Virus record (IMG/VR): IMGVR_UViG_3300009095_000026
Span: 1 to 44,642 of that record
DNA: 44,642 nucleotides
From: a virus
Taxonomy: Duplodnaviria > Caudoviricetes
Strand: one strand, 5' to 3'
Shown here one piece after another: positions 1-44,642 of this stretch (position 1 is the stretch's first letter; each line of letters opens with the position of its first letter). The notes under the pieces were generated by a model that was not told the origin of the DNA, searched no databases, and worked only from the letters and a program-made list of their open reading frames with translations. A program made the translations under genes and the position numbers.

Positions 1-45
1 CGCGCCGAAGAACTGGCCCGCAAGATCGTCGAGGACGACGACTGA
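1..45 (+). CDS. 3' end of upstream gene (possibly portal), partial
   Basis: Frame reads RAEELARKIVEDDD then TGA at 43-45; identity inferred only from position before scaffold/capsid genes. Confidence 0.35.
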   Translation, partial: RAEELARKIVEDDD

Positions 46-46
46 C

Positions 47-76
47 TTGCGCCCTCATAACTGGAAGTCATAGAAT
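47..76 (+). promoter_or_regulatory. possible sigma70 promoter
   Basis: TTGCGC-N18-TAGAAT, 9 nt before ATG 86. Confidence 0.35.
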
Positions 77-85
77 CCGCCGCAC

Positions 86-346
86 ATGCACCTGAATTCG
101 GATGACCTCGCCTTTCTGGCGCGACTCAACAAGTCTCCCGAAGGCCGTCAACTGCTCAGGTTGTTGCAAGCCAAGCAGGCAGAGTGCAACGAGAAGCTGC
201 GCGCCGTCACCGGGGAAGAGGTTCTCCGCTGGCAAGGCCGGGCTCTCGCGGTCGACGAGATGATCGCCGACATCGCAACTGCCGAGCAGAAGCTGACCCG
301 AGTCAAACCCTCTGTCACCTCACAGACCCGGTTTGATCCGCACTGA
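86..346 (+). CDS. small head-region protein (Bbp19-like)
   Basis: 86 aa helical protein (SPEGRQLL...LRWQGRA) in the usual position before the scaffold gene. Confidence 0.6.
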   Translation: MHLNSDDLAFLARLNKSPEGRQLLRLLQAKQAECNEKLRAVTGEEVLRWQGRALAVDEMIADIATAEQKLTRVKPSVTSQTRFDPH

Positions 347-413
347 CAGGGCCCGCGTTCGCCCCCTGCAAAACCGATTCCCCAGGTGACGCCTGGACCT
401 CGGAGAAACCCAC

Positions 414-1400
414 ATGCAGCAGGCTTCACAGCCTTCGAACGAAACGCGACTCCCTCGCGCCGTCCTCCGCCGCTCGGCCGCTGTTCAACAGCGCTACGAA
501 GCGAGCACCAAACCGGCCGACTCGGAAACGCCGTCCCCCGCCGTCGCGGCGACCCCGGAAACCCCGGCCGACACGACTGCGAACACGCCTGACGCCAACG
601 CCCCGAAGACGCCCGCCGTCGAGGATCCGCGGCATAGCGACCCGACCTACTGGAAGCACCGCTTCGAAGCAGTCGCCGGCCGCCTCCGCGCCCGAGAAGA
701 CGAGCACAAGGCCGTCGTCGCCGAGTTCCGTCAGGAGATTGACAGGTTGACCGCCGAAGTCAACCGACTCCAGCAGCAAGCACCTTCCGAGGCGCCCACG
801 ATCGACCTCAAGCAGTTCTTCACGGACGAGCAGATCAAGAACCTGGGCGAAGAAGACGCGATGGCGATGGCACAAGCCGCCGTCACCGCGGCAACCAAAG
901 TGGCACAGGACACCGTCAAGACGCAGATCGAGCCGCTGATGAACCGGCAGCGAGACGATGCGGAGGCCGAGCAGAAACGCAAGGTCGCGGTGTTCGAAGA
1001 GGCCATCGAAGAGCAGGTGCCCAACTACCGCGAACTCGACAAGAGCGAGGGGTGGCTGGCCTGGCTGGACGAGGAAGACCAGGCGACCGGCATGGTGCGG
1101 CAGGACATCCTGACCTCGCACTGCGCGAAGCTCAACGCCCGCGCCGTTGCGAAGATGTTCAAGGACTACCTGCGCAGCGCCGCGCCGGCGGTACCGACGC
1201 CTCCCGTGGCGCCCAGTGGCAGCGGTGCGAATGGTGGTGACACCCCTCCGCGTGCCCCGGAACCCGGGCAAGGTCGGCCTTCCGGGGCCGAGATCAAGGA
1301 GATGTACCGCCGCCGCGCGACCAAGCGCCCGGGCCAACCTGGCTACGTGTCGGACGAAGAGTTCGCCAAGTTCGAAGCGCGACTGAAGCTCCCGCGGTAG
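414..1400 (+). CDS. capsid scaffolding protein
   Basis: Pro/Ala-rich N-terminus, coiled coil, WLAWLDEED segment; directly upstream of the capsid gene; GGAG RBS. Confidence 0.7.
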   Translation: MQQASQPSNETRLPRAVLRRSAAVQQRYEASTKPADSETPSPAVAATPETPADTTANTPDANAPKTPAVEDPRHSDPTYWKHRFEAVAGRLRAREDEHKAVVAEFRQEIDRLTAEVNRLQQQAPSEAPTIDLKQFFTDEQIKNLGEEDAMAMAQAAVTAATKVAQDTVKTQIEPLMNRQRDDAEAEQKRKVAVFEEAIEEQVPNYRELDKSEGWLAWLDEEDQATGMVRQDILTSHCAKLNARAVAKMFKDYLRSAAPAVPTPPVAPSGSGANGGDTPPRAPEPGQGRPSGAEIKEMYRRRATKRPGQPGYVSDEEFAKFEARLKLPR

Positions 1401-1436
1401 CCGGTGGCTACCAACGCCTGATCCAAGGAGCAAATC

Positions 1437-2366
1437 ATGGGCGTTCCTCGCGCATCGGGTGTCCCGGACTATGGTCCGAGCGGCACCATCAACTTCGACC
1501 CGGAACTGTACTCGGCCAAGCTGGTCGAGAAGTTCTACAAGACCACCGTCTTCGGTGAGATCGCCTCGACCGACTACGAGGGCGAGATCGCCGGCTTCGG
1601 CGCCCAGGTCAAGATCCGCACCATCCCGGACGTGACCGTCTCCGACTACGTGATCGGCGCGGGCCTGAGCCCGCAGTACCCGACCAACAACTCGGTGACG
1701 CTGGCCATCGACCAGGCCAAGTCGTTTGCGGTGGCCCTGTCGACCGTGGATTCGCGCCAGTCGGACCTCGACCTGGCCGACATCTTCGCCAACGACGGTT
1801 CGATCCAGCTGCGCATCGCGGCCGACGCCGACATGCTGACCACGATCCCCGCGGACGTGTCGGCGGACAACTCGGGCCCGAGCGCCGGCGCGGATTCGAA
1901 CAACATCAACCTGGGCAACTCGACGACCCCCCGTTCGGTCTCCAAGACCGACGTGGTGGACTTCATCGTCGACTGCGGCACGGTGCTCGACGAGCAGAAC
2001 GTGTCCGACGAAGGCCGCTGGATGGTGGCGCCGCCGTGGTTCATCGCCCTGATCAAGAAGTCCGATCTGCGCATCGCGTCGCTGGCCGGTGATGGCGTGT
2101 CCATCCTGCGCAACGGCAAGGTGGGCGAGATCGACCGCTTCACGATCTACCAGAGCCGCAACCTGCTGACGCAGACGAGCCCGGGCCCCGCGACCTACGT
2201 CATGTTCGGCCACAGCGCCGGCCTGACGTTCGCGTCCCAGATCGTCGAGTGCCAGATGATCGACAACCCGAGCGACTTCGGCTACATCATCCGTGGCCTG
2301 ATGGTGTTCGGGTACGAGGTCATCGGCCCGAGCTACGTCGGCACCGCGGTGGTCAGCAAGGGCTGA
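1437..2366 (+). CDS. major capsid protein
   Basis: NFDPELYSAKLVEKFY...DYEGEI..G..VKI, LDEQNV..EGRW, RGLMVFGYEVI motifs of podovirus HK97-fold coats; AAGGAG RBS; strong codon bias. Confidence 0.9.
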   Translation: MGVPRASGVPDYGPSGTINFDPELYSAKLVEKFYKTTVFGEIASTDYEGEIAGFGAQVKIRTIPDVTVSDYVIGAGLSPQYPTNNSVTLAIDQAKSFAVALSTVDSRQSDLDLADIFANDGSIQLRIAADADMLTTIPADVSADNSGPSAGADSNNINLGNSTTPRSVSKTDVVDFIVDCGTVLDEQNVSDEGRWMVAPPWFIALIKKSDLRIASLAGDGVSILRNGKVGEIDRFTIYQSRNLLTQTSPGPATYVMFGHSAGLTFASQIVECQMIDNPSDFGYIIRGLMVFGYEVIGPSYVGTAVVSKG

Positions 2367-2373
2367 TCGGTGT

Positions 2374-2401
2374 AGGATGGGGTGCGTGAGCACCTCATCC
2401 T
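2374..2401 (+). other. stable hairpin after capsid gene
   Basis: AGGATGGGGTGC-GTGA-GCACCTCATCCT: 12-bp stem, GNRA loop, no U tract. Confidence 0.6.
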
Positions 2402-2428
2402 GCCCGCCGCAAACACAGGAGCAGATCC

Positions 2429-2629
2429 ATGAAGACCAGCAATCCCTACGGGGCCAACTTCCCGGTCAAGGTGCCGCCCGAGACGATCCAGAAGGAGATG
2501 TCCCAGGCGAGCAGCAAGGCCAAGGCGCGCTACCCGCACACGCCGCTGGGCCCGTCCCAGAAGAACGGCGAGGCGGGCAAGATGAAGCGCCCGGCGTACA
2601 CGCCCGGCACTTCGCCCGCGGGCTCCTGA
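2429..2629 (+). CDS. small basic hypothetical protein
   Basis: AGGAG RBS, phage-typical codon use, 66 aa. Confidence 0.7.
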   Translation: MKTSNPYGANFPVKVPPETIQKEMSQASSKAKARYPHTPLGPSQKNGEAGKMKRPAYTPGTSPAGS

Positions 2630-2647
2630 TCGGAGCTCGCGTCCCGC

Positions 2648-2675
2648 AACCGGCGCCCCTGTGGCGCCGGTTTCT
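2648..2675 (+). terminator. probable intrinsic terminator
   Basis: AACCGGCGCC-CCTGT-GGCGCCGGTT followed by TCT; short U tract. Confidence 0.5.
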
Positions 2676-2700
2676 ACATTGATCACCCCGGAGAGACCCG

Positions 2701-3084
2701 ATGATCACCGACGCTCAAGAAGCCGCGATTGCTGCGCGCCGCGCGCAGACCTCGCAGGACAAGCGCAACCCCTTCCTCATCCACGTGGACGACGGCCGCC
2801 TGATGCCGAACGTGCCCCGCTTGCGCGGGCACCAGAAGTACCGCGTCTTCACCGGCTCGCCGAAGGCGACCCCGGAAGAGCGCATGGCCTGGCTGCGGTC
2901 GATGGGCAACGGCGCACCGCTGCCGGCCGACAACGAGCCCTTCGACATCGGCACCGCCTCGGTGGCCGAGATGATCGCTTTCGCTGCGTCGGAGTACGGC
3001 GTCACGCTGGACCCGTCGCTGCACCACAACAAGATGCGCGCCGAACTGCGCCGCCTGGCGGCCGAGGCGGGCAACCTGGCATGA
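2701..3084 (+). CDS. hypothetical virion-region protein
   Basis: GGAG RBS, 127 aa, good codon bias. Confidence 0.65.
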   Translation: MITDAQEAAIAARRAQTSQDKRNPFLIHVDDGRLMPNVPRLRGHQKYRVFTGSPKATPEERMAWLRSMGNGAPLPADNEPFDIGTASVAEMIAFAASEYGVTLDPSLHHNKMRAELRRLAAEAGNLA

Positions 3085-3092
3085 GGTGACCC

Positions 3093-3743
3093 ATGGCCGT
3101 GTCCGTAGAGACCGTCATCAACAATGTGGCGCGCACGCTGCTGGACACGGCTTTCCGCACATGGTCACGCGCCGAGCACGTGGCCAACCTCAACATCGCC
3201 CAGCGGTTGATCTGCGGTGACTACAAGCTTGACGCATACCCCAAGCGCGACTTTGTGACCCTCGTTGCGGGCATCGCGCAGGATCTGCCGGCCGATGGCA
3301 CTGCGCTGATCGACATCACCGACAACGAGGTGTCGGGGCGGGCCGTTACGCAGACGGATCTTGCGATCCTGCAAGAAGAGAACCGCTTCTGGCCGGCGGC
3401 CACGCAGCAGACCGAGGTGGAGAACTACGCCGCTGACCCGCGCACGCCGCGCAAGTTCTACGTCTTCCCACCCAACGACGGCACCGGCAGCGTGCGGGTG
3501 ACCTACGGCGCGATCCCGGCCGAGCTCACCGGCTCCAGCGGTGAGAACATCGCCCTGAGTGATGCCTACCAGTACCCGATCGAGCGCATCATGCTGTCGA
3601 TGGCCTTCGCCAAGAACTCGGTGCGCCAGGATCTGAGCAAGTCGCAGGCCTTCATCAACGAGGCCCGACTCGCGCTGGGCCTCAAGTCCCAAGGCCAAGT
3701 GGCCGTGGCGCCCAAGACCTCGCAATCCCCGGGGGTGGCATGA
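3093..3743 (+). CDS. head-tail adaptor-like protein (DUF6682-like)
   Basis: RTWSRAE...LN, Q.LP.DG..LIDI, NY..DPRTPRKFYVFPP motifs; GAGGT RBS. Confidence 0.7.
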   Translation: MAVSVETVINNVARTLLDTAFRTWSRAEHVANLNIAQRLICGDYKLDAYPKRDFVTLVAGIAQDLPADGTALIDITDNEVSGRAVTQTDLAILQEENRFWPAATQQTEVENYAADPRTPRKFYVFPPNDGTGSVRVTYGAIPAELTGSSGENIALSDAYQYPIERIMLSMAFAKNSVRQDLSKSQAFINEARLALGLKSQGQVAVAPKTSQSPGVA

Positions 3744-4402
3744 CGACCTTCGTCAACGTCTTTGATCAACTGGCGCCGGTCGCGCTGGTCGTGCGCAAGG
3801 CACCGAGCACGTTGCTGCGCCGGGCCTACGTCAAGGCCTTCCGCGACTGGTGCTCGGAGACCCGCTGGCTGCGCGACACTGTGCCGGGGCAGACCGTCGC
3901 CAACACGATGGTCTACGACTTGGGCAGCGACCCGTATCTGGAGATCGTCAGCGTGCGCGCGGCGTCGTGCACGCCACTGCAGGGTGCCGGCATCTCGACG
4001 CCGCGCACGCTGCCACTGCAGCCGCAGGACTCCAGCCTGTGGGATCCGAACGCGCAAGCCAGCCGGCCGCAACGCTACTGCTACATCCCCGAGGGCCAGA
4101 TCGCGTTCTACCCGACGCCCGATGCGGTCTACAACATGCTGGTGACGGTGGTGCTGCAGCCCAAGGACAGCGTGGCGCAGGTGCCCGCGGAGCCGCTGAA
4201 GAAGTACAGCACCGGCATTGAGGCCGGCGCGCTCATGCACCTGCTGCGGATCCCGGGCCAGCCTTGGAGCGACCTCAAGATGGCCGAGAAGTACGAGGCC
4301 ATCTGGAACTCGTGCGTCAGCAACGGCAAGGCCGATGTGCAGCGGGCCTACAACGAAGGCTCGCAACGCGCCCGGCCGCGCCCCTTCGTGATGGGACGAT
4401 GA
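3740..4402 (+). CDS. second adaptor-like virion protein
   Basis: AFRDWCSETRWLR, FYPTPD, GIEAGALMHLLRIPGQPWSD motifs; ATGA overlap with the previous gene. Confidence 0.7.
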   Translation: MTTFVNVFDQLAPVALVVRKAPSTLLRRAYVKAFRDWCSETRWLRDTVPGQTVANTMVYDLGSDPYLEIVSVRAASCTPLQGAGISTPRTLPLQPQDSSLWDPNAQASRPQRYCYIPEGQIAFYPTPDAVYNMLVTVVLQPKDSVAQVPAEPLKKYSTGIEAGALMHLLRIPGQPWSDLKMAEKYEAIWNSCVSNGKADVQRAYNEGSQRARPRPFVMGR

Positions 4403-4403
4403 C

Positions 4404-5123
4404 ATGGCCTTCGGTTTGACCCCTGCCGGCGCTGGCTTTCCGCCGCAAGCGCCCGATGAGTTTCCGAACTACATCCAGTTCCAAAGCAATGGCGTGGATC
4501 TGGGCGCCCCGAACGTTGACACCGTGGACTTTGCCGACGGGCTGGTGGCCACACGCGGCACTGGGGAGAACGCCAACAAGGTGACGGTGATCGCAGGCAC
4601 CAACCCTTCTGGCGGGGGAGGCACTGCTGCGGCGCCCGAGTTGGTGGTGTCGCTTGCCGGTGCGGCTGCCGGGGCGTTTGATGGGGTCAGCTTCAGCAAC
4701 TGGACTGGCACTACGCTGCACTCAAGTAGCGACGCTACTTGGAACGAAACGACAAACGCGGTCGACGTGCAGCAGACCGGGCTCTATGAAGTCGTGATCG
4801 AAGCCCGGGTGACGCCAGTCTCAGGAACTTGGCCCGCCGCAGTGGGGGATCTCACGTACTACGGCAGCGGAGCTACGCCGTCGGCGGGCAGTGTTGCGGG
4901 CAGTCTTTCCTCCAGTCGGTATGGAATGACAGTGCCGGCTACCGCTTCATGGCAAGCTATCGGGCTCTACGCGCAGTTCTCCGATACCTACTTGGTCAAC
5001 GTACCTGCGCTACCTGCGGCCATCACTCCGACACTGTACGCCAACGCCTATGCGGCGGAAACCGACGCAGCCGATTTTGCTGCTGTTGTCGTTGTGCGGC
5101 GTGTCGGCGACGCTTCGGTCTGA
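4404..5123 (+). CDS. putative tail/decoration protein
   Basis: 239 aa, Gly/Thr/Ala-rich and beta-rich; coupled to neighbours. Confidence 0.55.
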   Translation: MAFGLTPAGAGFPPQAPDEFPNYIQFQSNGVDLGAPNVDTVDFADGLVATRGTGENANKVTVIAGTNPSGGGGTAAAPELVVSLAGAAAGAFDGVSFSNWTGTTLHSSSDATWNETTNAVDVQQTGLYEVVIEARVTPVSGTWPAAVGDLTYYGSGATPSAGSVAGSLSSSRYGMTVPATASWQAIGLYAQFSDTYLVNVPALPAAITPTLYANAYAAETDAADFAAVVVVRRVGDASV

Positions 5124-5125
5124 AA

Positions 5126-5770
5126 ATGCGCGTTCGTGTCGTCACTGTCACGTCAAGACCCGGGCACCCGTGGTTGCGCGAGGCTGTCGCTTCGGTGGCG
5201 CAAACGATACCGTCATCCTGTGAGCATGTGGTCGTGCAATCGAGCGGAGATCCGCTTGACTGGAATCGTGACTTGTGGGGCGCCTGCCAAGAAGCAGACG
5301 CTGTTGCGATCGTTGACGATGACGATGTTGTGCTGCCCGGAGCCGTCACGCTTTGTGCGCAAACTTTAACGACGCACCAGTGCGGATTGGCTTTCACGGA
5401 CGAGCAAGAGATTGATGCGCAAGGCAACCCTCTGCGCGAGGGCATGCGCCGTAGCCGGCGGCTCATGGACTTGGCGATGCACCCACGTAGCATCCATCAT
5501 CTCGCGATGTTTCGGCCTTCTTTTGTGCCTCCATCAGCGCTTGGTCTCGCCAACGAGTGCGGCCGCGGCCTGGACTGGCTCATGCGCGCAGCTGCTGGTT
5601 TGCGCGGAGGTGCTGTGCGAGTACCGATGATCGGATACCAGTGGCGACGGCATGGCGGGCAAGACTCCACGAGCGGCGCTGACCTCTACGCTGCGGCCAT
5701 GCCTGCGCTGCGGCGGCTGACCCGTTCGTGGATGGCCTACGACGCTGCCATTCCGGAGATGCAGTTGTGA
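5126..5770 (+). CDS. glycosyltransferase family 2-like protein
   Basis: WLREAVASV, AIVDDDDVVLPGA (DxD), D.WL, YQWRRHGGQ.S motifs of GT-A/GT2; ATG 5126 chosen over the longer ORF. Confidence 0.75.
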   Translation: MRVRVVTVTSRPGHPWLREAVASVAQTIPSSCEHVVVQSSGDPLDWNRDLWGACQEADAVAIVDDDDVVLPGAVTLCAQTLTTHQCGLAFTDEQEIDAQGNPLREGMRRSRRLMDLAMHPRSIHHLAMFRPSFVPPSALGLANECGRGLDWLMRAAAGLRGGAVRVPMIGYQWRRHGGQDSTSGADLYAAAMPALRRLTRSWMAYDAAIPEMQL

Positions 5771-6273
5771 AAATCACGCTGCTCAATCCTCGCGGCGAAG
5801 TTCCTCGACTGGAGTCGCACCTATTGCCGGAGAACGCGGCGCAGGCCGCTGTCGGCACGCGGCTGCTCACCGGCGACATCACTGCATGGCAGCAGTTCTC
5901 CAGCGTCAAGACGCTGGCCACTGCAGCACCGGTGCGCACGATCTACCTGCTTGACGACAAGTGGCTGTCGTGGGGCGTGAACGTGGACGTGGCCCGTGGC
6001 ATCGTGCCGGGCGACGACACGTTCCGCATCTACCTCACGTCCCCTGGCCTGTACTCGCAGCCGCGGTGGACGAACTACTCGCTCGCGACAACGGGCAGTG
6101 AACCGTACCCCGTCGCCACGCGGCCGCTGGGCGTTCCTGCTCCTGACGCCGCGCCCTCGCTGACGGTGGGCGTGGACACTACCGCAACGACGTTCTCGGT
6201 GAACATCACCGACAATGGCGATCAGCTGGCCGATTCGTGGACGACTTCTCCGGTCGTTCCTTTCACGGACTGA
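5767..6273 (+). CDS. tail (nozzle/stabilisation-like) protein, N-terminal part
   Basis: GTG start overlapping previous stop; RGEVPRL..HLLPENAAQ.A and RPLGVPAP motifs typical of the N-terminus of these proteins; ends at a TGA in frame with the next ORF. Confidence 0.65.
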   Translation: MKITLLNPRGEVPRLESHLLPENAAQAAVGTRLLTGDITAWQQFSSVKTLATAAPVRTIYLLDDKWLSWGVNVDVARGIVPGDDTFRIYLTSPGLYSQPRWTNYSLATTGSEPYPVATRPLGVPAPDAAPSLTVGVDTTATTFSVNITDNGDQLADSWTTSPVVPFTD

Positions 6274-6276
6274 TCC

Positions 6277-8166
6277 ATGGCTTTCGAAAGCTCAGTCACC
6301 CAAGTGGCCGACCCGCTCGGCGGCTCGGGCACGGTTTACCAACTGCGGTGGCGCGACACCACGGGTGGCGGCATCCCCACGTTCCTGTCGCGCAACTTCG
6401 GTGTGGCCAGCGCTTCCGTGGTGGAGGCCACCTACGTGTGGGCGTGCAACGATGTGGCAAGCCGCTCGCGGCTTGGCTTCGGCGTCATGCGCGACGGCGC
6501 CGGCATCGGGCCGGCGGTCATCGTCGAGCGGGTCAGTGGCGCGACTTGGCGCCTCGGGGCGGGCATTGCCGGTTCGTGGGCGCAGTACGGCAGCTTCAAT
6601 GGGTACACGAACGGCTTGGCACTGAGCGCCAACACCTACTACAAGATGCACATCAAGGTGGTGCCGAACTCGGACGGCTCTGCTTCGATCACTGCAACCG
6701 TGCGCACGCTCGGCGACGTGGACATTGGCAGCTACGAGACCACGGTCAGCACCACGCTCGGCGACTACTGTGGGGCCTACAGCACGTTTGATCAGCTGGG
6801 CGGCGCGTCGTTGGCCTATATTCGCAGCGTGCAGGTGCAGGCCAGTGGCTCCACCGGCTACACACCTGCCAATCTCGCGACCAGCTACGTCTACACCTTC
6901 GTCAACGACATCGGCGAAGAGAGCGCGCCGAGTCCTGCCAGCAACACGATCCTGCGGCCGGATGGGCTGACCGTCACCGTGACGACGCCAGTGGCGGTGC
7001 CCTCCGGCGTTTCGGGCGACTACAACATCACGACGAAACGCATCTACCGCGCGGCCACCGGCAACACCGGCACGCAGTTCCTGTTCGTCGCCGAGATTGC
7101 GCTGGCCACCGCCACCTACGACGACACGCTGACCGATGCGCAGCTGGGTGAGGTGCTGGAAAGCACAGGCTGGGATCTGCCGCCTGACGATCTGGAAGGC
7201 ATTCTGGCGCTGCCGAACGGCATCATGGTGGGCTTCCGCCGCAATCAGTTGTGCCTGTCGGCGCAGAACCGCCCGCACGCATGGCCGCCGCTGTACCGGT
7301 TGAACACCGATACCGACATCGTGGGCATCGCCAACGTCGACACTACGGTGGTGATCGGCACCAAGAGCTTCATCTATGTGGCGACCGGCAACGATCCGGC
7401 GGCCTACAGCATGAGCAAGTTCGAAGTGCCGTACGCCGCGGTGTCCAAGCACTCGTTCGCCTATCTGACCGGTGTCGGCGTGGTGTTTGCGGGCACTGAC
7501 GGCCTGATGGCCGTGACCGGCGTCGGCCAAGCGCGCAACCTGACCGATGGCGTCTTCACGCTGCGGCAGTGGAAGGCGCTGGACCCGACCACGATCCGCG
7601 CCGTGCAGCACAACGACATCTACTGGCTCTTCGCGCGGCCGCCGGAGCAAGGCGGCAGCGGCTCGCCGGGGCAGACCTACAAGGCCTACGCGCTCGACAT
7701 GAAGAGCAGCGGTTTCGGAGTGGTGGAAATGCCGTTCCACGCCAGCGCGGTGCACGTCGACCCCATCACGGACACCATGTATCTGGTGCTCGACAACATC
7801 GACGAGCCGGATGACCCGTCGCTGCCGATTCCGCCGACCACGCCGGCGGGCATCGCCGTGGGCAACGTGATCGCCGCTTTCGAAGGCGATGCCGACAACC
7901 GCATGACCTTCCGCTGGAAGGGCAAGCTGTGGCTGTTGCCGGCACAGGCTGCCATGATGATGGCCCGCGTGCGCGCCGAGGACTACGACAACATCCTGTT
8001 GCGTGTCTACGGCGACGGCGTGCAGGTTGACGAGGTGGTCGTGACCAGCGAGGAAGAGTTTACGCTGGCCGAAACCGACGCATACCGCAAGCTGGAAATC
8101 GAGGTGCTGGGCACGTCCACAATCCGCGAGATCCAACTCGCGGAGGACGTGCGGGAGTTGGGCTGA
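6277..8166 (+). CDS. tail (nozzle/stabilisation-like) protein, C-terminal part
   Basis: SYVYTFVN..GEESAPSP, KRIYR, WDLPPDDL.G..ALPNG.MVGF, LCLS...PHAWP motifs; same frame as 5767-6273. Confidence 0.75.
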   Translation: MAFESSVTQVADPLGGSGTVYQLRWRDTTGGGIPTFLSRNFGVASASVVEATYVWACNDVASRSRLGFGVMRDGAGIGPAVIVERVSGATWRLGAGIAGSWAQYGSFNGYTNGLALSANTYYKMHIKVVPNSDGSASITATVRTLGDVDIGSYETTVSTTLGDYCGAYSTFDQLGGASLAYIRSVQVQASGSTGYTPANLATSYVYTFVNDIGEESAPSPASNTILRPDGLTVTVTTPVAVPSGVSGDYNITTKRIYRAATGNTGTQFLFVAEIALATATYDDTLTDAQLGEVLESTGWDLPPDDLEGILALPNGIMVGFRRNQLCLSAQNRPHAWPPLYRLNTDTDIVGIANVDTTVVIGTKSFIYVATGNDPAAYSMSKFEVPYAAVSKHSFAYLTGVGVVFAGTDGLMAVTGVGQARNLTDGVFTLRQWKALDPTTIRAVQHNDIYWLFARPPEQGGSGSPGQTYKAYALDMKSSGFGVVEMPFHASAVHVDPITDTMYLVLDNIDEPDDPSLPIPPTTPAGIAVGNVIAAFEGDADNRMTFRWKGKLWLLPAQAAMMMARVRAEDYDNILLRVYGDGVQVDEVVVTSEEEFTLAETDAYRKLEIEVLGTSTIREIQLAEDVRELG

Positions 8167-9374
8167 TGGCCACGCTCGGCACGCCCGCGATCGGCACCGT
8201 TCGCGCGATTGAGGCGCGCGAGCTCAACCAGATCATCGGCAACGCGCGTCAGCGCATTGAGGCGCTGGAACGGCTGGTCACGCTGCTGAGCAGCACCGCA
8301 CCAGGCCCGCAAGCCGCCAACGACATCCAGACGCTGAAGATTCAGCTGGCGCAGCTGCAGACCATCGTCAACGCGCTGAGTTCTGGCAGCACCAGCGCGT
8401 CACTCACGCAGACCTTCCGTGCTTCAGCGGCCGTCCGCGCAAACTACCCGGTCTACGGCAGCGGTGACGGCACGTGCGCCGAGGCGAACCCCAACGAGAA
8501 GAGCACCGTCTACAACGTGCTCGGCGTCGCGCGTGCCGCGGCGGCTTCCGGCGCTAATGTGCTGGTGCAGCGCGAAGGGGTGATGACGGTCACGGGGGCG
8601 GCGTTCACGGCCTTTGAACCGGTGTTCCTCGGGGTGGAAGGTCTGACCACTTGGCCCGACTACACCAACGTCGCCGTACCGATCGGCATCGCGCTGTCGA
8701 GCACCACGCTGTACGTGAAGCCCGGCTTTCCTGCGCTTCAGTACCTCGGGGTCTACAACGACGCCGAGCAACTGATGCCGGTGACGTACCGGCTGCTCGC
8801 GCAAGCGTTGCTGCCGCTCACTACGCTGCTGCAGTCAGCAGACGGCTTCGTGTACCTGAGCGAAGGCCAGCTGATCACTCTTGCCAGTGGCCCCGGGGGT
8901 GGCGGTAGCGGCTACGTCAACGACGGCGATTACGTCGACATTGAAGTCACGTTCGGCGGCACGGTGTGGGCGATCAAGAACGGTCAGGTGACGCTCGCCA
9001 AAATGGCGGACCTGCCGGCCGAGACGCTGATTGGCAACGCCAACCTGAGTGGGCCAGGTGCACCGCAAGCGCTTACCGCCGCGCAAGTGAAGTCGATGCT
9101 CAACATCGACACCGGCGACATCGTGGACTTCGCAGAGAGCGTGCTGGCGCTATTGCAGGCGTCGCTTGTGCCCGGGGCGAACATCACGATTTCTCCGAAC
9201 AGTGCTGGCGCGCTTGTGATTTCTGCAACGGGCGGCTCAAGCGGCCCGAGTTGGACGAACAGCAGCAGTGCGCCGGGCTCGCCGGCTGATGGCGACGAGT
9301 GGTTTGATCCCGACACCGGGATTCTGTACCGCTACGTCAACGATGGCACCTCGTCGCAATGGGTGGAGCTATGA
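8166..9374 (+). CDS. tail fibre-like protein
   Basis: N-terminal coiled coil, VTLAKMA...TLIGN..SG fibre segment, C-terminal APGSPADGDEWFD..TG.LY.Y motif. Confidence 0.65.
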   Translation: MATLGTPAIGTVRAIEARELNQIIGNARQRIEALERLVTLLSSTAPGPQAANDIQTLKIQLAQLQTIVNALSSGSTSASLTQTFRASAAVRANYPVYGSGDGTCAEANPNEKSTVYNVLGVARAAAASGANVLVQREGVMTVTGAAFTAFEPVFLGVEGLTTWPDYTNVAVPIGIALSSTTLYVKPGFPALQYLGVYNDAEQLMPVTYRLLAQALLPLTTLLQSADGFVYLSEGQLITLASGPGGGGSGYVNDGDYVDIEVTFGGTVWAIKNGQVTLAKMADLPAETLIGNANLSGPGAPQALTAAQVKSMLNIDTGDIVDFAESVLALLQASLVPGANITISPNSAGALVISATGGSSGPSWTNSSSAPGSPADGDEWFDPDTGILYRYVNDGTSSQWVEL

Positions 9375-9472
9375 CCATCGACTTCCCCACCTCGCCGAGC
9401 CTTGGCGACACCTACACCTTCAACGGCCGCACGTGGCAGTGGAACGGTAGCGGCTGGGAGCGTGTAGCGTGA
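9371..9472 (+). CDS. 33-aa fibre-adapter-like peptide
   Basis: MTIDFPTSPSLGDTYTFNGRTWQWNGSGWERVA; GGAG RBS; overlaps both neighbours; below the ORF-track cutoff. Confidence 0.65.
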   Translation: MTIDFPTSPSLGDTYTFNGRTWQWNGSGWERVA

Positions 9473-9675
9473 TCAACTTTCCGAGTTCGCCGGTGGTGAA
9501 CGACACCTACACCTACAACGGGCGCACCTGGGTGTGGAATGGGTCGGGCTGGGAGCGGCAGATCAACGCGGGGCAGATTGTCTCGGTGTTCGTGACGCCA
9601 GGCACTGAGGTGACGCAAACCGTAGTTTCCTTGCCGTTCATTGACAACGACTGGTACGAGCTCAACTACGTCTAG
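9469..9675 (+). CDS. 68-aa paralogue of the preceding peptide
   Basis: INFPSSPVVNDTYTYNGRTWVWNGSGWER; GTGA overlap. Confidence 0.65.
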   Translation: MINFPSSPVVNDTYTYNGRTWVWNGSGWERQINAGQIVSVFVTPGTEVTQTVVSLPFIDNDWYELNYV

Positions 9676-9683
9676 AGGCATAC

Positions 9684-10661
9684 ATGAGCGCAACACTTAC
9701 CTGGGCCTCTTCTGGCGCCGGCACGAAGTCGGGCACGACAGTGGCGGCGTTGATTGGCGACATCGTCACGCTGGTCAACAGCAAGAGTGGAGACTCAACC
9801 TTTTCGTGGGAGGTGGCGAGTAGCAACACCGCCACCAGCCCCAACTACATCGTCCTGCGCCGCAAGGATCTCAGTGCTGGCCGCATTCTTCTAGTGGTCT
9901 GGACGAGCGCGCCCGCCGCCAACAATGCAGCGATTCTTGACGTTGCTCCGTCCACAAACGCTCTGTACGGGGCCTGGTTTCCGAACGGCAACGTCAACAC
10001 TCCGAGCAACTTGACGGCTGCCAGCGGCACGATTCTGGGCAACGACTCCGGGTGCACAAAGGTGTGGGCTGCCATGTCAATCGGAACGGTCTACAGCGCC
10101 AGCGTGGTGCCGTTTTACTTTGACAGCGCCGAGGCGATTGTCTTTGGGTTCCAGAACCCCGCGTTAAGCTCTGTGCTATACGTGGGCGGCGCCGGCGACC
10201 TTCTCGTAGACGCCGCCGACAACGCCTACGGCGCTGTGCTGGGATACGGCACCACAACTATGAGCGGCTTCGGCTCATCAGTGGCGCCCGCGCCATTCAC
10301 GTCGGCCAAACCAAATGCCGGCTCCACGACGCCGTGCGCACGGACCAACTACGGGTCAACCAACCGCACCTACTTTCATGCTTTTGCGCCGACTGGATCC
10401 TGGGCGACAACGTCCGTCGGCAGTACGGACATTCTCACCGACACAACCAACAGCAAAGCTTGGTTCGTTCCTGTTCAGCTGCTCGGGCAGACTAAGGGCG
10501 AAGGCTTCGTGCTCAAGCTGCGGCAGATCGCATTCGGGCCCGGCACGACGGGGCCGCTGACCCCATACAACACGACGGGGCCGACGGTGCAGGCTCGGCA
10601 GATCAACCTGGCCACCACTGGCGGTACAGGCTTCCCGTGGGCGGTCAACTTCAAGCTGTGA
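9684..10661 (+). CDS. putative virion (tail/receptor-binding) protein
   Basis: 325 aa, Ser/Thr/Gly/Ala-rich; GAGG RBS. Confidence 0.6.
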   Translation: MSATLTWASSGAGTKSGTTVAALIGDIVTLVNSKSGDSTFSWEVASSNTATSPNYIVLRRKDLSAGRILLVVWTSAPAANNAAILDVAPSTNALYGAWFPNGNVNTPSNLTAASGTILGNDSGCTKVWAAMSIGTVYSASVVPFYFDSAEAIVFGFQNPALSSVLYVGGAGDLLVDAADNAYGAVLGYGTTTMSGFGSSVAPAPFTSAKPNAGSTTPCARTNYGSTNRTYFHAFAPTGSWATTSVGSTDILTDTTNSKAWFVPVQLLGQTKGEGFVLKLRQIAFGPGTTGPLTPYNTTGPTVQARQINLATTGGTGFPWAVNFKL

Positions 10662-11053
10662 ACGGCTGCTCGGGGACCAGCTTCTTCATCCAAGAGCCGG
10701 AGTTCGTCACTCGGGCGGCCAACGGGCTCCGGCCGGGGGTGGCAACCGCTTCCGAACTGGCCGAGATTCGTGCACAATGCGAAAACGAGCAGGCTTTGTG
10801 CCTGGCCGGCGAGGACGGCATGATGGTTATTGACCTTCGGCCGGGCCCCGCCGGGCTTGAGCTCTTCGTGTGGTTGGCGATCGCCTTCCGCCACGGAGCC
10901 TACGAGCGTCAAGACGCCGCGCTGCTTGCGATAGCACGCGATCTCGGTGCACAGACAATCGCCTTCGTTGCAAGGCGCAGAGGCTGGGCAAGGCGGCTGG
11001 GGCCGGAGTGGGCCCGCCGCGGCAAAGACGAGTTCATGAGGCGTGTGACGTGA
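10658..11053 (+). CDS. small GNAT-like protein preceding ejection genes
   Basis: LFVWLA...ARDLGAQTIAFVARRRGWARRLG; syntenic slot of the acetyltransferase-like gene before internal virion proteins. Confidence 0.55.
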   Translation: MNGCSGTSFFIQEPEFVTRAANGLRPGVATASELAEIRAQCENEQALCLAGEDGMMVIDLRPGPAGLELFVWLAIAFRHGAYERQDAALLAIARDLGAQTIAFVARRRGWARRLGPEWARRGKDEFMRRVT

Positions 11054-11685
11054 GCAAAGGCGGCAGCGAGGTCAAGGAAACAGCGCAGCAGCGCGCGATG
11101 ACGGAGTTCGCAGTCAACCAACTGCAGGACTATACGAAGCGCTGGCTGCCGCTGCAGAAGCGGCTTGCGGCCCAGACCGTTGAGTCGGGCGCCGCCGGCT
11201 CAGCCGCGCGCAAGTCTGCCGCAGGCCGATCCAACGTCGACACCCAGATCGCATTCGCTGAAGCCGAGGGGGCGCTGGAGAAGCGCTTGGCCGGCACGGG
11301 CCGCAACGTCGGCGCGGCGATGACCGGCATGTCGGATAACAAGGCCACCTCGCGCGGCATGGGCCAAGTGGCCGCCGATCAGAGCGTGGACGACGCCTAC
11401 ACTGAGACGCTCGCGGCGCTCGCCGCTACTGGCCGAGGCGAGCGCGCCGCCGTGGGCGACTCTCTGAGCCGCCAGGCCGGTATGAGCGGTCAGCAAGCCG
11501 CCATGGACGCCGAGACTGCGCTCGCCAAGGAAGGCGCGGTCGGCGAGTTGGCAGGGCAGTTTGCCGGCTACGGTCTGCAAGCGGCGATGCGGCCCAAGCC
11601 GCAACCGCAGATGCCCGGCATGAGCCCGAACGTGCTCGGCGCGCAGGCTGACGGCTTCACCACCAATCCTCAGTACGGGCCGTGA
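11050..11685 (+). CDS. internal virion/ejection protein
   Basis: GTG start, SKGGSEVKET N-terminus, Ala/Gly/Gln-rich helical sequence. Confidence 0.65.
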   Translation: MSKGGSEVKETAQQRAMTEFAVNQLQDYTKRWLPLQKRLAAQTVESGAAGSAARKSAAGRSNVDTQIAFAEAEGALEKRLAGTGRNVGAAMTGMSDNKATSRGMGQVAADQSVDDAYTETLAALAATGRGERAAVGDSLSRQAGMSGQQAAMDAETALAKEGAVGELAGQFAGYGLQAAMRPKPQPQMPGMSPNVLGAQADGFTTNPQYGP

Positions 11686-11686
11686 C

Positions 11687-12100
11687 ATGGCAACACCGAT
11701 GTTCACCAACCCCTACGGATTCAGCCCTGGATCCAAGACCTACGCCTCCGACAGCTACGCCGCGATGACGCGGCAGCAGTGGGCGAACTACGTCAGCACG
11801 TTCGTGCCGCTGGAGAACCAGCTGATCAAGTACGCCACCGACCCCAGCGTGGTCAGCAACGCCATGTCGGAGGCGAGCCGCGACGTGAACTTCAGCTTTG
11901 ACGCGCAGCAGGGCAGCTTTGACCGGCGCATGCGCGCCATGGGCGCCACGCTGGACAACGACCAGCAAGCCGTGCGTCAGCGCAACACCGGTTTGAGCCG
12001 CGCGCTGGCCGACGTGAACGCGCAGAACGTGGCCGGTTACACGACACGGCAGCGCCAGCAGTCAATCCTGGGCAACCCTTCGCCGATGGGAGGCATGTGA
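11687..12100 (+). CDS. internal virion protein
   Basis: Gln/Ala-rich; coupled to neighbours. Confidence 0.6.
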   Translation: MATPMFTNPYGFSPGSKTYASDSYAAMTRQQWANYVSTFVPLENQLIKYATDPSVVSNAMSEASRDVNFSFDAQQGSFDRRMRAMGATLDNDQQAVRQRNTGLSRALADVNAQNVAGYTTRQRQQSILGNPSPMGGM

Positions 12101-12378
12101 TGGCGCGCGGAGTTGGTGCGACGCTGCAATCGCTCGGGCAAGGCGTGCAGCAAGACGCGAGGAACACCCTCGGCGCCGCGGCCGAGCAGGAGAGCCGTCG
12201 CAACATGCAAAACCAGCAGCTTGAACAGCAACAGAAAGCCGGGCAAGTGCAACTTGGCAGCACGCTGGGCGCTTTGGGGGGCTTCTACGCGGGGTCGCAG
12301 GTTGGCGCTGTGGGCGGCCCCCTTGGCGCGTTGATTGGCGGCACCGTGGGCGCAATCGCCGGCGGCCTTTTCGACTGA
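12097..12378 (+). CDS. glycine-zipper ejection protein
   Basis: C-terminal GAVGGPLGALIGGTVGAIAGGLF glycine zipper; GGAGG RBS. Confidence 0.7.
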   Translation: MMARGVGATLQSLGQGVQQDARNTLGAAAEQESRRNMQNQQLEQQQKAGQVQLGSTLGALGGFYAGSQVGAVGGPLGALIGGTVGAIAGGLFD

Positions 12379-12387
12379 GGAACGACG

Positions 12388-14301
12388 ATGGCAGGAGGTC
12401 TCGCCGCAGGGCTGGCTCGGGGGTTGTCCACCGGCTATGGGATGGCGCGCGACGCCTACCAAGACGAGCAGACTCAGAAGCGGCAAGCCGTCGAGGATGT
12501 CTACAAGGCCCGCGCCGACGAGCGCGCCGATGAGGCCTCCAAGCGCGAGAACGAGCGCTTGGAACTCATGCGCTCAACCGAGCAGCGGCAACAGCAACGG
12601 CTTGACGAGACCGACCGCAAACAGCGCGCGGCCGAAGCCATGGGCGCGCTGGAAAAGAACATCGCCGACATTGAAGCGACGGCGAAGGCCCGGCAGTTGC
12701 AAAACATGCCGGTGGACCCCGAGGACGCCAAACGCTACGGCGAGTTGCAGGCGCAACTGCGCGCTGCGCGGCAGGAGTCCATCAACTTCTTCACGCGCGT
12801 GCAGGGCGGTCAGATGAGCCTGAACGACGCGCCACCGAAAGACCTGTACCTGCATCTGGTTCGCGCCACCGGCATGACGCCGCAAGAGATGGCGCAGATG
12901 CCGCAGCACATCAAGGACATCCAAGACGGGCTGCAGTATCGCAACGACGACTTGCAGATCAAGGGCATCAACGGCCTGCTTGGGCCGACGTACCTCAAGC
13001 GCGGTGTCGGTGAACAGAGCCCCTACGGCGGCACGATCACGAAGAAAGAGGTCGTGCGCCTGGTGCCGGCGCGCGACGCCAATGGCGTGGATCACCCCGA
13101 CAAGGTGTACCCGATTCTGCGTGTCTACACCGATCAGACGGGCCCGGATGGGCAGCCGCTGTACTACGACGCGGCCATGACGCGCGAGGGCACGACCAAC
13201 CCGAACGACGAGATCGTGCCGATCGACCTCAAGCGCGGCTTTGACTTCATGGGCAACATGGGCACGCTGGTCGAGCTCATGAAGCGGCCGGAGATCGCTG
13301 CGCGCTTGGAGCAGGGCGAGAAAGAGGGCGGCGCAGAGGCGCGCAAGTACCTTGAGGATCTGACGGCGCGGACGAAGCCGGTGCGCAAAGTTGCCAAGAC
13401 CGAGCAAGTTGACCTCGGCGACCGCAAGTTCCTGATTCGCTACGACGAAGCGGGCAACGAAGTCAGCCGCGAAGAGATGCGCAAGGGCGCTGTGCCGCGC
13501 ATCCTGGCGCCACACGGTGGCACCGGTGCGAGCGGAACTGGCGAACCGACCATCGACGACGAGACGCTGACCGCGATGGCCGAACAGTATCTGGCAGGCG
13601 ACAAGTCCGTGTTCCAGAACCTGGGCCGCGGGGCGCAAGGCGCGACCAACGTCGTGGCGCTGCGCAAGCGCGTGGCTGAAGTGGCCAAGGAAGCGGGCAT
13701 GACGCCCGACCAGATCGCGCTGGCGCAGTCCGAGTTCATGGGCATGAACGCAGCACAGCGCACGCTCGGCACGCGCACGGCCAACTTCGGCTTGGCCGAG
13801 AAGGAAGCGTTGGAGATGGCGGGCCTGGTCGAGCAGACCTCGGCCAAGGTCTCGCGCACCACCTTCATGCCGATCAACAAGGCCATCATCGCCTACAACG
13901 ACAACACGGGCGATCCGGAGACGCGCGCTTTCGGCGCCGCGCTCAACTCGTTCATCAACGCCTACGCCCGCGCGGTCAGCCCGATCGGCACGCCGACGGT
14001 CAGCGACAAGGATCACGCCCGCGCCATGCTGTCGCGAGCCGACAGCCACACCGCGCTGCTCGCGATCATGGATCAGCTGAAGCAGGAGATGAAGGCTGCC
14101 GAGAAGGCGCCGGGCGCCGTGCAAGACCAACTGCGTCGTCAGCAAAGCGCCGGCGCAGCGCGCATTCGCGACCGGCCGCGCGGCGAAGCCAAGATGCCCA
14201 CCTTCGCGTCGGAAGCAGACGCCACGGCGGCGGCCAAGGCCGGCAAGATCAAGCCGGGTGACCGCATCACGATCAACGGACAGACGGGAACCTGGCAGTA
14301 A
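12388..14301 (+). CDS. large internal virion/ejection protein
   Basis: 637 aa; GGLAAGLARG N-terminus, coiled coils, GKIKPGDRITING.TGTWQ C-terminus. Confidence 0.7.
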   Translation: MAGGLAAGLARGLSTGYGMARDAYQDEQTQKRQAVEDVYKARADERADEASKRENERLELMRSTEQRQQQRLDETDRKQRAAEAMGALEKNIADIEATAKARQLQNMPVDPEDAKRYGELQAQLRAARQESINFFTRVQGGQMSLNDAPPKDLYLHLVRATGMTPQEMAQMPQHIKDIQDGLQYRNDDLQIKGINGLLGPTYLKRGVGEQSPYGGTITKKEVVRLVPARDANGVDHPDKVYPILRVYTDQTGPDGQPLYYDAAMTREGTTNPNDEIVPIDLKRGFDFMGNMGTLVELMKRPEIAARLEQGEKEGGAEARKYLEDLTARTKPVRKVAKTEQVDLGDRKFLIRYDEAGNEVSREEMRKGAVPRILAPHGGTGASGTGEPTIDDETLTAMAEQYLAGDKSVFQNLGRGAQGATNVVALRKRVAEVAKEAGMTPDQIALAQSEFMGMNAAQRTLGTRTANFGLAEKEALEMAGLVEQTSAKVSRTTFMPINKAIIAYNDNTGDPETRAFGAALNSFINAYARAVSPIGTPTVSDKDHARAMLSRADSHTALLAIMDQLKQEMKAAEKAPGAVQDQLRRQQSAGAARIRDRPRGEAKMPTFASEADATAAAKAGKIKPGDRITINGQTGTWQ

Positions 14302-17300
14302 TGCCCTTCGTGCCTGACACCGCCCCGGAAGCTGCCAGTGCGCCGCGCGGCCGCTTCGTGCCCGACGCACCTCGGCCTGCGCCGGCGGCCCCGCCTGCGC
14401 CCGCCGTGCCGATCGGGCAACTGGGCGCCGCTGCGGTGCCGGGCATGGACCCCGAGTGGGTCGCAGGCCGCGCGCCGGAGCAAGTGGCCGACCGGCAGCG
14501 GCAGGAAGCCGCCGCGCGCAACCCGATTCGCGACAAGGTGGTGGGTGCCGTCGAGGGCGCCCTCGACATCGTGGCGAAGATCACCGGTGGTGGCGTTGGG
14601 GGCATGGCCGGTCTGCTGTCCACCCCGTTCACCGGTGGTTCCGCCGAGAAGAACATGGAAGCCGGCGCGCAGCGCGGTGTCGGCGTCGTGCGCGACATCT
14701 ACCGGCAGACCCGCCTGACCTCGGGCGGCGAGCCGGAAACCGAGTTCGGCCGCACGGTGACCGAGGCCGCCGACAAGGCGCTGCAGGCGCTGCCGGCCGT
14801 GGGCACCGGCCCGCGCGGCACGCTGGTCAACCCGATGCCGGAAGGCGCCGTCGGCACCGCGGTGCGCGCGGCGCGCGACACGGGCCGCGCCGCCGGCGAT
14901 GCTGCGCTGGAGGCCGCGACGCCGCGGCTCAACGCGCAGAGGGCTGCTCTGGCCGAGAAGGCCGTGGCTGAAGGCATCCCCGTCAATTTGCACCAGTTGA
15001 CCGACAGCAAAGCTGTGAAGCTCGCCGGTGAGTACGCCGAGACGATCCCGGGCTCGGGGTCAAAGCGCGAGCAGCGCCGCACGGCGTTCACGAATGCCAT
15101 CGCGCGCACCATTGACCCCGATTCCGACGCCACTGCCATCACGCCCGATGTGTTCGCGGCGATGCAGGACAAGGCCGGTGGCGAGATCGGCAGCATCATG
15201 TCCCGATACGACGTGCCGAGCGACACGTTTGGCGACCTGTCCGGGCTGACCCGCAAAGACACGCCGGACGTGGCCAAGGTGGTTGACGCCTACGTGGCCG
15301 ACCTCAAGACCATCGCTGACCAGAACAGCGGCGTGGTGCCGGGCGAGATGTTGCGCAAGCTGCGCAGCGAAGCGCAGGCGCAGATCCGCGGCACGCCGAA
15401 CGGCGACCTGCGCACATCGCTCGGCAACTTCGTAAACCGGCTTGATCAGGCGCTGTCGGAAGTCGCCAGTGAAGCCGACATCACCTCGCTGGCCGATGCA
15501 CGTCGCCGCTATGCCATCAGCACGGTGATCGAACCGTTGGTGGCTAAGTCGCCCGACGGCGTGATCAACCCGCAGGCGCTGATGGCCGCGGTCACCGGCA
15601 CCAAGGCGGGCAAGCGTCGCATGGCCCGAGGCAAGGCCGGCGACCTGGGCGACTACGCGCGCATCGGGCAAGAGTTCCTGAAGGACGTGGGCACCTCCAA
15701 CACCGCCGAGCGCAACATGGTGTGGAAGGCGGTCACCGACATTGCGGAAGCCGCCAAGATCGGCTTCACCTACCCGGCAGCGCTGCTCTACAACACTTTC
15801 GGGCCGAAGGTGGCCAAGAAGATGATCGAGGCGCAGAAACGCCGGAACGCGGCCGCGCCCGAGGCCCCGCCGCCCGAGCCGACGCTGGGCCGCGGCTTCG
15901 AAGACGTGCCGCAGCGGTCGGGCCCGGGCGGCGCAAGCCCGCTGGGCGACCTGACGCCTGAATGGGAGACCGCGCCCGGCGCCGCGCCGGCCCGCGAAGG
16001 CGGCATCGAGCCGACCGGCATGGTGCGCGCGGTGGACGAGACCGAGCCGTTGCCGCAGGGCATCCCGCAGCGCCCTGGCGCGCAGATCCCGGTGGCCGAA
16101 GAGCGGCCGCTGGGCGACCTCACGCCCGACTGGGAGACTCAACTCGGCGCCGACGGCGCGGGCGGCCGTGCCGCCGAGCCCGGCCTGGTGCCCGCCCTGG
16201 GCGATGAAGCGCCGACCACCGGCACGCGGGTCGACATGCGCTCCCGCGCCGGCCAGCAGATCCCGGCCGTGCCGGGCCGCCCGGGCCTGCCCGACACACT
16301 GACCGTCGGTGGCCCGGCCGAGTCCGCGGCCACGGCGGCCGACAACGCCGCCATGGTGACGCCCGGCGCCATCGAGGCCCGCCGGCAGCAGGGCATGGCC
16401 ACAGTGGAGCGCGCCGCTGCGGCCGAGCGCGCCGAGCCGGTGCCGGTCGGCGAGGCCACCGAGATCACGCCCGAGACCGCGCGCCCGGCGCCGGAGATGC
16501 CCGACGAGCCGATCCCTGTGGGTGAGGCCACCGAGATCACGCCGGAGAACGTCAGGCCCGCCCCCGAGGTACGCGAGCACCCGGAGGTGGCCAAGATCCG
16601 CCAGGAGATCGCCAAGAAGCGCGAGGCCGAGGCGAAGAAGCAGGCCGCGGCCGACGAGCTCCGTGCCGCCGCGGCGGCAGAGACCGACCCCGAGGTCAAG
16701 GCCGCGCTGATCAAGCGCGCCGACGCGATCGCGCCGGCCAAGAAGCAGGAGAAGGCGAATGACGCTGCCAGCGAGCCAGTGGGCACCGACGGTGTACGGA
16801 AAGAAGCCGGTCAAGAAGGCGTACAAGAAGGCGGTGGCGCCGGCGCCCAAGCCGCGAAAGGCGGCGAAGAAGCGCTCGACCTGAGCTTCCCGAAGATCGA
16901 AGAGGGTCTGCTGGATCTCCAGCAGCGCACTGTCGAGCGCACCGCGCCGCCTCCCTCGCCCACGCCGCGCGGTCGCCGTCAGGTGCGCCGCGCGCTGGAG
17001 CGTGGCATTGCCGAGGGCACGCTCGACAAGGACGGCGCCGCGCTGGCGTTGTGGGCCCTTGACCGCAACGAGAACCTGGCCCGCGGCCTGCGGGTGGAGG
17101 TGTTGCAACCCGAGGCCGGCTCACCGGCCAAGGGCTCGTACAACTCGGCCACGCGCATCGTCAAGCTCTTCCAGAGCAAGGACAACCCGCAGACCGCGAT
17201 GCACGAGATCTTGCACCACGCCGAGCGCATGATGCCCGAAGCCGTGCAGCAGGGCATCTACCGCGCCTGGCAGCGCGCGCTGAAGGCCGCGACGGAAGAC

Positions 17301-17705
17301 GCATCGCCCGAGCGCCGCGCCGCGCTCGATGCGCTCAACAAAGTGTCGAGCAACGACATGACGGCGCTCGACTCGGTCAAGCGCGCGTTCAAGGACGGCG
17401 TGCTCAAGGCCGACGACTACCAGTTCGTGAACCCCACGGAATACTGGGCCGTCAACGGCGCGCGCATCATGCACGAGCGCTTCACGGGCCGGGGCAGCTG
17501 GCGCGCGCAGGCCCGCCAGTGGCTGCGCGAGATGATTGAGCACGTCAAGGAAACTGTCGGGGTGCGTTCTGACTCTCCGCTGCTGAAGGCTCTCAACGAG
17601 ATGCTCGACGCCGAGAAAAACACCGGCGCACAGCGCTCGCCGACGATGATCAAGAACCGCCCCGAAGGTGGGGATTCACTAACATCGACCAAGCAACGAA
17701 AATGA
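14301..17705 (+). CDS. large ejection/polyvalent protein with C-terminal HExxH domain
   Basis: 1134 aa; MPFVPD/GRFVPD N-terminus, internal repeats, AMHEILHH and EYWA near the C-terminus. Confidence 0.7.
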   Translation: MPFVPDTAPEAASAPRGRFVPDAPRPAPAAPPAPAVPIGQLGAAAVPGMDPEWVAGRAPEQVADRQRQEAAARNPIRDKVVGAVEGALDIVAKITGGGVGGMAGLLSTPFTGGSAEKNMEAGAQRGVGVVRDIYRQTRLTSGGEPETEFGRTVTEAADKALQALPAVGTGPRGTLVNPMPEGAVGTAVRAARDTGRAAGDAALEAATPRLNAQRAALAEKAVAEGIPVNLHQLTDSKAVKLAGEYAETIPGSGSKREQRRTAFTNAIARTIDPDSDATAITPDVFAAMQDKAGGEIGSIMSRYDVPSDTFGDLSGLTRKDTPDVAKVVDAYVADLKTIADQNSGVVPGEMLRKLRSEAQAQIRGTPNGDLRTSLGNFVNRLDQALSEVASEADITSLADARRRYAISTVIEPLVAKSPDGVINPQALMAAVTGTKAGKRRMARGKAGDLGDYARIGQEFLKDVGTSNTAERNMVWKAVTDIAEAAKIGFTYPAALLYNTFGPKVAKKMIEAQKRRNAAAPEAPPPEPTLGRGFEDVPQRSGPGGASPLGDLTPEWETAPGAAPAREGGIEPTGMVRAVDETEPLPQGIPQRPGAQIPVAEERPLGDLTPDWETQLGADGAGGRAAEPGLVPALGDEAPTTGTRVDMRSRAGQQIPAVPGRPGLPDTLTVGGPAESAATAADNAAMVTPGAIEARRQQGMATVERAAAAERAEPVPVGEATEITPETARPAPEMPDEPIPVGEATEITPENVRPAPEVREHPEVAKIRQEIAKKREAEAKKQAAADELRAAAAAETDPEVKAALIKRADAIAPAKKQEKANDAASEPVGTDGVRKEAGQEGVQEGGGAGAQAAKGGEEALDLSFPKIEEGLLDLQQRTVERTAPPPSPTPRGRRQVRRALERGIAEGTLDKDGAALALWALDRNENLARGLRVEVLQPEAGSPAKGSYNSATRIVKLFQSKDNPQTAMHEILHHAERMMPEAVQQGIYRAWQRALKAATEDASPERRAALDALNKVSSNDMTALDSVKRAFKDGVLKADDYQFVNPTEYWAVNGARIMHERFTGRGSWRAQARQWLREMIEHVKETVGVRSDSPLLKALNEMLDAEKNTGAQRSPTMIKNRPEGGDSLTSTKQRK
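16759..16884 (+). CDS. nested out-of-frame Lys/Ala/Pro-rich peptide (candidate)
   Basis: AGGAG 7 nt before ATG; MTLPASQWAPTVYGKKPVKKAYKKAVAPAPKPRKAAKKRST; G/C-ending codons in this frame. Confidence 0.5.
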   Translation: MTLPASQWAPTVYGKKPVKKAYKKAVAPAPKPRKAAKKRST

Positions 17706-18046
17706 GCGCTCCGGACACTCATGAGCAAGGCCACCACATGGTGCACACTCGTCACGAGGATCCTATCGGGCTGAAAGTCTCCCGGGAGATTCCGTTGCCT
17801 TGGCTGGTGGGCATCGTCGCCGCCGGCTTCCTGCAGGCTGCGCTCGTCTACTACAAGCAGGACGCGCAGGCCGAAGCGATCGTGAAGCTCACCAAGGAAG
17901 TGCAGGCGCTCACGACGGCTCTCGGCGGCAAGGACTTAAAGGACTTGGAGCACGACATCCGGATCGCCGATCTGCAGACCCGGATGACGGACGTGCAGTC
18001 GCGCTTGGCGGCCGTTGAACTCCGCCTGCAAGGGCTCAAGAAGTGA
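17702..18046 (+). CDS. membrane-anchored coiled-coil protein (lysis region)
   Basis: One hydrophobic segment then heptad repeats; ATGA overlap. Confidence 0.6.
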   Translation: MSAPDTHEQGHHMVHTRHEDPIGLKVSREIPLPWLVGIVAAGFLQAALVYYKQDAQAEAIVKLTKEVQALTTALGGKDLKDLEHDIRIADLQTRMTDVQSRLAAVELRLQGLKK

Positions 18047-18468
18047 AAGGGTTCCCCATCATGGCAACCACCGCCGAGAACATCGCCGGCTCGTTCAAGA
18101 TGTACTCCGTCTGGGTCGCGGGCCTCATCAGCGTGGCCGCCGGCTACTGGATCCAGCTGCCAGTCGAGCAACAACAGCAGATCCTGGCCCAGTGGCCGGC
18201 GCTGAAATACTACTCGCCGATCTTCGCCTTCGCGGCGTTTTACGCCGCCCGCGTGGTGTCGCAGACCAAGCCCGATACGTCGCTGCTGGGTGACAAGACC
18301 GAGCCGCAGGTGGCGGCCCCGGTGATCGGCGTGGCCAGCCTAACGACCCCGCCGCCCGCGCCGGTGGTACCTGACGCTCCGGCCACCGTGACCGTGCAGC
18401 TGACGCCTTCCGAGATCGCGGCGATCCTGACCGCGGCCGAGGTGCTCAAGAAGCAGGCTCCGCAATGA
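18043..18468 (+). CDS. putative holin
   Basis: Two hydrophobic segments, KMYSVW...AARVVSQ; immediately before the endolysin. Confidence 0.6.
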   Translation: MKGFPIMATTAENIAGSFKMYSVWVAGLISVAAGYWIQLPVEQQQQILAQWPALKYYSPIFAFAAFYAARVVSQTKPDTSLLGDKTEPQVAAPVIGVASLTTPPPAPVVPDAPATVTVQLTPSEIAAILTAAEVLKKQAPQ

Positions 18469-18932
18469 CGTTCGACGAAGCCTTCGAACGGCTCATCGGT
18501 CACGAAGGTGGCTACGTCAACCACCCGGCAGACCCGGGCGGCGAGACGAAGTACGGCATCAGCAAGCGCAGCTACCCCGGTGAGGACATCAAGAACCTGA
18601 CCCTGGGCCGCGCCAAGCAAATCTATCTGCGCGACTTCTGGGGCCCGGCCGGTTGTGACGCGGTGCCTGCCGGCATCCGCTTCGACCTGTTCGACATGGC
18701 CGTCAACTCGGGCGTCAAGGCGGCGATCCGCACGCTGCAGCGCACGGTCGGCGAGACGCCCGATGGTGTGCTCGGGCCCCTGACGTTGCAGGCGGTGCAG
18801 AGCGTCGACCCGATGCGCATCGCGGTGCGCTTCAATGCTCAACGGCTGGTCTTCATGGCCAGCCTGCCGACGTGGCCCGCCTTCGGACGCGGGTGGGCCA
18901 ACCGTATCGCGTCCAACCTCATGAGCTTGTGA
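18465..18932 (+). CDS. endolysin, glycoside hydrolase family 108
   Basis: HEGGYVNHPADPGGETKYGIS, FDMAVNSG, DGVLGPLTL, FGRGWANR. Confidence 0.92.
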   Translation: MTFDEAFERLIGHEGGYVNHPADPGGETKYGISKRSYPGEDIKNLTLGRAKQIYLRDFWGPAGCDAVPAGIRFDLFDMAVNSGVKAAIRTLQRTVGETPDGVLGPLTLQAVQSVDPMRIAVRFNAQRLVFMASLPTWPAFGRGWANRIASNLMSL

Positions 18933-18942
18933 AAGGGCACCC

Positions 18943-19290
18943 GTGAAACGACTCAACCTCTACTTCGCACTCGTGCTGGCCTTCGTGCTGGCCGCGTGCA
19001 CCAGTCTCGGCGTGCAGTCGCCGGCCACCTTCAACCAGAAGGTGCTCGCCGCGCACAGCACTGTCACGGCCATCGCCAACAGCGCCAGCACGCTGCGCGC
19101 GGCCGGCAAGCTGAGCGACGCCGACCGCGACAACGTGGTTTCCACGCTGCGCAGCGCCGAGGCCGGCATCGACCTGGCCGTGCTGACCTACAAGACCAAC
19201 CCGCAGGCCGGCGGCGACAAGCTGACGGCCACCATCACCGTGCTGACCGCACTCCAGGCCTACCTGGCGACGAAAGGAACCACGCCATGA
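18943..19290 (+). CDS. lipoprotein (spanin-like)
   Basis: Signal peptide with LAAC lipobox; follows the endolysin. Confidence 0.7.
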   Translation: MKRLNLYFALVLAFVLAACTSLGVQSPATFNQKVLAAHSTVTAIANSASTLRAAGKLSDADRDNVVSTLRSAEAGIDLAVLTYKTNPQAGGDKLTATITVLTALQAYLATKGTTP

Positions 19291-19457
19291 ACGCAGCCGC
19301 CCTCGTGGGCCTCTCGCTGCAACTGCTGACGCAGCTGCAGACCTACCAACTCGCGATTGCCAAGGCGCAGGCCGAAGGTCGCGACGTGACCGACGAAGAG
19401 CTCGCTGCCGCCAAGGCCGAGGCGATGGCCGCCATCGACAGGCTGGCCGCAGGCTGA
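19287..19457 (+). CDS. small lysis-region protein
   Basis: MNAAALVGLSLQLL...; AAAGGA RBS; ATGA overlap. Confidence 0.65.
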   Translation: MNAAALVGLSLQLLTQLQTYQLAIAKAQAEGRDVTDEELAAAKAEAMAAIDRLAAG

Positions 19458-19475
19458 GCGCGCCTGCGCAGCGAC

Positions 19476-19499
19476 AAGGCCGCCTACGGGCGGCCTTTT
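19476..19499. terminator. terminator between convergent operons
   Basis: AAGGCCGCC-TACG-GGCGGCCTT-TT with cUACGg loop where the + and - operons meet. Confidence 0.75.
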
Positions 19500-19996
19500 C
19501 GTTCGTACAAGCCCTCGTCGTGCAACCAAGCGTTGATGCGCTTGGCGATGCGCCCGGCCGGGTAGCAGATCGCTTCCTCTTCCAGTTCACCGGCATCGCA
19601 CCACAGATCCTTGCGATGCCGGCGAGCGTAGGCGAACGCCGCGTGCACAGACTCGTGCGTCACGATCTCCATGTTGAGGTGGCCCAGCACCAAGCCCATG
19701 ATCGCGAAGTACCGCGGATCACACACCAGCGTTGAACGCTCGCGGCCGCCTGCAATGTCAATCCGCTCGTAGCCGAGCCCGTTGACGGCGCCGAGACACT
19801 TCGGCCCGAGGGTGTCGCGCCCGAGCACGTGCTTCCAGAAGTGGCGCAGATCGGCTTGGCGTTCAAACACGACGGCCTTCAGACGCAGCCGCGCGCCGTG
19901 CGTCACATAGATGTCTGCCGCCGAGACGATACCCCGAGCCTTGGGGTGCGTGCTGATCCGGCGCGGCAGCCCCGGCTTGACGTGCTCAACCCGCAT
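19484..19996 (-). CDS. hypothetical protein with HExxH motif
   Basis: EIVTHESVHAA...EEEAICY; start taken at MRVEHV. Confidence 0.6.
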   Translation of the reverse strand: MRVEHVKPGLPRRISTHPKARGIVSAADIYVTHGARLRLKAVVFERQADLRHFWKHVLGRDTLGPKCLGAVNGLGYERIDIAGGRERSTLVCDPRYFAIMGLVLGHLNMEIVTHESVHAAFAYARRHRKDLWCDAGELEEEAICYPAGRIAKRINAWLHDEGLYERKGRP

Positions 19997-20675
19997 GCTT
20001 GAGCCACAGATCATCGTGCTCCGCACCGGGCCAGCCCTCATTGAAAGGCCCGCCGTTGGTGAAGTGCGCGATGCCGAGGTTGTCGGGCCGTGGCTGCTCG
20101 TTCACAAGCCAGTTCCAGGCCGGGTCGAGTGCGCCGATCTCTTCGTCGTGCAGCCAGTAGAAGCCGTGGAGCTCCTGCCGGGTGCGGTGGTTCACGTCCC
20201 ACAGCGACAGGCGCCGGTTGGCCGGGTGATCGCAGTTGAACAGCATCACGCTTGACCAGTTCTTGCGCGGGTATTCGTTCTGGTACTGCTCCATCATCTT
20301 CACGGCCCGAGTCGGCTCGTGCTCGTGCTTGACCACACTGAGCGGCAGACGCGACGGCACCTCGCGCAGCATCTCGCGCGGATCGCGCACGAATACGGTG
20401 TCTGAGTCCACGAACAGCGCGAAGCCTTCTTGGCATAGGATCGGCGTCAGGAACCTGCTGATGTTGAACCGCGTGCTGTAGTGCGCGTTGCTGACGAGGT
20501 CGTACTCCTGCAGCGTGCGCTGGTCAACGGGCCGGGTCAGCAGACCACGCGACCGCAGGCTGGCGAGGCTCAGGAACTCGGGCTCGACCTCGCCGCGGGT
20601 GATGTCGATCAGAGACTTGAGGCACGCGGCCGCCGCCTTGTGCTCACGCTCGTCGTAGCCGATGTAGACCTTCAC
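19986..20675 (-). CDS. glycosyltransferase, GT8-like
   Basis: VYIGYD.RE, STRF..SRFL.P, ALFVDSD, YPRKNWSSVMLFNC, WNWLV, HFT.GGP. Confidence 0.85.
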   Translation of the reverse strand: MKVYIGYDEREHKAAAACLKSLIDITRGEVEPEFLSLASLRSRGLLTRPVDQRTLQEYDLVSNAHYSTRFNISRFLTPILCQEGFALFVDSDTVFVRDPREMLREVPSRLPLSVVKHEHEPTRAVKMMEQYQNEYPRKNWSSVMLFNCDHPANRRLSLWDVNHRTRQELHGFYWLHDEEIGALDPAWNWLVNEQPRPDNLGIAHFTNGGPFNEGWPGAEHDDLWLKHAG

Positions 20676-21334
20676 TTGGCCACCATGATGTAGTCGCCAC
20701 CGATCTCCTGCTCAACGCCGTAGCCCAGCGTCTGCAAGAACTTGACGGCGCCCAACGGCGCAAGGCCGAAACGGGTGCTGGCCATGTCGCGCTTCTGCTC
20801 GACGCACACCACCGGCTTCCACGTCTTGAGCAGGTGCTCGGCGCCGCGCAGCACGTTCTCTTCGTACCCCTCGCAGTCGATCTTGATGAAGTCGACATGC
20901 GCCAGGGTGAACGTATCGAGCGTCTTCAGCGGAATCTCGCCGCCTCCGTTGACATAGGAGTCGCCGCTGCTGGTGGGCGCCGTGTAGATGCTGACGCTGC
21001 CCTCTTCCTTGCCCAGCGCACACGGGATCAGTTCGACGTTGCGCGCTTCGACGTTGCGGGCGAAGCACTCACGATGCGCCGCCACCGGTTCGAAGGCGAG
21101 GACGTGCTCAAACGCCGCAGCCAGGTTGAACGACCACAAGCCGACATGCCCCCCAACATCAACAGCCATCCGCGCGGTGCCCTTGTACTTCTTCACCGTG
21201 TTGATGCACGCGAGCTGCTTCTTGCCCTGATAGGACGGGCGGCCGTTGAGGATGATGCGGTTCTTGGCGTTGGCCATCCACTCCGGCAGGTGCTTCTCGC
21301 CGTCCGGGAACCACCAGCTATCGACCTTCTTCAT
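20672..21334 (-). CDS. FkbM-family methyltransferase
   Basis: VDVGGHVGLWS, AFEP, VDFIKIDCEGYEENVLRGA, KPVVCVE. Confidence 0.9.
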   Translation of the reverse strand: MKKVDSWWFPDGEKHLPEWMANAKNRIILNGRPSYQGKKQLACINTVKKYKGTARMAVDVGGHVGLWSFNLAAAFEHVLAFEPVAAHRECFARNVEARNVELIPCALGKEEGSVSIYTAPTSSGDSYVNGGGEIPLKTLDTFTLAHVDFIKIDCEGYEENVLRGAEHLLKTWKPVVCVEQKRDMASTRFGLAPLGAVKFLQTLGYGVEQEIGGDYIMVAK

Positions 21335-22091
21335 TGCGCAGAATCTCCATCAGGTTGTCGGTCACCTCTTTGACCGGGATCATCTCCATCGACCTTCGGC
21401 AGCTGGCGCAGTTGATGCGCATGCCGCAAGTCTTGGAGGCGTGGCGGATGTTGCGATGCGTGGCGTAGCCGGTGATGCTTGGGTCGATGAACTCCGACCA
21501 CAGCACCACGGCGGGCACGCCGACCGCTGCGGCGCCGTGCATCAGGCCGCCTTCCGTCGTGACGAGCGCGCGGCACGCCGAGAGCACCGCGAGCGCGTGC
21601 CGGAAGGTGGGCGTCTCGACGAACTCCACATCGGGCAGCCGCTTCGTGCTGGCCGGGCCGCACTGCAAGAGCCGCAGGCCCCGCACGTACTGCGGTGCCC
21701 AGGCGACGAACTGCGTCCAGCTGTGCCATGGCCACGCCTTGTTGGAGTGGCCGGTGGCCTTGACGTTGGGCTCGACCAGCACCGCGCCACGGTATGGCTC
21801 GGCGAACGCCAGTTCCTCGGGCGTGAAGAACATCTCGGCGGGCTTGGGCTTGTACGGCTTCCACGTCCACCGTCCTGCGCTCTTGGCCGCGATGTAGGGC
21901 CGGTGGCCGGAGGAACTGATCACCCGCACGAACGGGCGGCCGTCAGGCTTGCGCAGGATGTAGGGGTTGTTGGCGAACACCTCGGACCACTGGGGCTTGC
22001 CCGCCGGGTCGGTGATCAGCACAGGGCGGCCGGTAGCAGCGTGCGCCGCCTTGGCCTCGCCGGCCGCCATGAGCCAATCACCGTAGCCCAT
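21318..22091 (-). CDS. glycosyltransferase family 9-like (heptosyltransferase-like)
   Basis: MGYGDWLM, VFANNPYI, LVTTEGGLMHGAAAVGVPAVVLW; TGATG coupling. Confidence 0.8.
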   Translation of the reverse strand: MGYGDWLMAAGEAKAAHAATGRPVLITDPAGKPQWSEVFANNPYILRKPDGRPFVRVISSSGHRPYIAAKSAGRWTWKPYKPKPAEMFFTPEELAFAEPYRGAVLVEPNVKATGHSNKAWPWHSWTQFVAWAPQYVRGLRLLQCGPASTKRLPDVEFVETPTFRHALAVLSACRALVTTEGGLMHGAAAVGVPAVVLWSEFIDPSITGYATHRNIRHASKTCGMRINCASCRRSMEMIPVKEVTDNLMEILRNEEGR

Positions 22092-22606
22092 CAGGGCGTC
22101 TCCGTCAGTTCGAAGCGGATGTTGGTCGCGTCGGCCCACGTCTGGAACTTGCGACGCCACCACTCGTACGGCTGCACCGTGACGTGCATGTTCGTGCCGT
22201 CCGGGAAGGTCTTCTTGGCCGGTCGGCAGCACACCGAGGCCCAGACCGCGTAGCGGGCGTAGCTGAAGAGCCGCGCGATCACTTCGTCGACCTGGTCTTC
22301 GGGCACGTGCTCCAGCACATCGCTGCACAGCACGAGGTCGAACTTGCCGGTCGGCAGCACGTCGTCGCGGCGGAAGGCCGGATCGTAGAGCGTGACATCG
22401 GCGCGGGCGATGCCCAGCTGATGGTGCAGCTTGTGCGGGCTGCGGTAGGCGTCGCCGCGGCCGCAGCCGTAGTCGAGCATGCTCTTCGCGCGCACCTCGC
22501 GCGCCAGCTTCTGGATGCGTTCCTTGTGCTGAAGGATCGACAGTCCCTGGAAGTTGTTGCTGTCCTTGGCCGCGAGTTCGCGGTAGAGAGGGATCAGGTC
22601 AGGCAT
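22091..22606 (-). CDS. class I SAM-dependent methyltransferase
   Basis: SMLDYGCGRG, LYDPA, FDLVLCSDVLEHVPE, HVTVQP.EWW. Confidence 0.88.
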   Translation of the reverse strand: MPDLIPLYRELAAKDSNNFQGLSILQHKERIQKLAREVRAKSMLDYGCGRGDAYRSPHKLHHQLGIARADVTLYDPAFRRDDVLPTGKFDLVLCSDVLEHVPEDQVDEVIARLFSYARYAVWASVCCRPAKKTFPDGTNMHVTVQPYEWWRRKFQTWADATNIRFELTETP

Positions 22607-23171
22607 TCTTGTTCCTGCGGTAGTACCCTACATATTCGCCGAAGGCGCCATCGTAGCCGGCGTGCTCGACGTACCAGCCGCCGTTCTTCATCACGGTGCC
22701 GATGTGGTGCGGTTCGTTGCCTGAGCGCTCGTCGATGATCGTCGGCGCGTGCTGCGGGGGCAGGCGCAGGACGACGAGCTCACGCGCCGAGGCGGCCAGG
22801 CGCGCCGCCACCGCCGTGGGGTTGCGAACCTTCTGGAGTAGTGCCAGCGCGATCACGATGTCGTAGTTGCGCTTGGGCTGCCACACGTTGGCGTCGCCGA
22901 CTTCAAACGTCACCGGCAGATCGCCACGCAGCTTGTTGGCCACCTCGACGTGCCCCGGCACGATCTCGACGCCGTGCACCGCCAGCGCGCCGGCCTTGGC
23001 CAGTTCAATGCTGATCAGCCCTTCAGCACACCCGAGGTCAAGGATTGTCTTTCCGTGCGCGGCCATGAACAGCCGATCCAGGCCATTGAGTTGCTGCTCC
23101 AGCGTCCGATCGCCCGGCCGCCCCGGAGTGGAGAACCACCCCTTCTTCACGTCTTTTCCAGCCATCGCCAT
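22599..23171 (-). CDS. class I SAM-dependent methyltransferase
   Basis: GKTILDLGCAEGLIS, VHGVE, YDIVIALALL. Confidence 0.85.
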   Translation of the reverse strand: MAMAGKDVKKGWFSTPGRPGDRTLEQQLNGLDRLFMAAHGKTILDLGCAEGLISIELAKAGALAVHGVEIVPGHVEVANKLRGDLPVTFEVGDANVWQPKRNYDIVIALALLQKVRNPTAVAARLAASARELVVLRLPPQHAPTIIDERSGNEPHHIGTVMKNGGWYVEHAGYDGAFGEYVGYYRRNKNA

Positions 23172-23917
23172 GCAGTCCCGTTTCTGAATTCTTCCAAGGT
23201 GAACTGGTTGTCGGCCAGGATCTCGCAGAACCTGAGCCGCAGCGGGTCGTCCGGGGTCGGCGGCCGGAAGATTGCTTCCGAGGTCAACGGCCCGGTGAGA
23301 TGGTACGCCGCTGCGGTCTGTCCGGTGCTGACTGAGGGCACGCCCTCGATCATCGCCGTGATGCTGGCCGAACTGCTGTGTGAGATCAGCAGGCGCACGT
23401 TCGGCAGCAGACTCTCCAGCGTAACGGCCGCGGCCTTCTTGTCGCGGTTCCACGGTCGCACCTTCACCGGGATGTCGGTGCCGGTGATGTTCTCCTGCGT
23501 CTGCTTGAGCCAGTCAAGAGTGCTCGCGGTCCAGTTGTACACCGGCCCGTTGCCGAGCGTCGACTTCATGAAGTCGTCGGACTGCGGGCACAGCAGGATA
23601 TAGCCGTCCGGGTTAATTCGCCACGGCTGGATCGTGATGCCCAGCTTCGCGAAGCGCTCGCCGGTGCTGGTCTTGCCGCGTGGGTCGACTTGCAGCGCGT
23701 TCTTAGTGACGCGGAAGTAGATGCCGCGGTGCTTGTCAAAGTAGGAGTTGTCGCAATAGAACCACGTGCCTTGCTGCGCGCGGCGGAAGTTCTGCATCTG
23801 GCCTTCGGTGCCGAAGAAGACGGCGCCGGTGGCGTGCTTGGGCGCGCCGGCGGCGAAGGCGTTGCAGATCAGCTTGCTCTTCTCTTTGCCGGGCACGGGG
23901 TAGAGGGTCAAACCCAT
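23147..23917 (-). CDS. GT-B glycosyltransferase-like (capsule synthesis KpsC/KpsS-like)
   Basis: YCDNSYF, ILLCPQS, VKVRP, LISHSSSASITAMIEGVP. Confidence 0.65.
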   Translation of the reverse strand: MGLTLYPVPGKEKSKLICNAFAAGAPKHATGAVFFGTEGQMQNFRRAQQGTWFYCDNSYFDKHRGIYFRVTKNALQVDPRGKTSTGERFAKLGITIQPWRINPDGYILLCPQSDDFMKSTLGNGPVYNWTASTLDWLKQTQENITGTDIPVKVRPWNRDKKAAAVTLESLLPNVRLLISHSSSASITAMIEGVPSVSTGQTAAAYHLTGPLTSEAIFRPPTPDDPLRLRFCEILADNQFTLEEFRNGTAWRWLEKT

Positions 23918-24687
23918 CGCGGACTCTCTTTCAGCTTGGCCAGAATGCGAGCGAACGGCTCGCCCGTCGCGATCTCGTCGAAGTGCCACTGGTTGTGCGC
24001 CATGCGCTCCAGCGCCGCCTCGCGATTGTCGACCCACTTCTCGCAGATCCAGTGCGGCGCGAAGTGCTGCACCGGGATGCCTTCGACGAGAGCGCGCACG
24101 CCGATCGCGCTGCTCCAGATCACGACGCTGCGCGCGCCGGCCAGGGCCTGGGCATCCTTGTCGAGTTTGCCCTTGTCGCCGGGGTGCGCCATCAGCTTGA
24201 CCGGAAACGGGGCGTGCCGGCGCAGGTTCGCCTCCATGCGCTTGCCCCAGTTGGGCGGGCTGGCCATCAGCGTCGAGCCGATGCCGCGCTGATCGCGCAC
24301 GAGGATGTACTGACCGCCGTCGCGCATCGGCTTGGCTGTCCAGCCCAGCTTGTCGAAGCGCTTGTCGTCGCCGACCGGAAACCAGCCCGAGCCGTTGTGG
24401 CCATGCACGCTGACCGCGTAGTAGGTCTTGTCGACCTTCTGCAAGTAGCCGTTCTCCAGCACGATCACGGTGCCGCCCTTGCGCTCCCACGCATCGGCGC
24501 CTTGCTCGTCGATGCCGCGCTTGCGGTTCCAGATCACGAGCAGATCTTCGGGGCCGTGAGGGCTGAAGCGGTTGTTCGGGTAGGGCGACGAGTAGAGCTT
24601 GTAGCCCAGCCGCGCGAGGCCGTTGCTGATCGCCTGCGCGCGGTAGGCAGGCTCGGGCCGGATGCAGAAGACCGCGATGCGGCTCAT
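23908..24687 (-). CDS. GT-B glycosyltransferase-like, paralogue of the next gene
   Basis: IVLENGYL, ILVRDQ, AHP, VVIWSSAIGVRALVEGIPV, QWHFDEIATG. Confidence 0.65.
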   Translation of the reverse strand: MSRIAVFCIRPEPAYRAQAISNGLARLGYKLYSSPYPNNRFSPHGPEDLLVIWNRKRGIDEQGADAWERKGGTVIVLENGYLQKVDKTYYAVSVHGHNGSGWFPVGDDKRFDKLGWTAKPMRDGGQYILVRDQRGIGSTLMASPPNWGKRMEANLRRHAPFPVKLMAHPGDKGKLDKDAQALAGARSVVIWSSAIGVRALVEGIPVQHFAPHWICEKWVDNREAALERMAHNQWHFDEIATGEPFARILAKLKESPRWV

Positions 24688-25298
24688 CGCGCGAGCTCCT
24701 GTTCCAGATCGCCCATCGGGAAGTGCGTGAGCGCCGAGCCAGGCGTGCAGTTCACGACCGTCACGCCAGCGGCCTTCAGATCGGCGGCGAGCACGCCCAT
24801 CTTCTTGCGCCACTCTTCGAACTGCTGGGCCTGCACGAGCGGCTTCGGATGGTCCGGGTGCCAGTGCTTCTCGCCGTTCGCGCCCGGCTTCATGTCCATG
24901 CCGATCAGCAGGATGCGCCGCACACCGAAGTGGTAGGCGAGGTTGATCGCACCGGCGCCGCTGTTGCCGTTCACGCGCAAGCCGATCTTGCCCAAGCCGT
25001 CCTTGGCCTCCCAGCGGATGTGGCCGAGGCAGAACTGCTCGGCCGCGCCGCGGTCCTGCGTCCACAGCTTCTCGCGGCCGATGTTCTGCTTGACCTTCAT
25101 GTGGTTCGTCTTCCACCAAAGGTAGTCGCAGGCGTAGACGGCGTCGGGGTGTGCGAGCTTGAGGTAGCTGCTGTTCACCGCAATCGTCTTCACGTTCGCG
25201 TGCTCAACGTGCACGATCTGCTCGTCGGTGAGGCTCGGGCCGCTGGCGACGACCACTGCGGTGTGGCCGCGCCAGTCGGGCTTCAGGGGAGGCGTCAC
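24684..25298 (-). CDS. Maf/DUF115-like glycosyltransferase
   Basis: AVVVASGPSL, TIAVN, D.LWW, NSGAGAINLAYHFG.RRILLIGMDM, VVNCT..SAL..FP. Confidence 0.75.
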   Translation of the reverse strand: MTPPLKPDWRGHTAVVVASGPSLTDEQIVHVEHANVKTIAVNSSYLKLAHPDAVYACDYLWWKTNHMKVKQNIGREKLWTQDRGAAEQFCLGHIRWEAKDGLGKIGLRVNGNSGAGAINLAYHFGVRRILLIGMDMKPGANGEKHWHPDHPKPLVQAQQFEEWRKKMGVLAADLKAAGVTVVNCTPGSALTHFPMGDLEQELAR

Positions 25299-25660
25299 TT
25301 GATGTCGCAGAGCCGTTGCAGTTCGGCGTCGTAGAACCGCGACAGCGCTTCGTACTCTTCCGGCACCAACACGCCCTTGTGATAGGGGAACGTCAAGCGG
25401 CTGGCGGTCTCGTTGAGCATGGTCATCAGGTCGTACTCGCGCGGGAAATCGGCCTGCATCTCCGGCGGTGTGTGGTCGAAGTCTTCGAACGCCGTGATCT
25501 TCTGCTTGTCTTCGATGGCCTTGACCATCTCAATTTCCATCTGGCGATACTTGCGTTCGGGCACGCCCAGTGGAAAACGGCGCTTCAGGTGAATGGTGCG
25601 GTCCTGCGGTTCCGGCTCGGGCGGCAGGAAGGCTTGGCAGCCGAGAAGATGGTCACGCAT
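25295..25660 (-). CDS. hypothetical protein
   Basis: AGGAG RBS before MRDHLL; coupled to neighbours. Confidence 0.6.
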   Translation of the reverse strand: MRDHLLGCQAFLPPEPEPQDRTIHLKRRFPLGVPERKYRQMEIEMVKAIEDKQKITAFEDFDHTPPEMQADFPREYDLMTMLNETASRLTFPYHKGVLVPEEYEALSRFYDAELQRLCDIK

Positions 25661-25859
25661 GGCGGCTCTCCTGTTTGGGTGACGCAGGCAGTGTAGCAGA
25701 CGCTCCATTTTTGGCAACCTCTGCCCGCCACCCGGCAAGCAAACCTTTGGCGGTCTGCCGAAGTTCGTCGTTTTCCTGCTGGAGCTGAGCGAGCTTGGCA
25801 GTGGCTTCTTCGGCAAACTTGACCAAGCTCTCTTTAGACCACAAGTGAAATTCAGCCAT
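25653..25859 (-). CDS. small coiled-coil protein
   Basis: MAEFHLWSKESLVKFAEEA; GGAG RBS. Confidence 0.6.
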   Translation of the reverse strand: MAEFHLWSKESLVKFAEEATAKLAQLQQENDELRQTAKGLLAGWRAEVAKNGASATLPASPKQESRHA

Positions 25860-27288
25860 GGGTGATGTTCTCCGGTTTGAGAGCCAGAGCGTCCATGGTG
25901 GCGTCAAGCACGCCACGCTTCTCGACGAGCCGCTCGGCTACCGTCTCGTCGATGGTATTGCGCGCGATGATCTGATAGACCAGCACCTCGCGGTCGAAGC
26001 CCGCCTGCATCTGCCGCATCGGGCCGACGCGCTCGATGATCTGGTCGTTCGGGTCGAGGTCAAACGTGAGCGCGAAGAAGACGATGATGTGGCACACGTT
26101 CTGGAAGCCGTCGACCCCGTGGCCGATGCTCTGCGGATGCACGAAAGCCAGCGGGATCTCGCCGCGCTTGAACGCATCCTCGTCGGCCTTGGTGCTGATG
26201 TGCCGACCGTCGGGGAAGCGCTTCTTCAGCCGCGCCAGGTCGGGCTTGAAGTGGTAGGCGACGAGGATCGGCTCGCCGTCGTTCTCTTCGATGATCGACT
26301 CCAGCGCGTCGAGCTTCTCTTCGTGCGCCTCGACCCAGTGCGACACGTCGCGTTCGATCTGCTCGTCGGAGCCGGTGTAGATCGCGCCGTTGGCCAGCTG
26401 CTGGCACTTGATGATCTTGGCCGCCGCGGCAAAGGCTTCGATGTCGTGGCCCTGAATCTGCGTGAGCATGTCCCGCTCCATCTCGCGGTACTTCTTGCGA
26501 GCCTCGGGCGGCAGATCGACGTACACCGGCACGACGATCGGATCCTTGATGTCGAACCAGTCCTTCGGGTTGAGCGCGAGCGTCACGTCCTTCATGAGCG
26601 TGGTGATCTCGTTGAAGGCGTGCGGAAACGCGATGCGCGAGATCCGGGTCTTGTGCGCGTTGACCGCGTCCTTGGCCCGCTTGTAGCCGAACCAGCGCGA
26701 TTCAAACGAGTCGTAGGAACGGCCGAGCCGCTGGCCGCGGTCGATGAACCACATCGGCGCCCAGAGGTTGCTGAGACCGTTCGGCGCGATGGTGCCGGAA
26801 AGGTTGATCCAGCGACGCACCTTGGTGTGTGCAACCGAGGCCAAGGCCTGGGCGCGCTTGCCGCCCTGCAGCAGCCGGAAGCTGCGCAGCTTGCTCGCCT
26901 CGTCGGCCGTCACCGTGTCAAACGGCCACGCCTCGCCGAGATGCTCAACCAGCCACGGCAGGTTCTCGTAGTTGATTGTGTAGATGTCGGCCTTGTCGTT
27001 GCGCAGCGCCGCGATGCGCTGATCCTTGGTGCCGGTGATCGGTTGCACCTTGAGGTGCGCGAACTCGTGCCACTTGACCGGTTCCTCCGGCCAGGTGGAA
27101 CGCGCCACGCGCAGCGGCGCCGTCACTAGGTGCTTGCCGACTTCGCCCAGCAACCGCAGCCGGTCGTGGATCTCCAGCACGGCCGGGGTTTTTCCCATGC
27201 CCATACGCGCCAACAGGTTGCAGCGCTTGTGCTCGACGCCGAAGTCGATGAGGGGCGGCTGCCACGGCCGCCAGTTGAGAGTCTTCAC
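25852..27288 (-). CDS. SNF2-like helicase
   Basis: MGMGKT, APLRVA, INYEN, DEAS, LSGT, HPQSIGHG, QIIERV motifs. Confidence 0.92.
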   Translation of the reverse strand: MKTLNWRPWQPPLIDFGVEHKRCNLLARMGMGKTPAVLEIHDRLRLLGEVGKHLVTAPLRVARSTWPEEPVKWHEFAHLKVQPITGTKDQRIAALRNDKADIYTINYENLPWLVEHLGEAWPFDTVTADEASKLRSFRLLQGGKRAQALASVAHTKVRRWINLSGTIAPNGLSNLWAPMWFIDRGQRLGRSYDSFESRWFGYKRAKDAVNAHKTRISRIAFPHAFNEITTLMKDVTLALNPKDWFDIKDPIVVPVYVDLPPEARKKYREMERDMLTQIQGHDIEAFAAAAKIIKCQQLANGAIYTGSDEQIERDVSHWVEAHEEKLDALESIIEENDGEPILVAYHFKPDLARLKKRFPDGRHISTKADEDAFKRGEIPLAFVHPQSIGHGVDGFQNVCHIIVFFALTFDLDPNDQIIERVGPMRQMQAGFDREVLVYQIIARNTIDETVAERLVEKRGVLDATMDALALKPENITHG

Positions 27289-27494
27289 GGGTACTTGCGA
27301 CGGATGTCTGCCGCGAGCTCCGGAAGAGCGTCTTGGCAGGCATCGGCGTAGGCACGCAACGCCACCCTGGCAAAAGGGTCGTGCGTCAGATCCAGCGTGA
27401 AGTATTCAGCGCCCTCGCGATCGCCCCCAGGAGCATCGCGTCCGTCCTTGCGCGACACGTTGAACTTTTGATAGAGACCTCGGTTTTCAGGCAT
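27285..27494 (-). CDS. conserved small phage protein
   Basis: GLYQKFNV.RKDG...YF.LDL..DPFA..AL.AYA pattern. Confidence 0.65.
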   Translation of the reverse strand: MPENRGLYQKFNVSRKDGRDAPGGDREGAEYFTLDLTHDPFARVALRAYADACQDALPELAADIRRKYP

Positions 27495-27945
27495 GGTGCA
27501 TCCTTTTGATCAGCCAGAAGTACACGACGAAAGCGGCGAGCATCTTGCTGGCTGTCATCAAGACAACGCCGCCGACAGAGAAGAATCCGATCAATCCAAG
27601 AAACACCGCAGAGTCAACCGGTGTACCGAGAGCGCTTGACAGAAGAACTCGTTGCGCGAGAGGCCGCTTGCTGAAGGTGTAGACCGCCCAGTCAACGAGT
27701 TCACTGACGAGGTACGCCGCGCAGCTGGCAACAGCCACCGCTGGAGACGCCATGAGATATGAGATTGCTGCGCCGATGAGCATGATGAACAGCACCTTAT
27801 GTCCTACTTCGCGTTGCGCAAAATCACGCAGCACAAAGACAAGCCCGACCGCAAGCGACATCGGGGGCCACCCATGGATAAGAGGAACATGGACGAAACC
27901 GACGTTGATCAGCACGATGGAAACAAGATAAAGAACGGAGTACAT
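27487..27945 (-). CDS. VUT/YhhQ-family preQ0/preQ1 transporter
   Basis: Multi-TM protein; GLVFVLRDFAQ, AS..AYLVSELVDWAVYT, SS....PVDS.VFL. Confidence 0.85.
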   Translation of the reverse strand: MYSVLYLVSIVLINVGFVHVPLIHGWPPMSLAVGLVFVLRDFAQREVGHKVLFIMLIGAAISYLMASPAVAVASCAAYLVSELVDWAVYTFSKRPLAQRVLLSSALGTPVDSAVFLGLIGFFSVGGVVLMTASKMLAAFVVYFWLIKRMHHA

Positions 27946-27955
27946 GAAATATCTT

Positions 27956-28681
27956 TCAGTAAAGAGGTTCGTCAAACAATCCTGTGACCTTGGCGGTCCA
28001 CGCTTTGGCTTCTCTCCAGCTGTTGGCATCCCGGCCTTGCTTGCGCGCGGCGTAGGACCAGGCCATAGAGTCTGCAGTGTGCAAGAGTTCTCGCACCAGA
28101 GGCGACCGCAGCGCGGTCATCTTCAAACCGAAACCGTGCAAGCGCAGATCAGGCCTTTCCCGCTTGATGGCAAGAAGTACAGCTTCGATTGCTTTCGGGT
28201 CACCATTTCGCTTGCAGACCGAACCGACCCCAACCCACGCGCCGTGGCCTAGCCGATCGCCGTATTGCCGCAGATGAGAGACGTACTCTTCGGGTGCGTA
28301 GCCTTGCAACACCGGCATGATGTACGTCTTCCCCGCGTCCCACACCAGCGTCAGTTCGTCGTAGCGTTCAATCGTCAGGCGCTGGTGCTCTGCAATCGTG
28401 AGCCCTGTCTTCTTGAGCATTGCTGGCTCACACATCCAGTCTTGAGACACCGCGGCGAGCAAGTTACCGTTGTTCTCCCACCGTTTGATCTGCTCGGCGT
28501 ACACCTTTGGGCTGTCGGGGTAGTGCCCATGCTTGTAGATGGTAGTGAAAGCGCCGCTGTCCATGATCCAGTTGTTTACAGGAAAGTTGGACTTGCGGTC
28601 CCGAATGGTGTTGATCGAGATGAAAGCGGCGTCAAAGTGCTGAGCGTCCGCCGGATGATGCAGTCCGGTGAAGAACTTCAC
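27956..28681 (-). CDS. DpdA/TGT-like transglycosylase
   Basis: MDSGAF, QDWMCEP, PVLQG, GVGSVCKR, LHGFG, DSMAWSYAAR; adjacent to the VUT transporter; GTGA overlap start. Confidence 0.75.
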   Translation of the reverse strand: MKFFTGLHHPADAQHFDAAFISINTIRDRKSNFPVNNWIMDSGAFTTIYKHGHYPDSPKVYAEQIKRWENNGNLLAAVSQDWMCEPAMLKKTGLTIAEHQRLTIERYDELTLVWDAGKTYIMPVLQGYAPEEYVSHLRQYGDRLGHGAWVGVGSVCKRNGDPKAIEAVLLAIKRERPDLRLHGFGLKMTALRSPLVRELLHTADSMAWSYAARKQGRDANSWREAKAWTAKVTGLFDEPLY

Positions 28682-28989
28682 CGCGGCGGCAACCACTCAT
28701 CCAGTTGCTCTTCAGTGCTGATCACCAGCACCACGCAACCCGCGGCGCGCATGCGCTCGTGCTCGCGCGCTTGCCCGACCGTGGGCTTGCCGTCCGGGGC
28801 TTTGGTTTCAACGAAGCCGTGGCTATTGCACATGCTGAGGGTTCCGAACTTCATGTCTTGCAAACCAGGGAACAGGTACATTACATCCGGTGCGTACCGA
28901 CGGCCGAGCCACGCCACGGCGCGGATCTCGCCGCCGTAGGCTTCGACTCGCGCCTTGAGCTTCGCTCGCAGTTTGCCTTCAGCGGCCAT
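28678..28989 (-). CDS. VRR-NUC domain nuclease
   Basis: APD...FVETKAP.GKP...Q.REH..MR..G..V.VI. Confidence 0.85.
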   Translation of the reverse strand: MAAEGKLRAKLKARVEAYGGEIRAVAWLGRRYAPDVMYLFPGLQDMKFGTLSMCNSHGFVETKAPDGKPTVGQAREHERMRAAGCVVLVISTEEQLDEWLPPR

Positions 28990-29329
28990 TCCAGATGCCT
29001 CTCGGTTTCTCCATGATCGACCGCAGCGAGTTGTCCACGCGGTCGATCAGTTCGAAGTGGTCGGGGTTCACGCACAGTGGGTTGCCGCACAGGTGCTCCA
29101 CCGTCTCTTCGTCCGGGTGCAGCGGTCGACCTTCCATCGTCTCGGCCATCACGCGGTGCGCACGCAGGCTCTTGTGCTGGCCGTTCACGCGCACGTTGAC
29201 CTTGCCGTAGGGCCAGCGCTTGCCGTCGGTCGTGCCGGTCCAAAGCCAGCAGCCGTTCTCGTTCTGATCATCGAGTTTGTGACTGTTGGCCACGAGCCTC
29301 TCAAAGAGACTACCGTAGCGTCTATTCAT
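28979..29329 (-). CDS. HNH endonuclease
   Basis: GCWLWTG, YG, RAHRV, EHLCGNPLCVNPDH...N. Confidence 0.88.
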   Translation of the reverse strand: MNRRYGSLFERLVANSHKLDDQNENGCWLWTGTTDGKRWPYGKVNVRVNGQHKSLRAHRVMAETMEGRPLHPDEETVEHLCGNPLCVNPDHFELIDRVDNSLRSIMEKPRGIWNGR

Positions 29330-29537
29330 GCGCGGCTCCCTTGGCGCGGCGCCGCGCCGTGATGTCCGACCCTGAACACAGATGCGCAGGCATCTTGAGG
29401 TCAGCGCTCGTGGACTCTTCCGTCACGTAGCTCCGGCCGCAACCCATGCAAGTGCGGCGTCGGTAGACCTTCGCCTCGTCACGGCGCGTCTCGTAGACCG
29501 GCTGCTTGCGAGCGCTGCCGCAGTGCGGACACTTCAT
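29322..29537 (-). CDS. zinc-ribbon protein (NrdR N-terminus-like)
   Basis: MKCPHCG...V.ETR...RRRTC..CG..Y.T.E. Confidence 0.7.
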   Translation of the reverse strand: MKCPHCGSARKQPVYETRRDEAKVYRRRTCMGCGRSYVTEESTSADLKMPAHLCSGSDITARRRAKGAAHE

Positions 29538-29746
29538 TCCGGCACCACCCCGAAGTCGCTGTCGTCCAGATCGCAGACATGCAGCTTGCCCGGCTCATTG
29601 CTGAAGAGCACCCACTTGCCGGTCTGCTGGCGCCAGCGCACATCGGTGCTGCCGCAGCGGTTGCAGTGCGGTTCGCGCTCGGCTGGCATGTCGTCGGTGT
29701 CGGTCACGGTCATGGTGGTCGGGTCGTACATCTTGGGCATGGTCAC
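29534..29746 (-). CDS. small Cys/His zinc-binding protein
   Basis: CNRCG...W...GKW.L...HVC; overlaps both neighbours. Confidence 0.6.
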   Translation of the reverse strand: MTMPKMYDPTTMTVTDTDDMPAEREPHCNRCGSTDVRWRQQTGKWVLFSNEPGKLHVCDLDDSDFGVVPE

Positions 29747-31740
29747 TTCCTGTAGCGCTTGGTCTCGGAACCTTCGGCCGCCAAGGGCAGACCGTTGGCC
29801 CAGTCAGGCGGCGTGGCAAGGAACCTTGATACCGCTTCGCCGCTATACTCATCGGTGTCGGGCGTCTCGCAGATCGCCTCATCGTGAACGTGCATGACGA
29901 CCGGGTAGCCGTTGGCTTCGCAACGCTTGAGCCCTTCGGCGAACACGTCCCGGGCGGTTGCCTGTGTCACATTTTCCGCGAGCCGGCCCCCATATGTGCG
30001 CAAGCGCTCCCAGCGCCGAGAATATTGGTTGAGTCCAACGTAGCTCAAGCCACCGTGCGGGTTGTCAACCATCTCGCCTGTCGCAAGATCAACGGTCTTC
30101 TTCGGCTCAAACTTTGGCGATGGATAGCACAGCACGCGGCCACTCGGCAGGCGAATGCGCAACCACTGGCCGTCGCGGCGCAACTTCAGCTTGCCGCAAG
30201 TCTGAGTCTCTCCGGGCACCTTGACCGCGCGAATCGCCGCGTCTTCCAAGTCGTACCAGAAGGCTGCGATGTTCGGATTTGCGGCACGCCAAGCGCGCAC
30301 GATCTCAAGCACGCGGTCTTCGTCAAGGTTCACGCCGTAGAGCTTCGCCATGCTGCCAAACGCGCCGACAGCCCCTTGGAAGCCGCAGGCCAATTCTTGG
30401 ACCTTACCGATAAGTCGCATCGTTCCGCCAGCTTCCTCGTCGGCGCGCACATCTTCCACCGGTACGCCAAACGACCGCGAGTAGCCTTCAATGTAGAGGT
30501 CGTCGCCGTTGGCAAACGCCTTGATCTTCCACTCTTCGCCGGCAAGCCAAGCGAGTACGCGACCTTCAATGTTGGACAAGTCAGCGCGGCACAGCTTCTT
30601 TCCCGGTGCCGCAATCAGTGCACCGCGCACCGTAGACCCGATCACGTCCATGGCGTTGTCGTAAACAAGTTCCACAGCGCCGCACTTGATCGTCTCCACC
30701 GCGAAGTCGTACTGATTCTTCAGGTACTTCGGTACGCGGCTCAGGTTCTGCAACTGCACGAGCCGACCGGCCCAGCGGTTAGTGCGGCTGGCACCGCCGA
30801 ACTGAAGCGTGCCGCGCAGGCGACCGTCGCTGGACGTTGCGCGCAAAAATGCTTTGTACTTGCTGACGCTCGTGCCACTGGCTTGCAGTCTGATGTGCAG
30901 CAGCTCCTTGACCGGCTCGGGCAGTTCGGGGTCTTCCAGCCGGCGCTCAAGCGTACCGGCTTGCATGTCGGGTAGCGAGACGCCGTAGGCTTTGAGCAAA
31001 TGCGCAAGCAGCGCATCGCGTTGGGTGGCGGCCTGCACTGCGCCATCAGTCATCTCGGCTGCGCGCTCGGCAAGCCGCAGCTTCTCCGCATCGGCTGCCT
31101 GCACGGCGGCTTCGCAGAACTCAAGGTCAACCGCAATACCGCGCTCGTTGATGACGCGATCCAGCCGCCACATGGCGAGCTCGCTCTCGTTGAGGTTCCA
31201 CTTCGGCAGCTTTGCAATGCACTCTCGCATCGCCACGATGTCAGCGCCTGCGTACTCAAGAAACTCTTGCCACTTCTCGGGGTGCGTCTCTCGGGTGGCG
31301 CGCTTGCGGCCGGAGGCTTCGGTCGGCGGGATGCAGAACAGGCGTACCAGATCCTTGCCGGTCTTCAGCTTGCGTTTGTCCTGCGCCACCTCCAGCGCCG
31401 CGCACAGCGCATCAAGAGCGCCTGGCATGGAGTGCATGTAGGCCAAGCACATGGAGCAGCGCCAGCGCTCAAGCGGGATGTCAATGCCCAGTCCAGCCTT
31501 GATAACCGTGCGGTCAAAAGCGACGTTGTGCGCCCAGACAATCACGCTCTCATCAGCCAGCGCCGCGGCAAGATCGTCAGGCATGGCGCCGCCAGCCGTC
31601 ACGTCCCATACTCGCACCGGTCCATCGTCCAGCGCGTAAGAGACGATCATGACTTCAACGGCTTCGCTGTACTTGTGCACGCCATCCTTGAGAGGAATCG
31701 TGCTGTACGTCTCGGTGTCAAGGTAGAGGATGTCAGGCAT
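29743..31740 (-). CDS. family A DNA polymerase with 3'-5' exonuclease
   Basis: LDTETYS, AHN.AFDR, RT.RWAGR.VQLQNL, DLSNIEGRVLAWLAG, GKVQELA.GF, ENVTQA.ARD, HVHDE. Confidence 0.95.
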   Translation of the reverse strand: MPDILYLDTETYSTIPLKDGVHKYSEAVEVMIVSYALDDGPVRVWDVTAGGAMPDDLAAALADESVIVWAHNVAFDRTVIKAGLGIDIPLERWRCSMCLAYMHSMPGALDALCAALEVAQDKRKLKTGKDLVRLFCIPPTEASGRKRATRETHPEKWQEFLEYAGADIVAMRECIAKLPKWNLNESELAMWRLDRVINERGIAVDLEFCEAAVQAADAEKLRLAERAAEMTDGAVQAATQRDALLAHLLKAYGVSLPDMQAGTLERRLEDPELPEPVKELLHIRLQASGTSVSKYKAFLRATSSDGRLRGTLQFGGASRTNRWAGRLVQLQNLSRVPKYLKNQYDFAVETIKCGAVELVYDNAMDVIGSTVRGALIAAPGKKLCRADLSNIEGRVLAWLAGEEWKIKAFANGDDLYIEGYSRSFGVPVEDVRADEEAGGTMRLIGKVQELACGFQGAVGAFGSMAKLYGVNLDEDRVLEIVRAWRAANPNIAAFWYDLEDAAIRAVKVPGETQTCGKLKLRRDGQWLRIRLPSGRVLCYPSPKFEPKKTVDLATGEMVDNPHGGLSYVGLNQYSRRWERLRTYGGRLAENVTQATARDVFAEGLKRCEANGYPVVMHVHDEAICETPDTDEYSGEAVSRFLATPPDWANGLPLAAEGSETKRYRK

Positions 31741-31904
31741 TTTGGTGAGGGTGCTTGGGTCGCTTGTCCAAGTTGAGTAGTACCCCGGGGCCTTTATACG
31801 GCGCTGTCCCCCGGTATCCCGTTCCGCCGGTCCCTTGCGGGTGCTCCGACTCCACACAATCAGTGGCTTTCTTCCTCGCTAGAGGACACCCTCACCAAAA
31901 TGCC
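31736..31904 (-). promoter_or_regulatory. structured leader closed by a perfect 18-bp inverted repeat
   Basis: GGCATTTTGGTGAGGGTG (31736-31753) and CACCCTCACCAAAATGCC (31887-31904); covers the polymerase start codon. Confidence 0.7.
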
Positions 31905-31920
31905 CCGCCGCAGCGGGGCA
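31897..31920 (-). terminator. terminator-like hairpin after ssb
   Basis: Minus strand TGCCCCGC-TGCG-GCGGGGCA-TTTT. Confidence 0.6.
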
Positions 31921-31925
31921 CCCGA

Positions 31926-32513
31926 TCACGCCAAGTCGTCGGCGTCGGCGCCTTCGGTGATCTCGCCGAAGTCGTCGGCGCTCGGCGCGGCGCCGCCACC
32001 GAAGGCGTCACCGTCGCGCACGCGCTGCACACCGAGCAGCGTGGCGCGCAGGCCCTTGCCGTTGTCGTTCTGCTGGGCCCAGAACTCCACCTGCATGTTG
32101 ACGAAGCAGCCCGAGTAGACCCGGCCGCCCTTGCCTTCGTAGATGGTGTTGTCGGGCTTGTAGATCGGCGACTTGTCGGTGTCCATCACCAGCGGCCGAC
32201 CCTTCTCCTGGTACCGGTGCGCGGTCAGTGCGTAGTGGCCCTGGTAGCCGTCGTAGTCCTTGCGCTTGCCATCGATGTAGCAGCAGCCCTTGGGGTCGAC
32301 GATGATGCCTTCGTAGGCCGTCTCCCACTTCTTCTCCCACTTGTCGCGGGCCGTGGACTTCAGCGCGTCGAGGATCTTGTTGTGGAGCTCGCTGTTGTAC
32401 GGCACGAGCGCCGTCGCGCTCCAGCGGAACGGGCCCTTGCCCTGGTACTGCTCCGGCTCGCCCAGGACGAGGAACGAGCAGCGGACGTTGGGGAGCATCA
32501 TCTTCATGCCCAT
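31926..32513 (-). CDS. ssDNA-binding protein (DUF2815-like)
   Basis: NVRCSF, DG, YSGCFVN..VEFWA..N..GKG.RATL.GVQ.VRDGDAFGG, acidic tail. Confidence 0.88.
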   Translation of the reverse strand: MGMKMMLPNVRCSFLVLGEPEQYQGKGPFRWSATALVPYNSELHNKILDALKSTARDKWEKKWETAYEGIIVDPKGCCYIDGKRKDYDGYQGHYALTAHRYQEKGRPLVMDTDKSPIYKPDNTIYEGKGGRVYSGCFVNMQVEFWAQQNDNGKGLRATLLGVQRVRDGDAFGGGAAPSADDFGEITEGADADDLA

Positions 32514-32547
32514 GGTGGATTGCCTTTCGTGGTTGGTGGCTGTCAAC

Positions 32548-32874
32548 TCAGAAGAACGTGGGCTGAGCCACGGCGCGAGTCAACGCCATGAGCCCTTCCT
32601 GAAAGTGCGTGCGGGCGATAGCGGCCCAGCGCTCGGGCTGCGCGCGGTCCATGCGAGCGCGTGCCATGTTGAAATCGGGCCGCGGGCGCCCCTCCAGATC
32701 GGCCAGCGCGTCGTTCTCGGTCAGCGGAGGATTGCGACCGGCGGCAATGTGCTCGGCGACCTTCGCCAGCAGTTCCTCCATCTGCGGGCCCATGCCCTTG
32801 ATGGTGTTCATCATGTCGATGTCGGCCTGCGACAGCTCGCGGTAGCCGGCAATCTTGCGGTGCTGGTTGTCCAT
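32548..32874 (-). CDS. acb2: anti-CBASS protein Acb2 homologue
   Basis: MDNQHRKIAGYRELSQADIDMMNTIK...RWAAIARTHFQEGLMALTRAVAQPTFF matches the Acb2 family pattern. Confidence 0.85.
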   Translation of the reverse strand: MDNQHRKIAGYRELSQADIDMMNTIKGMGPQMEELLAKVAEHIAAGRNPPLTENDALADLEGRPRPDFNMARARMDRAQPERWAAIARTHFQEGLMALTRAVAQPTFF

Positions 32875-32875
32875 G

Positions 32876-34231
32876 TCAGTACAGATCCTCGTCGGCCGGC
32901 TCGTCGGCCACAGTGGTGAAGTCCTCGTCGGTCGGCGCCGGCGGGGTGTAGGGCTTCTTGATCGCGCCGGCGGGTTTGACGCTGGGCTTGGGATCGCTGC
33001 GCGTGATCTGGTCTTGCAGCTTCTTCCACTGCCGCGGGCCGAGCACGGGCTTGGTCTGGCCCTCGGCCGGCTTGAGCAGCGTGTCTTCGAACTGGGTGGG
33101 GCTCTTGAGCTTGAAGTTGAAGACATCCGCCTCGGCCAGCCGGAACTGCTTGCGCACGATCTCGGTGACCTCGTCCTTGTCCTTCCACTTGCGCGGGCCC
33201 TGGCGACCCAACTCCAGGCCGAAGCCAGGCACTTCCTCGCGGTTGAGCAGCCGCCGTTCGGTCTCGGCGCGCACGGCCTTGCAGAAGTCCTCCAAGAAGC
33301 CGGCGGCCGACATCTTGAGCGACAGGTCACGGGGGTTGGTGTTCTTGCTCACGAACTGGTGCACCTCGGTCTCGGGGTCGGAGATCACGTCGAAGTCGGC
33401 GCCGACCACCTGCTCGACCTTGCGGCGTGCGCTCGGGCACGTCGACATGGCGCGGCAGAAGGCACACTCTTCTTCGTTCGGGTTCTGGTTGAGGAAGGTG
33501 CGGTCCCACTCTTCCATCGGGATCTTGCCGTGCATCGCCTCGGCGTTGCGCACGCTGGCGGCCTTGCTGCGCGCCAGGTTGGCGAACTCGCGCAGATCCT
33601 GCAGCGTGCACTGCCATTCCTCCATGCCGGCGCTGTAGACCTTCGGCTGGTAGATGCCCAGGCGGATGGTCTTCAGGCCGGCTTCCTCGGCCCACGCGAA
33701 CGGATCGCTGGCCGCCGCGGCGATGTCCTCGTCCATCAGGTAGCGCAGCGCGCCCAGGGCGTAGAACATCGCCTGCGTGTTGCGCTCGACCGTCACCGGC
33801 GTGTGGCCGGTCTTCAGGTCGTACACGCCCAGTTCGCCGTCCTGCTCGTGCCAGATGATACAGTCGGCCGTGCCGAACTGGCCCTCGATCTGCACGAACT
33901 CCGAGAAGTCGACGCGCGTCTCGACCAGCATCCGGTTGCCGATGCCGATCTTGCGCACGGTGTCGACGTAGCCTTGCACGAGGTCGGCCATGTCGTCGGT
34001 GAACTCGACGAAGCGCGGCTCTTCGTGCTTGGCGTTGACCGGGATGTCCTGGCCGACGTACTTGCTCGCGCGCCAGTGCTCGGTGAGGCACAGCGCGGCG
34101 ACGTGGTGCATCGCGGTGCCGTCGTCGCTGTAGGTGGACGAGCGGTTCGGGATCGGCGCTTCCAGCACGAGGCTGCCGGGGCAGGCGAACCACTTCTTGC
34201 TAGAAGATGGAGACAACTTAGCGTGGTCCAC
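32876..34231 (-). CDS. Cas4-like PD-(D/E)xK exonuclease (DUF2800-like)
   Basis: HAKLSPSS..W..CPGS, GTAMH, E.RVD, FGTAD, DLKTG, N.Q.MFYALGA, CAFCRA...CP. Confidence 0.88.
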   Translation of the reverse strand: MDHAKLSPSSSKKWFACPGSLVLEAPIPNRSSTYSDDGTAMHHVAALCLTEHWRASKYVGQDIPVNAKHEEPRFVEFTDDMADLVQGYVDTVRKIGIGNRMLVETRVDFSEFVQIEGQFGTADCIIWHEQDGELGVYDLKTGHTPVTVERNTQAMFYALGALRYLMDEDIAAAASDPFAWAEEAGLKTIRLGIYQPKVYSAGMEEWQCTLQDLREFANLARSKAASVRNAEAMHGKIPMEEWDRTFLNQNPNEEECAFCRAMSTCPSARRKVEQVVGADFDVISDPETEVHQFVSKNTNPRDLSLKMSAAGFLEDFCKAVRAETERRLLNREEVPGFGLELGRQGPRKWKDKDEVTEIVRKQFRLAEADVFNFKLKSPTQFEDTLLKPAEGQTKPVLGPRQWKKLQDQITRSDPKPSVKPAGAIKKPYTPPAPTDEDFTTVADEPADEDLY

Positions 34232-34718
34232 GTACTGCTCTTTCTGCGTCAAACTGTTTGCGTGCATCTGCGGCCTCCTGCGCCGTCAAGAAATGCCCAA
34301 GAGACTTGAACTTGCGGTCAACTGTTGCGTAAGCCTGCCAGCGATCTTTGTCCGCCCTATAACGAACGCCGAACTGACCGCTTCGGCTTTTGCAGACGGC
34401 GGGAAAACGGTTATCGGGTACGGACGACCACCGCAAGTTGACGGCGCGGTTGTCTGATCGGTTTCGATTGATGTGGTCAACTTCCGGTAGGTCTTCCGGG
34501 GCCGGACCGAAGAACGCTAACGCAACCAAACGATGAACGCGCCGTGTCAGCGGCTTGTGCGGTCGGCCTTTGTGCAGCTCGACGATGCGGTAGCCGTAAG
34601 CGTCAAGGCGCGGATTAAGTACACGGCCAAACCGAAGCCCGCGCACGCGCCCCTGATCGCTTACTTCGTAGAGCGACTCCCACTCAGGAACGGGGCGCCA
34701 CGTCTCGTTGAGATGCAA
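34218..34718 (-). CDS. NUMOD4-HNH homing endonuclease
   Basis: ETWRPVP..E.LYEVSDQGRVR, VHRLVA.AF, VDHIN.NR.DNR..NLRW, AP2-like C-terminus; GGAGG RBS and TTG start. Confidence 0.9.
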   Translation of the reverse strand: MHLNETWRPVPEWESLYEVSDQGRVRGLRFGRVLNPRLDAYGYRIVELHKGRPHKPLTRRVHRLVALAFFGPAPEDLPEVDHINRNRSDNRAVNLRWSSVPDNRFPAVCKSRSGQFGVRYRADKDRWQAYATVDRKFKSLGHFLTAQEAADARKQFDAERAVRGPR

Positions 34719-34727
34719 GCCAACCTC

Positions 34728-34859
34728 CTAGTAGAAGACGATGCGGCCGAACCGTCGGCCCTGCCGCATCCAGGTTGCGTGCAGCGTGCCGCGGAGCACC
34801 ACCGCAGGCCGGCGGATACCGGCCGCGGTGAGCGCCTTGGCGATCGCCGTCAAGTTCAC
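34728..34859 (-). CDS. 43-aa hypothetical protein
   Basis: GTG start overlapping the upstream stop; fills the gap up to the HNH RBS. Confidence 0.45.
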   Translation of the reverse strand: MNLTAIAKALTAAGIRRPAVVLRGTLHATWMRQGRRFGRIVFY

Positions 34860-35290
34860 GCCAGGTCGGCTTCGCCGCCGATCAGAGCGTCGATCTTCTC
34901 GCCGAACGCGGCGAACTGCTCGGGCTTGAGCTCGGGGCCCTTGGCGACGCCGAATTCCTTGAGCAGCGCGATCACGCCGGCCTTGTCCTTGCCGACCGCC
35001 TGCTTGATCTTCTCGGGCAGGCCCGACTTCTCGTAGGTCGGCGCGTCAACCGGCTTCTCGGCGGCAGCGGCCTTCGACTCCGCAGGTGCCGGCGAGTCGG
35101 CAGGCGCCGCAGAGGACGAAGCCGGGGTGCCAGCGGGTTCCTTGGCCTTGGCTTCCTTCGGTGCGGCCGGGGTCGCGGCGGGTTCCGGCTTGGCCGCTGC
35201 CGGTGCCGCGGTCGTGGGGGCGCCCAGCTTGGCCAGCGCGTTGGCCGCTTCCTGCACGGAAGCGAAGACGAGTTTCAGTTCGACGGACAT
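34856..35290 (-). CDS. Ala/Pro-rich protein typical upstream of DUF2800 genes
   Basis: MSVELKLVF; C-terminal ALLKEFGV.K..ELKPEQF; AAAGGT RBS. Confidence 0.75.
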   Translation of the reverse strand: MSVELKLVFASVQEAANALAKLGAPTTAAPAAAKPEPAATPAAPKEAKAKEPAGTPASSSAAPADSPAPAESKAAAAEKPVDAPTYEKSGLPEKIKQAVGKDKAGVIALLKEFGVAKGPELKPEQFAAFGEKIDALIGGEADLA

Positions 35291-35365
35291 GGTCACCTTT
35301 CTGGGTGGTTGGGAGGAAGAAGATGGTGGGCTCTGCGCGACGGTCGACCCGAGGGCCTGGTGCAT

Positions 35366-35455
35366 TCGGAAAGCGGGCAGTCGGAGTTACTTGAGTCGGG
35401 CAGTCGGGTCTTCGGAGTTGAGTTGTCAGTGGTTCGGCTATTCGGAGTTCTCGGG
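35366..35455 (-). repeat. 7-9 nt periodic CCGA repeats
   Basis: TCGG on + at 35366, 35381, 35396, 35404, 35412, 35434, 35442, 35451, with variants at 35373 and 35426. Confidence 0.7.
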
Positions 35456-35475
35456 TGCTGGGGCAAGCCCCAGCG

Positions 35476-35549
35476 AGTCGATTGAAGGATTCGAACCTTC
35501 TCACGCATCCTTAGCAGGGATGTGCTCTACCGATGAGAGCTAAATCAAC
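35476..35549 (-). tRNA. tRNA-like gene, anticodon GCT, non-canonical
   Basis: Acceptor GTTGATT/AATCGAC, D arm GCTC..GG..GAGC, anticodon arm CATCC-CTGCTAA-GGATG, T arm GAAGG-TTCGAAT-CCTTC; 5-nt variable loop; no encoded CCA. Confidence 0.8.
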
Positions 35550-35655
35550 AACAGTCAATGCAACGACGCTGCGCAACGTCTACAGCTTCGGTGGAGGTGC
35601 TGTGCAAACCTCTACCCTCGCCGATCGGCCGCCGCGCAGAGCCCACCTTGAAACG

Positions 35656-35988
35656 TCAGGCCGCCTTGGCCGCCGTGACGGCCGCCGGCTCTTCGTAGGT
35701 CTTGAACAGATCCTCCGAACCGGTGTCCACGTCCGTGTTCCAGTTGGCCTTCTGGATCAGCGCATCCACGAGACGCAGCTGACGGGCGTAGTAGTCGTGC
35801 TCGCCGACCACCTGGGCGAAGGTCAGCTTCGGCACGGTCATCGTGATGTCGTCGATGGTCTCGCTGATCTGCTTGCGCTGCGTCTTCACGGCGAAGATGT
35901 CCTTCGTGCGGATGTCGACGCGTGCCTTCACGAGATCGGTGAGTTCCTTGCGGCGGAGCAGAAGCTCGGCCAGTTTGACTTGGGCCAT
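35656..35988 (-). CDS. DIP1984-like protein, short form
   Basis: KLAELLLRRKEL at the N-terminus and ARQLRLVDALIQKANWNTDV near the C-terminus; GGAG RBS. Confidence 0.65.
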   Translation of the reverse strand: MAQVKLAELLLRRKELTDLVKARVDIRTKDIFAVKTQRKQISETIDDITMTVPKLTFAQVVGEHDYYARQLRLVDALIQKANWNTDVDTGSEDLFKTYEEPAAVTAAKAA

Positions 35989-36038
35989 GATGGTCTCCAG
36001 TGGTTGAGAAAGAAGGTGTTCAACAGAGAACGGAGCGA

Positions 36039-36067
36039 AGCGTAGCGTTTGATACGCGAGTCGTCAA
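36039..36067 (-). promoter_or_regulatory. sigma70 promoter for the leftward operon
   Basis: TTGACG-N17-TACGCT on the minus strand. Confidence 0.7.
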
Positions 36068-36167
36068 GTGCTTTTTGCGAACGCTTGCAAAAAAGAACCC
36101 GCCGGGTGGCGGGTCAAGCACGGCAGTGGAGGGAGGAGACCAAACCCCGGGCGGGGCGCCGTGTGAG

Positions 36168-36196
36168 TTGAATGCTAGCGGAACAAATGCTACGAT
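36168..36196 (+). promoter_or_regulatory. sigma70 promoter, probably giving a leaderless mRNA
   Basis: TTGAAT-N17-TACGAT, 6 nt before ATG 36203, no SD. Confidence 0.7.
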
Positions 36197-36202
36197 GCAA
36201 GC

Positions 36203-36466
36203 ATGCGAACCAACATCCGCCGGCTCACCGCCGAACAGCTTCGGCAACTGAGCGCGAAATCCAGCATTAGCTACGACATGCTGCGGCACTACGCCCGCGG
36301 TCGGCGCGGCATCAAGTCCCTCACGGCCATCAACATTGAGAAGGCTGCCCGCAAGATCGGTCTCGATCTGCGCCGTGAGGATCTCAACAGCGGTTGCGCG
36401 CGGTGCGAGTTCGCCCGATCGTGCCGCAAGAACCTGCGGGAGCCAGCAGAGAAAGCCGCGAAGTGA
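36203..36466 (+). CDS. Cro-like HTH regulator
   Basis: LSAKSSISYDMLRHYARGRR...A..IE; CxxCxxxxxC tail; first gene after the divergent promoter. Confidence 0.7.
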   Translation: MRTNIRRLTAEQLRQLSAKSSISYDMLRHYARGRRGIKSLTAINIEKAARKIGLDLRREDLNSGCARCEFARSCRKNLREPAEKAAK

Positions 36467-36620
36467 CCGCGTGGTGCCCAGCCCCTTGATGCTACGAGGC
36501 CGCGCGGCCCGCGAACCCTTACGCGCGCTCATGCACAAACCCTGGCTGTGCTCGTGAGCTAGAGCAGGGAATCTCGGGGAACGGTCTTTTAACTCACTCT
36601 CTTTCTTGAACGGGGATCAC

Positions 36621-36845
36621 ATGACTCAACGTGTTGAATTGGACGGTGGCAAGTACACCGTCATCCGCGAGAACGATGGCCGCATGCACGCACTGCGCTA
36701 CGGCGAACCTTGGCGCGATCTGGTCGGCGACAACCTCATCTACTGGCTAATGGTGGAGATCGCCGTGTTGAATGACGCGGTGATGAAGGCGTGCGGCGAC
36801 GATGTTGAGGCCGCGAAGGCCACAATTGAATCGCAGCGAGGGTGA
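36621..36845 (+). CDS. conserved small phage protein
   Basis: DGGKYTV...ALRYGEPWRDLVGDNL. Confidence 0.7.
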   Translation: MTQRVELDGGKYTVIRENDGRMHALRYGEPWRDLVGDNLIYWLMVEIAVLNDAVMKACGDDVEAAKATIESQRG

Positions 36846-36846
36846 C

Positions 36847-37053
36847 ATGATCGAAGTCCGAATCGCAGCGGCCCGCTTGGCCAAGTTCGACAGCGAGGTG
36901 CACCGCGGCCTGCTCGTGCTGCGTGAACTGCGCGACGCCGGCATCCCGGTCGTCGGCGCCCTGTTCCCGCTGGGCGTGAAGGTCGGGCGGCTGGAGGTCG
37001 AGTACGACGAGCTCGTGTCTGACGAGTGGGTGTGGCGTTGGATTGAGGCCTAA
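36847..37053 (+). CDS. hypothetical protein
   Basis: GAGGGT RBS; TAA stop lies inside the attC core site. Confidence 0.65.
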   Translation: MIEVRIAAARLAKFDSEVHRGLLVLRELRDAGIPVVGALFPLGVKVGRLEVEYDELVSDEWVWRWIEA

Positions 37054-37168
37054 CGTTCGAGCTAAGCGGATCGAACCGGCCCCAAACCAAGGAAACGAAC
37101 CATGAACATTTCCGAGAACCAAGATGCCGCCAGCCGGGGCGAGTCCGCGCTTCAGCGAGTAGTTAGGC
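37048..37168 (-). mobile_element. integron attC-like site 1 (121 bp)
   Basis: Minus strand: GCCTAAC-TACTC-GCTGAAGC...GCTTAGC-TCGAAC-GTTAGGC = R''/5/L''(8)...L'(7)/6/R'. Confidence 0.8.
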
Positions 37169-37338
37169 ATCTGCGCGAAGCTGCGCGGCACGTCTATTGG
37201 GCGCTTCGCTACGGAGAATGGAGTGCCGGCTGGGAGAACTACAAAAACAAGCCGATGCTCGGCGTGTACCTCTGCTACTACGACGGCCACCACTGCTGCC
37301 TGCATGTCGGCCCTGGCTGGCTTGCGGTGCATTACTGA
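37102..37338 (+). CDS. cassette-borne hypothetical protein
   Basis: AAGGA RBS and ATG lie inside attC1; Trp/Tyr/His/Cys-rich; stops 1 nt before attC2. Confidence 0.6.
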   Translation: MNISENQDAASRGESALQRVVRHLREAARHVYWALRYGEWSAGWENYKNKPMLGVYLCYYDGHHCCLHVGPGWLAVHY

Positions 37339-37339
37339 T

Positions 37340-37401
37340 GCCTAACGTTTGAGCTGAGGGGCGCCCGGAGGGCGTCCCGAACCTCCAGCGAAGAGTTATG
37401 C
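37340..37401 (-). mobile_element. integron attC-like site 2 (62 bp)
   Basis: Minus strand: GCATAAC-TCTTC-GCTGGAGG...CCTCAGC-TCAAAC-GTTAGGC. Confidence 0.8.
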
Positions 37402-37432
37402 AGAAGCCCCAGCAGGGCAGAAAGGAACCGAA

Positions 37433-37855
37433 GTGAGGATGTGGATTGACACCGAGTTCAACGAGTACCGCGGCGCGCTCATCTCGATGGCGCTGGTGGC
37501 CGAGAACGGAGAGGAGTGGTACGGCGTGCGCTACTGCGATGACCCGGGCTTCTGGGTGCGTGAGCATGTGATGCCGCACCTCGGCAAAGAGCCGCAGCGA
37601 GACTGCGTGCTGCGCGTGTCGCTGGATCAGTTCCTGCGACAGTTCAACAGCGTGCACATCGTCTCTGACTGGCCCGGCGACATCGCGCACTTCTGCAACT
37701 TCTTGGAGTACGCGCCTGGCGACCGCATCGGGCCGAACTCGATGACGTTCGAGGTGCGCCGCGATCTACCGGACACCTCCAAGACATCCGCCATTCCGCA
37801 CAACGCTCTGGAAGACGCTAGAGCGTTGGCGCGAGGTGCATTGGCTGCTGCATAA
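37433..37855 (+). CDS. DEDDh 3'-5' exonuclease (cassette-borne)
   Basis: IDTEF, LISMALV, WV.EHV.PHL, D...D, HNALEDARA. Confidence 0.85.
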   Translation: MRMWIDTEFNEYRGALISMALVAENGEEWYGVRYCDDPGFWVREHVMPHLGKEPQRDCVLRVSLDQFLRQFNSVHIVSDWPGDIAHFCNFLEYAPGDRIGPNSMTFEVRRDLPDTSKTSAIPHNALEDARALARGALAAA

Positions 37856-37895
37856 CGTGATGTAGACTTACTTTGCAAAGTAAGCGCCTAAAAAT
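37850..37895 (-). mobile_element. attI-like site with 18-bp palindrome
   Basis: Minus strand TTTAGGCG-CTTACTTTGCAAAGTAAG-TCTAC-ATCAC-GTTATGC: lone core site with no attC hairpin partner. Confidence 0.5.
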
Positions 37896-38199
37896 GAAGC
37901 ACTACTCACGCCGCCGTCATCCCAAGCCTGAGCCGCCGGAGGGTTACAGCCCGCCCGAGCCCGACAACCTGCCGCCGCCCGGTACCGAGATCGGCCACGT
38001 CACGCTGAGCCTGTACGGTCAGTCCGTGCACGTGCCGATCCGGCAACCAGGCACGGTCAAGGGTCGCCGGCCGCGATCGGATCAGATCGCCATCGAGGTT
38101 GACGGCACCTGGCTCGTGATGAGCCTGCGCGAAGCGGCGCTGGACGCTGTGAAGCGGATGCCGCGGGTGATGACTCGCAAAGAGCGAGCAGGCTGGTAA
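37894..38199 (+). CDS. hypothetical protein
   Basis: Pro-rich N-terminus, good codon bias. Confidence 0.55.
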   Translation: MKHYSRRRHPKPEPPEGYSPPEPDNLPPPGTEIGHVTLSLYGQSVHVPIRQPGTVKGRRPRSDQIAIEVDGTWLVMSLREAALDAVKRMPRVMTRKERAGW

Positions 38200-38206
38200 G
38201 TAGCAC

Positions 38207-38236
38207 TTGCTCCACAGTTCGACTTAGGTGTATGCT
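38207..38236 (+). promoter_or_regulatory. possible sigma70 promoter
   Basis: TTGCTC-N18-TATGCT in an intergenic gap. Confidence 0.4.
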
Positions 38237-38244
38237 GGCCGTCC

Positions 38245-38353
38245 GCCGCCAAGCGTAACCGATTCAACCCGAGAGACCACGAGAGATGAGGCGCCACCCG
38301 CTGCCCAGCGGTGTGGGCTTGGCGGCATCACGCCTCATCCCTCGTGGTCTTTT
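38245..38353 (+). promoter_or_regulatory. structured leader RNA
   Basis: 20-bp stem 38274-38293/38331-38350 (19/20) followed by Ts; 38245-38254 complementary to 38317-38326 in the loop. Confidence 0.6.
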
Positions 38354-38372
38354 CCTTTCTGGAGATAGGAAC

Positions 38373-38546
38373 GTGCGCAACTCCAACTATCAGATGCTCG
38401 ATCTCGCGCCGCTGGACTTCGACCCCGAGGACCGCGACATCCTCGCACTGCCCGTGCCGATCGTGGTTGAGGGCTTGTCGATGGCGCTGTGGGAGGCCGA
38501 GGTCCGGGCCTGGGCCGACACCGAGCCGGCGGGGTTGAGAACGTGA
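38373..38546 (+). CDS. small acidic hypothetical protein
   Basis: GGAG RBS, GTG start, GTGA coupling to the methyltransferase. Confidence 0.5.
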   Translation: MRNSNYQMLDLAPLDFDPEDRDILALPVPIVVEGLSMALWEAEVRAWADTEPAGLRT

Positions 38547-39703
38547 GCAATCATGCGTACTACAACGAGATTGACGACTATGCCGCAGAGTGGCTTGAGA
38601 ACCTCATCCGAGCCGGCCACATCGCCCCCGGAGTCGTTGACCGGCGCAGCATTGTGGATGTCCGACCCGCGGACCTGGCTGAGTTCACCCAGTGCCACTT
38701 CTTTGCTGGAGTCGGAGTCTGGTCGCTTGCACTTCGCCAAGCTGGTTGGCGAGATGACCAGCGAATTTGGACTGGCAGCTGTCCGTGCCAGCCTTTCTCC
38801 GCGGCAGGCAAAGGCGCTGGGTTTGACGACGAGCGGCATCTGTGGCCCGCATGGCACTACCTCATCGGTGAGTGCCGCCCTCCAGTCATCGTTGGCGAGC
38901 AAGTTGCAAGCAAGGATGCCCTTGAGTGGTGGGATCTTGTTCAAGCTGACTTGGAAGCAGAGGGTTACGCCGCAGGGGCGGGCGATCTGTGCGCTGCGGG
39001 CATCGGTGCCCCGCACATCCGACAGCGACTGTGGTGGGTGGCCTACCACGGGGGCAGGCGACGAAAAGTGGCGCATCAGCACGGCGGCGGCGGCGGATCG
39101 TCGCTTGGCGAGCGGCAAGCAGGTGAGTTTGGAGTGCGCAGCGTTTTTAGCGAGTTGGCCGACGCCCCGTACGAGCGAGAACGTGCAAACCAATCTGGAC
39201 GAGATCGCGGCTATGGGAAGCAGCTGGCTGGGGCAGAACCGCGGGGCCACAGTGAGCACGATGGCGCAGTTGGCGAGTTGGCCTACGGCGGCGGCGAGGG
39301 ACTGGAAGGATGGCCACGAGCAGGCGGTGCCGACGAATGCGTTGCTGGGCCGCGTGGCTTGGTTGGCCGGTTGGCCGACGACGACAACCGAAGCCAACAC
39401 GCATTGTTACGGTCCGGGCCGGACGATCCAGCTGAAGACCTATGGAGCGGCTCGCTTGGCGGACTGGTCGGACACATGGCCGCAGGGCACGAAAGCGAAT
39501 CTACAGGGGTTCTCTCTGGTTTCTGGGCCAACGCCGAGTGGATCCCCTGCCGCGACGGCAAGTGGCGGCCAGTTGAACCCGGCACATTCCCGCTGGCTCA
39601 TGGGGCTCCCGCCCGAGTGGGACGCCTGCGCGCCTACGGCAACGCGATCGTCGCGCCGCTCGCGGCCGAGTGGATCCGCGTCGTGATGGAGTGCCGGCCA
39701 TGA
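38543..39703 (+). CDS. C5 cytosine DNA methyltransferase, catalytic chain
   Basis: HFFAGVG (I), GSCPCQPFS (IV), EQV (VI), PHIRQRLW (VIII), [10 protein letters not shown] (X). Confidence 0.9.
38553..39686 (+). CDS. overlapping alternative-frame methyltransferase subunit (true start uncertain)
   Basis: Open for 377 codons in +1 frame; repeated WPT motifs and [18 protein letters not shown] (motif IX-like). Confidence 0.65.
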
Positions 39704-39921
39704 ATCACGACAGACACTGGATCGAACCGCTCTCCGGCATTCACGGCCCCGAGGTCGAGTCTCTACGGCGCGGTGAGGTGGTGACGCTGCGGGTGAGCGA
39801 GCCGTGGTGGCCGTTTCCGCGGCTGATGGAGTTCAACCGCAAGGACTTGCGCAAGCTGAGCGCGAAGCCTCGCAAGCAACAAGCGCCCGCCGCGTTGACC
39901 GGCGAAGACGCTCCCTGGTGA
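39700..39921 (+). CDS. hypothetical protein
   Basis: ATGA and TGATG overlaps with neighbours. Confidence 0.6.
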   Translation: MNHDRHWIEPLSGIHGPEVESLRRGEVVTLRVSEPWWPFPRLMEFNRKDLRKLSAKPRKQQAPAALTGEDAPW

Positions 39922-42900
39922 TGGCAGACCCCAACAACCCCCTCATCGCGGCCCTGCTGCCGCTGGTGCGCCGCGTGCGCACCGACGTGACAGCTGTCAA
40001 GAAGTCGGACGGCTCCCGCTGGACTTCCCAGCCCCTGACTCGCGAGCGCTTGGCCTCGCACCTCAACGGCGGCCCGCCGCGTGGCGTGTGCCCCATCAAG
40101 GCAGGCGAGTCCGTCACGATGGTGGCGCTGCTGGACTTCGACTCGCACGGCGGCGAGACCGGGTGGACCGAGATGTCGGTCACGGTCGGCCGCGTGGTGG
40201 ACGTGCTGGAGCTCGTGCATGGCATGTCGCCGGTGCTGTTTCGTTCAAGTGGGGGCCGGGGCGTGCACCTGTACCTGCTGTGGGACGCGCCGCAGGACGC
40301 CTACTCCGTGCGCGCGTTCCTCGGGTCGGTGCTTGCGGATTGCGGCTTGAAGAACGGGGCCCGGGGCGTGGTGGCTGGCGAGGTGGAGGTCTTCCCCAAG
40401 CAGGACCGCGTGAGCGCTGGAGGTTTCGGCAACCAGTTCATTCTGCCGCTCAGTGGGGCAAGCGAGTGGCTGGTGCTGGAGGAATGCTCCGGTCTGCTGG
40501 AGAGCGCCGGCACGCCCGACGCTGGCGTCTGGCGCTCGTCGCCCGCGGTGCCGGTGGTCGAGAAGCCCGCTCGCGAGGTGGCGGCTGGCGAGCGGCCTGA
40601 GGGCGCCTGGGTGGATGCCCTGATGGCGATCCCCAACGGCCTCGACGACAGTAGCAGCCTCGGCTACGACGACTGGTTCCGCGTGGTCTGCGGCATCCAC
40701 CACGAGACCGGCGGATCGGCCGAGGGCCTGGAGTTGGCGCAGGAGTGGTCATCGCGATCGCCCAAGCACGACCCGGCGTTCCTGGAGGCGCGCGTCTGGC
40801 CCTACATCAAAGGCGCCGACGAGCGTGGCGGCACGGCGGTGACCGGCGGCACGATCATGTCGCTGGCCGCCAAGGGGTGGGGCTGGACGGCCCCGTTGAG
40901 TGACGAGGACTTCCCCGACCTGGGGCCTGGAGGTGGACATGGACGCAGTGGGACGATGGGACGTGTGGGCAGTGCTCGCGACCTGGCTGGGCGGCCCCTG
41001 GCCGGTGCTGGAGATGCTCGTGCTGCTGGCGTGGGTGCTGCTGGTGGCGGTGTGCGCGGCGGCGATCCTTGGGGCGGTGCTGGCCGAGGTCAGGCCATGG
41101 ATGCCGACGGCGCCGGGCGACGAGATGCCGGTGCTGACGGAGGCGGAGAAGACGACGCTCTATGGGAGTCAGGGGCAGGTGGTGGATCGGGAGATGGAGC
41201 CGGCGCCGCGCAGCCGCCCGCGGCCGCCGTGGCTGAGGTCGGGCCGGGGCGACTGATCGAGGACGACGAGGCGCTGTGGGCACCGCCTGAGCGTCGCGGC
41301 GTCCCCTCGGCCCAGCACCTGTGCACCGACCTGGCCAACGCCAAGCGCCTGTCCAGCACCTACGGTGACCGGGTGCTGGTGGCCGGCAACCGCTGGCATG
41401 TGTGGGATGGCCGGCGCTGGGACGCCAGCGAGACCGGCGAGTCGGAGGTCACCCGTTACGCCGCGTCCCTCGGTCGTCTCATCAAAGAAGAGGCCCGCGA
41501 GACGATGCGCAAGGCGCGCGCAGCCGCGTTGGGTGGCACCGCAGCGGCACTGGCCGGGCTGACCGAGGAAGAGGCCGAGGCATGGGCCGAGGCCGGCGGC
41601 GAGAAGGGGCAGGGCGCCGCAGGCGGCAAGGCGGCCGAGCTCGCCGAGGCGTTGGAGAAGTGGTCAGTCAGGTCGGAGATGGCCGGCGCGATCGACGCGG
41701 CGCTGCGCCTGGCTCGGCGCATGCTGACGGTGGATTCCGGTCTCATGGACCGCAACCCCTGGCTGCTCAACGTGCGCAACGGCGTGGTTGACCTCAGGAC
41801 CGGAGAGCTCCGGCCGCATGACCCGAGCCTGCTGATCACCAAGCTGGCCGATGTCGACTACTTGGGGCTTGACTACGTCTACCCCGACTGGGAGGGCGCG
41901 GTGGCCCAGATCGCGGGCGAGGGCGACGGGGACGCGCGTATGGGTGGGGCTGGCGGTGGCTTCGCAGGCGGCCCCGTCTCCGCGTTCCTGCGGCGCTGGT
42001 TCGGCTACTGCGCCACCGGCGACATCTCCGAGCAGGTCTTCGTCGTGCACTGGGGCGACGGGAGCAACGGCAAGTCGACGGTGCTCGGCACAGTGAGCGC
42101 CGTGCTTGGCGACTACGCCGGCACCGCGGCGCCGCAGCTGCTGGCCGCCAGCGGGCAGGGCCCCGAGGCGCATCCCACCGGCATCGCCGACCTGTGGGGC
42201 AAGCGCATGGTGACGGCGCACGAGACCAAAGAGGGCGCCGTGCTGCGCGAGGACTTCATCAAGCAGGCGACGGGCGGCGACAAGATCAAAGCGCGCTACA
42301 TGCGGGAGGACTTCTTCGAGTTCGACCCCACCCACAAGATCCAGATGCTCACCAACGCGAAGCCGGTGGTGCGGGGCCAGGATCACGGTATCTGGCGGCG
42401 CGTGCTGCTGGTGGCGTATACGCAGCGCTTCGGCACCACTGAGCAGGTGGCGGCCGGCGAGGCGACGGCGGTGGGCGACAAGCACCTGGGCGCCAGGCTG
42501 GCCGGCGATGCGGCGCGCAGCGGCGTGCTGTCCTGGATCGTGCGCGGCGCGGTCGAGTGGGCGCGTGTGGGGCTGCGGGCGCCTGACGCGGTGCGGGAGG
42601 CTTCGGCGGTCTACCGGGAAGAGCAGGACCGGGTCGGGCAGTGGGTCCACGAGTGTTGCGAGGTGCAGCCTGCGGATGCCGGTTCGCGCGTAGGCGGGGC
42701 GGGCGAGTTTGCGGTGGGTGTGTCGGAGTTTGCGGATTCCGGTTCGTTGGAGTGGTCGGAGCCGCTGACCCTAGGCATGGGCGGGTTGTACCCCGCGTAT
42801 GTCGAGTGGTGTAGGGGCGGGGGTATCCACGCGTTGTCACGGCAGCGTTTCCTGCAGGAGTTGCTACGAGTCTGCAAAAAGGCGCGGAGTCAGGAGGTGT

Positions 42901-42971
42901 ATGAGAAGGGCGCGAGCGGGAAGAGGCGGAAAATTACAAGAATCTTTGGGCTTCGGATGCTACCGGAGTGA
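39921..42971 (+). CDS. primase-helicase (primase, PriCT-2, P4/D5-type SF3 helicase)
   Basis: LDFD, SSGGRGVHLY, YDDWFRV...WS..SPK, TDLANAKR, LNVRNGVVDLRTGELRPH, GDGSNGKST, IKQATGGD.IKAR, DHGIWRR. Confidence 0.92.
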   Translation: MADPNNPLIAALLPLVRRVRTDVTAVKKSDGSRWTSQPLTRERLASHLNGGPPRGVCPIKAGESVTMVALLDFDSHGGETGWTEMSVTVGRVVDVLELVHGMSPVLFRSSGGRGVHLYLLWDAPQDAYSVRAFLGSVLADCGLKNGARGVVAGEVEVFPKQDRVSAGGFGNQFILPLSGASEWLVLEECSGLLESAGTPDAGVWRSSPAVPVVEKPAREVAAGERPEGAWVDALMAIPNGLDDSSSLGYDDWFRVVCGIHHETGGSAEGLELAQEWSSRSPKHDPAFLEARVWPYIKGADERGGTAVTGGTIMSLAAKGWGWTAPLSDEDFPDLGPGGGHGRSGTMGRVGSARDLAGRPLAGAGDARAAGVGAAGGGVRGGDPWGGAGRGQAMDADGAGRRDAGADGGGEDDALWESGAGGGSGDGAGAAQPPAAAVAEVGPGRLIEDDEALWAPPERRGVPSAQHLCTDLANAKRLSSTYGDRVLVAGNRWHVWDGRRWDASETGESEVTRYAASLGRLIKEEARETMRKARAAALGGTAAALAGLTEEEAEAWAEAGGEKGQGAAGGKAAELAEALEKWSVRSEMAGAIDAALRLARRMLTVDSGLMDRNPWLLNVRNGVVDLRTGELRPHDPSLLITKLADVDYLGLDYVYPDWEGAVAQIAGEGDGDARMGGAGGGFAGGPVSAFLRRWFGYCATGDISEQVFVVHWGDGSNGKSTVLGTVSAVLGDYAGTAAPQLLAASGQGPEAHPTGIADLWGKRMVTAHETKEGAVLREDFIKQATGGDKIKARYMREDFFEFDPTHKIQMLTNAKPVVRGQDHGIWRRVLLVAYTQRFGTTEQVAAGEATAVGDKHLGARLAGDAARSGVLSWIVRGAVEWARVGLRAPDAVREASAVYREEQDRVGQWVHECCEVQPADAGSRVGGAGEFAVGVSEFADSGSLEWSEPLTLGMGGLYPAYVEWCRGGGIHALSRQRFLQELLRVCKKARSQEVYEKGASGKRRKITRIFGLRMLPE
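40939..41256 (+). CDS. nested out-of-frame membrane protein (candidate)
   Basis: GGAGGT SD at 40929-40934, ATG 40939; long hydrophobic segment; coincides with the Gly-rich primase linker. Confidence 0.55.
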   Translation: MDAVGRWDVWAVLATWLGGPWPVLEMLVLLAWVLLVAVCAAAILGAVLAEVRPWMPTAPGDEMPVLTEAEKTTLYGSQGQVVDREMEPAPRSRPRPPWLRSGRGD

Positions 42972-42976
42972 GAAAG

Positions 42977-43091
42977 TGCACCTCAGCACCTCATTTTCAC
43001 CCTGTTTTGAAGGCGCGCTCCTGCAGGAAGGGAATAGGTAAAATACTGGAGCCCCGCCGGTTTTCGGCCTGAAATGAGGTGCAGAGGTGCA
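42977..43091. repeat. inverted repeat pair, probable replication origin
   Basis: TGCACCTCAGCACCTCATTT (42977-42996) and AAATGAGGTGCAGAGGTGCA (43072-43091), 19/20 match, each with two GCACCTC units; just after primase. Confidence 0.6.
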
Positions 43092-43153
43092 GGTATACCC
43101 CGGGGGCGCCGGAGAGGCTGAACGCGCAAAGTTTTACGTGAAAGGTGGGTGAA

Positions 43154-43441
43154 ATGCTCAAACCGACGAATGACATTGGGTGGCTCTACAGGCAGGGGCA
43201 TGCCGAGCCCGAGCACGTGGAGTTGCCTGACGGTGGCGGCACGTCAGGCGGCCGGGGTTACCCGTTCCGCCGCATGGAGGTCGGCGATCGCTTCGTGATG
43301 GTCCTGCCCATGCAAAGGCTGGCGGCGAACGACACCAAGAAGCGCGTAGCGGTGGCTTGCTGGGGCGCGCAGAAAGAAACCGGCGCCCAGTTCGCGCGCG
43401 TGCGCGAGGGCGCCGTCTTGACCTACACGCGGGTGGGCTAG
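43154..43441 (+). CDS. small DNA-binding-like phage protein
   Basis: YPFRRMEVGDRF motif. Confidence 0.65.
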   Translation: MLKPTNDIGWLYRQGHAEPEHVELPDGGGTSGGRGYPFRRMEVGDRFVMVLPMQRLAANDTKKRVAVACWGAQKETGAQFARVREGAVLTYTRVG

Positions 43442-43614
43442 AGGCGGAAAAGAAGGACGAGGATCAAGCCGGCCAGGCTGATGTACCCCACGACGCGATG
43501 CGGATCGATCTTGCGCTTGCGCGTGTAGGGGCCCTGCAGCGTGGTGTCGCGCTTTGGCGGGGCGAGAAAGGCTTCGGAGAGGGAGCGGGGGTGGCGGCGG
43601 GTTGTGTTGCTCAT
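43438..43614 (-). CDS. small membrane protein
   Basis: MSNTTRRHPRSLSEAF...VVGYISLAGLILVLLFRL; GGAG RBS, ATGA overlap. Confidence 0.6.
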   Translation of the reverse strand: MSNTTRRHPRSLSEAFLAPPKRDTTLQGPYTRKRKIDPHRVVGYISLAGLILVLLFRL

Positions 43615-43811
43615 TGTGCGGTCTCCAGTTTGAGAATGGCTTCGCGCAGGGCGCGAGCTTCGTTGCGGTGGAAAGTAGCGTAGTCGCGCGCAGCACCATA
43701 GCCACGAGCAGCAGTCATTGAGAACTTGGCCGCTTCGTACAGGTGGCGTTGTTCTTCGGCGCGCATGTAGGTGAGCATGGCTTCGCGCTCGGCCGGGATG
43801 CAGTCGCTCAT
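43611..43811 (-). CDS. hypothetical protein
   Basis: ATGA overlaps on both sides. Confidence 0.6.
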   Translation of the reverse strand: MSDCIPAEREAMLTYMRAEEQRHLYEAAKFSMTAARGYGAARDYATFHRNEARALREAILKLETAQ

Positions 43812-44095
43812 CGCGCGGTTTCCTGAAGGATGGCGCGGGCCCGGGTGACTTCCCCGCGCGGGCTGTTGTAAGGCTCGCCGGCCAGCGTCAGCAGGCGCCG
43901 GTCAAGGTGGTCGGCCAGTGCCGCCGTTTCGCACAGACTGCGGCGCAGGCGCGCGTGTGCGGGGTCCGGGCTCAGCAGGTGGCAGCACGCGGCGTCAAGG
44001 GCTTGCCGCGATTCGCGGTCCAGGTCATGCAGCTCGTGGCGCGTGATGATGTCTGCCAGGTGCTTCAGGGCTTCGCGGTCGGAGGTGAAGGGCAT
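43808..44095 (-). CDS. hypothetical protein
   Basis: GGAG RBS; coupled to neighbours. Confidence 0.6.
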   Translation of the reverse strand: MPFTSDREALKHLADIITRHELHDLDRESRQALDAACCHLLSPDPAHARLRRSLCETAALADHLDRRLLTLAGEPYNSPRGEVTRARAILQETAR

Positions 44096-44098
44096 GGT

Positions 44099-44642
44099 TT
44101 ACTCTCCGGCGTATGGAGGCACGATGTGATCGGCCAGCATGACGGCGACCGTATAGGCGTTACCGTACGGCGTGTTGCTGTGCGTGGATTCCACGGCGGT
44201 GAGGAAGGCTTCGCGCGAGCCGGAGAAACAGCCTGTGGTGTAGGACACCCCTAGCGCGGAGTCGCGGCATACGGTGAGGGTTGCGGCGCGCGAACCGAGG
44301 GGCCCCGCGGTGAAGCAATGCTCAGGTGCGGAGACCTGCGCGTCGCCGGAGACCCACGCGTTGCCGGAGACCTGCGCGTTGCCGGAGACCCACGCGTTGC
44401 CGTAGACCTGCGCGTCGCCGGAGACCCGCGCGTCGCCGTAGACCCACGCGTTGCCGTAGACCTGCGCGTCGCCGGAGACCCGCGCGTCGCCGTAGACCCG
44501 CGCGTTGCCGGAGACCTGCGCGTTGCCGTAGACCCGCGCGTTGCCGGAGACCTGCGCGTTGCCGGAGACCCGCGCGTCGCCGGAGACCCGCGCGTTGCCG
44601 GAGACCTGCGCGTTGCCGGAGACCCGCGCGTCGCCGGAGACC
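44099..44642 (-). CDS. hexapeptide-repeat (left-handed beta-helix-like) protein, partial
   Basis: G[DN]A[RQW]V[SY] repeats then GPLGSRAATLT...GCFSGSREAF...TH; TAA at 44099; start lies outside the window. Confidence 0.8.
   Translation of the reverse strand, partial: VSGDARVSGNAQVSGNARVSGDARVSGNAQVSGNARVYGNAQVSGNARVYGDARVSGDAQVYGNAWVYGDARVSGDAQVYGNAWVSGNAQVSGNAWVSGDAQVSAPEHCFTAGPLGSRAATLTVCRDSALGVSYTTGCFSGSREAFLTAVESTHSNTPYGNAYTVAVMLADHIVPPYAGE
44331..44642. repeat. 18-bp coding tandem repeat, about 17 units
   Basis: GAGACCTGCGCGTCGCCG and variants, head to tail with no spacers. Confidence 0.9.

Follow-up and report, generated by a model that had tools for sequence, protein, structure and literature searches.

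Integrons are viewed as bacterial tools and, lately, as stores of anti-phage genes. Their recombination is not known to need an accessory factor. The classical integron consists of intI, attI, a Pc promoter and attC cassettes. The locus described here shares with it an attI-like site and an attC array, crossover at G/TT, insertion at attI and a recombining strand defined by bulged bases (strand rules in the accessible part of PMC2727003). Groups of at least two same-strand attC sites within 4 kb and with no intI nearby are termed CALINs (accessible parts of PMC4889954 and PMC9892861). Such arrays occur in phages, and according to the accessible part of the article by Qi et al. (2023, PMC9892861) their attC sites recombine with IntI1.

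The array analysed here is a CALIN under this definition and lies on a linear viral contig (44,642 bases; completeness rated at 78%), which as a whole we call the window. Like the phage CALINs of PMC9892861, it consists of attC-bounded small genes and has no intI; the accessible part of that article does not mention genes that are antisense to attC, an attI platform in virulent phages or turnover of cassettes between relatives. Compared with the classical integron, the window has no intI, its cargo is reversed, and a palindrome and a small gene stand on the intI side. The chromosomal integrons of Burkholderiales (Piscinibacter, Rubrivivax) have attC sites of the same sequence family and geometry and carry IntI; their genes run towards attC (109 versus 9 among the matches listed) and their intI adjoins attI, neither of which is the case in the window. 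Three complete phage-borne integrons (viral loci L038, L051 and L062) have the same attC family and reversed genes, with a similar attI box in L038; unlike the window, they encode IntI behind attI, and their arm contains GTT-type repeats. In the literature searched, which left most subscription titles outside its scope and included the accessible parts of PMC12901181, PMC10127599, PMC13366799, PMC4889954 and PMC8618304, we found no report of the reversed layout or of an accessory protein. Phage attC arrays are already published (PMC9892861, in its accessible part); no printed account of the reversed layout or of the small protein came up in these searches.

Genome setting of the array

A scan of 66 chosen ORFs identified genes for head, tail, lysis, helicase, family-A polymerase, DUF2800 nuclease and primase; a gene for a single-stranded DNA-binding protein is also present in the window. 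The array is part of a series of small rightward genes that precedes the primase gene. We take the phage to resemble podoviruses of the BcepC6B/BPP-1 type; in the comparison with GenBank phages, the match to BcepC6B was confined to a methyltransferase, and nothing related to the array region or to the protein encoded behind it was found among these phages.

Several further features of the contig were recorded. A tRNA gene (35476-35549, minus strand) was the sole Rfam match in the window. Two long overlapping plus-strand frames (38489-39703 and 38553-39686) each match DNA methyltransferase families; this block is missing in many sibling phages, whose joint corresponds to ~38535 to 39699. A DpdA gene and a Vut_1 transporter-like gene (27487-28696, minus strand) point to 7-deazaguanine DNA modification. 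Methyltransferase and glycosyltransferase-like genes form a cluster between the lysis genes and the helicase gene (20672-25298, minus strand), and an Acb2/Tad1 hairpin-domain protein, likely an anti-defence signal sponge, is encoded at 32548-32880 (minus strand).

Two attC sites on the minus strand

The array contains the following attC sites:

37048..37168, minus strand: attC1, 121 bp; R boxes 7/7, L boxes 7/7; 64.5 bits on the minus versus 9.9 bits on the plus strand
37340..37401, minus strand: attC2, 62 bp; R boxes 6/7, L boxes 7/7; 42.6 bits on the minus strand, no plus-strand match above 5.8 bits

Both have inverted R''-L''-L'-R' boxes at canonical spacing with one bulged base in L''. When the whole window was scanned for this geometry (R''-5-L''(8)...L'(7)-5/6-R', pairing at least 6/7), the two minus-strand sites and one isolated plus-strand site (5548-5604) were returned, against 0.37 sites per genome in 100 dinucleotide shuffles; two sites within 1 kb of each other occurred in 0 of 200 shuffled strands.

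The scores listed above come from a covariance model built from 43 bacterial attC sites and run on both strands, a check that a preceding sequence-only reading of this DNA had proposed and that came out in its favour (64.5 and 42.6 bits on the minus strand); the next-best match in the window reached 11.3 bits. Since the training set had been fished with the 17-letter R'-half motif of the window sites, the independent evidence in these scores is the contrast between strands and the R''/L'' half. A TJE1 site served as control and was placed by the model (19.1 bits) on the strand assigned by Qi et al. The 17-letter motif retrieved at least 145 viral and at least 220 bacterial stretches, and the bacterial matches listed were long arrays, mostly from Piscinibacter, Rubrivivax and other Burkholderiales.

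The sequence-only reading had called the two sites canonical. Their coordinates and geometry held, and the adjective is slightly too strong, since the first bulged base on the reactive strand is C in both attC1 and attC2 instead of the usual G. Among the matches listed, 39 of the 313 bacterial sites and 2 of the 116 viral ones likewise have C in this position. The change of G16 to C caused only a 2.7-fold drop (Bouvier et al. 2009, accessible part of PMC2727003). The predicted folding odds of the window sites are 0.024 and 0.05-0.12, as compared to family medians of 0.26-0.28, and attC1 alone folds no better than its shuffles (z ~ -0.7). Judged by sequence comparison, both sites are confirmed as attC sites that face the minus strand.

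An attI-like platform at the head of the array

The right end of the array is formed by an attI-like site with a palindrome in its arm:

37850..37890, minus strand: attI-like site; core 37850-37856, crossover 37855/37856, 5-nt spacer, L-like box 37862-37867
37867..37884, no strand: palindrome of 18 bp in the attI arm, a candidate binding site, in single copy in the window

The core GTTATGC at 37850 had previously been read as the entry core of the last cassette. It is that, and in addition the core of an attI-like platform; the earlier reading overlooked the arm of this attI as well as the small gene that follows. The L box and its spacing are those of the site in front of the true IntI gene (TIGR02249, 427 bits) in viral locus L038, and such a box follows 3 of the 1040 GTT triplets of the window.

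Sibling phages were searched for in metagenomes by means of the protein encoded behind attI, not by attC. This gave 28 loci: the window, 2 that stop short of the junction, and 25 others. In all 25 spanning sibling contigs, the right arm from AAC onward is common, and the DNA to the left differs, with ~19 different neighbours. Because the cores share letters, 23 of the 25 alignments end at 37850-37854, and the remaining 2 extend slightly further by chance. By comparison with L038 and the siblings, an attI thus appears to stand at the head of the array. A chance target of the attG type was set aside on account of the fixed arm conserved in 25/25 siblings. We know of no dif-like layout at the array, and use of Xer/dif was set aside as well.

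The palindrome is kept in the siblings with one letter varying, and five viral loci were found with it as a search pattern. A palindrome-like box is present in 7 of 8 arms followed by the small gene, in 0 of 3 IntI arms and in 1 of 13 others, counts that come from a motif defined after the fact and from eight arms that are not all independent. No sigma-70-type promoter was found at 35400-38600; as the cargo is reversed, a Pc promoter would transcribe antisense to the genes.

Cassettes and their turnover in sibling phages

To the left of attI lie two cassettes and an anchor gene:

36847..37053, plus strand: anchor gene, 68 aa, at the far end of the array, with its stop codon in the first attC core
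37054..37345, minus strand: cassette 1, 292 bp, bounds set from the cores
37102..37338, plus strand: ORF of 78 aa, antisense to its own attC, with only 2 relatives
37346..37855, minus strand: cassette 2, 510 bp, carrying an exonuclease gene
37433..37855, plus strand: gene for an RNase AS/Rv2179c-like 3'-5' exonuclease, antisense to its own attC; its stop is the TAA of the core

Each cassette is a unit bounded by G|TT crossovers whose core matches its own R''; the sizes of 292 and 510 bp and both core/R'' matches are as claimed before. The anchor gene has a weak match to PHROG 31589. It is present in 11 sibling contigs with 69-96% identity and is followed directly by a first attC in each of them (with a degenerate core in L428). 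A close sibling, L189 (2451-4140), shares only the first ~11 anchor codons; it is without the attI arm and the small gene of the window and has a different terminal junction.

The 78-aa ORF belongs to no Pfam or PHROG family, and its ribosome-binding site and start codon are contained in the attC1 loop as read on the plus strand. Cassette 1 was not seen in the 25 other arrays and is not covered in runs X2, X3 and X6, where missing cover does not prove absence. The exonuclease matches PDB entries 6s0m and 4oke (E ~1e-7) and PHROG 2259, and NCBIfam RNase_AS below the cut-off. The same 510-bp cassette 2 was found in L158, with 439 of 510 positions identical, no gaps, and other neighbours on both sides. 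This homology takes in the attC upstream of the exonuclease gene: in L158, the attC body and the 5' end of the gene have moved together. Cassette 2 also occurs in runs X2 and X6, and in X2 it abuts attI as in the window. Relatives of the exonuclease (L147-L159) have different attC bodies upstream, and several more distant ones have none; core and gene end covary despite the differing bodies. Simple shuffling by IntI would not explain these varied or absent attC bodies.

For the analysis of turnover we used 26 arrays, namely 24 metagenome siblings with detected attC, L195 and the window; several are cut by contig ends and some attC sites were missed in them. They contain 71 cassettes in 49 groups. 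L432, L451 and L452 carry cassettes a-b, and L443 carries a, a unit of 359 bp, b, and three more cassettes at attI. Its cassettes a and b are identical to those of L432 over 285 and 508 bases, and the joints are exactly at AA|C. Further cassettes reappear among different neighbours at the beginning, in the middle or at the end of an array, some of them as identical copies, and a contig of run X6 has the exonuclease cassette with 0 differences, followed by ~380 extra bases and then the attI arm. Changes between relatives thus fall at the cores, in 25/25 cases at attI, which is the breakpoint pattern that the sequence-only reading had predicted, and its claim that the phage gains and loses accessory genes as cassettes was borne out by this turnover. 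Whole-cassette gain, loss and reordering at the predicted breakpoints are seen in the compared sibling sequences. No excised circle or empty site was found in any sibling or in four runs, and no variant joints in run X1, a possible source of the window (contigs only).

Of the 57 distinct cassettes, 48 have a core that matches R'' perfectly (mean of permutations 22, maximum 33; 4 rows with bad edges and 10 duplicates were left out). Rare four-letter core variants are matched in 16 of 21 cassettes (permutation mean 1.4, maximum 8). Since even rare variants match across the cassette, the exchange is placed in the core.

None of the 71 sibling cassette bodies matches the 614 kb of bacterial loci, and 16 of the 71 match other viral loci. 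On these comparisons, the phage cassette pool is apparently separate from the bacterial one. One attC inside a phage array (L456:684-810; 111.9 bits) has the long bacterial form and may be a recent chromosomal capture.

Reversed gene orientation

The core/R'' match is an identical 7-mer pair in either orientation and does not by itself fix the polarity; the minus-facing polarity follows from the bulge side, the covariance model and the relatives. In the cassette norm, the gene runs from the entry core towards its own attC. This is not so here: the best ORF is antisense to attC in both window cassettes and, over all 26 arrays, in 70 of the 71 cassettes, in agreement with the earlier observation that the ORFs run opposite to the norm. 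The 116 full viral sites among the matches listed comprise 63 reversed sites, spread over ~47 contigs, and 0 normal ones (6 uncalled, 47 with too little flank). The 313 bacterial sites listed comprise 109 normal and 9 reversed ones (2 ambiguous, 72 uncalled, 121 too short); in all, 74 of 192 bacterial sites went uncalled, many of them because the codon model for gene calling was trained on the genes of the window phage, but this model is strand-blind. Reversal is not universal in phages, since the TJE1 array is normal, with its bottom strand on minus according to the article (accessible part of PMC9892861) and its genes on plus. By these counts, viral contigs with this attC family as a rule have the reversed layout, and bacteria do not.

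In 38 of the 71 cassettes the stop codon ends at the crossover, and in 19 of the 71 the start lies inside the attC. The recombination sites would thus double as translation signals.

A small gene behind the attI-like site

The position that intI takes in complete phage integrons is occupied by a small gene:

37894..38199, plus strand: gene for a 101-aa protein of an unnamed family

The gene is real and under purifying selection, with 438 synonymous versus 170 non-synonymous codon changes in 18 sibling copies. Its product has no named match in Pfam, PHROGs, PDB sequences or the ESM Atlas (Atlas scores below 0.9). A profile of the protein gave 26 matches among 1.8 billion representatives, 3 of which were long proteins and were dropped from the family profile. 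Searched against 23,078 six-frame locus segments, the family profile matched ten other viral contigs, siblings aside (E 1e-6 to 0.12), and no bacterial array. In nine of these ten the gene is the first ORF after the terminal site; in the tenth it is ~350 bases past its attC.

As the loci scanned in this way had been chosen for attC, the link to attI was put to two further tests. First, a distant subgroup, linked to the group of the window with a probability of 76 (E 2e-5), was fetched by protein. It comprised 18 loci, and reversed attC arrays were present in 12/12 good matches with at least 300 upstream bases; five of these 12 are on contigs new to the analysis. Second, 401 bacterial genomes gave one strong family match; 16 bases separate its start from the preceding core, upstream of which there are three reversed attC sites. 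Ten weak bacterial matches (E 2e-5 to 9e-3) have no attC nearby and were taken as chance or unlinked. The family was not found in the three IntI-bearing records (L038, L051 and L062), two of which are 15%-complete fragments. Taken together, the sequence comparisons firmly indicate a tie of the 101-aa family to the attI position, outside which members were hardly ever encountered. In L023, L054 and L055, a second family of small proteins is encoded directly after attI-like sites; no link of it to the 101-aa family was found.

As a lead, we propose the 101-aa protein as a candidate accessory DNA-binding factor for attI. The data would equally suit an ordinary phage regulator with a leader that turned into an attI in the distant past. 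Going further, the attI arm, palindrome and small gene might form a phage module that replaces intI, in which the protein would bind the palindrome and recruit, enable or time the host integrase; this is a tentative idea that we are inclined to doubt.

Source of the recombinase and alternative explanations

Six-frame searches of the 78%-complete contig with PF00589 and PF00239 revealed no tyrosine recombinase or resolvase. The earlier statement that there is no integrase is therefore correct for the contig, 78% of the genome. The window also has no intI beside attI as in a complete integron. We consider that it carries a working integron-type array without an integrase of its own, consisting of anchor gene, attC cassettes and attI and served most likely by the chromosomal IntI of the host; we give this reading a probability of about two in three. 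Four observations lead to a host IntI acting in trans, which had been suggested from the sequence and is still the most likely source by inference. The attC family is that of Burkholderiales chromosomal integrons, and IntI was found over the cut-off in 4 of 5 tested genomes bearing it; the host is probably a member of the Burkholderiales. Among 101 genomes from this likely host group, 43 encode IntI. The complete genomes G412 and G418 have such arrays and no match to TIGR02249, PF00589 or PF00239, so some such phages, at least, need an enzyme from outside (G415 and G005, also complete, have only a PF00589 integrase). Finally, bacterial genome G185 contains a prophage-like reversed array and, on another contig, IntI. 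Upstream of bacterial intI genes in L419-L423, we observed CTGT-N8-ACAG boxes, which are presumably of the LexA type; if so, the supply of host IntI would depend on SOS induction.

The same array and chemistry could be served by a viral integrase, encoded in the missing fifth of the genome or delivered by co-infecting phages or prophages with IntI. The incompleteness of the contig leaves room for it, and L038, L051 and L062 do have IntI beside reversed arrays, with a nearly identical attI box in L038. However, phage IntI, where seen, is encoded right behind attI, the very place that the small gene occupies here. In addition, no IntI was found in loci L428-L472, no TIGR02249 match in ten viral records with array and small gene (3-4 of them complete), and bacteria of the likely host group frequently have an IntI of their own. 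We consider a viral enzyme unlikely.

Still less probable is that the sites are integron-derived and the cassettes now move by homologous recombination, through host RecA or through phage exonuclease and single-strand-binding proteins. In its favour, the sites resemble one another in sequence, a single gene is found with several attC bodies, and the phage has a DUF2800 nuclease and a single-stranded DNA-binding protein. Yet the matching of rare core variants (16/21 versus 1.4 expected) argues against it, as does the attI site, which shares ~5 letters with attC beyond the core and yet has ~19 neighbours; moreover, moved cassettes are identical end to end.

That the window array is a frozen relic with weakened sites would agree with the unusual bulged C, the low folding odds and the unvarying joints in the contigs of run X1. 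We regard this as very improbable, since the exonuclease cassette occurs in X6 with 0 differences and an extra unit before attI, and the loss on changing G16 to C is small (PMC2727003, accessible part).

A plus-facing reading, with ordinary cassettes and each gene running towards its own attC, is refuted by the model scores and the L158 comparison: two of the three genes do stop in an RYYTAAC motif like normal cassette genes, and the core match is symmetric, but the bulge side and a model that agrees with the published strand of TJE1 favour minus, the 78-aa gene would be cut in two, no attC follows 37850, and the L158 homology includes the upstream attC.

Discussion

We propose that an integron integrase, most likely that of the host, releases the cassettes in circular form and integrates them at AA|C, either in attI or in attC cores. 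The attC chemistry would be standard, with the cargo on the other strand: each attC stands before its gene and can carry the translation start, and the core often supplies the stop. IntI would cut the folded bottom strand; in this array that is the plus strand, which is mRNA-like. On insertion at attI, a circle would keep its gene in line with the rightward operon of the phage, so that a Pc promoter would not be needed, and new cassettes would come last in the transcript, as opposed to first in bacteria.

One phage population has passed ~49 kinds of cassette through a single slot with base-exact breakpoints, in a mirror image of the bacterial layout. This bears on whether phages hijack host IntI and on whether an accessory protein acts at attI. 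If the proposed module is real, phages would maintain a mirror-image cassette pool of their own by means of a borrowed enzyme, and there would be an accessory factor for integron recombination. The build of these cassettes, with a site before the gene that holds its start and a core that serves as stop, is relevant to the still open question of how cassettes originate, and the occurrence of one gene with several attC bodies bears on how cassettes are made. The cassettes also offer a ready screen for phage counter-defence genes.
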